DNA from: Alphaproteobacteria bacterium
GTDB taxonomy: Bacteria > Pseudomonadota > Alphaproteobacteria > JAGPBS01
Length of the DNA stretch: 56,188 nucleotides
Direction: 5' to 3'
Assembly: GCA_018063245.1 (NCBI GenBank)
Contig: JAGPBS010000002.1
Coordinates: forward strand, 1 to 56,188
Part shown: piece by piece, positions 1 to 56,188 of the stretch
Layout: every line of letters starts with the position of its first letter
Numbering within the stretch: position 1 is the stretch's first letter
Made by a program: the position numbers and the translations under genes
Notes under the pieces: model-generated
What the model was told of the DNA's origin: nothing
The model's database searches: none
Seen by the model: only the letters and a program-made list of their open reading frames with translations

Positions 1-9419: not shown

Positions 9420-10451
9420 ATGGAAAAAGTGCCGAAATATATAGCAAAATATCATCCGCTTTATGGGTTCGAGCGCATCATGATTGGCATTGGGATCTTT
9501 CTACTCTTCCAAGTCTTTTTTGCTTTTTTTAATAATATCAGCGCTTATTCTCTGTTCAGATCGCCCGTCATGAGCGCTTTAAAATATTTGGTGCTCTATG
9601 ATACGCTTTTGGTTTTAACAGGCTATGCGGTGCTGATTGCGTTTTTTTCCAAAAGTGCATTGTTTTTGAGAGTTTACTTGGCTTATTGTGCTTTGATTCT
9701 GGTTCGTTTTTTATTTATTTTGTTGATTGGAAAATACCATATGCTCGTTATTTATTTTCCTTTTTCAGATCTTTCCCTTGTTTTAGAAGGGCTGTGTTTA
9801 GCGATTGCGCCTTATCTCTTTATATCAAAAAGAGCAGAGATTACTTTTGCGCGTGAAATGAATAAAGAAGATCTTATTATTATTCAAGACCGTATGAAAG
9901 TGATTCAAGATATTACAAATGATGCCAAAGAAGATCAAGAGGCTGAGCCTGAAAAACCTTTCCGGAAAGGACAAAAACAGAAGTTGACCTACATTCAGAG
10001 GATTGAAAAAGATGATTATCCAGTAAAGCAACGAGGGCATTTCTCAGATTCGCCCTTTGATTATATTCCAAAGCATTACGAGTCTGACCATTATGCAATG
10101 GTTGAAAAGCCAGGTCCATCTAAGGTTCGTAAAAAAGGCAAAGATATTCTCGAGGGAGCTGATAAAAAAGCCAAGACTTTAAAAGAAGCCTCCATTCATA
10201 AAATGAAATCAGGAGAATCTGATTTATCAAAGGCTGTTGCGCGCAGTCGAAAGCCACGTAAATTTCATGATCATGACTTAACGCATCAAGAAGAAAGAGC
10301 AAAGCGGAGCGGTCGCTATCCTGCGCAATTTATGCATGGAAAACAAAAAGTGACAGATGGAGTGAGATATAAGCCAGGCGATAAAACATTACGGATTTAT
10401 ATCGAGCGCATTAAAACAAGAACAGTAACACCGGATGTTACAAAAAAATAA
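9420..10451 (+). CDS. hypothetical membrane protein (about 4 N-terminal TM helices, long Lys/Arg-rich C-terminal tail)
   Basis: Long ORF. Hydrophobic segments fall in aa 20-135, followed by a ~200-aa basic, low-complexity region. No family recognised. ATG at 9420 follows an in-frame TTG at 9417. Confidence 0.55.
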   Translation: MEKVPKYIAKYHPLYGFERIMIGIGIFLLFQVFFAFFNNISAYSLFRSPVMSALKYLVLYDTLLVLTGYAVLIAFFSKSALFLRVYLAYCALILVRFLFILLIGKYHMLVIYFPFSDLSLVLEGLCLAIAPYLFISKRAEITFAREMNKEDLIIIQDRMKVIQDITNDAKEDQEAEPEKPFRKGQKQKLTYIQRIEKDDYPVKQRGHFSDSPFDYIPKHYESDHYAMVEKPGPSKVRKKGKDILEGADKKAKTLKEASIHKMKSGESDLSKAVARSRKPRKFHDHDLTHQEERAKRSGRYPAQFMHGKQKVTDGVRYKPGDKTLRIYIERIKTRTVTPDVTKK

Positions 10452-10536
10452 TACTAAGTTTTATTTTATACTATTGTCTTTTAAGGCATGATGATTTACA
10501 AATACTTTAAGGTCATGATTGAGCAAGGAGTATGAG

Positions 10537-11472
10537 ATGTCAGCTGTTGAATTGTTAAGCCTGAATGGACAGGAAGATCATCAAGATTTTAGGTCAATTG
10601 ATATAGGGCCATTCTCAGCGATTCCAGGTGTTCAATGCGTCGCAGTAGAAACAATCCCGCAATTAAGAAGGGCCCCTGCGGTATTAGCTCATGATGAAGA
10701 AAGCGTGCAAGATCTTTTAGCGCGTGAGGTAGCTCCTCTTCCAGAGCAATTTTATGAGATGCGCGTTTGGACGAATGAAGCCCTAGGGGCTTTGAAGGAA
10801 AAGATTGCGGAGATGGCAGAAGATGAGGTCCTCCCGCTCAGAGCTTTTGAATCACGCACTATTGTGATGCGTGTTGATTTTCAAAAGATCATTGCAAAAA
10901 TGCCTTATCTTGAAATTTTAACTTTGCCTGTGTCACATATGCCAGATGATTTTGTGCAAATGCTGAAGGAGGTTGTTAATGCTCCTTATACAAAAGGCAT
11001 TCATTTTATTGCCCTTTCTTTAAAATGGTATCAGTGCCACTCGACTTATTATCATTATTTACCCAAAGAGCAGATAGATTATTTTCAGGCTTTCGCTAAA
11101 TATTGTGCGGGGCAATCTGTTGATCTGTCTTATGCCGGTAAAAGAATAGCCTGGGTGACACCGCCAGAAAAAGCTATAAAATGTTTGTTGTGGGTTCTGT
11201 TTACAATCTTTTGTGTTACATTTGCTGTATGTACATTTGGTCCAATGATTTTTGATAGTTTTGAAGATAGCGAAGTTCATACGCTTGATGAGTATTTAGC
11301 AGAGCTTAAATATAAAAAAATTGCTTTTTGGTTGGCCGTTTTATCACCAATTGGCGTCATACTGACAATATCTATACTGGCAGGCGCAGAGCAGATTCGT
11401 AGAAAACCAAGGTATGAAAAGCTAGATGGAGCGCCTTATGAGGTGCCACAAATTGAAGAGGGGACGGTTTAA
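10537..11472 (+). CDS. hypothetical protein with two C-terminal TM helices
   Basis: AAGGAG at 10525-10530 sits 6 nt before ATG 10537. The TM helices are CLLWVLFTIFCVTFAVCTFGPMIF and IAFWLAVLSPIGVILTISILAGA, about 25 aa apart. No family recognised. Confidence 0.55.
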   Translation: MSAVELLSLNGQEDHQDFRSIDIGPFSAIPGVQCVAVETIPQLRRAPAVLAHDEESVQDLLAREVAPLPEQFYEMRVWTNEALGALKEKIAEMAEDEVLPLRAFESRTIVMRVDFQKIIAKMPYLEILTLPVSHMPDDFVQMLKEVVNAPYTKGIHFIALSLKWYQCHSTYYHYLPKEQIDYFQAFAKYCAGQSVDLSYAGKRIAWVTPPEKAIKCLLWVLFTIFCVTFAVCTFGPMIFDSFEDSEVHTLDEYLAELKYKKIAFWLAVLSPIGVILTISILAGAEQIRRKPRYEKLDGAPYEVPQIEEGTV

Positions 11473-11659
11473 TAAAGGCTCTTACACAAAATAAGGTGCT
11501 TAGCTATAGCTGAATTAATTGTATACACAGGTTTAAAATTTGTCGGCATGATATAAGCTTGTTATCAGCATTTGTTGTATTTTATTATGCCGATAAAATG
11601 CGTATAAATTAAGAGTAAATTTTGGAGAAGTTCTGAAGCTCTTGTTAACTATAGCTTTA

Positions 11660-12397
11660 TCATTTTATAGCAATATGCTCTGGAATTGTTTCTAAATCAC
11701 TTTTGGTAATGTATGGACAATCTGTGAGATGGATTTCTGTGAGCTTAGGGGCTGCGCGGATTAGATCATGAATATCACTTATTTTTATCTTTAGAGTGCC
11801 GAGTCTAGCTGTTTTCAAGGCTGAAAGAGAGTCTGGTTTTAGTTCAGAGAAAACACCTTCAGTAATCTTTTGACAAGCCCAGAGATCGATGTGGATTAAA
11901 TGGGGCGCTGCTTGTAAAAGAGTTTGAATATCTTTATTCGTAACAAGTGTGAAAGAGAGATCAACCTTTTTAAGCGTTGTGAAGAGGTGTCTTGGTAACT
12001 TCACGAGTGTTCCAGATTTGATGTTTTCACAATGCCAGATATCGAGTCCCTTTAAGAGAGGCATAGCCCTGAGGAGTTTTTCGAGATCAGCGCCTTCAAT
12101 ATTCGTCCAACTCATGTCAATTTCTTCGATATAGAGGAGTCTTTCCTTGTTGGCATTGAGGTGATAAGCAAGATCATTGCGACTATCTATTCTGACAGAG
12201 GACTTGGTTTTAAATGGACCGGTAACAGGATTTGATTTTCTCTTTGTAACGGGTTTTTCAAGCGTGTTTGACATCTTTCTTGAGTATCTGGGTGATCGTA
12301 CATCCACCTTCATGATTTTTTCGGTGAACACGAGAGGTGAGGGTACTGCTGCGTTTTCAGTTTTTAGCCCGGTGAGGTTTTCGACTGGTTTTGGCAT
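11660..12397 (-). CDS. leucine-rich repeat protein, cysteine-containing (FBXL/AMN1-like) LRR subtype
   Basis: Four to five ~25-aa repeats of the form LxxLDLxxCxxITxxxLxxL, for example LIHIDLWACQKITEGVFSEL and LTEIHLTDCPYITKSDLETI. They follow a ~100-aa Ser/Lys/Pro-rich, probably disordered N-terminus. Confidence 0.75.
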   Translation of the reverse strand: MPKPVENLTGLKTENAAVPSPLVFTEKIMKVDVRSPRYSRKMSNTLEKPVTKRKSNPVTGPFKTKSSVRIDSRNDLAYHLNANKERLLYIEEIDMSWTNIEGADLEKLLRAMPLLKGLDIWHCENIKSGTLVKLPRHLFTTLKKVDLSFTLVTNKDIQTLLQAAPHLIHIDLWACQKITEGVFSELKPDSLSALKTARLGTLKIKISDIHDLIRAAPKLTEIHLTDCPYITKSDLETIPEHIAIK

Positions 12398-12423
12398 GAT
12401 TCTCTCCTAACCATTGTTTGGCT

Positions 12424-13068
12424 CTATTGTTGGGGCTTTGTGAAGCGGAAGATTGAATCATTAAAGCTGACATTGTAATGCGGATCTAAGAGATTCACGG
12501 TTGTGAGTTTGCCCATCAGATCTTCAACGGTCCATTGTTTGAGTGTGAAATTTGTCTTATCCAAAAAGAGAGAGAAAGTTCCTTGGTCTTGGTTCTCGCT
12601 GTCTGTAAGGCAAACTTTGTAGAGCTGCCCCTTTGTTTCAAAACCACACAGTTTGAGTCTTTCACCAAATCTGATCTCTTTGCGTAAGATGATATCCGCA
12701 AGACTTGAGCCAATGGTTGTATGGCTTTGCTGTTGCATTTCATCATCCCAATAGACCAGAAAAGTGCCGGTCGCAACAATAAAATTTTTGATTGGCGGAT
12801 CATATTCAATACGCATTTTGCCAGGACGAGAGAGATAGAAAGTGCCCATAACTTCACTGCCATCAGCATTTGTTTGTTTGAATCTGCTTTGTAATGTTGT
12901 GATCTGGTTGAGCTTGGCTTCGATCTGTTTTAAAGTCGCTTGCTCTGATTTGGTGAACATATAGACATCAGCATTCAGATCTCTGTCATTTGATTGACTT
13001 GCGGCAATTGCAGGAAGATTGCCAAGGGTAAGACAGAAGAGAAGGGCGGCTGTGATTAATTTTTTCAT
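12424..13068 (-). CDS. lolA: outer-membrane lipoprotein carrier protein LolA
   Basis: Signal peptide, then RFKQTNADGSEVMGTFYLSRPGKMRIEYDPP, typical of LolA. Conserved position immediately downstream of ftsK. Confidence 0.8.
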   Translation of the reverse strand: MKKLITAALLFCLTLGNLPAIAASQSNDRDLNADVYMFTKSEQATLKQIEAKLNQITTLQSRFKQTNADGSEVMGTFYLSRPGKMRIEYDPPIKNFIVATGTFLVYWDDEMQQQSHTTIGSSLADIILRKEIRFGERLKLCGFETKGQLYKVCLTDSENQDQGTFSLFLDKTNFTLKQWTVEDLMGKLTTVNLLDPHYNVSFNDSIFRFTKPQQ

Positions 13069-13095
13069 GTGATGATCTCCTAAAAATAGAAATGG

Positions 13096-15564
13096 TTAAT
13101 CTGAAATAAGAACTTCGCGCTTGCCAACGTGATTGGCTGAGCTGATAACGCCATCTGCTTCCATCTTATCAATGAGAGAAGCAGCTCTATTATAGCCAAT
13201 TCGGAGGTGTCTTTGAACGAAACTTGTTGAGGCTTTCTTTTCACGTTTCACAATAGCGATTGCTTGTTGATAGAGAGCATTGTCATCATTGCTATTGTCA
13301 AAGCCAGCAAAGATCGCATCAGAGAAGGATGAGCCTCCACTGTTTCCAGCGCCTGACATCGCATTATCAGGTTCTTCTGTAACAGCATCTTCATATTGCG
13401 GCGAGCCTTGTGCTTTCAAGAATTTCACAACTTCTTCTACTTCACGGTCGCTTACAAATGGTCCGTGGACACGGATCAAGCGACCACCGCCTGGGGTGTA
13501 AAGCATATCGCCTTGTCCAAGAAGCTGCTCTGCTCCCTGTTCACCTAAAATGGTGCGAGAGTCAATTTTAGATGTTACATAAAAGCTGATACGTGTTGGG
13601 AAGTTTGCTTTAATTGTACCGGTGATGACATCAACGGATGGTCGTTGGGTTGCTGTGATAATGTGAATCCCTGCAGCACGTGCCATTTGCGCAAGGCGCT
13701 GAATGGTTGCTTCAATTTCTTTACCAGCAACAAGCATCAAGTCAGCCATTTCATCAACAATCACGACGATGTATGGCAGTTCGTTGAGGCTGATCGGTTG
13801 TTCTTCAAAGATTGGTTTGCCTGTATCTGGATCAAAGCCTGTTTGAATGCGGTTGGTTAGGATTTCATTGCGCTCACGGGCAAGGCGAAGTCTCTCATTA
13901 TAACCTTCAATGTTTCGAACACCAACACGAGACATAGCACGATACCTGTCTTCCATTTCTCTGACGGCCCATTTGAGCGCCATGATTGCTTTTTTAGGAT
14001 CTGTCACAACAGGAGAAAGTAAATGCGGGATACCATCATAGACCGATAGTTCAAGCATTTTTGGATCGATCATGATGAAGCGGCATTTCTCGGGCGGATG
14101 ACGAAAGAGCAGTGAGAGAATCATTGTATTGATACCAACAGATTTACCGGAACCTGTCGTCCCCGCAATCAAAAGGTGAGGCATTTTAGCAAGGTCAGCA
14201 ATGATCGGCTGGCCACTGATGTTTTTTCCTAAGACTAGGCCGAGCTTTTGGTGGCTTTGACGATATTCATGTGATTCCATCATTTGACGCATATAGACAG
14301 TTTCACGTGTTTGATTTGGGAGCTCGATCCCTAAGGCATTTTCACCAGCAACAACTGAAATACGAACGGAAGTTGCGCCCATGGTGCGTGCAATGTCATC
14401 AGACAGACTAATGATACGTGATGATTTTGTACCAGGAGCAGGCTCAAACTCATAAAGCGTAATGACAGGGCCAGGGCTTACTTTTTTGATTTGACCTTGG
14501 ATGCTGAAGTCATAGAGAACTTTTTCGAGTTCACGCGCCTTGTCTTGAAGCTCAGCCTCTGAGAGCATGCCCTCTTTGTTGTGTCGAATAGGAGCTTCCT
14601 GCAAAAGACTTAAAGGAGGTAGTTCATACTCAGATGACACTTGATCATCAAAATGGAAACTGGTTTGAACAGGCGGTGCAGCTTTTGCCTTTGGTGCTTG
14701 CTCAACAGGGATTGATTTTGCCCGGGCTTGTGGGGGAGCAGGTTCCATGGGTCTTTCTGCCATCAGAGGTTTGCGGCCTTGTGAGATTGGCTCGAAGTAA
14801 GGCATAGAACGTTCTGGGTAAGAGGATCTCTCTTCATCTTGCGGTGTGAGAATCGAGCTTTTAAATTGTGGCATGACTTCTTTCAAAACGCCTGTTGCAG
14901 AAGAAACACGGTCAGTGACTTGTGATTTAAATCTGAAAAGGTGTGTTGCCAAGATGCCAATTTTGTTCATCCAGATGAGGATCATATTTCCCCATTGCTT
15001 GTAAGTTAAAGCGGATGCGTGAATGAAAAGAGAAAATCCGATGAAGAGAACGATCATCTGCATGAGGAGTAGATTAGGATCTGTTTTGATTTTATTGACT
15101 TGAAAGACCATTTCTTCGAATAGAACTGATCCGATCATACCACCATTAGAGAGATTGTCAGGTAACAAGGAAGATTTCCAGGGGTAAAAGGCGCTAGACA
15201 GAAAGAGAAATGCAAAAAGGAAAGAGATCAATCTTCTCTTTGTAAAATCCTTAAAGTGCCAGTCTTCAAAGTCTGCAACCCAAAGTTGCCAAGACCAAGT
15301 GAGTATGAGAATGACAAAAAGGTAAGAAGCAAAGCCAATATACTGTAGCATTACGTCACTCAAAAGAGCACCAGGCCAGCCCATTAGATTGTGGATAAAG
15401 GGATCTACAATTTGTGAGTTTGCTGTACTAAAAGAAGGGTCATCGGCATTGTATGAGTAAAAAGATAAAATTAAAAAGGCAGATAGGCTAAAAAGAGCCA
15501 AGGAAATGCTTTTTTGAACAAAACGAGATTTTAGAAAGGACAGATGAAATGACATGGGACTCAA
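13096..15564 (-). CDS. ftsK: DNA translocase FtsK
   Basis: 822 aa with N-terminal TM helices and a Pro-rich linker. Walker A is LLIAGTTGSGKSVGIN. The gamma domain is SFVQRHLRIGYNRAASLIDKMEADGVIS. The start is TTG 15564 or ATG 15555. Confidence 0.97.
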   Translation of the reverse strand: MSPMSFHLSFLKSRFVQKSISLALFSLSAFLILSFYSYNADDPSFSTANSQIVDPFIHNLMGWPGALLSDVMLQYIGFASYLFVILILTWSWQLWVADFEDWHFKDFTKRRLISFLFAFLFLSSAFYPWKSSLLPDNLSNGGMIGSVLFEEMVFQVNKIKTDPNLLLMQMIVLFIGFSLFIHASALTYKQWGNMILIWMNKIGILATHLFRFKSQVTDRVSSATGVLKEVMPQFKSSILTPQDEERSSYPERSMPYFEPISQGRKPLMAERPMEPAPPQARAKSIPVEQAPKAKAAPPVQTSFHFDDQVSSEYELPPLSLLQEAPIRHNKEGMLSEAELQDKARELEKVLYDFSIQGQIKKVSPGPVITLYEFEPAPGTKSSRIISLSDDIARTMGATSVRISVVAGENALGIELPNQTRETVYMRQMMESHEYRQSHQKLGLVLGKNISGQPIIADLAKMPHLLIAGTTGSGKSVGINTMILSLLFRHPPEKCRFIMIDPKMLELSVYDGIPHLLSPVVTDPKKAIMALKWAVREMEDRYRAMSRVGVRNIEGYNERLRLARERNEILTNRIQTGFDPDTGKPIFEEQPISLNELPYIVVIVDEMADLMLVAGKEIEATIQRLAQMARAAGIHIITATQRPSVDVITGTIKANFPTRISFYVTSKIDSRTILGEQGAEQLLGQGDMLYTPGGGRLIRVHGPFVSDREVEEVVKFLKAQGSPQYEDAVTEEPDNAMSGAGNSGGSSFSDAIFAGFDNSNDDNALYQQAIAIVKREKKASTSFVQRHLRIGYNRAASLIDKMEADGVISSANHVGKREVLISD

Positions 15565-15616
15565 AAATTGGTTAGTTTTGATGGTTTGATGACATTGAGC
15601 AGAACCATTTCCCTAT

Positions 15617-16849
15617 TTATAATAGATTCTTAAGGTTTTCGCAAACATATTCAGTGATCTTTAAATCATGAACAAGAGCGATACGGATGTAGGAGTTTCC
15701 AATATTGTGACCATTTGTATCGGGTCTGGTTATGTAATTGCCAGGCAAGACTTTGATTTTATGATTCTGCCATAATTGCTTGGTGATGGCCTCTGCATCG
15801 GGGACTTCAAGCCAGATGAAAAAACCGCCATCAGGTCTTTTGTAATCTATCTTTTCCCCGAGAATTTGTTCAGCAAGATCAAATTTTTCCTGATAGAGTC
15901 TGCGATTTTCTTGAACATGCTCATCATCAAGCCAAAGGGCCGCAGAAGCTTTCATCAAAGGTAAGGGCATGCCAGCATGTCCATAACGACGAAGCTTGGC
16001 AAAGGGAGCAATTAAATTAGGATCTCCACATACAAAACCTGATCTCAGTCCAGGTGCACTTGATCTTTTAGAGAGTGAATGAAAAACAAGTAAGTTTGCG
16101 AAGCAATCTGTATAATCATCGGCTTGATTGAGTTCTATTGCAGCTTGAAGAGCGCTTACGGGAGAAATTTCATTATAAAGCTCATTGTAACATTCATCAG
16201 AGACAAGAATGAATCGATACTCTCTGGCGAGTTTAAGAAGCTTCATGAGATAGAGCAGATCTGCAGCCTTCCCCTGAGGGTTTGAAGGTGTGCAAATATA
16301 GAAAATAACGGTTTTTTCAAGAATATCAACGGGAATAGCATCTAGATTGGGTAGAAAATCATTTTCTTTGGTGGTTGGCAAAAAGTAAGGTTGAATCCCT
16401 GCAAGCTTAGAGGCGGCCTCATAGACGGTGTAGAATGGGTTTGGCATAAGAGCATAAGTGTCGCCCTTTGATTTTTTGACGCCTGCAGCCAGTTGAGCCG
16501 CTAGAAAAAGTCCCTCTCTTGTACCGCTGACTGGTAAGATCATATTTTTGAGCTTGATGATATTTTCATCGAATCCAAAGTGGCGATCAAGATAGGTTTT
16601 GATGCTTTCTTGAAATTCATCTGTGCCTTCAACGGGAGGATATTTTCCCCAAAGATGAGAGGCTTTTTGAATAGCTATATTGATGAGTTCAGGAGGGGTA
16701 TGACGCGGCTCACCAATCGATACATCAACCATATCACCAAGGGTGAAATTAACAGGTTTGGGATCAATCGGGGCGAGTAATTGTCTGAGGCGCTCAAAAG
16801 GATAATCTTTTAAAGATTCAATTGTGGGAGAGATGAGTGCCGTTGTCAT
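15617..16849 (-). CDS. PLP-dependent class I/II aminotransferase (succinyldiaminopimelate-aminotransferase DapC-like)
   Basis: 410 aa. The PLP-lysine motif SLSKRSSAPGLRSGF and overall layout resemble the proteobacterial DapC-type subgroup. Substrate is not determinable from sequence alone. Confidence 0.8.
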   Translation of the reverse strand: MTTALISPTIESLKDYPFERLRQLLAPIDPKPVNFTLGDMVDVSIGEPRHTPPELINIAIQKASHLWGKYPPVEGTDEFQESIKTYLDRHFGFDENIIKLKNMILPVSGTREGLFLAAQLAAGVKKSKGDTYALMPNPFYTVYEAASKLAGIQPYFLPTTKENDFLPNLDAIPVDILEKTVIFYICTPSNPQGKAADLLYLMKLLKLAREYRFILVSDECYNELYNEISPVSALQAAIELNQADDYTDCFANLLVFHSLSKRSSAPGLRSGFVCGDPNLIAPFAKLRRYGHAGMPLPLMKASAALWLDDEHVQENRRLYQEKFDLAEQILGEKIDYKRPDGGFFIWLEVPDAEAITKQLWQNHKIKVLPGNYITRPDTNGHNIGNSYIRIALVHDLKITEYVCENLKNLL

Positions 16850-16941
16850 GAGAATTTCCTTTCAAAACAAGATATATTATAGTGAACTCTATTTTGGAAA
16901 AAAAGAGTAAAGAGTTAGAAATGTGAGGGTCTATGTCATTT

Positions 16942-17006
16942 AGCAATTTAAATTGCTCTTTTATGTAAGTTATGTTAAATTGAAAGTCACACTTTCAATT
17001 TAACAT
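16942..17006. promoter_or_regulatory. two perfect palindromes in the divergent promoter region
   Basis: AGCAATTTAAATTGCT (16942-16957) and ATGTTAAATTGAAAGT-CAC-ACTTTCAATTTAACAT (16972-17006, 16-bp arms). The second ends 5-8 nt before the ATPase start codon. Confidence 0.4.
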
Positions 17007-17014
17007 GGTGTTTG

Positions 17015-18196
17015 ATGTTTATACGCGATATAACAACTATACTTAAGCGATTAGTGACTCTTTTTCCAATTATAGGCATAACTGGCCCTAGACAATCTGG
17101 GAAGACGACACTGGCAAAATTATTGTTTCCGGATTTGCCTTATGTATCTCTAGAAAATTTAGATATTAGAATGCAAGCAGAAGGAGATCCAAGAGCTTTT
17201 TTAAAGCTATATCAAAATGGAGCTATTTTTGATGAAGTCCAACATGTGCCTTCGCTATTATCTTACTTGCAGGGGATTGTAGACGAGGATCCTCGAAAAG
17301 GACGCTTTGTGATTACAGGGTCTCAGAATTTTGCTTTGAGTTCAGCTATTTCTCAAACTCTATCTGGACGGATTGGTATGTTGACATTGTTACCTTTGAG
17401 TCTTCATGAGATTGGTCAAAATTTAGAGCCTCATGTAGCAATTTTTAAAGGTGGGTACCCAGGACTTCATCAATCAAAAATGCATTCATTAGACTTTTAT
17501 CCAAGTTACATTCAAACCTATATTGAACGCGATGTTAGGCAGTTGAAAAAAATTGAAAACTTGGGACGTTTCCAGAATTTCTTAAAATTATGTGCAGGAC
17601 GTGTTGGTCAGCTTGTCAATTTTTCGTCTTTGGCCCAAGACGCCGGTATCTCGCACGTAACTGCTAGAGAATGGCTCACAATTCTTGAGGCGAGTTATAT
17701 CGTTTTTACTTTACAGCCATTTCATCAAAATTTTAACAAGCGATTGATCAAAATGCCCAAGCTTTATTTTTATGATACAGGTTTGGCTTGTATACTATTG
17801 GGGCTTGAAAATGAAGATCAGATTAAGACTCACTATTTGAAGGGAGCTCTTTTTGAGAATTTAATGATTCTCGAAGTTTTAAAAGGAAGAATGAACCAGG
17901 GATTGCCTTCAAATCTTTATTTTTGGCGAGATCAGACTGGACATGAGGTTGATTTGATTGGAGAGTGGGGAGGCCTCATTCACGCTATTGAGATTAAATA
18001 TGGCGAGACTTTTCAAGAGGGCTACATTAAGAACTTGAAATATTTTATACGACTTTGCGAAGAACAAAGAAAGGGATCCGCAGCGGGGTATCTTGTTTAT
18101 AGCGGTGCTCAAGAGGGGCAATATTCAGATGTTCATTTAACGCCATTTACTAAAATATGTCAGAACATAATACAAGAATTACGAACAGGAGCATAA
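17015..18196 (+). CDS. AAA-family ATPase with DUF4143-type C-terminal domain (COG1373-like)
   Basis: Walker A is GITGPRQSGKTTLAK and Walker B-like is IFDEVQ. The C-terminal YFWRDQTGHEVDLI pattern is typical of the AAA_14/DUF4143 family. Confidence 0.8.
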   Translation: MFIRDITTILKRLVTLFPIIGITGPRQSGKTTLAKLLFPDLPYVSLENLDIRMQAEGDPRAFLKLYQNGAIFDEVQHVPSLLSYLQGIVDEDPRKGRFVITGSQNFALSSAISQTLSGRIGMLTLLPLSLHEIGQNLEPHVAIFKGGYPGLHQSKMHSLDFYPSYIQTYIERDVRQLKKIENLGRFQNFLKLCAGRVGQLVNFSSLAQDAGISHVTAREWLTILEASYIVFTLQPFHQNFNKRLIKMPKLYFYDTGLACILLGLENEDQIKTHYLKGALFENLMILEVLKGRMNQGLPSNLYFWRDQTGHEVDLIGEWGGLIHAIEIKYGETFQEGYIKNLKYFIRLCEEQRKGSAAGYLVYSGAQEGQYSDVHLTPFTKICQNIIQELRTGA

Positions 18197-18201
18197 GGCA
18201 A

Positions 18202-19419
18202 ATGAATCAATCAGATAAAGTTGATGTTATTGTTGTGGGTGCAGGACATTCAGGTCTCACAATGGCCTATATTCTTGGCCTATATGGTCTATCTGTTGCG
18301 GTGATTGATCAAGGCACTTTAGCAATGAAAAAGCAGCAAGATCAAGACCGCAGAACAACGGCTCTATCTTATTCAACGATGCAATTATATGAAGCTATTG
18401 GTTTGGCAGATAGTCTTAAAAAAAAATCTTGCCCAATTTTAGATATTCGCGTGTCTGATAAAAATTCATTTTTCTATGTTCATTTTGATCATGAGCAACG
18501 TGGGAAAGGTCCAATGGGTTGGATTACTGAAAATGTTGTGCTGAGTCGTGAGTTGATTGATCGGCTTGTTTTGCTGGACAACATACGTGTGATTGAAAAT
18601 GCCAGTATTGAATCTATTGAAACAGATACGGCAGGGGCTGCTGTTCATTTGAAATCAGGTGCGCGTGTTAAAGGATCGCTCTTGATTGGTGCAGATGGTA
18701 AAAATTCTTATTGTCGCAAAGCTGCAAAAATCGGAGTTCAAGACTATAAATATGATCAAAAAGCGCTGATTTGTACAATCAAACATACAAAACCACATCA
18801 TAATTATGCTGTTGAATATTTTTTCCCCAATGGGCCATTTGCCTTATTGCCAATGTGCAATAATCGCATGTCAGTTGTTTGGGCAGAGCCATCAGTCCTT
18901 GCGGATGATTATGTGAAAAGAAGCCCAGAGCAAATTTTAGGTCTTTTATCTCAAAAAATCACCATGGATTTAGGAGAGATATCAATCGAAGGCAAGGTTG
19001 CTTCTTATCCTCTGTCCTTATCTTTTGCAGAAACTTATGTTGCCCCATCGCTTGCTTTGATCGGGGATGCTGCCCATGGTGTTCATCCTCTTGCAGGACA
19101 GGGATTTAACTTGGGTGTTCGGGATGTTGCTGTTTTAGCGGAAGAGATTGTGAAAGCAAAAAGACTGGGTTTGCATATTGGAAGTTTAAATGTGTTAGAG
19201 ACATTCGAGCAAGCACGGCGCTTTGATAATGGTGTGATGATTTTTGCAACTGATTTCCTGAATCGTTTGTTTTCGAATCAAAATTCAGTTTTGCGACGCA
19301 TCAGAAATATTGGCTTTTGGGCTGTTGAAAGAACGCAAGTTGCGCATCAATTCTTTATGGCAGAGGCTATGGGTGATTTTGGTTCTTTGCCATTGCTATT
19401 GCAGGGCAAATCACTTTAA
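18202..19419 (+). CDS. UbiH/UbiF/VisC/COQ6-family FAD-dependent ubiquinone-biosynthesis hydroxylase
   Basis: FAD dinucleotide fold VDVIVVGAGHSGLTMAYIL and GDAAHGVHPLAGQGFNLGVRDV. ATG 18202 is preferred over 18157, which overlaps the upstream gene. Confidence 0.85.
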   Translation: MNQSDKVDVIVVGAGHSGLTMAYILGLYGLSVAVIDQGTLAMKKQQDQDRRTTALSYSTMQLYEAIGLADSLKKKSCPILDIRVSDKNSFFYVHFDHEQRGKGPMGWITENVVLSRELIDRLVLLDNIRVIENASIESIETDTAGAAVHLKSGARVKGSLLIGADGKNSYCRKAAKIGVQDYKYDQKALICTIKHTKPHHNYAVEYFFPNGPFALLPMCNNRMSVVWAEPSVLADDYVKRSPEQILGLLSQKITMDLGEISIEGKVASYPLSLSFAETYVAPSLALIGDAAHGVHPLAGQGFNLGVRDVAVLAEEIVKAKRLGLHIGSLNVLETFEQARRFDNGVMIFATDFLNRLFSNQNSVLRRIRNIGFWAVERTQVAHQFFMAEAMGDFGSLPLLLQGKSL

Positions 19420-19458
19420 AATGATCTTCATGAACTGAGACCGATGCATAGTTTCAAT

Positions 19459-19680
19459 CGTCACTCAGAGGGCCGCTAGGCGCGCCTGTCAGGTCGAAGC
19501 CTCGGCGTAGGCTGATGGAGTCCGTTACCTAACTACCTCGTCATCCTGAACTTGTTTCAGGATCTGGAGATGCTGAAATGAATTCAGCATGACGTGTTAG
19601 AGAAGATGAGATTCCATCCTCCTACGCTAAAGCTTCGGTGAGACAGGCGTCACCCCTTGTTGGGGTGACTCTGAATGACG
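19459..19680. repeat. 222-bp GC-rich nested imperfect palindrome (MITE / REP-like element or structured RNA)
   Basis: Termini CGTCACTCAGAG (19459-19470) and CTCTGAATGACG (19669-19680) are inverted repeats (11/12). 19484-19511 pairs imperfectly with 19621-19648. The core CGTCAT...ATGACG (19539-19594) encloses hairpins ATCCTGAA-CTTGT-TTCAGGAT and ATGCTGAA-ATGA-ATTCAGCAT. A further hairpin is GTCACCCC-TTGTT-GGGGTGAC (19649-19669). Confidence 0.55.
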
Positions 19681-19747
19681 GTTTTTAAAATTTCTATTTA
19701 AACTCTATGATGCAACTGTCTCTGACTAAATAACAGAGGTTAAGCTG

Positions 19748-20902
19748 ATGAAAAAAATTCTGATCATTCTGATGTTTTTAATTGCCTATGGATCATTGTA
19801 TCCATTTGATTTTTCGATGCCTGTGATTAAGTCAGATATGGAAATTTCTGTTTTTTTTGCAACCCTTGCAGGATATAGCAAAGGAGATTTACTTCAGAAT
19901 GTTCTTTTGTTTCTACCTTTTGGTTTTATTGGGCCTTTTTTAAGATCATCGTCAGGGAAAAGATTGCCAGATTTCGTCTATGCCGTTGTCTTTTTAAGCT
20001 TTGGTTTTATGTTTGCGATTTTTGTTCAAATTTTGCAGATCTATGTGCCGAGTAGAATACCAGGTCTTGGTGATGCTCTTGTGAATTTAGCAGGAAGTAT
20101 TATGGGTTACATTGGTGGCCTCATCTTTAAAAAACATGCTGAATCTGTCCATACAGAACTGCGTGCAAGTGATATCTTCATCATGGTTTTGTTAAGCTCA
20201 TGGGTTTCTTATAAATTATTCCCTTTTATCCCAACCTTTGATTGGCAAAATATGAAAGATAGTTTGAAGCCCCTGTTACTCAATCCGGATTTTGAAATAT
20301 TGAGTTTTGTTGGCAATACAATTTCGGTCTATTTGATAGGGTATTTGTTCCATAAATCGAGTATGAAACAACCCACACTCTATTATGTTTTCTTTGTCTA
20401 TATTGTGCTTGGTTTGCAGATCTTTTTCATTGATGTTGATATCTCAATCAATGAAGTTTTGGGTGCGATTGTGGCGATGATTCTGTGGTTTGGATCCGCT
20501 GCTTATGTGAGAGCACATCATGCTTTGTTGGTGTGTTTATTTACAGCAATGTTGGTCTTTTATTTTCTGTATCCTTTTGAGTGGTTAATGCATTATCATT
20601 CTTTTTCATTTGTGCCTTTTTCAGGATTTTTGACTGGGAGCATTGAGGTCAATTTTCTCAACCTCTTTTTGAAATTGTTTCTGTATGGTGGTCTTTTGAA
20701 AATTTTATGGGATATCCCTCTGAAGCCTTTTACAGCGCTGATGGCGGCTAGCTTTATTGTAGGCGGGATAGAATTTTTGCAAATCTTTATGAGTGCAGAA
20801 CATACGCCTGAAATTACCGATCCGCTGTTGGTTGTGATCATCTATTATCTAACACCTAAGACAAATCAGATTATTCGCTTTGCTCCAAAAACATCAGCTT
20901 AG
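19748..20902 (+). CDS. polytopic membrane protein with N-terminal VanZ-like domain
   Basis: 384 aa with at least 10 predicted TM helices. GDLLQNVLLFLPFGF and GDALVNLAGSIMGYIGG resemble the two conserved D-x-x-x-N motifs of VanZ-like proteins. The C-terminal half is not recognised. Confidence 0.55.
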   Translation: MKKILIILMFLIAYGSLYPFDFSMPVIKSDMEISVFFATLAGYSKGDLLQNVLLFLPFGFIGPFLRSSSGKRLPDFVYAVVFLSFGFMFAIFVQILQIYVPSRIPGLGDALVNLAGSIMGYIGGLIFKKHAESVHTELRASDIFIMVLLSSWVSYKLFPFIPTFDWQNMKDSLKPLLLNPDFEILSFVGNTISVYLIGYLFHKSSMKQPTLYYVFFVYIVLGLQIFFIDVDISINEVLGAIVAMILWFGSAAYVRAHHALLVCLFTAMLVFYFLYPFEWLMHYHSFSFVPFSGFLTGSIEVNFLNLFLKLFLYGGLLKILWDIPLKPFTALMAASFIVGGIEFLQIFMSAEHTPEITDPLLVVIIYYLTPKTNQIIRFAPKTSA

Positions 20903-23900
20903 GACCCGCTGTCCATAAAATGGCTCCTTTAATTGTGTGGGCAGGATAAATTTGCTGAAGAAGCTTTCTATATAAATTCATTTGGTAATGGATGGATGAC
21001 GGGATCTTCTCTTGGCTAGCAGGCACATAAGGGCTTGTTTTAAAATCAATAAAGTAGATGACATCATCTGTCTCAATGAGGCGATCCATTTGCCCTGAGA
21101 CATAGATGTTTTCTGATGTGAGATGACCAATCAGAGGAACCTCCGCACGCGCCTTGTCACTAAAGCAAAATTGGAAGACTGGATCTTGTATGACTTTACG
21201 GATCTGGAACAAGAGATCTTCTTCAAGCTCCAAAGAGACAGCTCCTCCAAATTGCATTGAGATCTTGCGTAAAAGTGTGCCCCAATCCTTTTCAGGCAAG
21301 AAAGGAAAAAGTTCAAAACACTGGTGCATGATTTTCCCTTTGATGAGCTGCTGAGAAATATTTCCTTTGCCATCTGTGATAAAACTGTTGGACTCTTTTT
21401 CAGAAGGCCTTACAAGGCGTTTGACATTTTGTGTGTCATCAATTTTAAGATCAATCCAAGATGGTAGTGTGGTCACTGTATCTGTAATAGGAGAATGGAT
21501 GAAAGGCGTTTCAGAGATAGCAATGGGCGCTACCATTGTATTTTCAAATTTATATCCTTGACCAATAAAGGCTTCAGGATGCCTGTATGGCATGAAGTTG
21601 AAGGTGGAGCCGATTTCTTCCATGGCTTTATAACAATAGTGATACCAACTGTTTTCTTGCTGCTTGGGGCTTTGAATGCCGCAAATAATAAGCCGATCTT
21701 CTGCCCTTGTTAATGCAACATAAAGCAGACGTTTATATTCTTCATTATCTTTCAAGCGAATTGTATTTTTGAAAAGATCAGTTTGGTCATCACCGTCAGC
21801 TGCTTTGGGTAAGAAAAAGGGCAGTGGATTCTTTGAATTTGTCCAAATAATTTTTTTCGATTGGGGTTGTGTCCGGAAGGTGTCAGGCAGATACACAATA
21901 GGAGCTTGAAGCCCTTTGGATCCATGAACGGTCATAATCCGGACGCGATCTTCCACTTGCTCCATTTCTCTTTTGACTTCAAAAGTCATCGATTTCATCC
22001 AAGAGGTGAAAGATTGTAAGCAAGAGATATGTTGACCTTCATAGGTGAGGATAATTGATAAAAGCTCATCAAGAGCATCATCAACTTCTGAGCCCATTCT
22101 TTGATGGATGGCTCTGCGTCCTGATCTTTTATTCGCAGGACATTCACGTTGTAAAAGAGAGGCAATCAACTCAAAAGGACTTAAGGTTTTTGAATCATCA
22201 AGGAGCTGTTGTAGGTAGTTAGCATAGGTTGTATGATGCTGCTGAAGCATGTCCCAGAGTGTGCCATTTCGATGTGCACAGAGGTTTAGCAGATCCGTTT
22301 CACTAATGCCGATGAAGGGTGATTTTAAAATGACAGCAAGTGTTAGATCATCTTCCGGACACAAAGCCCATTCACAGACAGCTATCATGTCTTTGACGAT
22401 AAGCTGATTGTGGAGGTAAAGCCTGTCAACGCCTGTAATCGGGATGCCTTTTTTCTTTAAAGCCCGTACGATATCCAAAAGCAAATGGCTCCGACGACGC
22501 AGTAAAATCATGATATCGCCAGGTTTGATGATTCTGTTTTTAGCGGAGACATGATCTTCTAATCTGAGGCGATTTGCTATATCATCAGCAATTTCTTCGG
22601 CCAATTGTCTGGTAGGAGGAATCGTCCATTCATGCGCTTGAGGCAGTGTCCATGTTTCTTTATTCTCTTGATCGTTATCAGCTTCAGGGATAGAGGTGAT
22701 CAAAGGCCAAAGTTCAACAGAGCCAGGGGCATCGGTGCGATAAGCAAAATGTTTGATTTCATCACCGCTCAGAGAAACACCTTGCAGCGTTTCAGTTGGT
22801 TTAAAGACATGATCAACAAAATCAAGAATTGTTTGATTTGATCTGAATGAGACTTGCAGTCGAATATTTTCAAAGGCCTTTTCAGAAAGCTGTGCATAAT
22901 GAGAAAATTTTTGATTCATGGCAAAAAAACCATAAGGATCAGCACCTTGAAAGCTGAAGATGGATTGCTTTTCGTCACCTACGACAAATAAAGTTCTGTT
23001 GACTGATCGGGCGCTTTCGCCTGTATAAAAATCTTGTACAAGCGATGAAATAACACGCCATTGAATAGGGCTTGTGTCTTGGGCTTCATCGACAAGCAGG
23101 TGGTCAATTCCGCCATCAAGTTTGTAGAGAACCCAGCTAACTGTATCGGCAGCACCAAGAAGAGTTGCTGTTTTTGCGATCAGATCATGGTAATCAAGAA
23201 CAGCTTGTTGATCTTTGAGATGCTGGTATCGTTTTAAAAATTCAGTTGCAAAAATCACATAGTAGGTTGAGGCAAGACACAGATGGTTCTTTTTCTTTTT
23301 ATCTAGAAAGCTGAGAACAGACTCTGTGAGGCGCGCGATGACTTCGTCAGCCTCAGGATGTTGATCAAGAACTTTCTTCGTTAGAATTTTTTTGCGTGGT
23401 TCGCCATCTTTTGTCAGGAAAACAGAACAATAATCGTTGATGAGATCTGCCTTATGCTGATCATCAGATTGATACCAAGCTGAAATGATGAGCGCGTTTT
23501 TTTGATCTGTCTTAGCGCCTTCTTTAAGACTTGGGTAGAGGGAGCGCCAAAAGTCAATATCAGCTTGTCGATCTGCTATAAATTGGTTGATTAAATCCTG
23601 TTCGGTTTGAAAAGAATTTAAAGACAATTCTGTAAGATAAAGAGAGGCAATGCGCTCAAAATCCGCCTCATCATGATAGGCAAAAGCGAGAATCTCTTCC
23701 CTCTTATCAAGCATTGAGACAAAGAGATCTTCAAAATGATCTTCTGAAAGATAGGCTAGTAAAAACTGAAAGGCTTGTGTAAAAAGACCATCCATTTTAT
23801 GCTGTGAGACATCTGTAAGCAGACTATCAAAAACCTGCTGAACCAATTCATGCGCAGCTATTTCATCGATCGCCTCAAAGTGTGGCGATAAAGACGCCTC

Positions 23901-24305
23901 AAGCGGAAAACGCCTTAAAACGGATTGGCAAAAGCTGTGAATTGTTTGAATTCTAAGACCGCCCGGGACATCAAGAATGATCGCAAAAAGTTGTCTTGCT
24001 TTTGCAATCATGTCATCTGACGGGGTTTCATCGAGTAAATCGCTTAGTTCTGCGATCAGTTTTTCATCAGGGCAAATGGTCCAGGTACTTGTTTTTTGAT
24101 GGATTCTGAGCGCCATTTCAGCCGCCGCCGCTTTTGTAAAAGTCAGACAGAGAATTTTCTGAGCTGGTTCGCCCAAGAGCAATAGTCTTAAAAAACGGTC
24201 GATCAGAATTTTTGTTTTTCCGGATCCGGCCGAGGCATTCACCCAGACAGATTGATGTGGGTTTGAGGCACGTTTCTGGAAATGGTTAGGATTGACATTA
24301 AGCAT
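20871..24305 (-). CDS. addA: double-strand break repair helicase-nuclease AddA (alphaproteobacterial AddAB type)
   Basis: UvrD-like Walker A VWVNASAGSGKTKIL. C-terminal RecB-type nuclease motif GQMDRLIETDDVIYFIDFKTS. Start ATG 24305 (MLNVNPN...) overlaps the addB stop by 8 nt; the ORF-track start 24440 lies inside addB. Confidence 0.93.
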   Translation of the reverse strand: MLNVNPNHFQKRASNPHQSVWVNASAGSGKTKILIDRFLRLLLLGEPAQKILCLTFTKAAAAEMALRIHQKTSTWTICPDEKLIAELSDLLDETPSDDMIAKARQLFAIILDVPGGLRIQTIHSFCQSVLRRFPLEASLSPHFEAIDEIAAHELVQQVFDSLLTDVSQHKMDGLFTQAFQFLLAYLSEDHFEDLFVSMLDKREEILAFAYHDEADFERIASLYLTELSLNSFQTEQDLINQFIADRQADIDFWRSLYPSLKEGAKTDQKNALIISAWYQSDDQHKADLINDYCSVFLTKDGEPRKKILTKKVLDQHPEADEVIARLTESVLSFLDKKKKNHLCLASTYYVIFATEFLKRYQHLKDQQAVLDYHDLIAKTATLLGAADTVSWVLYKLDGGIDHLLVDEAQDTSPIQWRVISSLVQDFYTGESARSVNRTLFVVGDEKQSIFSFQGADPYGFFAMNQKFSHYAQLSEKAFENIRLQVSFRSNQTILDFVDHVFKPTETLQGVSLSGDEIKHFAYRTDAPGSVELWPLITSIPEADNDQENKETWTLPQAHEWTIPPTRQLAEEIADDIANRLRLEDHVSAKNRIIKPGDIMILLRRRSHLLLDIVRALKKKGIPITGVDRLYLHNQLIVKDMIAVCEWALCPEDDLTLAVILKSPFIGISETDLLNLCAHRNGTLWDMLQQHHTTYANYLQQLLDDSKTLSPFELIASLLQRECPANKRSGRRAIHQRMGSEVDDALDELLSIILTYEGQHISCLQSFTSWMKSMTFEVKREMEQVEDRVRIMTVHGSKGLQAPIVYLPDTFRTQPQSKKIIWTNSKNPLPFFLPKAADGDDQTDLFKNTIRLKDNEEYKRLLYVALTRAEDRLIICGIQSPKQQENSWYHYCYKAMEEIGSTFNFMPYRHPEAFIGQGYKFENTMVAPIAISETPFIHSPITDTVTTLPSWIDLKIDDTQNVKRLVRPSEKESNSFITDGKGNISQQLIKGKIMHQCFELFPFLPEKDWGTLLRKISMQFGGAVSLELEEDLLFQIRKVIQDPVFQFCFSDKARAEVPLIGHLTSENIYVSGQMDRLIETDDVIYFIDFKTSPYVPASQEKIPSSIHYQMNLYRKLLQQIYPAHTIKGAILWTAGPKLMFLEQSE

Positions 24306-27300
24306 TGATGGAAGCCTCCATCTTTTTTGGCGTATGATGTGTTGACCATTCCTCAATGCGGCAGAGGTGCCTGTAATCATCATAACGACCAGCAATCGCA
24401 AAGTTTGGATAAGCGATATAGCTTGTGCTTTCATTTTCATAGTGTGTGATCATTGCAATGAGTCCTTGGTGGGCCTCCTCTTGACTTTGGCGCACTTTTT
24501 CACCCGTGAGAACTTTATTGATTTTCACAATATGTTGGATTCCTTTTAATTGCCAGTAGGTGCAAAGACTCACAGGGCGTGATTCGAGTGGAAAGGCTTT
24601 ATGCTCGATCATCAAAGCTTCGAGTGTTAATTGAGGTGAATAGCCAGCTTCAACATCTTTTTTTGTCGGCGGTGCCCCTGTTTTATAATCGATGATTTCG
24701 TATGAGTTATCGGGCAGTAAATCAATACGGTCCACTTTACCAACGAGGTGAAAAGGACCTAAAGCTGTGTTGAAAATCATTTGCCCTTTTTCTTCGATCA
24801 AGGCGACTTGATAACCTTCGGCTTCCCTTTCTCTTTGCGTTTGGATGAACCAACTTGCAATTTCTTCAAAGCGTGACCACCAGAAAAAACGAATGCGCGG
24901 GTTATGAATTTTCTCACCAAAAACCTCAAGGCCTTTTTGATGGAGCCAAACACCAACATCTGCAGGCAAACTTTGGGGAAATGTTTTCAGACATTCCTCA
25001 AAGACTTGATGGAAAATATCGCCTTTGTCTTTTGCTTCAAAATCAATTTCGAGTTTTTTGAGAGGCTTTAATTTCAGGATGTGACGAGCATAGATTTGAT
25101 AGGGATTTCTGATCCATTTTTCAATATCAGTGACAGAGAGTCGTCTTGGTCTCATGGAAACAGGAGGCGTTGGTCTGGGTTGGTCAATGGGCAGAAAATG
25201 ATCGGATTGATCAAGCCTGTTTGCAATTGCTTTCCAGTGTGCAGTTTGAGAGGTAAGTTTTTTGTCAAGATGAAAGGCTTTGAGCAAGGTTTCTGTTCTT
25301 AAAATCCAGCGAGAAGGAACAGCAACGGTGCCTCCAATTTTCGCTGAGCGTGTTAAGACAATCTGAGGTGTTGAGAACAGCTGGGAGAAGTCATGAGCTG
25401 AGATCCCGATTTTTTGATCAAGTGCAGAAAGGCCAAAATCGGCGCGCATTTGTCGTGACATCCAGGGGTCGCCTGTGACTTCCGGAGGCCATGATCCTTC
25501 ATTGAGGCCACCTAAAATAGCAAAGTCAAAGCTTTGAAGCCTTGCTTCCATAGGGCCTAAAATTGAAAGACGAGGCGTCATTGTGCTTTTTGGGCGAATG
25601 GTGTGTTTCTTAAAAAAATAAGACATCATGGCCGCATAATCATCGATCTCGATCGATCCAAAAACATCCGCTTGATTTGCAAGATCACTCCAAAAATGAG
25701 CAAGTTCATCTGAGTCTGATTCTTCCCAAAGAGCGCAGGTATCATCTGCTGTTTGGGCTAGTTTTTCGGCAGTTGTCATGTGTAGGTTAATCCATAACTG
25801 CAGTGTTTTAACACTCTCATTTTGTCTGGTGAGATGGAAATTCAGTTCGCTCAGATTTTGGAGAAGTTTCTCTAAATACTTTGAGAGTTCTGGATTCAGT
25901 GTTTCAGATAAGTTGATAAGTAATGGCAAGTTGCACTCATATTCATGTTCACGTAGATAATAACATTCAAGATCTGTGATGAGCTGATGCCTTTTAACTT
26001 TATTAATCCCCATGTGACAGAGAGGGTGTTTTAAGAGCGCCATCAATTTTACAGGATTAGATTGATCTGTTATGTAAGTCAAAATTAAAAGCATAAAAGA
26101 GCCAAGGCTTGACTGGAAGAGTGAGGAACCTGCAGAATCATCGATGAAAATGTTCCATCTTTTGAGGTGATTTTGAACACGTTTTGCGAGTGATCGATCA
26201 AGCGTGATAAAAGCAGCACTTCCTTGTGTTTTTTCATGGAGAAATTGTCTAAGAAGTAAGGCAATGATTTGTGCTTCTTGCTCCTGGTGGTCGGCTTCAA
26301 TGTAAGACAAGCCGGTGAGGCTATTGTTAAAAGCAGCTTGATAGGATGGATTGCTTTTGAGATTTTTCCAGAGATGTGTTTCTTCAGCAGGCCTGAAAAT
26401 TTCGCTTAAAAGCAGAGTGCGATCTGTTTGTGATGGAGGCTCGGCATGATAGAAATGAGCAATGTTTGTGCGATCGATTTCATAGTGCGTTAATAATTTT
26501 TTGAGCAAATATTGAGGATGATCCTCTCTGATTTTTGTCCAATAAGCATCAGAAGAAATTTGATCGAGTCCATGAAGAACAAGGCAAACAGAGGGAGATA
26601 AAAGAGCTGATCGAATCATATCAGCAGCAGAGCTTAAGGCAAGATTCACACCAGCAAAGATGATGGGTTTTTGAGGCGGGGCCTTTGCCCATTCTTTTGC
26701 GATGAGGCGAAATTGTTGATTACGTAAATCCATGGGATCAAGGGCTTGTTCAGCCTTTAGAATCTCAGGCCAGACCTGTGTGAGAATTTGTAGAAATTGC
26801 AATGTGACTTGCCAATGCGCTGCAAAATTATCTGGGACCAATTTACTGAGATTTTGAAAATTGTGTTCTTCTGCATAGATTTGATCGAGAAGGGCAGACA
26901 GATCTTCAGCCAGATGAAGTCCTTGAAGCGTTGAGGGAACATATTCCTTTGCTTCAACCAAAAGGCGCGTTAAGATCAAATGTCTGCGAAAAGGCGAAAG
27001 GCCATTTGGTAATGTCAGCAGTTGATTCATAATGCCAGAAGATGAATCATGATGCGCCATGAGCGGTAGAATATCGTCGTTTGAGAGATCTCCCAGCACC
27101 AAGATACGCGGCAGAATCATCGACTGATGAGGCGCCTCATCAAAGAAAGCTTCTTTGAGAGCCCTGCAAGCTCTGCGTGTTGGGAGCACAATTGTTAAAT
27201 CTTTTAGATCAGAAGGTCTTTTTCCAAAACGTTCAAAAATCCCTTGAATCAAATCAGAGAGAAAAGGCCTGTCAATAGGGATAGTAAGGATCTGATCTGA

Positions 27301-27309
27301 AAGACTCAT
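24298..27309 (-). CDS. addB: double-strand break repair protein AddB
   Basis: 1003 aa with C-terminal PD-(D/E)xK motif VGKVDRIDLLPDNSYEIIDYKTG. Conserved position immediately upstream of addA. Confidence 0.9.
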   Translation of the reverse strand: MSLSDQILTIPIDRPFLSDLIQGIFERFGKRPSDLKDLTIVLPTRRACRALKEAFFDEAPHQSMILPRILVLGDLSNDDILPLMAHHDSSSGIMNQLLTLPNGLSPFRRHLILTRLLVEAKEYVPSTLQGLHLAEDLSALLDQIYAEEHNFQNLSKLVPDNFAAHWQVTLQFLQILTQVWPEILKAEQALDPMDLRNQQFRLIAKEWAKAPPQKPIIFAGVNLALSSAADMIRSALLSPSVCLVLHGLDQISSDAYWTKIREDHPQYLLKKLLTHYEIDRTNIAHFYHAEPPSQTDRTLLLSEIFRPAEETHLWKNLKSNPSYQAAFNNSLTGLSYIEADHQEQEAQIIALLLRQFLHEKTQGSAAFITLDRSLAKRVQNHLKRWNIFIDDSAGSSLFQSSLGSFMLLILTYITDQSNPVKLMALLKHPLCHMGINKVKRHQLITDLECYYLREHEYECNLPLLINLSETLNPELSKYLEKLLQNLSELNFHLTRQNESVKTLQLWINLHMTTAEKLAQTADDTCALWEESDSDELAHFWSDLANQADVFGSIEIDDYAAMMSYFFKKHTIRPKSTMTPRLSILGPMEARLQSFDFAILGGLNEGSWPPEVTGDPWMSRQMRADFGLSALDQKIGISAHDFSQLFSTPQIVLTRSAKIGGTVAVPSRWILRTETLLKAFHLDKKLTSQTAHWKAIANRLDQSDHFLPIDQPRPTPPVSMRPRRLSVTDIEKWIRNPYQIYARHILKLKPLKKLEIDFEAKDKGDIFHQVFEECLKTFPQSLPADVGVWLHQKGLEVFGEKIHNPRIRFFWWSRFEEIASWFIQTQREREAEGYQVALIEEKGQMIFNTALGPFHLVGKVDRIDLLPDNSYEIIDYKTGAPPTKKDVEAGYSPQLTLEALMIEHKAFPLESRPVSLCTYWQLKGIQHIVKINKVLTGEKVRQSQEEAHQGLIAMITHYENESTSYIAYPNFAIAGRYDDYRHLCRIEEWSTHHTPKKMEASINA

Positions 27310-27310
27310 C

Positions 27311-29053
27311 TTATGCAGCCTTTTGTTTCTGTCTTTGAACGATTAATTGCTCTGTTTCTTTGAGTGCTTCTGGGGTGCCAATATGAAACCATTCAGCCTC
27401 ATAGATAAGTCCAAAGAGGCGATTTTCAGCCTGTGCTTTGTCCCAAATCTCTAAGTTAGAATAGCATTTTTCTTCTTGTGTATTTGGGAAAAGATGCGGA
27501 GAGAGAATTTGAATACCAGCATAAAAATAAGGAGCTTCAGCCTCTGTTAAGTTTCTCGTGAGGCGATTTTTTTCATTCAGAAAGTAGTCACCTTTCCCGT
27601 CAAGAAAGAAGCATTTTTCTTTCGGAACAAGCCAGAGCAAAACATCCATTTTTTCTGGATCCCATGCCTGTCTCATTTGATCGAGTAAGGAAGTCTGATC
27701 AGGTAAAGGCTCAAAGTAAAGATCGCCATTCAGAGCGAAAAAAGGAGCATCTTTTTCGGTCAAGAATTGGCACATTTTCTGAACGCCGCCAGCCGTTTCA
27801 AGAATTGTATTTTCATGCGAATAAACAACTGTTTGAAAGCGCCTTTGTTCTTTTTGATGTGCAGCATAGGCCTTGATTTGATCGGCTAAATGATGGCCAT
27901 TGATAAAGAGCTGGGTTACTTTATTTTGAACTAAAAGATTACAGATGTAGTCAAGAATAGGTTTGCCATTGAGAGGCAGTAGCGGTTTAGGCGTATGGTC
28001 TGTGAGAGGCCTCATTCTTTTGCCATAACCAGCAGCTAGGATCATGGCTTGATCAATAGGCCTGTGTTTTTTGATAAAGACGCGGATGGATGAAAAAGGC
28101 AGATATGTGTCAAACCAGTTTTTAAGAGCAAAAAATGACTCTTGTTTGAATAATTTTTCAAGGTGAGAGAGAACGCGCGGCAGATGTTTTAAATATCCGC
28201 TTTTACCCTTTGTGGTCAGTGTGAGAAAGTTGGATAGAATGCGTAAATGACGAATGACTTTGATGTACTCTTTTTGGTGTTTATAGATAGCGCAATCTTC
28301 AGCAGAAAGAGAAGCACAGTAAAGCTCTTCGCAATGTTTTATTATATCAGCTGGGACATCATACCTTGCATCTTCAATTAGGGAGATGAAATCATATCCA
28401 AGGGGGCCTATACCTGCATCTTGAAAATCAATAACATAGGTTTCTCCGTCTTTGATCATGAGGTTATCTGCAAAATAATCTCGGAAGATAAAGGTTGATC
28501 GCTCACAGTTTATTTGCTCTAAAATTTGAGAAACAATCTCTTTATAAAGTTCTATGGCTTTTAAGGGTAGGTCATGACCCAGAACGATAGGAGCAGCTGT
28601 GTCGATCAGTAATTGAGCTTGCTTTTCAAAGTAATCATGACGATAGAGCGGTAAGGGAAACGAGCAATGGGTGATGTCGATCTGGCGTGATTGTATCAAC
28701 AGCTCAGTTGCTTGTTGATAGAAAGTAGAAAGAGGGGTTTGGTCTTGTTCATAATAAGCATGACCAAGGTGATAGGTGCCAAGATCTTCAAAGAGAATAA
28801 GCTGTTCTTTGCTATCATGCGCATAGATTTGCGGCGCTTTGATTTTTGCTTGATGGAGTAATTGTGTTATAAAGAGCGTTGCTTCATAATCCTGCTTTCG
28901 AGATTCAAGGAGTAGAATGTAGGATGCCCCTTTTTCTGTTATACATTGCCAAAATTGTTTTGCTGATACATCAGCTGCAAAGGCCTTGTAGCTTAAAGGG
29001 CTTTCTTGGAAAAAGGCTTCTATTTTTGAGAGATCAAATGAGGGCTTTGTCAT
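27311..29053 (-). CDS. fused anomeric MurNAc/GlcNAc kinase (AmgK-like) and MurNAc-1-P uridylyltransferase (MurU-like)
   Basis: The N-terminal ~330 aa is a phosphotransferase fold with DFQDAGIGPLGYDFISLIEDARYDVP. The C-terminal ~245 aa is a nucleotidyltransferase starting AMILAAGYGKRMRPLTDHTPKPLLPLNGKPILDY. It is a single uninterrupted 580-aa ORF. Confidence 0.85.
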   Translation of the reverse strand: MTKPSFDLSKIEAFFQESPLSYKAFAADVSAKQFWQCITEKGASYILLLESRKQDYEATLFITQLLHQAKIKAPQIYAHDSKEQLILFEDLGTYHLGHAYYEQDQTPLSTFYQQATELLIQSRQIDITHCSFPLPLYRHDYFEKQAQLLIDTAAPIVLGHDLPLKAIELYKEIVSQILEQINCERSTFIFRDYFADNLMIKDGETYVIDFQDAGIGPLGYDFISLIEDARYDVPADIIKHCEELYCASLSAEDCAIYKHQKEYIKVIRHLRILSNFLTLTTKGKSGYLKHLPRVLSHLEKLFKQESFFALKNWFDTYLPFSSIRVFIKKHRPIDQAMILAAGYGKRMRPLTDHTPKPLLPLNGKPILDYICNLLVQNKVTQLFINGHHLADQIKAYAAHQKEQRRFQTVVYSHENTILETAGGVQKMCQFLTEKDAPFFALNGDLYFEPLPDQTSLLDQMRQAWDPEKMDVLLWLVPKEKCFFLDGKGDYFLNEKNRLTRNLTEAEAPYFYAGIQILSPHLFPNTQEEKCYSNLEIWDKAQAENRLFGLIYEAEWFHIGTPEALKETEQLIVQRQKQKAA

Positions 29054-29501
29054 TGAGTCTTTTCCTCCAATCAGGACTACAGGTGATGGTCATTTCTCTT
29101 TCTTCTTCGGTTTTACCAACGGCTAAGGTGAGAGTCAATTTTTCAAAAGGCAATGGAATCTGATCAATAAGCAGAGGCCATTCAACAAGGCTTACGCCTT
29201 TAAGAGCCTCTTCAATATCGAGATCATAGAGTTCTTCAGCATGATTTAATCTATAAAGATCAAAGTGCCAAAGGGTAAGATTTGGTAAGTGATAGGTCTG
29301 AACAAGGCTAAAGGTAGGGCTTGGGACTTCATGAATTTTTGGGTCTAGACTTTGGATAATGAGTCTGGCAAGAGTTGATTTTCCCGCACCAAGAGGTCCA
29401 TTCAGTGCAATTAAATCAGAGGGTTGCAAGAGCTGTGCAAGTCCTTGTGCAAATTTTTGCATGTCTGATAAAGAATGAATATGTTTAACAATTTTTTTCA
29501 T
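29034..29501 (-). CDS. tsaE: tRNA t6A37 biosynthesis ATPase TsaE
   Basis: LNGPLGAGKSTLAR, SPTFSLVQTY and HFDLYRL motifs. ATG 29501 (MKKIVKH...) is preferred to 29549. Confidence 0.9.
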   Translation of the reverse strand: MKKIVKHIHSLSDMQKFAQGLAQLLQPSDLIALNGPLGAGKSTLARLIIQSLDPKIHEVPSPTFSLVQTYHLPNLTLWHFDLYRLNHAEELYDLDIEEALKGVSLVEWPLLIDQIPLPFEKLTLTLAVGKTEEEREMTITCSPDWRKRLNDKALI

Positions 29502-29554
29502 GGTGGCGCCTCTAGGTGCCATGGTAAGGGGTCCATGCCCATCCTTCAAGACAT

Positions 29555-29596
29555 TTTTAAAAAATTAAAGGCCACACTCATCTATGTGTAGCCTTT
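29555..29596 (-). terminator. putative rho-independent terminator, minus-strand orientation
   Basis: Minus strand reads AAAGGCTACAC-ATAGATGA-GTGTGGCCTTT (10/11 stem) followed by AATTTTTTAAAA. It lies 229 nt downstream of the LysR gene stop. Confidence 0.5.
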
Positions 29597-29824
29597 AATT
29601 AAGATATGACTGGAATCGATATCTATTAGGAATGAAACTGGAATAACATTCCTAAGAAAATGTATCGGATCTTTTAAGGAGTTTTATGCTGGAGGACATA
29701 ACTTCCCTTCCGAATAAAGCTATTCTAAGCCTTATACTTATGATCCTATCGCTTTTTTCTGCGAAAGTCAAGATTTTTTTAATTTTGATCTTAAAATCAG
29801 GATTAAAAATTGAGTTGAGTACAC

Positions 29825-30724
29825 TTAGGTGTTTAGAGTTAGAGTCTGTTTGAGATACTTCTCTAGATGTTTGATTCTTTTTATGTTTTGTAAATAGGCT
29901 GGGTAAATATAATAAAAATTGATTGTGGGAGCTTCGACTTCATGAAATAGGCGGATAAGTCCTTGGTTTTCAGGATTATAGTATGTTGGCAGAGCTCCAA
30001 TACCAACCCCATCATTGATTGCTTGTAAGATCCCGATAGATGAGTTGACAACAAAAGTTGGTTTGCGAATTTTGTCAGTGCCTATCGTTAAATGCCAATC
30101 AGTTTCATTGTTTAAAGTGCTGTCAATCGTGTCAAATGCGCTGATAAGACGATGTTTATCAAGATCTTTAAATTCATAAGGGTGGCCGTATTTTTCTAAA
30201 TAGGCTCTTGAGGCATATAAGTGAAAATTGACACCAAATAAGAGGGTTTGTTGCAAATCGGGTCTCTGTTCAACATAAGGTCTGATAGAGACATCAGAAT
30301 GCCATTCTTCAAAAGGTGCATCAGCGTTTCTGCATTTTATAATTAATCTGACATTTTTATAATTATCAAGGAAATCTTTAATTTGATTGGCAATTGCAAA
30401 GGCGGCGATGCCTGGCCATGTATCAAGAACAATATCGCCTGAGATTGTATCATCTTGTACATAAAGTTCTGAGACTGCTTGTAAATCGGGAATTGTATTT
30501 TTTATACGATCGAACAGCTTTTTTCCATCAGCAGTTAATTTAACGCCAGCTTTATTTCTAATCATGAGTTTGAGTGAAAGTTCTTTTTCAAGCAAAATAA
30601 TTTGGTTACTAACAGCTGATAAACTGATGTTTAGGTAGAGTGATGCTTTTTTTAAGCTCCCATACTTGACGGCGTAGAAGAATGCTTTAAGATGATCGAA
30701 TGATAGGGTCATACATGAACTCAT
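29825..30724 (-). CDS. LysR-family transcriptional regulator
   Basis: N-terminal wHTH (LKAFFYAVKYGSLKKASLYLNISLSAVSNQIILLEKELSLKLMIRNKAGVKLTADGKKL) plus a ~200-aa substrate-binding domain. Divergent from the methyltransferase gene. Confidence 0.9.
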   Translation of the reverse strand: MSSCMTLSFDHLKAFFYAVKYGSLKKASLYLNISLSAVSNQIILLEKELSLKLMIRNKAGVKLTADGKKLFDRIKNTIPDLQAVSELYVQDDTISGDIVLDTWPGIAAFAIANQIKDFLDNYKNVRLIIKCRNADAPFEEWHSDVSIRPYVEQRPDLQQTLLFGVNFHLYASRAYLEKYGHPYEFKDLDKHRLISAFDTIDSTLNNETDWHLTIGTDKIRKPTFVVNSSIGILQAINDGVGIGALPTYYNPENQGLIRLFHEVEAPTINFYYIYPAYLQNIKRIKHLEKYLKQTLTLNT

Positions 30725-30763
30725 CGTGATAATTTAATATTAATTTTGAGAAGTAAAAACTTT

Positions 30764-31429
30764 ATGTGCGCAAATCAGGATAACAGATTTTTTTATGACT
30801 TGTCCCCAGAAAATTTTATCACGGAGTGTTTAGCAGAAAACGCTGGTCTAAGTAATAATATTGATATTGAATTTCTATTCAAATTTATCGATTTTGAGCA
30901 GTCATCCTGCATTATAGATTGCGGTGCTGGTGAAGGTCGTGTTGTAGACTATTTGTTGAAAAATAAATCTTTTCATCTAATATCGGCGGTTGAATATGCA
31001 GCATCAAAAATTTCTGTTTTAAATGCAAAATTTAGGCAATGTGAAATAGTGCAAATCAAACATGAGAATATTCTGAATTTTAGTGAACCACATGATTATG
31101 CAATTCTTAGTTTCTCATTCTTATTAGAGTTTGATAAGCTTGAACAGGATTTGTTGATTAAACATTTGGATAAGATTATTTCTCAGAAGGTATTTATTGA
31201 TTTACCTCTGTTTAAAGGAGATCAAAATGGGCAATATTTATCAGGTCAAAGGATGTGTCTGGAAGAAAATTGGGGAAAAACAGAGGGCTATTTTCCACAA
31301 AAATACGAGATCTTAGAATACTGTGAGAATACAGATTTTAAAATCGAGACTATCGAATTATATAGAACTGATAATGGACGAATACGTGAATTGTATGTTC
31401 TTTCAAAGAACCTTCCGGTAGATGTATGA
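30764..31429 (+). CDS. class I SAM-dependent methyltransferase
   Basis: Motif I IIDCGAGEGRVVDYLL, acidic post-I residue (AVEY) and motif II-like DYAILSFSF. The start is ATG 30764 or TTG 30746. Confidence 0.7.
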   Translation: MCANQDNRFFYDLSPENFITECLAENAGLSNNIDIEFLFKFIDFEQSSCIIDCGAGEGRVVDYLLKNKSFHLISAVEYAASKISVLNAKFRQCEIVQIKHENILNFSEPHDYAILSFSFLLEFDKLEQDLLIKHLDKIISQKVFIDLPLFKGDQNGQYLSGQRMCLEENWGKTEGYFPQKYEILEYCENTDFKIETIELYRTDNGRIRELYVLSKNLPVDV

Positions 31430-32461
31430 GTTGTTGAGTTTTCCATCTCGCGATTTGACGATTTTTGGATCGGTATGGATTCTTGAAAAGCCCATTTTTT
31501 CATAAAAGAGGGGTGCTTGATAGTCCATTGTGCTCAATTCTGCGACTTGAGCGCCTCTTTGTTTTAAGTGTTTAAAAGCAAAATTCATGACTTTTGTACC
31601 GAAACCTGTGCCGCGAATCGTAGAATCAATCCAGAAAAGATCAATATCAGCATGAGGAATGAAAACATTTTCTGTATGGATTTCTCCGAAGAGCCCACCT
31701 CTTACATATCCGTTTTTACGAATAAAAATACCGAATTTAGCAGGCGGGAGATCGTCAGAATCATCCTTTTCAGGAACCCAACTGCAATCTGGCATATCTA
31801 TAGGGGCATCTGGGTAGAGGGCTGGTCCAGGGATTTCTTTGTAGAGACGCTGTTCATATTTGTTGTTTTTTAAATGATGAAATGAGCCGGTCAATATATA
31901 GCCATATTCTAGAAGGGTTTTTGTGAAATTATTTTGATCCTTTTTCACATTGATATAGAAGCGATGGACGCCTTTACTGAGTGAGATCATTTCAAGATCA
32001 TTCAAAAAAGACATGGTTTTCTGAAGGCCCGTTTTTTTGAGAAGATGATCAAGCGAAAGAATTGTTGCTTCTTGAAATTTTTCACCAATGGGTGCTTCTA
32101 AAATCGGTGTATAAAGCGTTATTTCTGACATTGTTTCTTCATCTATCATGTCATCATTATAGAGCCCGAAACCATCGTTGATTTTTAAGCAGTCTGAAAA
32201 CGCAGCAATTGGAGAAAGCGTTATTTCAAGATCTCCAGGAACTTTGAATGGATCTTTATAACCAGGGATCTGGATCCATTTGCTTTTCTCAAACCAGAGC
32301 GTCTCACCGCGGGCTGGATTTAAACAATTATCCAAGAGAGGATCAAACCAGAAATTTGTCCTTCTATGTGCTGGAGAATCGAAAGTTGGCGTATGAGTAT
32401 GGGTTGAAATCTCACGGGCTTCTGAAAGGGCTTTTGATGAGAAAGGTAACAAATGTGTCAT
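31403..32461 (-). CDS. two-domain protein: unrecognised N-terminal domain + C-terminal GNAT acetyltransferase (paralogue 1)
   Basis: GNAT motif A FWIDSTIRGTGFGTKVMNFAFKHLKQRGAQVAELSTMDYQAPLFYEKMGF. Start 32461 (MTHLLPF) was chosen by alignment with the paralogue 2 start MTHLLSL. The 3' end overlaps the convergent methyltransferase gene by 27 nt. Confidence 0.75.
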   Translation of the reverse strand: MTHLLPFSSKALSEAREISTHTHTPTFDSPAHRRTNFWFDPLLDNCLNPARGETLWFEKSKWIQIPGYKDPFKVPGDLEITLSPIAAFSDCLKINDGFGLYNDDMIDEETMSEITLYTPILEAPIGEKFQEATILSLDHLLKKTGLQKTMSFLNDLEMISLSKGVHRFYINVKKDQNNFTKTLLEYGYILTGSFHHLKNNKYEQRLYKEIPGPALYPDAPIDMPDCSWVPEKDDSDDLPPAKFGIFIRKNGYVRGGLFGEIHTENVFIPHADIDLFWIDSTIRGTGFGTKVMNFAFKHLKQRGAQVAELSTMDYQAPLFYEKMGFSRIHTDPKIVKSRDGKLNNSYIYRKVL

Positions 32462-32520
32462 TGAAATATCCTGCTGCAATATGATATCAATATAGATTAA
32501 TTTTTATAAAAAAGCAACAG

Positions 32521-33615
32521 TTAAAGATATTTCCGGTAAAGGTAGCCATTGTTGAGTTTACCATCTCTGGTGACTAGAATGTTTGGATCCGTCTGTATTT
32601 TTTGAAAACCCATTTTTTCATAAAAAAGCGGGGCCTGAAAATCCATTGTACCAAGTTCAACAACCTCTGCGCCTCTTTGTTTGGAATAGTCAAAAGTAAG
32701 ATTGATGATTCTGCTTCCAAGACCCGTTCCGCGAATAGATGGATCTATCCAAAACGTATTAAGGTATGTATGTGGAATAAAAGCACCCTCAATATTTGGA
32801 AGACAAAAGAGCCCCCCTTTGATTTTTCCTTTTTTCAGGGTGTAGATGCCAAATTGTTCAGGCGGTAGAGATTGATCTTGAGAGGCCTGAATCCATTCGA
32901 AGTCAGTGTTTTCAACAGTGAGATTTGGAAGAAGAGCTGGGTTTGGGAATTCTTTATAAAACCGTTGTTCGTAGGTGTTTTTTAAAAGGTGGTGAAATTC
33001 ACCAATCAATTGATATCCATGATTAAGCAAAGACTTTGTAAGCTCGACCTGTTCTTGGACAACAGGGAAAAGAGGGCCCATGGCTCCTTTTCCATTTTCG
33101 ATATTTATATAAGAACGACGGACGCCTCTAGATGAAATATCTGTTTCTGCGCGGTTTAAAAAATTCATTGTGCGGGCAAGGCCAATTTTTGATGTAAGTT
33201 CAGTCAGTTCAAAAAGAATAATAGCTTGAACGGTGAGAGCAACAGGGCTCACAAGATAAGGTGTTTTTAGCAGGATACTGTGTAAATTTGCAGTATCGAG
33301 TTTTTCATGCGTATAGGTCATCAGCCCAGCATGCATTTTGAAATAGTCACTAAGAAATGCAATCGGTGAGAGGCTTATTTCAAGATCTCCAGGAACTTTG
33401 AATGGATCTTTATAACCAGAGATCTGAATCCATTTGTTTTTTTCAAACCAGAGCGTTTCGCCTTTTGCCGGATTTAAGTAATTATCCAAGAGGGGATCAA
33501 GCCAGAAATTTGTCCTTCTATGTGCAGGAGAATTGAAAGTTGGAGCGTGGTTGTGTGTCAAAACCTCACAGGCTTCTGAAAGAGGATGAGTTGTAAGAGA
33601 TAATAAATGAGTCAT
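32521..33615 (-). CDS. two-domain protein: unrecognised N-terminal domain + C-terminal GNAT acetyltransferase (paralogue 2)
   Basis: Colinear with paralogue 1. The N-terminal ~95 aa are nearly identical (PTFxSPAHRRTNFWxDPLLDNxLNPAxGETLWFEKxKWIQIxGYKDPFKVPGDLEIxLSPIA). GNAT motif A is FWIDPSIRGTGLGSRIINLTFDYSKQRGAEVVELGTMDFQAPLFYEKMGF. Confidence 0.75.
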   Translation of the reverse strand: MTHLLSLTTHPLSEACEVLTHNHAPTFNSPAHRRTNFWLDPLLDNYLNPAKGETLWFEKNKWIQISGYKDPFKVPGDLEISLSPIAFLSDYFKMHAGLMTYTHEKLDTANLHSILLKTPYLVSPVALTVQAIILFELTELTSKIGLARTMNFLNRAETDISSRGVRRSYINIENGKGAMGPLFPVVQEQVELTKSLLNHGYQLIGEFHHLLKNTYEQRFYKEFPNPALLPNLTVENTDFEWIQASQDQSLPPEQFGIYTLKKGKIKGGLFCLPNIEGAFIPHTYLNTFWIDPSIRGTGLGSRIINLTFDYSKQRGAEVVELGTMDFQAPLFYEKMGFQKIQTDPNILVTRDGKLNNGYLYRKYL

Positions 33616-33674
33616 TGAAAAAACCTCATATAAAATAAGGTTCAGTATAGTCTAATGATCAGAAAAGACAAGGT

Positions 33675-34646
33675 TTATTTAGCCTGTAGAAAAGGGTCGG
33701 CGAATATTTGTTTTGATGGAATGCCGGCCATAAAGGCTTTTGTCTTTAAAGGGTTCACCATATCAGGTGCGCCGCACAGGTATAAATGGATGGAGGATTT
33801 GTTCTGTGGGAGGGATTCGAGCAAAATGGCTTGAAGATCACCTGATTGGTATGATTTATCAGGAGGGCCGTTTAACACACATGGCGTGTAGATGAAATTT
33901 TGATGGTCTTGTGATAGTGCCTCTAATTCTTTGACAAGATAGAGCCCTTCTGCTGATCTTGCGCCGTGGAAAAGTTGAATTGTGCCCTTATGTCCTTTGC
34001 GCAAGGCTTCTTTAATAATACCGTAAAGCGGGGCAAGGCCCGTACCAGTGCCTGCGAGAATTATTGAGGCTTCTGGTTGATTCTCTAGATTATAAAAACA
34101 AGAACCTGTTGGCCCAAAAAGATTGACTTCAGTGCCTATATGGGCCTCATTTTGGAGCCAATGACTCATGTGACCCTTGTTTAGAAGACGAATATGGAGA
34201 TCTATATAGCCATCGAGCATTGGATTGTTTGCAATGGAATAACTGCGCGCAAGTGACGCATCTGTCATCAGTGTGAGATATTGACCTGGTTCAGCTTGAA
34301 ATTCTGTGTTTGGTTTTATTTTGAGGTTGATGATTTCTGGTGTGAAGAGAGATTTGCTAACAATAGTTGCTTTTGTATTGAGGCCTGCATCTGTTAGGTT
34401 TTGGATTGCCAGATCCGTTGTTGGGATGCATTGGCAAGCTAAAAAGAGGTTTTGCTTTTTTATGTTTGGTTTTAGTGAGGCCTGTGCTTTTTGGGGGATT
34501 GATCCTGATGTTGCTTTCATGAGGCATGATTCACAAACGCCAGATTTGCATGAATGAGGCACAGTGAGATCATGCCTTAAAAGACAGTCAAGAACTGTCT
34601 CTCCTTCATGCAAACTATAGGTGTTTTCATTAAAATGTAATTTCAT
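33675..34646 (-). CDS. 2Fe-2S ferredoxin-domain / FAD / NAD(P)H oxidoreductase (FNR-family reductase, N-terminal plant-type ferredoxin)
   Basis: Cys pattern CKSGVCESC...LACQC (C-x4-C-x2-C...C), FAD motif RSYSIAN and NAD(P) motif LAGTGTGLAPL. The start overlaps the glbN stop (ATGA). Confidence 0.85.
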   Translation of the reverse strand: MKLHFNENTYSLHEGETVLDCLLRHDLTVPHSCKSGVCESCLMKATSGSIPQKAQASLKPNIKKQNLFLACQCIPTTDLAIQNLTDAGLNTKATIVSKSLFTPEIINLKIKPNTEFQAEPGQYLTLMTDASLARSYSIANNPMLDGYIDLHIRLLNKGHMSHWLQNEAHIGTEVNLFGPTGSCFYNLENQPEASIILAGTGTGLAPLYGIIKEALRKGHKGTIQLFHGARSAEGLYLVKELEALSQDHQNFIYTPCVLNGPPDKSYQSGDLQAILLESLPQNKSSIHLYLCGAPDMVNPLKTKAFMAGIPSKQIFADPFLQAK

Positions 34647-35008
34647 CGATTTAACACATCGTTACGTACAGAGTTAGCGAGAGCTGCAACTTTTTCAATG
34701 TCAGTTTCAGCAGCACCCAATTCTCTCAGTGTATTACCAAGATGCTCCAACACAATATCAACGTGAGAATCATTAAGCCCGCGTTCAATGAGATGCTTAT
34801 GACCATCGCGCATGTTTTTGCCTGTGTAATTGTTTGGTCCGCCAAAGACCATGGTTAAAAAGCCTTTTTGTTTCGCAATTTGTGTTTCCATATCTGTTGT
34901 ATCAAAGAAATAATTCACACGATTATCACTCAGCATTTTACGATAAAAAATATCAACAGCCGTATCGATGGCAGCGGCACCGCCTAGTTTTTCATATAAA
35001 GTTGTCAT
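34643..35008 (-). CDS. glbN: group I truncated haemoglobin (trHbN / GlbN)
   Basis: 121 aa: MTTLYEKLGGAAAIDTAVDIFYRKMLSDNRVNYFF...QKGFLTMVFGGPNNYTGKNMRDGHKHL is the 2-on-2 globin signature. The start overlaps the nsrR stop (ATGA). Confidence 0.9.
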   Translation of the reverse strand: MTTLYEKLGGAAAIDTAVDIFYRKMLSDNRVNYFFDTTDMETQIAKQKGFLTMVFGGPNNYTGKNMRDGHKHLIERGLNDSHVDIVLEHLGNTLRELGAAETDIEKVAALANSVRNDVLNR

Positions 35009-35436
35009 CTGCTTTCCTTTCTTATTTGATTGTTTTGAGTCAGAGTGAGGCTGGCTAGAGTTGTTTTGTCCAGCACGGTCAGAAAAGCATCAGTTGCACT
35101 ATGCAATGTATGCTTTAAAGAGCAGGTATTTGTGATGCGGCAGGTATTTTTTGCATTGTTAAAACATTCCACAACATGGAAATCGGGTTCTGTTTGCCGT
35201 ACAATTTGGCCAATTGTAATCTCGAATGGTGATTGATTCAGACAAATCCCGCCGTTGCGGCCTTGGATTGATTTTACATAACCAAGTTGTGCAAGCTGGT
35301 GTACAACTTTGACCAGATGAGGTTTTGAGATTCCATACCACTCAGCGATTTCAGTAATGCGGCAGAGTGTTTCCGGACATTCAGCAAGATAAAGCAAAAC
35401 ACGCAAAGAATAATCGGTAAATTTGGTGAGATTCAT
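35005..35436 (-). CDS. nsrR: Rrf2-family NO-sensing repressor NsrR
   Basis: MNLTKFTDYSLRVLLYLA... wHTH is very similar to NsrR. Three clustered Cys (VECFNNAKNTCRITNTCSLK) could serve as the Fe-S ligands. Confidence 0.82.
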   Translation of the reverse strand: MNLTKFTDYSLRVLLYLAECPETLCRITEIAEWYGISKPHLVKVVHQLAQLGYVKSIQGRNGGICLNQSPFEITIGQIVRQTEPDFHVVECFNNAKNTCRITNTCSLKHTLHSATDAFLTVLDKTTLASLTLTQNNQIRKESR

Positions 35437-35455
35437 GGTTGGTTCCAGACTGATT

Positions 35456-35482
35456 AAAACATATATTTAGAATATATGTTTT
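35456..35482. promoter_or_regulatory. candidate NsrR operator (12-3-12 perfect palindrome)
   Basis: AAAACATATATT-TAG-AATATATGTTTT lies 20 nt upstream of the nsrR ATG and 100 nt upstream of the divergent FNR gene. It can be read as 11-1-11 half-sites AACATATATTT/AACATATATTC, about 8/11 to the enterobacterial AAGATGCATTT half-site recalled from the literature. Confidence 0.5.
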
Positions 35483-35581
35483 AGAGCGATTGTCAAGAAA
35501 TTTATCCATATTTCAGATGACAGAGAAAAAATTATGGGTTAGGTTAGAGGATGTATGAATTGACGAAATGTAAGGTTGGAA

Positions 35582-36619
35582 ATGACAGAACATAAGACAG
35601 ATGTAGCAATTATTGGAGCGGGGCCGGTTGGTTTATTCGCAATATTTGAGTGTGGGATGATGAAACTCAAATGTCACGTTATTGATTCTCTTGAAATGAT
35701 TGGCGGACAGTGCGCCGCTCTTTATCCTGAAAAACCAATTTATGATATTCCGGCACATCCATCTATTTTAGCAGAAGATTTGATTACAAAGCTACATGAG
35801 CAGGCTGCGCCGTTTGGGCCTCATTTTCATCTGAATGTTCAAGTGGTTGAATTACAAAAACAAGAGAGCAGTCGTTTTATTCTGACTCTTTCGAATGGTG
35901 AGAAGATTGATGCCGGCGCTGTGATTATTGCAGCTGGCGTTGGTGCTTTTGGCCCCAAAAAACCACCCATGGATCATCTTGAAGATTTTGAAGCTCATTC
36001 GGTTTTTTATTATGTGAAAAAGCGTGAAGATTTCAGAGGTAAAAAAATTGTGATTGCTGGTGGCGGTGATAGTGCGCTTGATTGGGCGATTTCTTTATCA
36101 GAAGTCGCAGAGAAAATAAGTTTGGTTCACCGACGTGATAAGTTTAGAGCAGCGCCTGAGAGTGTAAGCAGAATGCATCAATTGGTCGCTGAGGGGAAAA
36201 TTGATTTTGTGGTTCCTTATCAATTAAAGAGCCTTGAAGGTAAGGATGGGCATTTATCGCATGTGGTGATTTATGATTTAGAAGGGCATGAGAAAAAAAT
36301 TGAAGCTGATGCTTTGCTTCCCTTCTTTGGACTTTCGATGAAATTAGGTCCAATTGCCGATTGGGGGTTGAATCTTGAGAAAAATCATATAGTGATTGAT
36401 CCGGCATCCTGTTCAACGAATGAACCTGGCATTTTTGCCATTGGTGATATTTGCCATTATCCAGGAAAAATGAAGCTTATTTTATGTGGCTTTTCAGAAG
36501 GGGCGATTGCTGCTAAATCAGCTTTTGAATATATGTATCCGAATGAAGTGGTTCATTTTGAATATTCAACAACCAAAGGCGTTCATGCGATTGATGAACC
36601 GGTGGTGCAAGCTGGGTAA
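35582..36619 (+). CDS. thioredoxin-reductase-like ferredoxin-NADP+ reductase (YumC type)
   Basis: TDVAIIGAGPVGLFAIFECGMMKLKCHVIDSLEMIGGQCAALYPEKPIYDIP is characteristic of TrxR-type FNRs. There is a second GGGDSALDWA dinucleotide motif and no CxxC redox pair. AAGG sits 7 nt before ATG 35582. Confidence 0.88.
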   Translation: MTEHKTDVAIIGAGPVGLFAIFECGMMKLKCHVIDSLEMIGGQCAALYPEKPIYDIPAHPSILAEDLITKLHEQAAPFGPHFHLNVQVVELQKQESSRFILTLSNGEKIDAGAVIIAAGVGAFGPKKPPMDHLEDFEAHSVFYYVKKREDFRGKKIVIAGGGDSALDWAISLSEVAEKISLVHRRDKFRAAPESVSRMHQLVAEGKIDFVVPYQLKSLEGKDGHLSHVVIYDLEGHEKKIEADALLPFFGLSMKLGPIADWGLNLEKNHIVIDPASCSTNEPGIFAIGDICHYPGKMKLILCGFSEGAIAAKSAFEYMYPNEVVHFEYSTTKGVHAIDEPVVQAG

Positions 36620-36626
36620 TTGCAGA

Positions 36627-37193
36627 TTATTTCTGATACCGAAAGCAGCTTGTGAGGTGATCATTCACCATGCCGATGGCTTGCATATAAGCGTAGATGA
36701 TTGTTGAGCCGACAAAGCTCATGCCGCGTTTCTTTAAGTTCTTTGAAATAGCATCGCTTTCTTTTGTCTTAGCAGGAACATCTTTCATGTCTTGCCAGTG
36801 ATTGACAATTGGTTTGCCGCCGATAAAATTCCAAATATAGCGATCAAAGGAGCCAAATTCTTCTTGAATTGCTAAGAAGGCAATTGCATTTTTACGTGCT
36901 GTAAAAATTTTCAGTCGATTGCGGATGAGTCCTGGGTTTAATAAAAGAGCCTCAAGTTCTGCATCTTCCATTTTGGCAACTTTTTGAGGGTCAAAAAAAT
37001 GAAAGGCTTCTCGGTAAGCCTCACGCTTTTTTAAAACGGTTTCCCAGGAAAGGCCGGCCTGGGCTCCTTCAAGAATGAGCATTTCGAAATGCTTGGTATC
37101 ATCATGTACAGGGACGCCCCATTCATGGTCATGGTAGTCGTCATAAAATGCTTTTCCACGTCCTGCCCAAGGGCAGCGAATTTTATCGCGCAT
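36627..37193 (-). CDS. tag: DNA-3-methyladenine glycosylase I
   Basis: RCPWAGRGKAFYDDYHDHEWGVPVHDDTKHFEMLILEGAQAGLSWETVLKKREAYREAF is the Tag signature. Start set at ATG 37193, because the ORF-track N-terminal extension is read-through of the tRNA gene. Confidence 0.92.
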   Translation of the reverse strand: MRDKIRCPWAGRGKAFYDDYHDHEWGVPVHDDTKHFEMLILEGAQAGLSWETVLKKREAYREAFHFFDPQKVAKMEDAELEALLLNPGLIRNRLKIFTARKNAIAFLAIQEEFGSFDRYIWNFIGGKPIVNHWQDMKDVPAKTKESDAISKNLKKRGMSFVGSTIIYAYMQAIGMVNDHLTSCFRYQK

Positions 37194-37216
37194 CGCTGTT
37201 ATTCCTGATTTAAATT

Positions 37217-37292
<76 letters not shown>

Positions 37293-37297
37293 AATAT

Positions 37298-37401
37298 ATA
37301 CCAAACACCATTTTAAAATTCTATCGCTTCGCTCGTCGCTTATGTAGGTGAACTACACCGCGCTCCTCGCTCATAATATAATTTTATCTGGTGTTTGGTA
37401 T
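37298..37401. repeat. 104-bp hairpin element flanked by a perfect 13-bp inverted repeat
   Basis: ATACCAAACACCA (37298-37310) pairs with TGGTGTTTGGTAT (37389-37401), and pairing extends imperfectly about 12 bp inward. The interior has near-direct repeats CGCTCGTCGCT/CGCTCCTCGCT and a small hairpin GTAG-GTGAA-CTAC. It lies immediately upstream of tRNA-Ala. Confidence 0.6.
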
Positions 37402-37418
37402 GATTTATATAGCATAGA

Positions 37419-37721
37419 TCACTCGTCTTCGTTTTCATCTGACGGGATGAATTGATCTGGCTCGTCATCAAAGTCTTCATCGCTGATGCTAAATCCATCA
37501 TCGATTGTTGAGAGAAGTTCATCATCTCTTGCAAAAGCTGTGTTGATATCGTCAGCATCCTCTGCAAAATGTGGAATTTTAGATTTTCTAGACTTAATGA
37601 TTGAATCAGCATTAAATTCTGTACCACATTTCGGGCAATGAGGTGGTTTTTTTTGCATATCATAATATTTGATACCGCATTCGGTGCAAATTCGTTTGGT
37701 ACCCCATTCTTGTTTGATCAT
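37419..37721 (-). CDS. FYDLN_acid family zinc-ribbon protein (function unknown)
   Basis: MIKQEWGTKRICTECGIKYYDMQKKPPHCPKCGTEF followed by an acidic C-terminal tail. Start set at ATG 37721. Confidence 0.75.
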   Translation of the reverse strand: MIKQEWGTKRICTECGIKYYDMQKKPPHCPKCGTEFNADSIIKSRKSKIPHFAEDADDINTAFARDDELLSTIDDGFSISDEDFDDEPDQFIPSDENEDE

Positions 37722-37823
37722 GCTCGTTCCCTTCAACTTGGACAAATTTGAATTAATGCCATCCTTTTTTACACACTTTTTTGGATTTGTCAAAGAAAAC
37801 TAACTGAATTGATAAATTTTTTT

Positions 37824-38819
37824 CTATTGTGTCTTTTGGCTTATTTTTTGTTCCCAGGCATAGGCAGATTGAATTATGGTTGGCAAATCATGATATTTGG
37901 GGGTCCATTTTAATTTTGTTCTGATCAAGTTTGACTGAGCTGTTAATGAAATACTATCTCCTTCACGGCGAGGTGCCAGTGAAAAATCAATTTTTTGATT
38001 GCTGATAGATTCTGCGACAGAGATGACTTCTTTGACTGAAAAACCTTGATTGTAACCGCAATTGAATGTGATAGATTCTTTTGTTTTTTCAAGATGTTGG
38101 TAGGCGAGGTAGTGTGCTTCTGCAAGATCAGTTACGTGGATGTAGTCTCTGACACAGGTTCCATCAGGCGTTGGGTAGTCCGATCCGTAAATATCAATTT
38201 TGGGTCTCTTTTTGGTGAGGACTTCGCAAATGACTTTGATGAGGTGGGTGGCATTTTTTGTGAGTTGGCCTGTTCGGAGATTAGGGTCAGCGCCAGCAAC
38301 ATTGAAATATCTCAGAGCACAGTAAGGAAAAGATTGGCTAAGTGATAAGTCTTTTAGGAGCCATTCAACCATAAGTTTTGAGCGACCATAAGGTGAAATG
38401 GGGCCAGTTGGTTCAGTTTCAGAAATGGGGGAATTGTGATCTGGAATACCATAAACAGCGGCTGTTGATGAAAAAATAAAATTCTGAACTTTGTGCTTAA
38501 GGCAAGATTTGATAAAAATTTCGGTATTGATAAAGTTATTTTCATAATACTTGAGAGGATTTTGCACAGATTCAGATACAACGACAGAGGCTGCAAAATG
38601 GAGAACGCCACTAATTGAGTGTTCTGAAAAAATTTTATCAACCAATTCTGTATTTTGAATATCGCCCTTATAGAAGATTGTTTCTGAGGAAAGAGCGCTT
38701 AAGTGTCCTTGACTCAGATTATCAAGCACAATCACTTTAAAGCCTTGGTCTAAAAAATAGTATTGGACATGTGATCCGATATATCCAGCGCCACCAGTTA
38801 TAAGAACTGTTTTACTCAT
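37824..38819 (-). CDS. galE: UDP-glucose 4-epimerase
   Basis: VLITGGAGYIGSH NAD motif, catalytic SPYGRSK (YxxxK), and DGTCVRDYIHVTDLA. Confidence 0.92.
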   Translation of the reverse strand: MSKTVLITGGAGYIGSHVQYYFLDQGFKVIVLDNLSQGHLSALSSETIFYKGDIQNTELVDKIFSEHSISGVLHFAASVVVSESVQNPLKYYENNFINTEIFIKSCLKHKVQNFIFSSTAAVYGIPDHNSPISETEPTGPISPYGRSKLMVEWLLKDLSLSQSFPYCALRYFNVAGADPNLRTGQLTKNATHLIKVICEVLTKKRPKIDIYGSDYPTPDGTCVRDYIHVTDLAEAHYLAYQHLEKTKESITFNCGYNQGFSVKEVISVAESISNQKIDFSLAPRREGDSISLTAQSNLIRTKLKWTPKYHDLPTIIQSAYAWEQKISQKTQ

Positions 38820-38935
38820 TTATGTCTCCTGTATGAAAAAATAGAATTATATTAGGAATTTCTTTATTCATTCTTTTATAAGATTTAGAGTTAGGATAGT
38901 ATAAAAAGATAAATGAAAAAGAAAAAGGAAAAAAA

Positions 38936-39553
38936 ATGAAGTGCTCACGAATTAGAAAACCCACGTTTCTTTTATGTTCAGTATTAGCTGTGTGTGTTTT
39001 GTTGTCAGGATGTTTTGGATCAAGACCTGAAATGACGGGACCAACATCGCCTATGTATATCATAGGGCCTGGCGATGATTTGAATATTTTTGTTTGGCAT
39101 AATCCTGATTTAACAACAACGGTTACTGTGCGTCCCGACGGGAAAGTCACAATGCCTTTGATTAATGACATGCAGGCTGCTGGAAAAACACCAACACATT
39201 TCGGAAAAGATGTTGAAAAAGTTCTCGCAAAATATGTCCAAGAGCCGATTGTGTCAGTGATTGTGACAGGTTTTGTTGGGCCATTTGATCAGCAGATTCG
39301 TGTTGTGGGTGAAGCTTTTGAGCCTAAATCAGTTCCGTTTAGAGAGCATATGACAGTTCTTGATTTGATGATTGATGTGGGTGGTCTTACAGAATATGCT
39401 GCGGGTAATAGAACAAAACTCGTCAGACGTGTTGGAAGTGAGCAAAGAGAATATACTGTTAAGTTAGACGATTTACTCAAAGATGGCGACATAGATGCAA
39501 ATGTTTATGTTTTCCCCGGTGATATATTGATTATTCCGCAATCCTATTTTTGA
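38936..39553 (+). CDS. polysaccharide export lipoprotein (Wza-like Poly_export + SLBB; PEP-CTERM-locus export subfamily)
   Basis: Lipobox LLSGC, IIGPGDDLNIFVWHNPDL Poly_export motif, and C-terminal SLBB-like DIDANVYVFPGDILIIP. Confidence 0.85.
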   Translation: MKCSRIRKPTFLLCSVLAVCVLLSGCFGSRPEMTGPTSPMYIIGPGDDLNIFVWHNPDLTTTVTVRPDGKVTMPLINDMQAAGKTPTHFGKDVEKVLAKYVQEPIVSVIVTGFVGPFDQQIRVVGEAFEPKSVPFREHMTVLDLMIDVGGLTEYAAGNRTKLVRRVGSEQREYTVKLDDLLKDGDIDANVYVFPGDILIIPQSYF

Positions 39554-39593
39554 GAATGAGTTGTTTGTGGTTTATAACATAGGGGTAGAGTAG

Positions 39594-41159
39594 ATGGATG
39601 AGATTAAAGAACAGGTTCTAAATGTTCTCACAATGATGTGGCAACGTAAATGGTGGGCTTTAGGAGGAATTTGGGCTGTTGGTATTATAGGTTGGATTAT
39701 TGTGGCATCAATTCCCAATGTTTATGAATCTAAAGCCCGTATTTACGTTGATACAGAAACATTGCTTAAGCCTCTTTTACAGGGATTATCAGCAGAAAGT
39801 GATGTGAAGTCTCAGGCATTGTTGATGCAGTCAACTTTGCTGACAAGGCCAAATATTGAACGCGTTATTAGAGATACAGATTTAAATCTGGAAATAACAG
39901 ATGACAAGTCAATGGAAACATTGGTTTTAGCTTTGATGAAAAATGTTAAGATCATGAGTAATGGTGATAACTTATTTGAGATTTCATATCGGAATGCAGA
40001 TGCAAAATTGTCTCAAAAAATTGTTCAGGCTTTTTTGAATATTTTCGTTGAAAACAATCTTGGTGATAATAGAATTGATTCGCAAAATGCAAGAGGCTTT
40101 ATTGAAGCGCAGCTGAAACAATATCAAGATAAGATTCAAGAAATTGAGAAAAAAATTGCAGATTTTAAAGGTAAAAATGCAATTTATATAGGAAATCAAA
40201 CCTATTCAACTCAATTAGATCAGACAAGAATAGATTTTCAGACAATAACAGCTGAGCTTGGGAGTTTAAAGGCAGCACTTGCAGATATGCAAGAACAAGA
40301 AAAAACATTGCCTCCTTTTGTCAATGGATCAGGGGCTGGTGATCAGAAGAGTGGTCCCAGAGGAACCCTTGCAAGTCTTGAAGATAGAATTCATCAAACG
40401 GAGGAATCTCTTGATCAGCTGATGCTTCAGTATACGCCTGAGCATCCAGATGTGGTATCAACAAACCGTATTCTCAAAAAATTAAAAGAGGAACATAAGG
40501 ATATTGTTGATAAAGTATCAAGAGGTGAAATTGATGATTCTATTATTGTAGAACAAGTTCCTAATCCTGTTATTGATGAGATTCGTAAAAAAATTGCAGA
40601 GCAACAAACAGCAATTGCAGTGAAAGAGAATGATTTGAATCGCTTAACGGGTCAGTTAGAACAATTGCAGAAGGTGTCAATTGAGGCTCCACAAGTGGAA
40701 GCGGAATATTCTGATTTGGTAAGGGACTTAGGTCTTTATGAAAAGAACTATCAAGATCTTTTAGCAAAACGTGAGTCTGTTGCGATTGGTCAAGCAGCAG
40801 TTGCGACCCAGACGAATCAATTTAGGATTATTGATCCGCCTACAGTGCCTTTAACCCCAGTTGCTCCGCTCAGATTTGCTTTATATCTGGCTGTTATTCT
40901 GGTCGCAATTGGAGGTGGTGGGCTTGTTTCTTATCTAAAAGTTGAGCTTGAGAATACTTTTGTATCTTTAGCGCAGCTTCGTGAGGAATATGCTCAGTTA
41001 GTGATTGGATCGGTGTCAATGTTGGATTTACACCATGAACAGGTCGATGAGAAAAAAATGCAAATCGTTTTTGTGGCTCTTTGTATTTTATTTCTTTTGA
41101 TTAGTTTAATTCTAAGCGCAACGGGCGCTCATTTTCCTCATGATGTTGCAAAGGGGTAG
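39594..41159 (+). CDS. polysaccharide chain-length determinant protein (Wzz/GNVR; PEP-CTERM-locus subfamily)
   Basis: N-terminal TM plus Wzz motif (IPNVYESKARIYVD), long periplasmic coiled coil, and a C-terminal TM. 521 aa. Confidence 0.85.
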   Translation: MDEIKEQVLNVLTMMWQRKWWALGGIWAVGIIGWIIVASIPNVYESKARIYVDTETLLKPLLQGLSAESDVKSQALLMQSTLLTRPNIERVIRDTDLNLEITDDKSMETLVLALMKNVKIMSNGDNLFEISYRNADAKLSQKIVQAFLNIFVENNLGDNRIDSQNARGFIEAQLKQYQDKIQEIEKKIADFKGKNAIYIGNQTYSTQLDQTRIDFQTITAELGSLKAALADMQEQEKTLPPFVNGSGAGDQKSGPRGTLASLEDRIHQTEESLDQLMLQYTPEHPDVVSTNRILKKLKEEHKDIVDKVSRGEIDDSIIVEQVPNPVIDEIRKKIAEQQTAIAVKENDLNRLTGQLEQLQKVSIEAPQVEAEYSDLVRDLGLYEKNYQDLLAKRESVAIGQAAVATQTNQFRIIDPPTVPLTPVAPLRFALYLAVILVAIGGGGLVSYLKVELENTFVSLAQLREEYAQLVIGSVSMLDLHHEQVDEKKMQIVFVALCILFLLISLILSATGAHFPHDVAKG

Positions 41160-41162
41160 TAC

Positions 41163-42284
41163 ATGTCAGATTCAGATAATAAAGATAATAAGCCAAAAGA
41201 CTTAATCAGTAAATTTGCTGAAAAACTCAACTTACAAATGGGCAAAAAGAAGCAAGAGAGTGGCATTTCAGATGATCAGTCATTGCTTGAAAAGGCAACA
41301 GAGAAATTAGGTCTGAACCTTTCGAGTAAGAAAGCGGCTTCAGTAGAGTCAAAACAAATAATAGACTCTAATGCTGAGATTGAGTTACAAAGCTCCAGCA
41401 AACAAAAAGCAACCAAGCCAAAAGCTCAAGGTGCTTCTTCTAAGATTGAGTTGAAGGATGATTTTTATACAAAGTCTCAAAAGATATTTTTGAATTTTCC
41501 GGGATTGCAAGAAGAGGGGATTATTAACCCGATGGGTGAAAGAACCGCAATTGCTGAAGAATTTCGTCTTATTAAACGACCCATTCTTTTGAAAGCTTTT
41601 GAGGCAAAGAAAGATCTTATCAGTACGAAAAATAAAGATAAGTTCAATAATTTGATTTTGGTAACAAGCTCAGTTGAAGATGAAGGCAAATCTTTCACCG
41701 CAATTAATTTGGCGATGAGTATGGCTTCTGAGAAGGATATCCATGTTTTATTTGTTGATTGTGACATGCATACAAACTACGGACATAAATCTTCAATGGA
41801 TATGCTAGGCGTTGAAAATCAGAAGGGATTGCTGGATGTATTGCTGAATCCTGAACTTGATATTTCAGATGTTCTTGTGAAAACAAACATACCAAACTTG
41901 ACATTACTTGCGATTGGTAAGCAGCGAGATGAAGCAACGGAGCTTTTAGCAAGTAAAAAAATGTCAGAACAAATTTGTGATATTGCAAAAAGGTATCCGG
42001 ACCGGATGATTATTCTTGATACGCCACCTGTTCTGGCAACGAGTGAAACGGCTGTTCTAGCGCTTTATGTTGGACAAATTATCTATGTTGTGGAGGCCCA
42101 AAAAACATCGCGTAAACTTATTCAGGAAGGCTTGAGACGTTTATCATTCTGTAATAATATAAGTATTGTTTTTAACAAAGCTCAGAAAACAGTTTCTGAT
42201 GTATTGATGAGTTCCTATCATCGCTATGCAACAAAAAAGAATACTTACTCTACCTATTCTTATGAACCAAAAAATGTACAATGA
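41163..42284 (+). CDS. exopolysaccharide tyrosine-autokinase-like P-loop protein (CpsD/CapB family; PEP-CTERM-locus subfamily)
   Basis: LILVTSSVEDEGKSFTAINLAMSMA (modified Walker A), VLFVDCDMH (Walker A') and MIILDTPPV (Walker B). Confidence 0.8.
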   Translation: MSDSDNKDNKPKDLISKFAEKLNLQMGKKKQESGISDDQSLLEKATEKLGLNLSSKKAASVESKQIIDSNAEIELQSSSKQKATKPKAQGASSKIELKDDFYTKSQKIFLNFPGLQEEGIINPMGERTAIAEEFRLIKRPILLKAFEAKKDLISTKNKDKFNNLILVTSSVEDEGKSFTAINLAMSMASEKDIHVLFVDCDMHTNYGHKSSMDMLGVENQKGLLDVLLNPELDISDVLVKTNIPNLTLLAIGKQRDEATELLASKKMSEQICDIAKRYPDRMIILDTPPVLATSETAVLALYVGQIIYVVEAQKTSRKLIQEGLRRLSFCNNISIVFNKAQKTVSDVLMSSYHRYATKKNTYSTYSYEPKNVQ

Positions 42285-43812
42285 AAAAAAAATAAGAATG
42301 AAATATCCTTTCCTGCTTCTGTCGTCTCTTGTGAGTGTTGAGTTTTTTGTGTTATCGCAAGAGGCTAATGCAAGGCTGTATATAACGCCCTCAATTGATT
42401 TTAGTGTTGCGCATACTGATAATGTGAGTAGTGCGCCCACAGGTCAGGAAAAAAGTGATACGATTTTAACAACCAATCCAAGGGTATTTATTGAAAATAA
42501 AGCCATGAGATCCGATTTTACGATCGATGTTGGCTATACTTTTGAAGAATATCTTAGAATGGATGACTTTAGTGGTAATGATGCTCAGTTGGCTTCAACA
42601 TTTTGGTTTGCAGTTGTTCCGAATTTTTTTGATATTGAGGCAAATGCTTCTTATTCACAGATTTCAAAGGGAAATCCAAGAGATAACGTTACAGCAAATA
42701 ACAGGGTGAGTCTTGATACAGGCGGGTCAGGTTCGACACCTTCTCAAAGTTCATCTATTTTCTTGTATGATATCTCGCCTATTTTTTATACTCATCACGG
42801 GGAATGGGCAGAATCAGAAAATAGATTTAAATATTCTGAGTCAAAAGAAAACCCAACTCAGAGCAAATCAAAAGATGCAGCCAATAATATTGGTGGACTT
42901 GATACAAAAACTTTTTCTTTTGACCAGAACATTGGATCAAAATCAAATCTTAGTCGCCTCAAGTCAACATTGACAAATCATTTTTCCCGCACAAGACAGG
43001 CTGGGACACCTACACGTATTGTGAAAGAATGGACGTCAGATCTTGCAAATGAAGTTATGATCCTAAGACCTTTTGCATTGACTTATAGGCCGGGATGGGA
43101 GCATCACAATGATACAAGTCAAAATGTAAGCAATTTGAATGGTTTTTACAATTATTATGGGTTTCATATTCAAGGGCGTCGTTCGGATATCTTGGTTGAA
43201 AGAGGTCGTAAATATAAGGCTGACGCTTGGAATATCAATTCACAGTACGAGTTAACGCCTTTTGTTAATTTAACCGCAACTTACACAGATCAAACAGAAA
43301 ATCAATCCCTTGAGCGATTGAATAATTTAACAAATTCAACAAATGTTGGGGCAGGTCTTTCTTTTGATCCGCTTACAGGGCAGTTTGTCAATGTGGCCAC
43401 GAATGAATTCCAGGGGCTTGGTAATAATATTCGTGCACGAGACCTTGAGCTTGGTATGGATATTTTGAAGGGGCGTAATACATATCACTTAACTGCTTCG
43501 GTTCAGAAATCAACTTCTGCAACATCAGGCACAAGCTCGAACGGGAATGAGACAATTAAAACATATCGATTAAACTATATCAGAAATGTGACTGATAAGG
43601 CAGATTTTAGTGCAGGTGGATCATATGAGAATGATGCCACAACGGGATCAGATACAAGAAAAACATGGCGGTTTGACACAGGTTATTCTTATACAGTGTC
43701 AGAAAAAGTAACAGTATCTATTGACTATTATTATGTGATTCAACGACGAAAACCAATTGCTGAAAAAATTAGAGAAAACTATGTTAGTATATCTTTAGAG
43801 AAGCAGTTTTAG
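42274..43812 (+). CDS. PEP-CTERM-locus putative outer-membrane beta-barrel protein
   Basis: Signal peptide ...MKYPFLLLSSLVSVEFFVLSQEANA, alternating beta-strand-like sequence, and C-terminal YVSISLEKQF with terminal Phe. Alternative start at 42298. Confidence 0.7.
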   Translation: MYNEKKIRMKYPFLLLSSLVSVEFFVLSQEANARLYITPSIDFSVAHTDNVSSAPTGQEKSDTILTTNPRVFIENKAMRSDFTIDVGYTFEEYLRMDDFSGNDAQLASTFWFAVVPNFFDIEANASYSQISKGNPRDNVTANNRVSLDTGGSGSTPSQSSSIFLYDISPIFYTHHGEWAESENRFKYSESKENPTQSKSKDAANNIGGLDTKTFSFDQNIGSKSNLSRLKSTLTNHFSRTRQAGTPTRIVKEWTSDLANEVMILRPFALTYRPGWEHHNDTSQNVSNLNGFYNYYGFHIQGRRSDILVERGRKYKADAWNINSQYELTPFVNLTATYTDQTENQSLERLNNLTNSTNVGAGLSFDPLTGQFVNVATNEFQGLGNNIRARDLELGMDILKGRNTYHLTASVQKSTSATSGTSSNGNETIKTYRLNYIRNVTDKADFSAGGSYENDATTGSDTRKTWRFDTGYSYTVSEKVTVSIDYYYVIQRRKPIAEKIRENYVSISLEKQF

Positions 43813-43823
43813 GGAGACAAAAA

Positions 43824-44816
43824 ATGTATAACGAATATTTCGGGTTTACAGCGCTACCCTTTCAATTAACCCCAGATCATCGTTTTTTTTATGACAGTTC
43901 TGAGCATCGGAAAGCGCTTGCTCATTTGACGTTTGGTTTGCATAATCCTGAGGGATTTGTTGTAATCACAGGGGAGGTCGGTGCGGGTAAAACAACCTTG
44001 ATTGAGCATTTATTATCAAATCTGGATGCCGATGAATTTATTGTTGGTAAAATTGTGACAACCAATCTTGATCCTGAAAATCTTTTGAAAATGATCGCTT
44101 ATTCTTTTGGGGTTGAGGATATTGGGGATGATAAGTATCTGATTTTACGACATCTTGAAGAGTTTATGCGTTCTGCTCATAGTCAAGGAAAGACGGTTTT
44201 GTTAATTGTTGATGAAGCCCAAAATCTGCCGTTTACTGCTATTGAAGAATTACGAATGCTCTCAAACTTGCAGGTAGGGCATCATGCGCCTTTACAATTT
44301 ATTTTGATGGGACAACCTCAATTAAGGACAATGCTTGCTTCTAAAGATTTAGAGCAGTTACGTCAGAGAGTCATTGCATCATATCATCTGAAGCCATTAA
44401 CGGCTGAAGAAACTGAAGGATATATTATTCATCGACTAGAGACGGTTGGATGGAAAAAAAGACCGTCATTTACCCATGATGCTTTTAAAGCAATTTATAA
44501 TGTGACAGGGGGCGTCCCTAGACGCATTAATACACTTTGTTCAAGACTTTTACTTGCTTCTTACTTAGAGGAGAATGATGAAATTTCTGAACAGGTTGTG
44601 GAGCGTATTGCGCAAGAACAAAATTCGGAATTAAGTGATGATAGTGTGCAGACCATTAAAATGAATGCAAAAGAAAAGTCATCGCCGCCAGCTAAAAAAA
44701 CAACAAAGTCAATGTCACAGTCAAAAAAATTGGCTTTAAAAGTGAATGCCATTGAAGAAACAATTAAAAACTTTGAAACTTTCTTAAAAGAACATCTTGA
44801 ACCCAAATCATCCTGA
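43824..44816 (+). CDS. ExeA/GspA-like AAA ATPase (PEP-CTERM-locus secretion ATPase subfamily)
   Basis: GFVVITGEVGAGKTTLIEHLL Walker A, LLIVDEAQNL Walker B, and GGVPRRINTLCSRLL. Confidence 0.85.
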   Translation: MYNEYFGFTALPFQLTPDHRFFYDSSEHRKALAHLTFGLHNPEGFVVITGEVGAGKTTLIEHLLSNLDADEFIVGKIVTTNLDPENLLKMIAYSFGVEDIGDDKYLILRHLEEFMRSAHSQGKTVLLIVDEAQNLPFTAIEELRMLSNLQVGHHAPLQFILMGQPQLRTMLASKDLEQLRQRVIASYHLKPLTAEETEGYIIHRLETVGWKKRPSFTHDAFKAIYNVTGGVPRRINTLCSRLLLASYLEENDEISEQVVERIAQEQNSELSDDSVQTIKMNAKEKSSPPAKKTTKSMSQSKKLALKVNAIEETIKNFETFLKEHLEPKSS

Positions 44817-44824
44817 GAGCCCAA

Positions 44825-45742
44825 ATGACCCTTTTGTTGCATGAGAGTAAGGAAAATTATGATCTCAAAATGCAAGGGCATTATCAAAAGTCATTGTTGA
44901 ATGCGATGACTGTCGATGTGGAGGAATATTTTCAAGTCTATGCGCTTAGCTCAAAAATCAACCGAGACGATTGGGCATGGATGACCAGTCGCGTTGTGGA
45001 TTCTATGCAGAGAATTTTGGATTTGTTCTCTGAGCATAATGTAAAAGCAACATTTTTTACCCTAGGCTGGGTTGGAGAAAGACATCCTGAATTAATAAAA
45101 CAGATGGTTGCAAAGGGACATGAAATTGCCTCACACAGTTATGATCATCAGCGGATTGATTCCATGGATGCAGATCAATTCAGAGAAGATGCCAGAAAAT
45201 CAAAACAGATACTTGAAGATATTTCAGGTCAAAAAGTCAAAGGGTATAGAGCGCCGACTTTTTCGATTGGTCGCAAGACGCCTTGGTTTTTCGACATTTT
45301 GGCAGAAGAAGGCTATATGTATAGTTCAAGCATTTATCCTGTTCAGCATGATTTGTACGGAATGCCAGATGGGCCAAAATCTTCTTATAGGCCAAGATTT
45401 ATAGAGACTCCATTTCTTGAGATCCCAATGACAGTGATGTCTGTTTTTGGAAAAAATCTTCCAGTAAGCGGAGGTGGTTATTTTCGTCTTATACCTTATC
45501 CGTTGTTTCGTTTTTTAACGAAACAAGCACGAGGACAAAATAAACGTCCAACTATTTTTTATTTTCATCCATGGGAGATAGATCCAAAACAACCACACAT
45601 CCATGATCTTCCGTTAAAAGCGCAGTTTAGACATTATTATAATTTAGGGATGATGGAAGAAAAGCTGAGAATGCTATGTCGTGATTTTGAATGGGATCGC
45701 ATGGATAAAGTTTTTCAGATAGGAGTGACCGATGCAAGTTAA
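44825..45742 (+). CDS. polysaccharide deacetylase (NodB homology; PEP-CTERM-locus subfamily)
   Basis: MTVDVEEYFQV and ATFFTLGWVGERHPELIKQMVAKGHEIASHSYDH. Confidence 0.85.
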   Translation: MTLLLHESKENYDLKMQGHYQKSLLNAMTVDVEEYFQVYALSSKINRDDWAWMTSRVVDSMQRILDLFSEHNVKATFFTLGWVGERHPELIKQMVAKGHEIASHSYDHQRIDSMDADQFREDARKSKQILEDISGQKVKGYRAPTFSIGRKTPWFFDILAEEGYMYSSSIYPVQHDLYGMPDGPKSSYRPRFIETPFLEIPMTVMSVFGKNLPVSGGGYFRLIPYPLFRFLTKQARGQNKRPTIFYFHPWEIDPKQPHIHDLPLKAQFRHYYNLGMMEEKLRMLCRDFEWDRMDKVFQIGVTDAS

Positions 45743-46766
45743 GCTTTTAACTCCAGATAAGCAGAAAGCATGGGATGACTTTGTAACAAATCATCCAAAA
45801 GGTACATTTTTTCATTTGTCAGCATGGCAAGATGTTATTGAAAGCGCTTTTAACCAAAAAACACATTATCTTTATGTCGAGGCTGATGGGGCCATAGAGG
45901 GAATCTTGCCTCTGACGTTTGTGGATAGTCCTTTTTTCACGAAGGCTTTGATTTCAAATGCATTTTGTGTTTATGGTGGTCCGCTGGTGAAGAGTCAAAA
46001 AGCTGCAGATCTGCTCGATCAAGAGGCGATTCGTTTGATGAATTCTCTTGGCGCCCGGTATCTTGAGTATCGGCAGAAAGAGAAAGCACATATAGATTGG
46101 GCTTGTAATGATAGTTTATATGCAACTTTTGAAAGGCCAATCTTGCCAGATGAAGAAGAAAATCTCTTGTTGATTCCGCGGAAGCAAAGAGCTGTTGTGA
46201 GAAAGGCTCTTGATGGTCGTGTTAATTTAAATTTTGTATGGCAAGATAATGTTGATCAGTTTTTTAAAATTTACTCACAAAGTGTTCGAGATCTGGGGAC
46301 GCCCGTTTTTCCAAAGACGTACTTTCAGGCTCTGAAAAAAGTGTTCCAAGAGGATTGTCAGATTTGTACAGTCTATTCAGAAGAGGGAGAGGCTTTGACT
46401 TCACTTGTGAGTTTTTATTTTCAAGAGAGTGTGTTGCCTTATTATGGTGGTGGTACTAAAGCCGCTCGCAAATATGGGGCCTATGATTATATGTACTGGA
46501 AAATTATGGATGATGCACGTATGAAGGGTTTAAAACTTTTTGATTTTGGGCGAAGTAAAGTAGGTACAGGCGCCTATGATTATAAATGTAATTGGGGGTT
46601 TGAGCCTAAGCCTTTGGTCTATGAGTATCATTTAGCTCAAGGTCAAGAATTGCCAAATATGAATCCACTCAATCCTAAATATCGATTGTTTATTGAAGGA
46701 TGGAAGCGCTTGCCATTATGTGTTGCGAATCATCTGGGTCCTATGATCGTTCGGCAAATTGGATAG
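45732..46766 (+). CDS. FemAB-family (GNAT-fold) PEP-CTERM-locus-associated protein
   Basis: 344 aa, colinear by eye with FemAB-like proteins of XrtA loci (YGGGTKAARKYGAYDYMYWKIMDDARMKGLKLFDFGRS). Overlaps the upstream gene by 11 nt. Confidence 0.75.
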   Translation: MQVKLLTPDKQKAWDDFVTNHPKGTFFHLSAWQDVIESAFNQKTHYLYVEADGAIEGILPLTFVDSPFFTKALISNAFCVYGGPLVKSQKAADLLDQEAIRLMNSLGARYLEYRQKEKAHIDWACNDSLYATFERPILPDEEENLLLIPRKQRAVVRKALDGRVNLNFVWQDNVDQFFKIYSQSVRDLGTPVFPKTYFQALKKVFQEDCQICTVYSEEGEALTSLVSFYFQESVLPYYGGGTKAARKYGAYDYMYWKIMDDARMKGLKLFDFGRSKVGTGAYDYKCNWGFEPKPLVYEYHLAQGQELPNMNPLNPKYRLFIEGWKRLPLCVANHLGPMIVRQIG

Positions 46767-46769
46767 GTG

Positions 46770-47981
46770 ATGGAAAAAGAACATCTTCTCTTTTTGGTGC
46801 ACCGTATCCCATATCCGCCAAACAAAGGGGATAAGATTCGATCTTGGCATATTTTACAGAATCTAAGTGAGGTTTATCATGTTCATGTGGGTGGATTTAT
46901 AGATCATGAGCCGGATTGGGTCTATGTGCCAACTATCGCTGCGATTACAAAGAGCCACTGTTTTTTACCTCTAAAGCCTTTACAGGCAAAGATAAGGTCA
47001 TTGAAAGCATTGATCACAGGTAAAAGTTTGACAGAATATTATTTTTTTGATGAGCGTCTTGCAGAATGGGTTGAGGAAATGCGCACAATGCACCATATCA
47101 AGAAGGTTTTTGTTTTTTCATCAGGCATGGCATCCTACATTATGAATGAGGGGTGGATAGATGCCATAAAGGTTATGGATTTTGTGGATGTTGATTCAGA
47201 TAAATGGGCGCAATATGCAATGCAAAAATCATTTCCTTTGTCTTGGATTTACAGGCGTGAAGGCAGAAAATTACAGAGTTTTGAGAAGAAAATAGCACAA
47301 TTTTGTACAGCAAGCCTTTTTGTGTCAGAGAAAGAACGCAATTTCTTTTTAAGTCAAAATCCTGATCTAAAAATGAAAACTGTAAAAGCTGTGATGAATG
47401 GTGTTGACTTGTCCTTTTGGGATTGGGAATTGTCTTTCCCATCACCTTATCCTGAAGGGAAAGAAGTTATTGTTTTTTCTGGCGCAATGGATTATTGGCC
47501 AAATATTGATGCTGTGACATGGTTTTGTCAAGATGTTATGCCTATGCTCCGTAATGTCTTGCCAAATGTGCTTTTTGCGATTGTTGGATCGAATCCAAGT
47601 CCTGATGTAAAAGCGCTGGTGAATGAGGGAAATATTTTAGTAACCGGGTCCGTTACGGACATAAGGCCTTATATCTCTCATGCGAAAGTTTCTGTTGCAC
47701 CTATGAGAGTTTCACGTGGTATACAGAATAAAGTGTTAGAGGCAATGGTTATGGGTAAGCCTGTCATTGCGACTCACTTAGCTCTTTCTGCTTTAGAGGA
47801 CCTCTCTTGTGAGGCAATGACAGCAGATGAGCCAGCGAAATTTAGAGATTCGGTCCTCAAATTGCTGAATGATGGTGCACAACAAGAAAAGATAGGAAAA
47901 AAAGCACGTTTGTTCATTCAAAAAAATTATTCATGGGATCTAAGTCATCGAGTGATTCGCGCCCTTTTTGAGAATAAATAA
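46770..47981 (+). CDS. GT4 glycosyltransferase, PEP-CTERM/EpsH1-system-associated sugar transferase (stp1-like)
   Basis: N-terminal LLFLVHRIPYPPNKGDKIRSWHIL is the hallmark of the stp1 subfamily. The C-terminus has the GT4 E-x7-E region (GIQNKVLEAMVMGKPVIAT). Confidence 0.82.
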   Translation: MEKEHLLFLVHRIPYPPNKGDKIRSWHILQNLSEVYHVHVGGFIDHEPDWVYVPTIAAITKSHCFLPLKPLQAKIRSLKALITGKSLTEYYFFDERLAEWVEEMRTMHHIKKVFVFSSGMASYIMNEGWIDAIKVMDFVDVDSDKWAQYAMQKSFPLSWIYRREGRKLQSFEKKIAQFCTASLFVSEKERNFFLSQNPDLKMKTVKAVMNGVDLSFWDWELSFPSPYPEGKEVIVFSGAMDYWPNIDAVTWFCQDVMPMLRNVLPNVLFAIVGSNPSPDVKALVNEGNILVTGSVTDIRPYISHAKVSVAPMRVSRGIQNKVLEAMVMGKPVIATHLALSALEDLSCEAMTADEPAKFRDSVLKLLNDGAQQEKIGKKARLFIQKNYSWDLSHRVIRALFENK

Positions 47982-48039
47982 TAAATTTATTTTATTTTAT
48001 TTTAAAATGTTGTATAATTATAACGTATGGAGGGATATT

Positions 48040-48927
48040 ATGTCAGATATAAATAAACCAGATCGTTCAAAGGTAGGAGTTGAAGACAACAAGGCTTTAG
48101 AAACAAAGAAAACTGAGTTTAATGAGCATAGTGTGTCACTTGATGAGTCTTCTCAGGCAGGGAGAATGGTGGGTAATTATAAAGCGATTGATGATTTTTT
48201 AAGCCCTATTGGTATGAGGATGTTGGATGCTATTTATGAAACTGATTTGAGTGAAGGTAAGCAAGCATTTGAAAAAGTACTAACACATCTTGCAGGTTCA
48301 AAAGGCGATATTTTGAAACTTTCTATGAAGAATGAGTATTTATATGGTTTAAAAAGTAATACTCTTTATGGGAAAAAGTACATGGAACTTACCCCGCGTC
48401 AACAAAGTAATCTTCAGAAATATGGCGGGGTTTCTAAAGAGGAAAGCCTTGTAAAGGCACAAAGGATCATGGATCAACTGACCCAATTGACAGGAAAGAC
48501 TAAAGACGAAGTGCAGAAAAATTTATCTGGAGATTATTTTAGTGATTCTCCTCTAGATTTTGCTTTCCATCTTTTAGATTTTAAAGAAGGCGTGGAAAGA
48601 TGTATAGAACATCAAGACCAGGATGAAGAGCAAAGTATGATACAGTGCTACAATAGCTATAGCCGCTTCAGAGATGCAATTTTGACCGGGGAAGTGTCCT
48701 CCGAGATGCGGTTGTTCTCGCATTTGCAAGTATTGATTCCCCCAGAAATAGGGCAATTAAAGGATTTAGAGGTGGTGTGGATTAGAGATGCATTAGTCGA
48801 TTCATTACCACCTGAAATTGAGCAATGTACTAAACTAGAACTATTGGTGATTCCTAGCGGGCTTCGAGTCAGTGTACCGGATGCCCTGAAAAACAACCCC
48901 AAAATAACAATTAAAAATAACGTTTAA
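48040..48927 (+). CDS. hypothetical protein with short C-terminal leucine-rich repeats
   Basis: GGAGGGA sits 5 nt before ATG 48040. The C-terminus, LQVLIPPEIGQLKDLEVVWIRDALVDSLPPEIEQCTKLELLVIPSGL, has 2-3 typical LRR units with the LPPEIGQL motif. The N-terminal 230 aa are not recognised. Confidence 0.68.
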   Translation: MSDINKPDRSKVGVEDNKALETKKTEFNEHSVSLDESSQAGRMVGNYKAIDDFLSPIGMRMLDAIYETDLSEGKQAFEKVLTHLAGSKGDILKLSMKNEYLYGLKSNTLYGKKYMELTPRQQSNLQKYGGVSKEESLVKAQRIMDQLTQLTGKTKDEVQKNLSGDYFSDSPLDFAFHLLDFKEGVERCIEHQDQDEEQSMIQCYNSYSRFRDAILTGEVSSEMRLFSHLQVLIPPEIGQLKDLEVVWIRDALVDSLPPEIEQCTKLELLVIPSGLRVSVPDALKNNPKITIKNNV

Positions 48928-48957
48928 AAGCTAAAAAATTTTAAATGTGAATGAGGG

Positions 48958-48991
48958 CCAAGCTGATTTAAAATCAACTTGGTTTTCTGTT
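48958..48991 (+). terminator. rho-independent terminator after the LRR gene
   Basis: CCAAGCTGAT-TTAAA-ATCAACTTGG (9/10 stem) followed by TTTTCTGTT, 31 nt after the stop. Confidence 0.65.
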
Positions 48992-49062
48992 AATAAAGGT
49001 CTATGATATGGAAAATAGGACAATTGTCAGATCAGATAGTTGTTTTTTAACATATAACATAG

Positions 49063-50109
<1,047 letters not shown>

Positions 50110-50178
50110 ATGGAGTGTTTGTGGGATTATGTTTTTCCACAACATGCTTCAGGAGAAATGAAGAGCTGAGAGTAAGAT

Positions 50179-51027
50179 ATGCGTCCGATCGTTAAAAGCA
50201 GAGCCTCTTCTTTTAGAGCCTACACGCAGAAGCTAACACTCCTTTTTTTCTTGGTGTTTTCGATTTTGCTGGCCAGTTTTCATTCATCTGAACCTGAGAA
50301 AATTAAACCGATTCAGACCTATTTTGATGATGTATCTGCTGGAATTTTGAGCCTTTTCACAAGCCCTGGGCATGTTTTTGTGAGGCTTTACGATTCCATC
50401 CATCACTATTTTGTTGTTTACGCCGAGAATGAGCAATTGCGATATGAGAATGCTCAATTGAAGCTCTGGCAACAAACGGCTTTAAGGCTTGAATCAGAAA
50501 ATCATTCTATGAAATCTCTTTTGGCTTTAAAGGATCATGGTGGTCAGTCTTATATCTCAGCAAAAATTGTGGGAGATGCAATCTCTCCTTTCAGTAAAAC
50601 ATATTTATTGAAAGTGGGAGCCCATGATGGCATTAAGATGGGTCAGGCCGTTGTTGTTGGTAAGGTTCTTGTTGGCCATATTGTAGAGGTTGGTCAATCA
50701 TCGTCACGTGTTCTTTTGCTCAGTGATTTTGATTCACACATTGCTGTTAAGTTCTTATCAAGCGGTGACAGAGCGATGATCAATGGAAATGGACTAAACG
50801 GTGTTTCAATTGAATTTATTGGTGATGACGTTCGGTATTTAAAAGATGATTATATTGTAACATCTGGTGTTGAGGGGTATTTGCCAGAAGGTCTTTTGAT
50901 TGGGCGCCTGAAGCCTGGGACAATGGATATTGTTCCGCTGATTAACTATGAAAGACTTGATATTGTCCAGATTGTGATAGAGAATAAATCTTTGTTAGAA
51001 GAAATTGACAAATTGGGACAGGAATAA
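50179..51027 (+). CDS. mreC: rod-shape-determining protein MreC
   Basis: N-terminal TM, coiled coil (ENEQLRYENAQLKLWQQ), and C-terminal beta domains (VVVGKVLVGHIVEVGQSSSRVLLLSD). Positioned after mreB. Confidence 0.88.
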   Translation: MRPIVKSRASSFRAYTQKLTLLFFLVFSILLASFHSSEPEKIKPIQTYFDDVSAGILSLFTSPGHVFVRLYDSIHHYFVVYAENEQLRYENAQLKLWQQTALRLESENHSMKSLLALKDHGGQSYISAKIVGDAISPFSKTYLLKVGAHDGIKMGQAVVVGKVLVGHIVEVGQSSSRVLLLSDFDSHIAVKFLSSGDRAMINGNGLNGVSIEFIGDDVRYLKDDYIVTSGVEGYLPEGLLIGRLKPGTMDIVPLINYERLDIVQIVIENKSLLEEIDKLGQE

Positions 51028-51081
51028 GCTAGCCGAAATGCCTGTTGTTCGGTAATTTATGTAAGTGTGGGATCTGATTGA

Positions 51082-51597
51082 ATGACTGTATTATCGAGTG
51101 CGTACTTTGTGAAAAATCCTGTAAAAAAGCTTGTTCCAGGTTTTATTCTGATGGCTTTAATGATTTTTAGATTTGTTCCTCAAGGGTTTTATGGGTCGGC
51201 AATTCTTGTTGATGCTTTTTTGATTGGTGCTTTATTTTATTGGTCTCTCTTTGCTTCAAATCTTGTGCCTCTTATTTTTTGTTTTGTGTTTGGATTATGT
51301 TACGATTTGTTGGCAGGTACGCTACTGGGTGTTATGCCACTTTGTTTTTTGGTTTTAAGGTCAGCTGCTTATTACCGCCGTGTTCGGTTCATACGCTCTC
51401 CTTTTTCCAAAATATGGCAATATTTCGCTTTGTCGGTTATTCTTGCAGGTTTTGTACGGTATCTGCTTTTTTCTTACCATGCGAAGAGCATGTCTCTCTT
51501 TTTGCCCCTTGCTTACGATTACCTCTTAACGATTTTATTTTTCCCTTTGTCTTTTTTTGTGATGAGGAAAATCCATCAGTGGCTTTTAGCTTCGTAA
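51082..51597 (+). CDS. mreD: rod-shape-determining protein MreD
   Basis: 171-aa polytopic membrane protein located between mreC and mrdA. Confidence 0.75.
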   Translation: MTVLSSAYFVKNPVKKLVPGFILMALMIFRFVPQGFYGSAILVDAFLIGALFYWSLFASNLVPLIFCFVFGLCYDLLAGTLLGVMPLCFLVLRSAAYYRRVRFIRSPFSKIWQYFALSVILAGFVRYLLFSYHAKSMSLFLPLAYDYLLTILFFPLSFFVMRKIHQWLLAS

Positions 51598-51609
51598 GGG
51601 ATGTAAGAC

Positions 51610-53442
51610 ATGGATTTTGATCACGATAAATTTCATATCTTTCAGCGGCGTAGTATTTTAATCGGCGCTTTCAAAGGTCTTTTATTGTCAGCGGTACTTG
51701 GAAGAATGTTTTATCTGCAAGTGATTGAGGGGCAGAAATATAAAACAATGGCTGAAAAGAACCGGATCAGTGTGAGACCTATCTCACCAGGACGAGGTTT
51801 AATTGTTGATTTAAAAGAAGAAATTCTTGCTCGAAATGATCAAAATTTTAGCGCTTTTTTTCTGCGTGAGAAAACAGATGATGTTGAAAAATCGCTCTCA
51901 GCTTTTGTCAAATTACTGCATCTGACAGATGGAGAACAAGAACGCATTCGGCGTTTTTTGAAGAGTCGGAAAAAGTTTTTACCCGTTCTTCTAAAAGAGA
52001 ATCTAACTTGGGAACAGGTTGCAAAGATTCAATTTGCCATGCCTCATTTGCCAGGCATCTTTATTGATGTGGGTGAAATCAGAAGCTACCCATACAAGGG
52101 GCTTCTGGCTCACTTGCTTGGTTATGTGGGCTCGATCTCTCCTGAAGAGCAAAAAAAGAATCCAGATCCAATCTACACAATCCCTGGGATGAAGATTGGT
52201 CGTTCAGGGATTGAATCAGCCTTTGATAATCAACTTCGAGGCACGCCAGGGGCGAAACAGTTAGAAGTGAATGCACTTGGCAGAGTTGTGCGTGAACTTG
52301 CTCACGATCCAGGTAAAATTGGAAAAAAAGTACAGTTGACAATTCATTTGGGCCTCCAGCAGCGTATTGGTGAGTTGCTCCAAGAGCATCAGAGCGGTAG
52401 TTGTGTGGTGATGGATGCCCAAACAGGAGCTGTTTATGGATGCGTCTCTCATCCTGGATATGATCCCAATCTTTTTGTGGGCGGGATATCAGATACTAGC
52501 TGGAAACAGTTTTTGGAAGATCCAGCAAGGCCTCTCACCAATAAAGTGATCGCAGGTCAATATGCACCAGGCTCAATTTTTAAAATGACAATTGCTTTGG
52601 CGGCTCTTGAACATAATGCTGTTAACAAAAACCATCAGGTTTTTTGTAAGGGGTATATTGATTATGGAAACCACCGCTTTCACTGTGTTCATAAGCATGG
52701 GTGTGGAACAGTCAATTTTCATCGAGCCATTCAAAAATCGTGTGACTCCTTTTTCTATGATTTAGGAGGGCGACTCTCAATCGATCAAATCGCTAAGACA
52801 GCGAGAATGCTGGGCTATGGCCAAAAGTATGACTTAGGGCTTACAGGTGAGAGTCCGGGTCTGATTCCAGATAAGGCCTGGAAGATCAAAAAACATGGAG
52901 TCCCTTGGGTAGGTGGCGATACGATTAATGCATCGATCGGACAGGGTTATATCCTGGTGACACCATTGCAGATAGCTGTGATGACAGCCCGATTTGCAAA
53001 TGGCGGCAAGGCTGTCACACCTTACTTTGTGCGTCAAGTTGATAATGAGTTAGTTCATCCCGTAAAATTTCCAGAGTTAGACTTTAACCCTGAAAATATT
53101 GATATTATTGTTGATGGCATGAAAGCTGTTGTGCAGCCTGATGGTACAGGGAAGCACGCTTTTATCGAAGATCCTTCGTTTCAAATGGGCGGGAAAACAG
53201 CAACAACACAGGTAAAGCGTATTTCAATGGAAGATCGTGAAAAAGGTCTTGTGGGGAACGAACATAGGCCATGGCATCATCGAGATCATGCCATGTTTAC
53301 TTGTTTTGGCCCAACGGATAATCCGCGCTATGCGCTTGCGATTATTGTCGATCATGGGGGGTTCGGAGGCTCAGTTGCAGCACCCCTTGCTAAAAAGATT
53401 ATGCTGGCTTGTAAAGAATTTAAACCAGCAGAGCTTGTGTAA
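51610..53442 (+). CDS. mrdA: penicillin-binding protein 2 (elongasome transpeptidase)
   Basis: N-terminal TM and PBP dimerisation domain. Transpeptidase motifs are GSIFK (SxxK), SCDSFF (SxD/N-like) and GGKTATTQ (KTG-like). Confidence 0.92.
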   Translation: MDFDHDKFHIFQRRSILIGAFKGLLLSAVLGRMFYLQVIEGQKYKTMAEKNRISVRPISPGRGLIVDLKEEILARNDQNFSAFFLREKTDDVEKSLSAFVKLLHLTDGEQERIRRFLKSRKKFLPVLLKENLTWEQVAKIQFAMPHLPGIFIDVGEIRSYPYKGLLAHLLGYVGSISPEEQKKNPDPIYTIPGMKIGRSGIESAFDNQLRGTPGAKQLEVNALGRVVRELAHDPGKIGKKVQLTIHLGLQQRIGELLQEHQSGSCVVMDAQTGAVYGCVSHPGYDPNLFVGGISDTSWKQFLEDPARPLTNKVIAGQYAPGSIFKMTIALAALEHNAVNKNHQVFCKGYIDYGNHRFHCVHKHGCGTVNFHRAIQKSCDSFFYDLGGRLSIDQIAKTARMLGYGQKYDLGLTGESPGLIPDKAWKIKKHGVPWVGGDTINASIGQGYILVTPLQIAVMTARFANGGKAVTPYFVRQVDNELVHPVKFPELDFNPENIDIIVDGMKAVVQPDGTGKHAFIEDPSFQMGGKTATTQVKRISMEDREKGLVGNEHRPWHHRDHAMFTCFGPTDNPRYALAIIVDHGGFGGSVAAPLAKKIMLACKEFKPAELV

Positions 53443-53535
53443 GTGTTTTGCAAGCCTGTACATATAGATATTTTTACACAGTTTTTCTAACGCTTTTCTT
53501 TTTCATGCGTAGGCTTTGAGTGTTCCCTTTATTAA

Positions 53536-53564
53536 TTGACATCTTATATTTAATGCAATAGATT
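53536..53564 (+). promoter_or_regulatory. possible sigma-70 promoter for the large downstream ORF
   Basis: TTGACA (53536-53541), a 17-nt spacer, then TAGATT (53559-53564), about 85 nt upstream of ATG 53649. Pattern match only, in an AT-rich region. Confidence 0.3.
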
Positions 53565-53648
53565 ATCTATGTTGAAGCTGATTTAGCTGCAAAGTCTGTT
53601 TATAATTGTGTATTTAAATTGTTAATTCTATTTATATAAGGAAATAAA

Positions 53649-56188
53649 ATGTCAGGACTTTTACCTCCCAATCCAAACCCAAATCCTAATCCTAATCCTA
53701 ATCCTAATCCGAACCCAAATCCTGTAGGAGCTTTGATCAATTCTGCCCCTCCAAAAAGACCTGTTGAATCAGCAGAACAGCCTCCTAAAAGGCTTCATAT
53801 TTCCGTCAGGCCTGGGTCAGTGACTGTGACACATATTGAAAATCGAACTGTTGCGGCTCCTGCCGTAGCTTTAACGCCTCAGCAGTCTCTTGATAAGGCT
53901 CAATCTTTCAAGGCGCAGAGTCTTCAGGCTACAGTTTATGAAGACTATAGTCGTTTGCAACGGGAGGCTTTGGACCTTATTTGGGGTGTGTTTGAAGAAG
54001 GTAATCCTAGTGGTTCAAGGGAATCTTCTATCGCTTTACACATGCTCATATCAGAATTTAATCTCAATTCTGGTCACACAGCTTTTCAGGATAGGTTGAA
54101 AATGGCTTCGTGGTACGTGCATCGTCAGGTAGATTTCGGGCTTATGCTTTTAGATCAGAAAATTAGAGCTCTGCAAAAAAACGTTCCATTTGAGTCTAAT
54201 GTCAATTTTTGTTTAAAGCTGTATGCTGTTTTGGAAAAAAATTCTGAGATTTCTAAATCTCTCGTTGCTATGGCTCTTAAAATTCGGCTTCAATCACGAT
54301 TACTTGTTGAAGCTAAAAAAATGAAATCTATTTACAAGGCAGCACATAGATCTGAAAGTGCCGCAAAGTCGACCATCCGGGTTGGATATGATCGTTCTAT
54401 GAATTTAGCCTTCAAGATATGGAATAGTCTTAAGGTGGATAGTACCGAGGCAGTGATTAAGCTTGGACATTGCTATTTCGCAGGACTTGGGGTCGCTCAA
54501 GATTATCAAGAGGCTTTTAGGCTCTGGAATTCACTTGATCGTGATTTGTGGGATGAGATTGGGTATAAATTAGGGCGATGCTATTATGAAGGTAAGGGCG
54601 TGTCACAAGATCAGGAAAAGGCAATCGATATTTGGTTATCCTGCAAAATTGACGAGAAGGCCGAAAATGCATTGGCGGATCATTATTTATCTGTCCTTTC
54701 AGAAGATGTGTCTTTATTCCTTAAAGACATTTTAGAGCCTCACAGCCCGGAAAATCGTCTTTGTTTTACGCGGGTCTTCTTTTATCTTCCCGTTGATATG
54801 CAAGAAAAAGTTATCGCTTTCTTTCAAGGCACTCAAAGTCGAGATGATCTTAGAGCGTTATTCCAAGCCTGGGATGATCAGCTTTCAGTTTCGGGCTTAC
54901 TTCAATGGGGTAATGAGGGTCCAAATTATCCAGAAATGTTAATTTTCTTCCTTGAGAAAGTGGTGCTTGATCTTGATGCCATCAAACTGAGATGGATTGA
55001 AATTCTAAGAGATCCTGATGCTAGAATAATAACTCAATTTTGTCAGTTTCTATCTAAGGTCTTTGAAAAAAGTGATATGTTTGGTGAGTTTGATGAATTT
55101 ACTCAAGAATATGTTGCAGCAGATATTCGCTTGTCACAGCTGAATGAGGCCACAAGCCCATATAAGATTTACGCAGATATTAAGGAGAATAGGGCTGTTG
55201 CTTGTGAGGTGACTCAATTGCCAACTGAAACTTATCAAGGCGTTAAGATGTCTCTGAAGCCTGCGTTTTTGAAAAATGAATTGGTCGGAAGGCAAGTTTA
55301 TGTCAGAGATCTGCCGAAGCTGGATCTGCATGCGCGTCTGCAATCTGCAGTTCAATCTCTGATACAGAGAAAGAATGAGCCAGGTTTTGAAGGCGCCGTC
55401 AAGGATGTGACGGGTTCATCTTTGGTTGAGTTAGAGTCTCAAGCCCTTGGAAGTTCTTATCTTCTCAATCTATTAACCTATGAGAATAAAAAGCCAGGTG
55501 AGTTAGTGCCTTTGATTGCTCTGAAATTTATGAAGATTGTGGAGAATATTTTCTCAAAGTCTGCAGAAAGAGAAGAAGGGCAGGTTTTGTCGAATCGTGA
55601 AGAGACCTTGCTGAGGACGCTGGCTTCTATCGGCGGATGTATCTATGGAAAGAGAGAGGGCGTTGATGCTTACTATCCTTCTGTTGCAGCGGAATTTCCG
55701 ATCAGATCGAGTCAGCCAATTGAAGACATCGCTCAGATGAAACCAGGTGAAGAAATGGTATATGAAGGGATTACGAATGCCATTGAAGCATTTATCACGA
55801 ATCCCCAATCATACTTTTATAAAGTTCTCTGCTGTTTGAAACCTGGTGATGAGGTCATGGAAGCCGCTCACCAAACGATTCATGTGAAGAATATGATTGG
55901 TGGTGAGATTGGTCTTGAAGATAGTATTTTCTTTGATGTTCATACCCCTTTAATGTACGAACCCCTTCTTGCAAGATCGAAGCAGGAAATATTGGATATG
56001 TTTTATCAGCACTTTAGACCTCTTTCTCTTATAGGTCTGGTGCGGACATATTTGAACAAGGTCCTAGCATTGCCTAAATCAACGGCCTATACACATCTGA
56101 GCGAAGCCTTTCAAGACGTTCTTGATGGTTGCACTGATCCATGGCAAATTGACACAGACAAGGTCTGTGTTGAGCTGACGGATGAGGC
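53649..56188 (+). CDS. large hypothetical protein (partial, >846 aa): N-terminal (Pro-Asn) repeat, Sel1-like repeats, unrecognised C-terminal region
   Basis: Hand translation from ATG 53649 (AAGGA 7 nt upstream) found no stop codon through 56188. It is absent from the ORF track, presumably because it has no in-window stop. Sel1-like units are AVIKLGHCYFAGLGVAQDYQEAFRLW and IGYKLGRCYYEGKGVSQDQEKAIDIW. Confidence 0.8.
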   Translation, partial: MSGLLPPNPNPNPNPNPNPNPNPNPVGALINSAPPKRPVESAEQPPKRLHISVRPGSVTVTHIENRTVAAPAVALTPQQSLDKAQSFKAQSLQATVYEDYSRLQREALDLIWGVFEEGNPSGSRESSIALHMLISEFNLNSGHTAFQDRLKMASWYVHRQVDFGLMLLDQKIRALQKNVPFESNVNFCLKLYAVLEKNSEISKSLVAMALKIRLQSRLLVEAKKMKSIYKAAHRSESAAKSTIRVGYDRSMNLAFKIWNSLKVDSTEAVIKLGHCYFAGLGVAQDYQEAFRLWNSLDRDLWDEIGYKLGRCYYEGKGVSQDQEKAIDIWLSCKIDEKAENALADHYLSVLSEDVSLFLKDILEPHSPENRLCFTRVFFYLPVDMQEKVIAFFQGTQSRDDLRALFQAWDDQLSVSGLLQWGNEGPNYPEMLIFFLEKVVLDLDAIKLRWIEILRDPDARIITQFCQFLSKVFEKSDMFGEFDEFTQEYVAADIRLSQLNEATSPYKIYADIKENRAVACEVTQLPTETYQGVKMSLKPAFLKNELVGRQVYVRDLPKLDLHARLQSAVQSLIQRKNEPGFEGAVKDVTGSSLVELESQALGSSYLLNLLTYENKKPGELVPLIALKFMKIVENIFSKSAEREEGQVLSNREETLLRTLASIGGCIYGKREGVDAYYPSVAAEFPIRSSQPIEDIAQMKPGEEMVYEGITNAIEAFITNPQSYFYKVLCCLKPGDEVMEAAHQTIHVKNMIGGEIGLEDSIFFDVHTPLMYEPLLARSKQEILDMFYQHFRPLSLIGLVRTYLNKVLALPKSTAYTHLSEAFQDVLDGCTDPWQIDTDKVCVELTDE
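53667..53723 (+). repeat. hexanucleotide (CCN-AAY) microsatellite encoding P(NP)x9
   Basis: ccc aat cca aac cca aat cct aat cct aat cct aat cct aat ccg aac cca aat cct, read directly. The core is four perfect AATCCT units. Confidence 0.9.

Follow-up and report, generated by a model that had tools for sequence, protein, structure and literature searches.

Introduction

Among the characterised group I truncated haemoglobins (trHbs), HbN of Mycobacterium tuberculosis and THB1 of Chlamydomonas are known NO dioxygenases (NODs); THB1 receives its electrons from nitrate reductase, and we know of no defined reductase for HbN. Experiments have so far not fixed the physiological electron donor of NO-detoxifying globins that stand alone: in 2025, heterologous spinach Fd/FNR was used as the donor for a Shewanella trHbN (PMC11904497), and work on an Acinetobacter haemoglobin found its donor 'not possible to identify' (PMC11836069). 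[quoted passage not shown] A literature search returned no experiment, whether biochemical or genetic, on any example of this cassette.

Here, we describe an nsrR-glbN-reductase operon in a 56,188-nucleotide stretch of contig JAGPBS010000002.1 (hereafter the window) from an uncultured wastewater alphaproteobacterium. An earlier sequence-only reading of this DNA had held that a cognate reductase for such globins is generally not genetically defined, a claim that is not supported, as the same arrangement had already been predicted in L. pneumophila (PMC1274295, PMC3820574).

Results

The ORF listing of the window places three minus-strand genes in a row (Table 1), and both the ORF coordinates and the minus-strand sequence agree with the chain that had been claimed for them, in which the glbN ATG sits on the nsrR TGA (ATGA, 35008-35005) and the reductase ATG on the glbN TGA (ATGA, 34646-34643). 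Such 4-nt overlaps are peculiar to this genome, the globin-to-reductase gap being never negative in 78 relatives and 0-50 nt in 68 of them. Recent horizontal transfer of the operon is not indicated by its GC content (41.4%, compared with 40.4% for the genome). Wastewater metatranscriptome libraries contain one contig (34599-35050) that spans both gene junctions and a second (34671-35329) that spans the glbN-nsrR junction, although contigs of this kind cannot prove transcription, strand or one single transcript; the flanking genes have no RNA-library contig cover, and this missing cover carries no meaning.

Table 1 Features of the nsrR-glbN-reductase locus, in window positions.
Feature	Position	Strand	Description
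-35-like hexamer TTGACA	35491..35496	-	best promoter-like site upstream of nsrR
-10-like hexamer TATTCT	35469..35474	-	inside NsrR box
Predicted NsrR operator AACATATATTCTAAATATATGTT	35458..35480		11-1-11 inverted repeat, 44 nt upstream of nsrR ATG
nsrR	35005..35436	-	Rrf2-family [4Fe-4S] NO-sensing repressor (predicted), 143 aa
glbN	34643..35008	-	group I truncated haemoglobin (trHbN), 121 aa, PF01152
trHbN-associated reductase	33675..34646	-	323 aa, 2Fe-2S ferredoxin + FAD + NAD(P)H domains
Plant-type 2Fe-2S ferredoxin domain	34419..34622	-	residues 9-76; Cys33, Cys38, Cys41, Cys71; PF00111, 7.7e-12
FAD-binding domain	34092..34334	-	residues 105-185; R134-x-Y136-S137; PF00970
NAD(P)H-binding domain	33753..34052	-	residues 199-298; GTGTGLAP at 199-206; C291-G292; PF00175

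Downstream, GNAT paralogues (33615-31403) follow after a gap of 59 nt, in which a weak promoter-like site (33671-33644) and no terminator-like site was found. On the other side, a TrxR-like FNR gene (35576-36619, plus strand) diverges from the operon and has the intergenic region in common with it; no plus-strand promoter-like site was found in this spacer. For this reason, and as it is a neighbour in none of 80 related loci, the gene was rejected as a member of the unit.

The nsrR product contains an Rrf2 domain (E 1e-37), and its top NCBIfam model is NsrR, with a score of 140.6 bits that lies under the equivalog cut-off of 182 (NF008240); this model is built on enterobacterial-type NsrR, and the low score weakens a claim of strict orthology rather than the mechanism. 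The best PDB match is NsrR of S. coelicolor (5n07, E 8e-19), whose [4Fe-4S] ligands (three Cys and Asp8) align with D8, C91, C99 and C105, all invariant in 15 cassette-linked NsrR homologues. An NsrR homologue is present in the flank of ~63 of 81 reductase loci. The genome also holds a second Rrf2 gene elsewhere (contig C80, 10970-11353).

Upstream of nsrR, the best promoter-like site (TTGACA-16 nt-TATTCT, 10/12 matches) goes no further than a match to consensus; sites of this kind are, over the whole region, just as numerous as expected from shuffling. The -10 hexamer of the best site is overlapped by the predicted NsrR box, which has 10 of 11 palindromic pairs and 17/22 matches to AAGATGYATTTNAAATRCATCTT; the 11-1-11 operator pattern AAGATGCATTTnAAATGCATCTT is likewise matched at 17/22 positions in the window and at up to 22/22 in relatives. 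Near-identical boxes are similarly placed (41-49 nt) in the three nearest relatives, and a box with at least 17/22 matches to the canonical NsrR consensus stands ahead of the first gene in most related loci, compared with a background best of 11.6. Within its own 1.99-Mb genome, the box at 35458-35480 is the only strong NsrR site (30.6 bits; next 18.7).

These data bear on whether the Rrf2 protein could be a sensor of iron, Fe-S status or redox in the manner of RirA or IscR, with the operon serving haem, iron or oxygen homeostasis. RirA scores nearly level with the sub-threshold NsrR match (125.3 vs 140.6 bits); yet the operator fits the NsrR consensus both here and across phyla, the best solved homologue is an NsrR with all four cluster ligands aligned, and the second Rrf2 gene is available for an IscR role, making this the least probable of the readings we considered. 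The NsrR-type regulator proposed from sequence is instead borne out by its domain match, its retained 5n07 ligands and its NsrR-consensus operator.

The glbN product matches Bac_globin (PF01152, E 4e-19, 69.5 bits against a cut-off of 21), and its top 20 PDB matches are all group 1/cyanoglobin entries, led by Synechocystis GlbN (1s69, 3e-32), with group II entries at E 1e-6 or weaker. Y22(B10), Q43(E7), K46(E10), Q47(E11) and H70(F8), as well as the Gly-Gly motifs G9-G10 and G56-G57, are invariant in 29 cassette globins. The family match, the group-1 structures and the B10, E7, E11 and F8 residues confirm the earlier assignment to group I, and both the fold family and these four positions are held in common with Synechocystis GlbN, Chlamydomonas THB1 and M. 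tuberculosis HbN. The cassette globin differs from Synechocystis GlbN in lacking both His at E10 and an equivalent of His117, so that neither bis-His ligation nor covalent attachment of the haem, as in that protein, is expected; the cassette globin also lacks the pre-A extension of HbN. In THB1, Lys at E10 ligates the haem iron.

The reductase has the domain order Fer2, FAD_binding_6 and NAD_binding_1, with the Cx4Cx2C...C, RxYS and GxGxxP motifs of the three domains. The four ferredoxin-domain Cys are invariant in 27 reductase sequences, and R134, Y136, S137, the GTGxxAP motif and C291-G292 form invariant columns of the reductase alignment. Scores against named equivalogs all fall under the cut-off (PRK05713 184/338, MmoC 168/500 and BenC 147/430 bits), and on sequence comparison the protein represents a subfamily of its own that has no name. 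The match to the Hmp model is confined to the FNR part (model residues 183-392, 70/432 bits), which does not qualify the reductase as an Hmp. Its closest solved relative is 5ogx (1.6e-34), titled only 'Cytochrome P450 reductase' in the PDB, which we take to be GcoB; Hmp (1gvh) is more distant, at 9e-11. A quick tree, for which SH-aLRT is the sole measure of support, places the globin-linked reductases in a single clade (99 SH-aLRT), separate from globin-less paralogues of lower identity, and gene order follows the branching (15 changes vs 40.9 with shuffled labels); the window's reductase sits on a long branch and has an odd amino-acid make-up, leaving its exact sister unsure.

In 79 of the 80 loci that were fetched, from about ten phyla, the gene directly before that of the reductase, in the same orientation, encodes a trHbN, the single exception being broken by a contig end; because the pair recurs in this way, a chance juxtaposition of the genes is excluded. 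Most of these loci hold trHbN and a co-directional, adjacent Fer2-FNR reductase behind an NsrR box, and the window's locus is a cassette of this type, as described by Rodionov in 2005. In a phylum sample of 401 genomes, dominated by one family so that counts are not independent, both genes were present in 73 and, by manual reading of coordinates, adjacent on one contig in ~65. Seven genomes of this sample contained a trHbN homologue without this reductase and with no obvious assembly break, and therefore not every trHbN requires this reductase. No globin-reductase fusion was found among longer globin-containing proteins or the 120 best reductase relatives, which is weak evidence of absence. 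The sequence-only reading had claimed a dedicated reductase neighbour and would have been refuted by a pair confined to this genome; with the globin directly upstream in nearly every locus, the former stands, and the co-occurrence and synteny survey found the pair far beyond this genome.

Adjacency need not mean globin reduction, and the protein might be a general electron-transfer component or one belonging to an oxygenase or sugar pathway. Some source annotations indeed call it CDP-6-deoxy sugar reductase E3 or NAD(P)H-flavin reductase, its nearest curated models are the sub-threshold oxygenase reductases and PRK05713, and there are the paralogues without globin. We nevertheless judge this very unlikely, given a synteny that holds across phyla with gaps of 0-50 nt, the separate clade of the globin-linked reductases, the one NsrR operator common to globin and reductase, and a search of the ORF list and domains in which no oxygenase or sugar-pathway genes were found in the window's operon.

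A direct pairing of globin and reductase is also weakly favoured by complex prediction, in which the modelled pair reached an ipSAE of 0.50 (best control 0.00), a weak band: of 80 solved complexes, 58 reach this mark, as do 2 of 110 mismatched pairs, with only 7 of those 58 complexes but both mismatches at 0.60 or under. The prediction runs had at least 85% of contacts in common, with partner pLDDT of at least 81.

Carriers of the cassette are mostly free-living soil and water bacteria, and most are aerobes, with microaerophiles and sludge organisms among them. The latter would suit an NO-responsive cassette with another chemistry, such as NO reduction (to N2O) at low oxygen, nitrite or peroxynitrite handling, or NO buffering or signal modulation, as would the invariant Lys E10, the delivery of electrons via a one-electron [2Fe-2S] centre unlike that in Hmp, and the fact that NOD and NO reductase activity are both known in other NO-protective globins (PMC11836069). 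Such chemistries appear quite unlikely to us, however, considering that NOD-active trHbNs have this same TyrB10/GlnE7/GlnE11 distal site, that aerobes predominate, and that both published treatments propose NO oxidation (PMC1274295, PMC3820574). NO dioxygenation remains our preferred reading.

Discussion

The gene anatomy, conserved cofactor ligands and cross-phyla synteny observed here, along with an operator that is the sole strong one in the genome, are consistent with an operon that encodes a two-component nitric oxide dioxygenase, regulates itself and is derepressed by NO, a reading that we consider likely. In the absence of NO, holo-NsrR, with its [4Fe-4S] cluster on Asp8, Cys91, Cys99 and Cys105, would occupy the 23-bp palindrome over the -10 element of the operon promoter and block transcription; nitrosylation of the cluster would make NsrR leave the operator. 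One mRNA would then serve the three genes, with the ATGA overlaps providing translational coupling. Electrons are predicted to pass from NAD(P)H to FAD and on to the reductase's own [2Fe-2S] domain, which would dock with trHbN and reduce its ferric haem. Oxy-ferrous trHbN, with its TyrB10/GlnE7/GlnE11 distal site, would convert NO to nitrate before being recycled. By analogy, the proposed electron path to haem has a precedent in 5ogx, which reduces a haem protein directly.

A further, unlikely scenario is that the cassette constitutes both the sole NO defence of the organism and its whole NsrR regulon, and that a Lys-E10 globin fed via [2Fe-2S] may work unlike Hmp, for example by reductase-gated Lys-His hexacoordination or as a dual NOD/NO-reductase at low oxygen. 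If true, it would represent a distinct and very widespread NO-detoxifying enzyme class with a known physiological reductase.

The source organism occurs in wastewater and activated sludge, and is probably a protist-associated alphaproteobacterium with a reduced genome and likely a symbiont. No Hmp, Hcp, NorV, NirS or NirK was found in its genome (rated 100% complete, 1.99 Mb), and the operon appears to be its only NO defence; NnrS is left out of this list, as the control genomes in the search for it were silent. The suggestion that the operon answers host-derived NO fares less well, as carriers are mostly free-living and nitrifiers and denitrifiers are further sources of NO in sludge.

True trHbN NOD kinetics could be obtained with the conserved glbN-reductase pair, a native system that is ready for use, and culturable carriers, including Myxococcus, Corallococcus, Archangium, Methylobacter marinus and Legionella, are open to genetics. 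The window's own contribution is small, namely a compact overlapping form, a likely symbiont host and what is apparently the only NO defence of that host.

Compared with known systems, the window's reductase has the domain order and cofactor motifs of 5ogx, T4moF (4wqm), MmoC (1tvc) and BenC (1krh), in which a [2Fe-2S] domain likewise passes single electrons on to a separate metalloprotein partner, a haem protein in the case of 5ogx. Identity to these proteins is ~30% or less, their partner is an oxygenase or P450 rather than a globin, and, unlike them, the window's reductase clade has its own invariant motif, GP[AT]GxCFY.

The L. pneumophila glbN-lpg2536 unit is closer still: as in the window, an NsrR-type regulator accompanies a group I trHb that resembles cyanoglobin and a gene for a ferredoxin reductase, and the unit is the sole predicted NsrR target of a genome without hmp and hcp. 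Legionella is a gammaproteobacterium, whereas the window's host is an alphaproteobacterium, and in the window's operon nsrR is the first gene, joined by ATGA overlap. The unit is real and widespread, yet not new, the Legionella prediction dating from 2005.

Globin and reductase probably form a two-protein NO-destroying unit, which resembles Hmp in combining a haem globin with an FNR-family FAD/NAD(P)H module, in the NsrR control that Hmp has in many bacteria and in converting NO to nitrate, the latter being a prediction here. Hmp, however, is one polypeptide with a 3/3 globin in which FAD reduces the haem directly, whereas the window encodes two proteins, the globin having the 2/2 fold and the reductase an added [2Fe-2S] domain. 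The description of the pair as a split analogue of Hmp accordingly holds for function and fails for structure, given the 2/2 fold, the additional 2Fe-2S domain and a reductase nearer to oxygenase and P450 reductases (5ogx, BenC, MmoC); the cassette parallels Hmp in function without being a split homologue of it.

Operon layout and gene products

Three minus-strand open reading frames lie exactly where the sequence-only reading had placed them. Read directly, the minus strand has two ATGA motifs, at 35008-35005 and 34646-34643, in each of which a start codon overlaps the stop of the gene before, as had also been claimed. These overlaps are a local feature of a compact genome, because the globin-to-reductase gap is never negative in relatives (0/78; 0–50 nt in 68/78). 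The GC of the operon matches that of the genome. Metatranscriptome contigs from libraries of three studies cover parts of nsrR, glbN and the reductase gene, one (34599-35050) spanning both gene junctions and another (34671-35329) spanning glbN–nsrR, but they do not prove transcription or a single mRNA.

Features of the window and related loci (G, genome; C, contig)
Feature	Position	Strand	Description
nsrR	35436..35005	minus	ORF, 143 aa
glbN	35008..34643	minus	ORF, 121 aa
Reductase gene	34646..33675	minus	ORF, 323 aa
NsrR box	35458-35480		23-bp 11-1-11 palindrome AACATATATTCTAAATATATGTT, 44 nt upstream of nsrR
Flavoprotein gene	35576-36619	plus	Pyr_redox_2; TrxR model 139 of 343 bits
GNAT paralogues	31403-33615	minus	Two tandem genes, 358 + 364 aa
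3-Methyladenine DNA glycosylase I gene	36627-37304	minus	Adenine_glyco, E 5e-81
Second Rrf2-family gene	G000:C80:10970-11353	plus	Other contig of the same genome, 106 bits
Stop-bearing reductases	G087:C42:4046-4993, G379:C4:28860-29807, G427:C165:1819-2766, G406:C114:2958-3905		One in-frame stop each: TGA, TGA, TAG, TAA

The glbN product matches Bac_globin (PF01152, E 4e-19) and is, judged from its sequence, a group I truncated haemoglobin (trHbN). Its top solved relatives are Synechocystis GlbN (1s69, 3e-32), Tetrahymena group-1 trHb, Chlamydomonas THB1 and M. tuberculosis HbN; in the PDB comparison, no group II globin does better than 1e-6. Alignment identified Tyr22 (B10), Gln43 (E7), Lys46 (E10), Gln47 (E11) and His70 (F8), all invariant among 29 cassette-linked globins; conservation of this set across phyla is unusually high (mean column identity 79%). 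Unlike Synechocystis GlbN, the globin has neither an E10 His nor His117.

Some relatives carry more elaborate globins. In a proteobacterial family (f75), two or three tandem trHbN genes precede one reductase (e.g. G313:C41:2347-4314, G292:C10:28609-31018), and in some of its genomes they are fused as 273-aa or 404-aa di-/tri-globins (proteins P0123-P0129). Proteins P0130-P0142 (630–820 aa), some named as coming from Candidatus Electrothrix (cable bacteria), join a group I trHb domain to a multihaem c-type cytochrome domain (PF13435). Such fusions hint at another electron donor for this globin type, built into the protein itself.

The reductase combines Fer2, FAD_binding_6 and NAD_binding_1 domains, with Cys33/38/41/71, R134-x-Y-S, GTGTGLAP and C291-G invariant in its relatives. 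Its best NCBIfam model is PRK05713 (184 bits, below the cut-off of 338), and its closest solved relatives are P450 reductase 5ogx (1.6e-34), T4moF, MmoC, CarAd and BenC, three-domain reductases of the same type that serve separate metalloproteins. A complex prediction for globin and reductase (custom alignments; haem and 2Fe-2S included) gave ipSAE 0.50 against 0.00 for the best control and weakly supports docking; the ipSAE mark is reached by 58/80 solved complexes and 2/110 mismatched pairs, but values of 0.60 or less include just 7 of those 58 and both mismatches. In four genomes of one genus, the globin-adjacent reductase has an in-frame stop, which could be decay of the gene or else an assembly error.

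Regulator and operator

The nsrR product has an Rrf2 domain (Pfam, E 1e-37); NsrR is its best NCBIfam model (140.6 bits, below the cut-off of 182; RirA, 125.3 bits) and S. coelicolor NsrR (5n07, E 8e-19) its closest solved relative. Asp8 and three cluster cysteines line up with those of 5n07, and D8, C91, C99 and C105 are invariant among 15 cassette-linked homologues. The genome's other Rrf2-family gene presumably encodes an IscR-type regulator.

The box fits the NsrR consensus at 17/22 positions, with 10/11 palindromic pairs; the best promoter-like site (TTGACA-16-TATTCT) has its -10 hexamer within the box. A matrix scan found it to be the only strong site in the 1.99-Mb genome (30.6 bits vs 18.7 for the runner-up).

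Distribution and synteny

More than 1,800 reductase relatives were found in the protein collection at E 1e-30 or better, and a pattern scan covering a single genome from each species confirmed at least 588. A trHbN gene lies directly upstream on the same strand in 79 of the 80 best reductase loci, the exception beginning at a contig edge, which bears out the expectation that the pair occurs beyond its source genome. These loci span Alpha-, Gamma- and Zetaproteobacteria, Gallionellaceae, Myxococcota, Acidobacteriota, Planctomycetota, Hydrogenedentota, Sumerlaeota and others. Below ~35% identity, reductase paralogues have no globin in their neighbourhood, and a quick ML tree separates them from the globin-linked reductases, which group as a single clade (99 SH-aLRT).

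Gene order was scored in 81 syntenic loci (the 79 plus two more): glb>red>nsrR in 38, nsrR>glb>red in 17 and divergent in 8, with nsrR absent from the flank in 18. Order follows the tree (15 changes vs 40.9 with shuffled labels), in which the window reductase belongs to a clade of nsrR>glb>red loci, mainly proteobacterial (97 SH-aLRT). Most loci have a canonical NsrR box ahead of their first gene, scoring up to 22/22, against a mean best of 11.6 in random 210-nt stretches.

In a phylum sample of 401 genomes, skewed to one family, a trHbN homologue occurs in 85, the reductase in 89 and both in 73; the pair is adjacent in ~65 of the 73 (coordinates read by eye), most others being split by contig ends. 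Seven genomes have the globin without such a reductase.

Genomic and environmental context

Divergent from nsrR, and sharing with it the 139-bp spacer that holds the box, is a thioredoxin-reductase-like flavoprotein gene, whose product is presumably a ferredoxin-NADP reductase (TrxR-type FNR). NsrR may control it; its tie to the operon is probably coincidental, since it neighbours none of the 80 related loci. An ordinary glycosylase gene adjoins it. The GNAT-domain paralogues, with a common N-terminal region of unknown type, begin 59 nt beyond the reductase gene, also on the minus strand; co-transcription with the operon is possible, as no terminator-like site was found in the gap.

Among the matches listed, the closest reductase is from a 'Rickettsiales' MAG (55% identity), and GTDB relatives share class at closest. 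Hmp, Hcp, NorV, NirS and NirK were not found in the genome (rated 100% complete); the cassette is therefore apparently the one NO defence recognisable there, and the source of the NO would have to lie outside the cell. The proposed exposure to host-derived NO is not well supported: window DNA was detected in runs from wastewater and activated sludge, across several studies.

Proposed mechanism and comparison with known systems

Our model rests on direct observation for gene anatomy, ligands, operator and synteny; how NO is sensed, the order of electron transfer, docking and the products are taken by analogy from established NsrR, trHbN and BenC/MmoC/P450-type reductases. Holo-NsrR bound over the -10 would repress the operon until its cluster is nitrosylated by NO and it leaves the DNA. 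Globin and reductase would then be made from the coupled genes, NAD(P)H would supply electrons that reach ferric haem by way of FAD and then [2Fe-2S], and trHbN in its oxy-ferrous state would convert NO to nitrate. Comparative genomics supports this predicted NO-detoxifying unit well.

The claim of novelty, by contrast, falls to earlier work. [quoted passage not shown] 2005, PMC1274295). Gardner 2012 cited the case again as evidence that ferredoxin reductases donate electrons to trHbs (PMC3820574), and Gomez-Valero 2014 mentioned Legionella trHbN with pathogenic species (PMC4256840). No published test of the pair was found in the literature searched; recent studies on other NO globins used heterologous reductases or reported the electron donor as unknown (PMC11904497, PMC11836069). 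The description 'split analogue of Hmp' holds for analogue and fails for a split homologue, as the reductase scores only 70 bits with the Hmp model (Hmp structure 1gvh, 9e-11). By its sequence, the cassette is a further example of a known, predicted kind.
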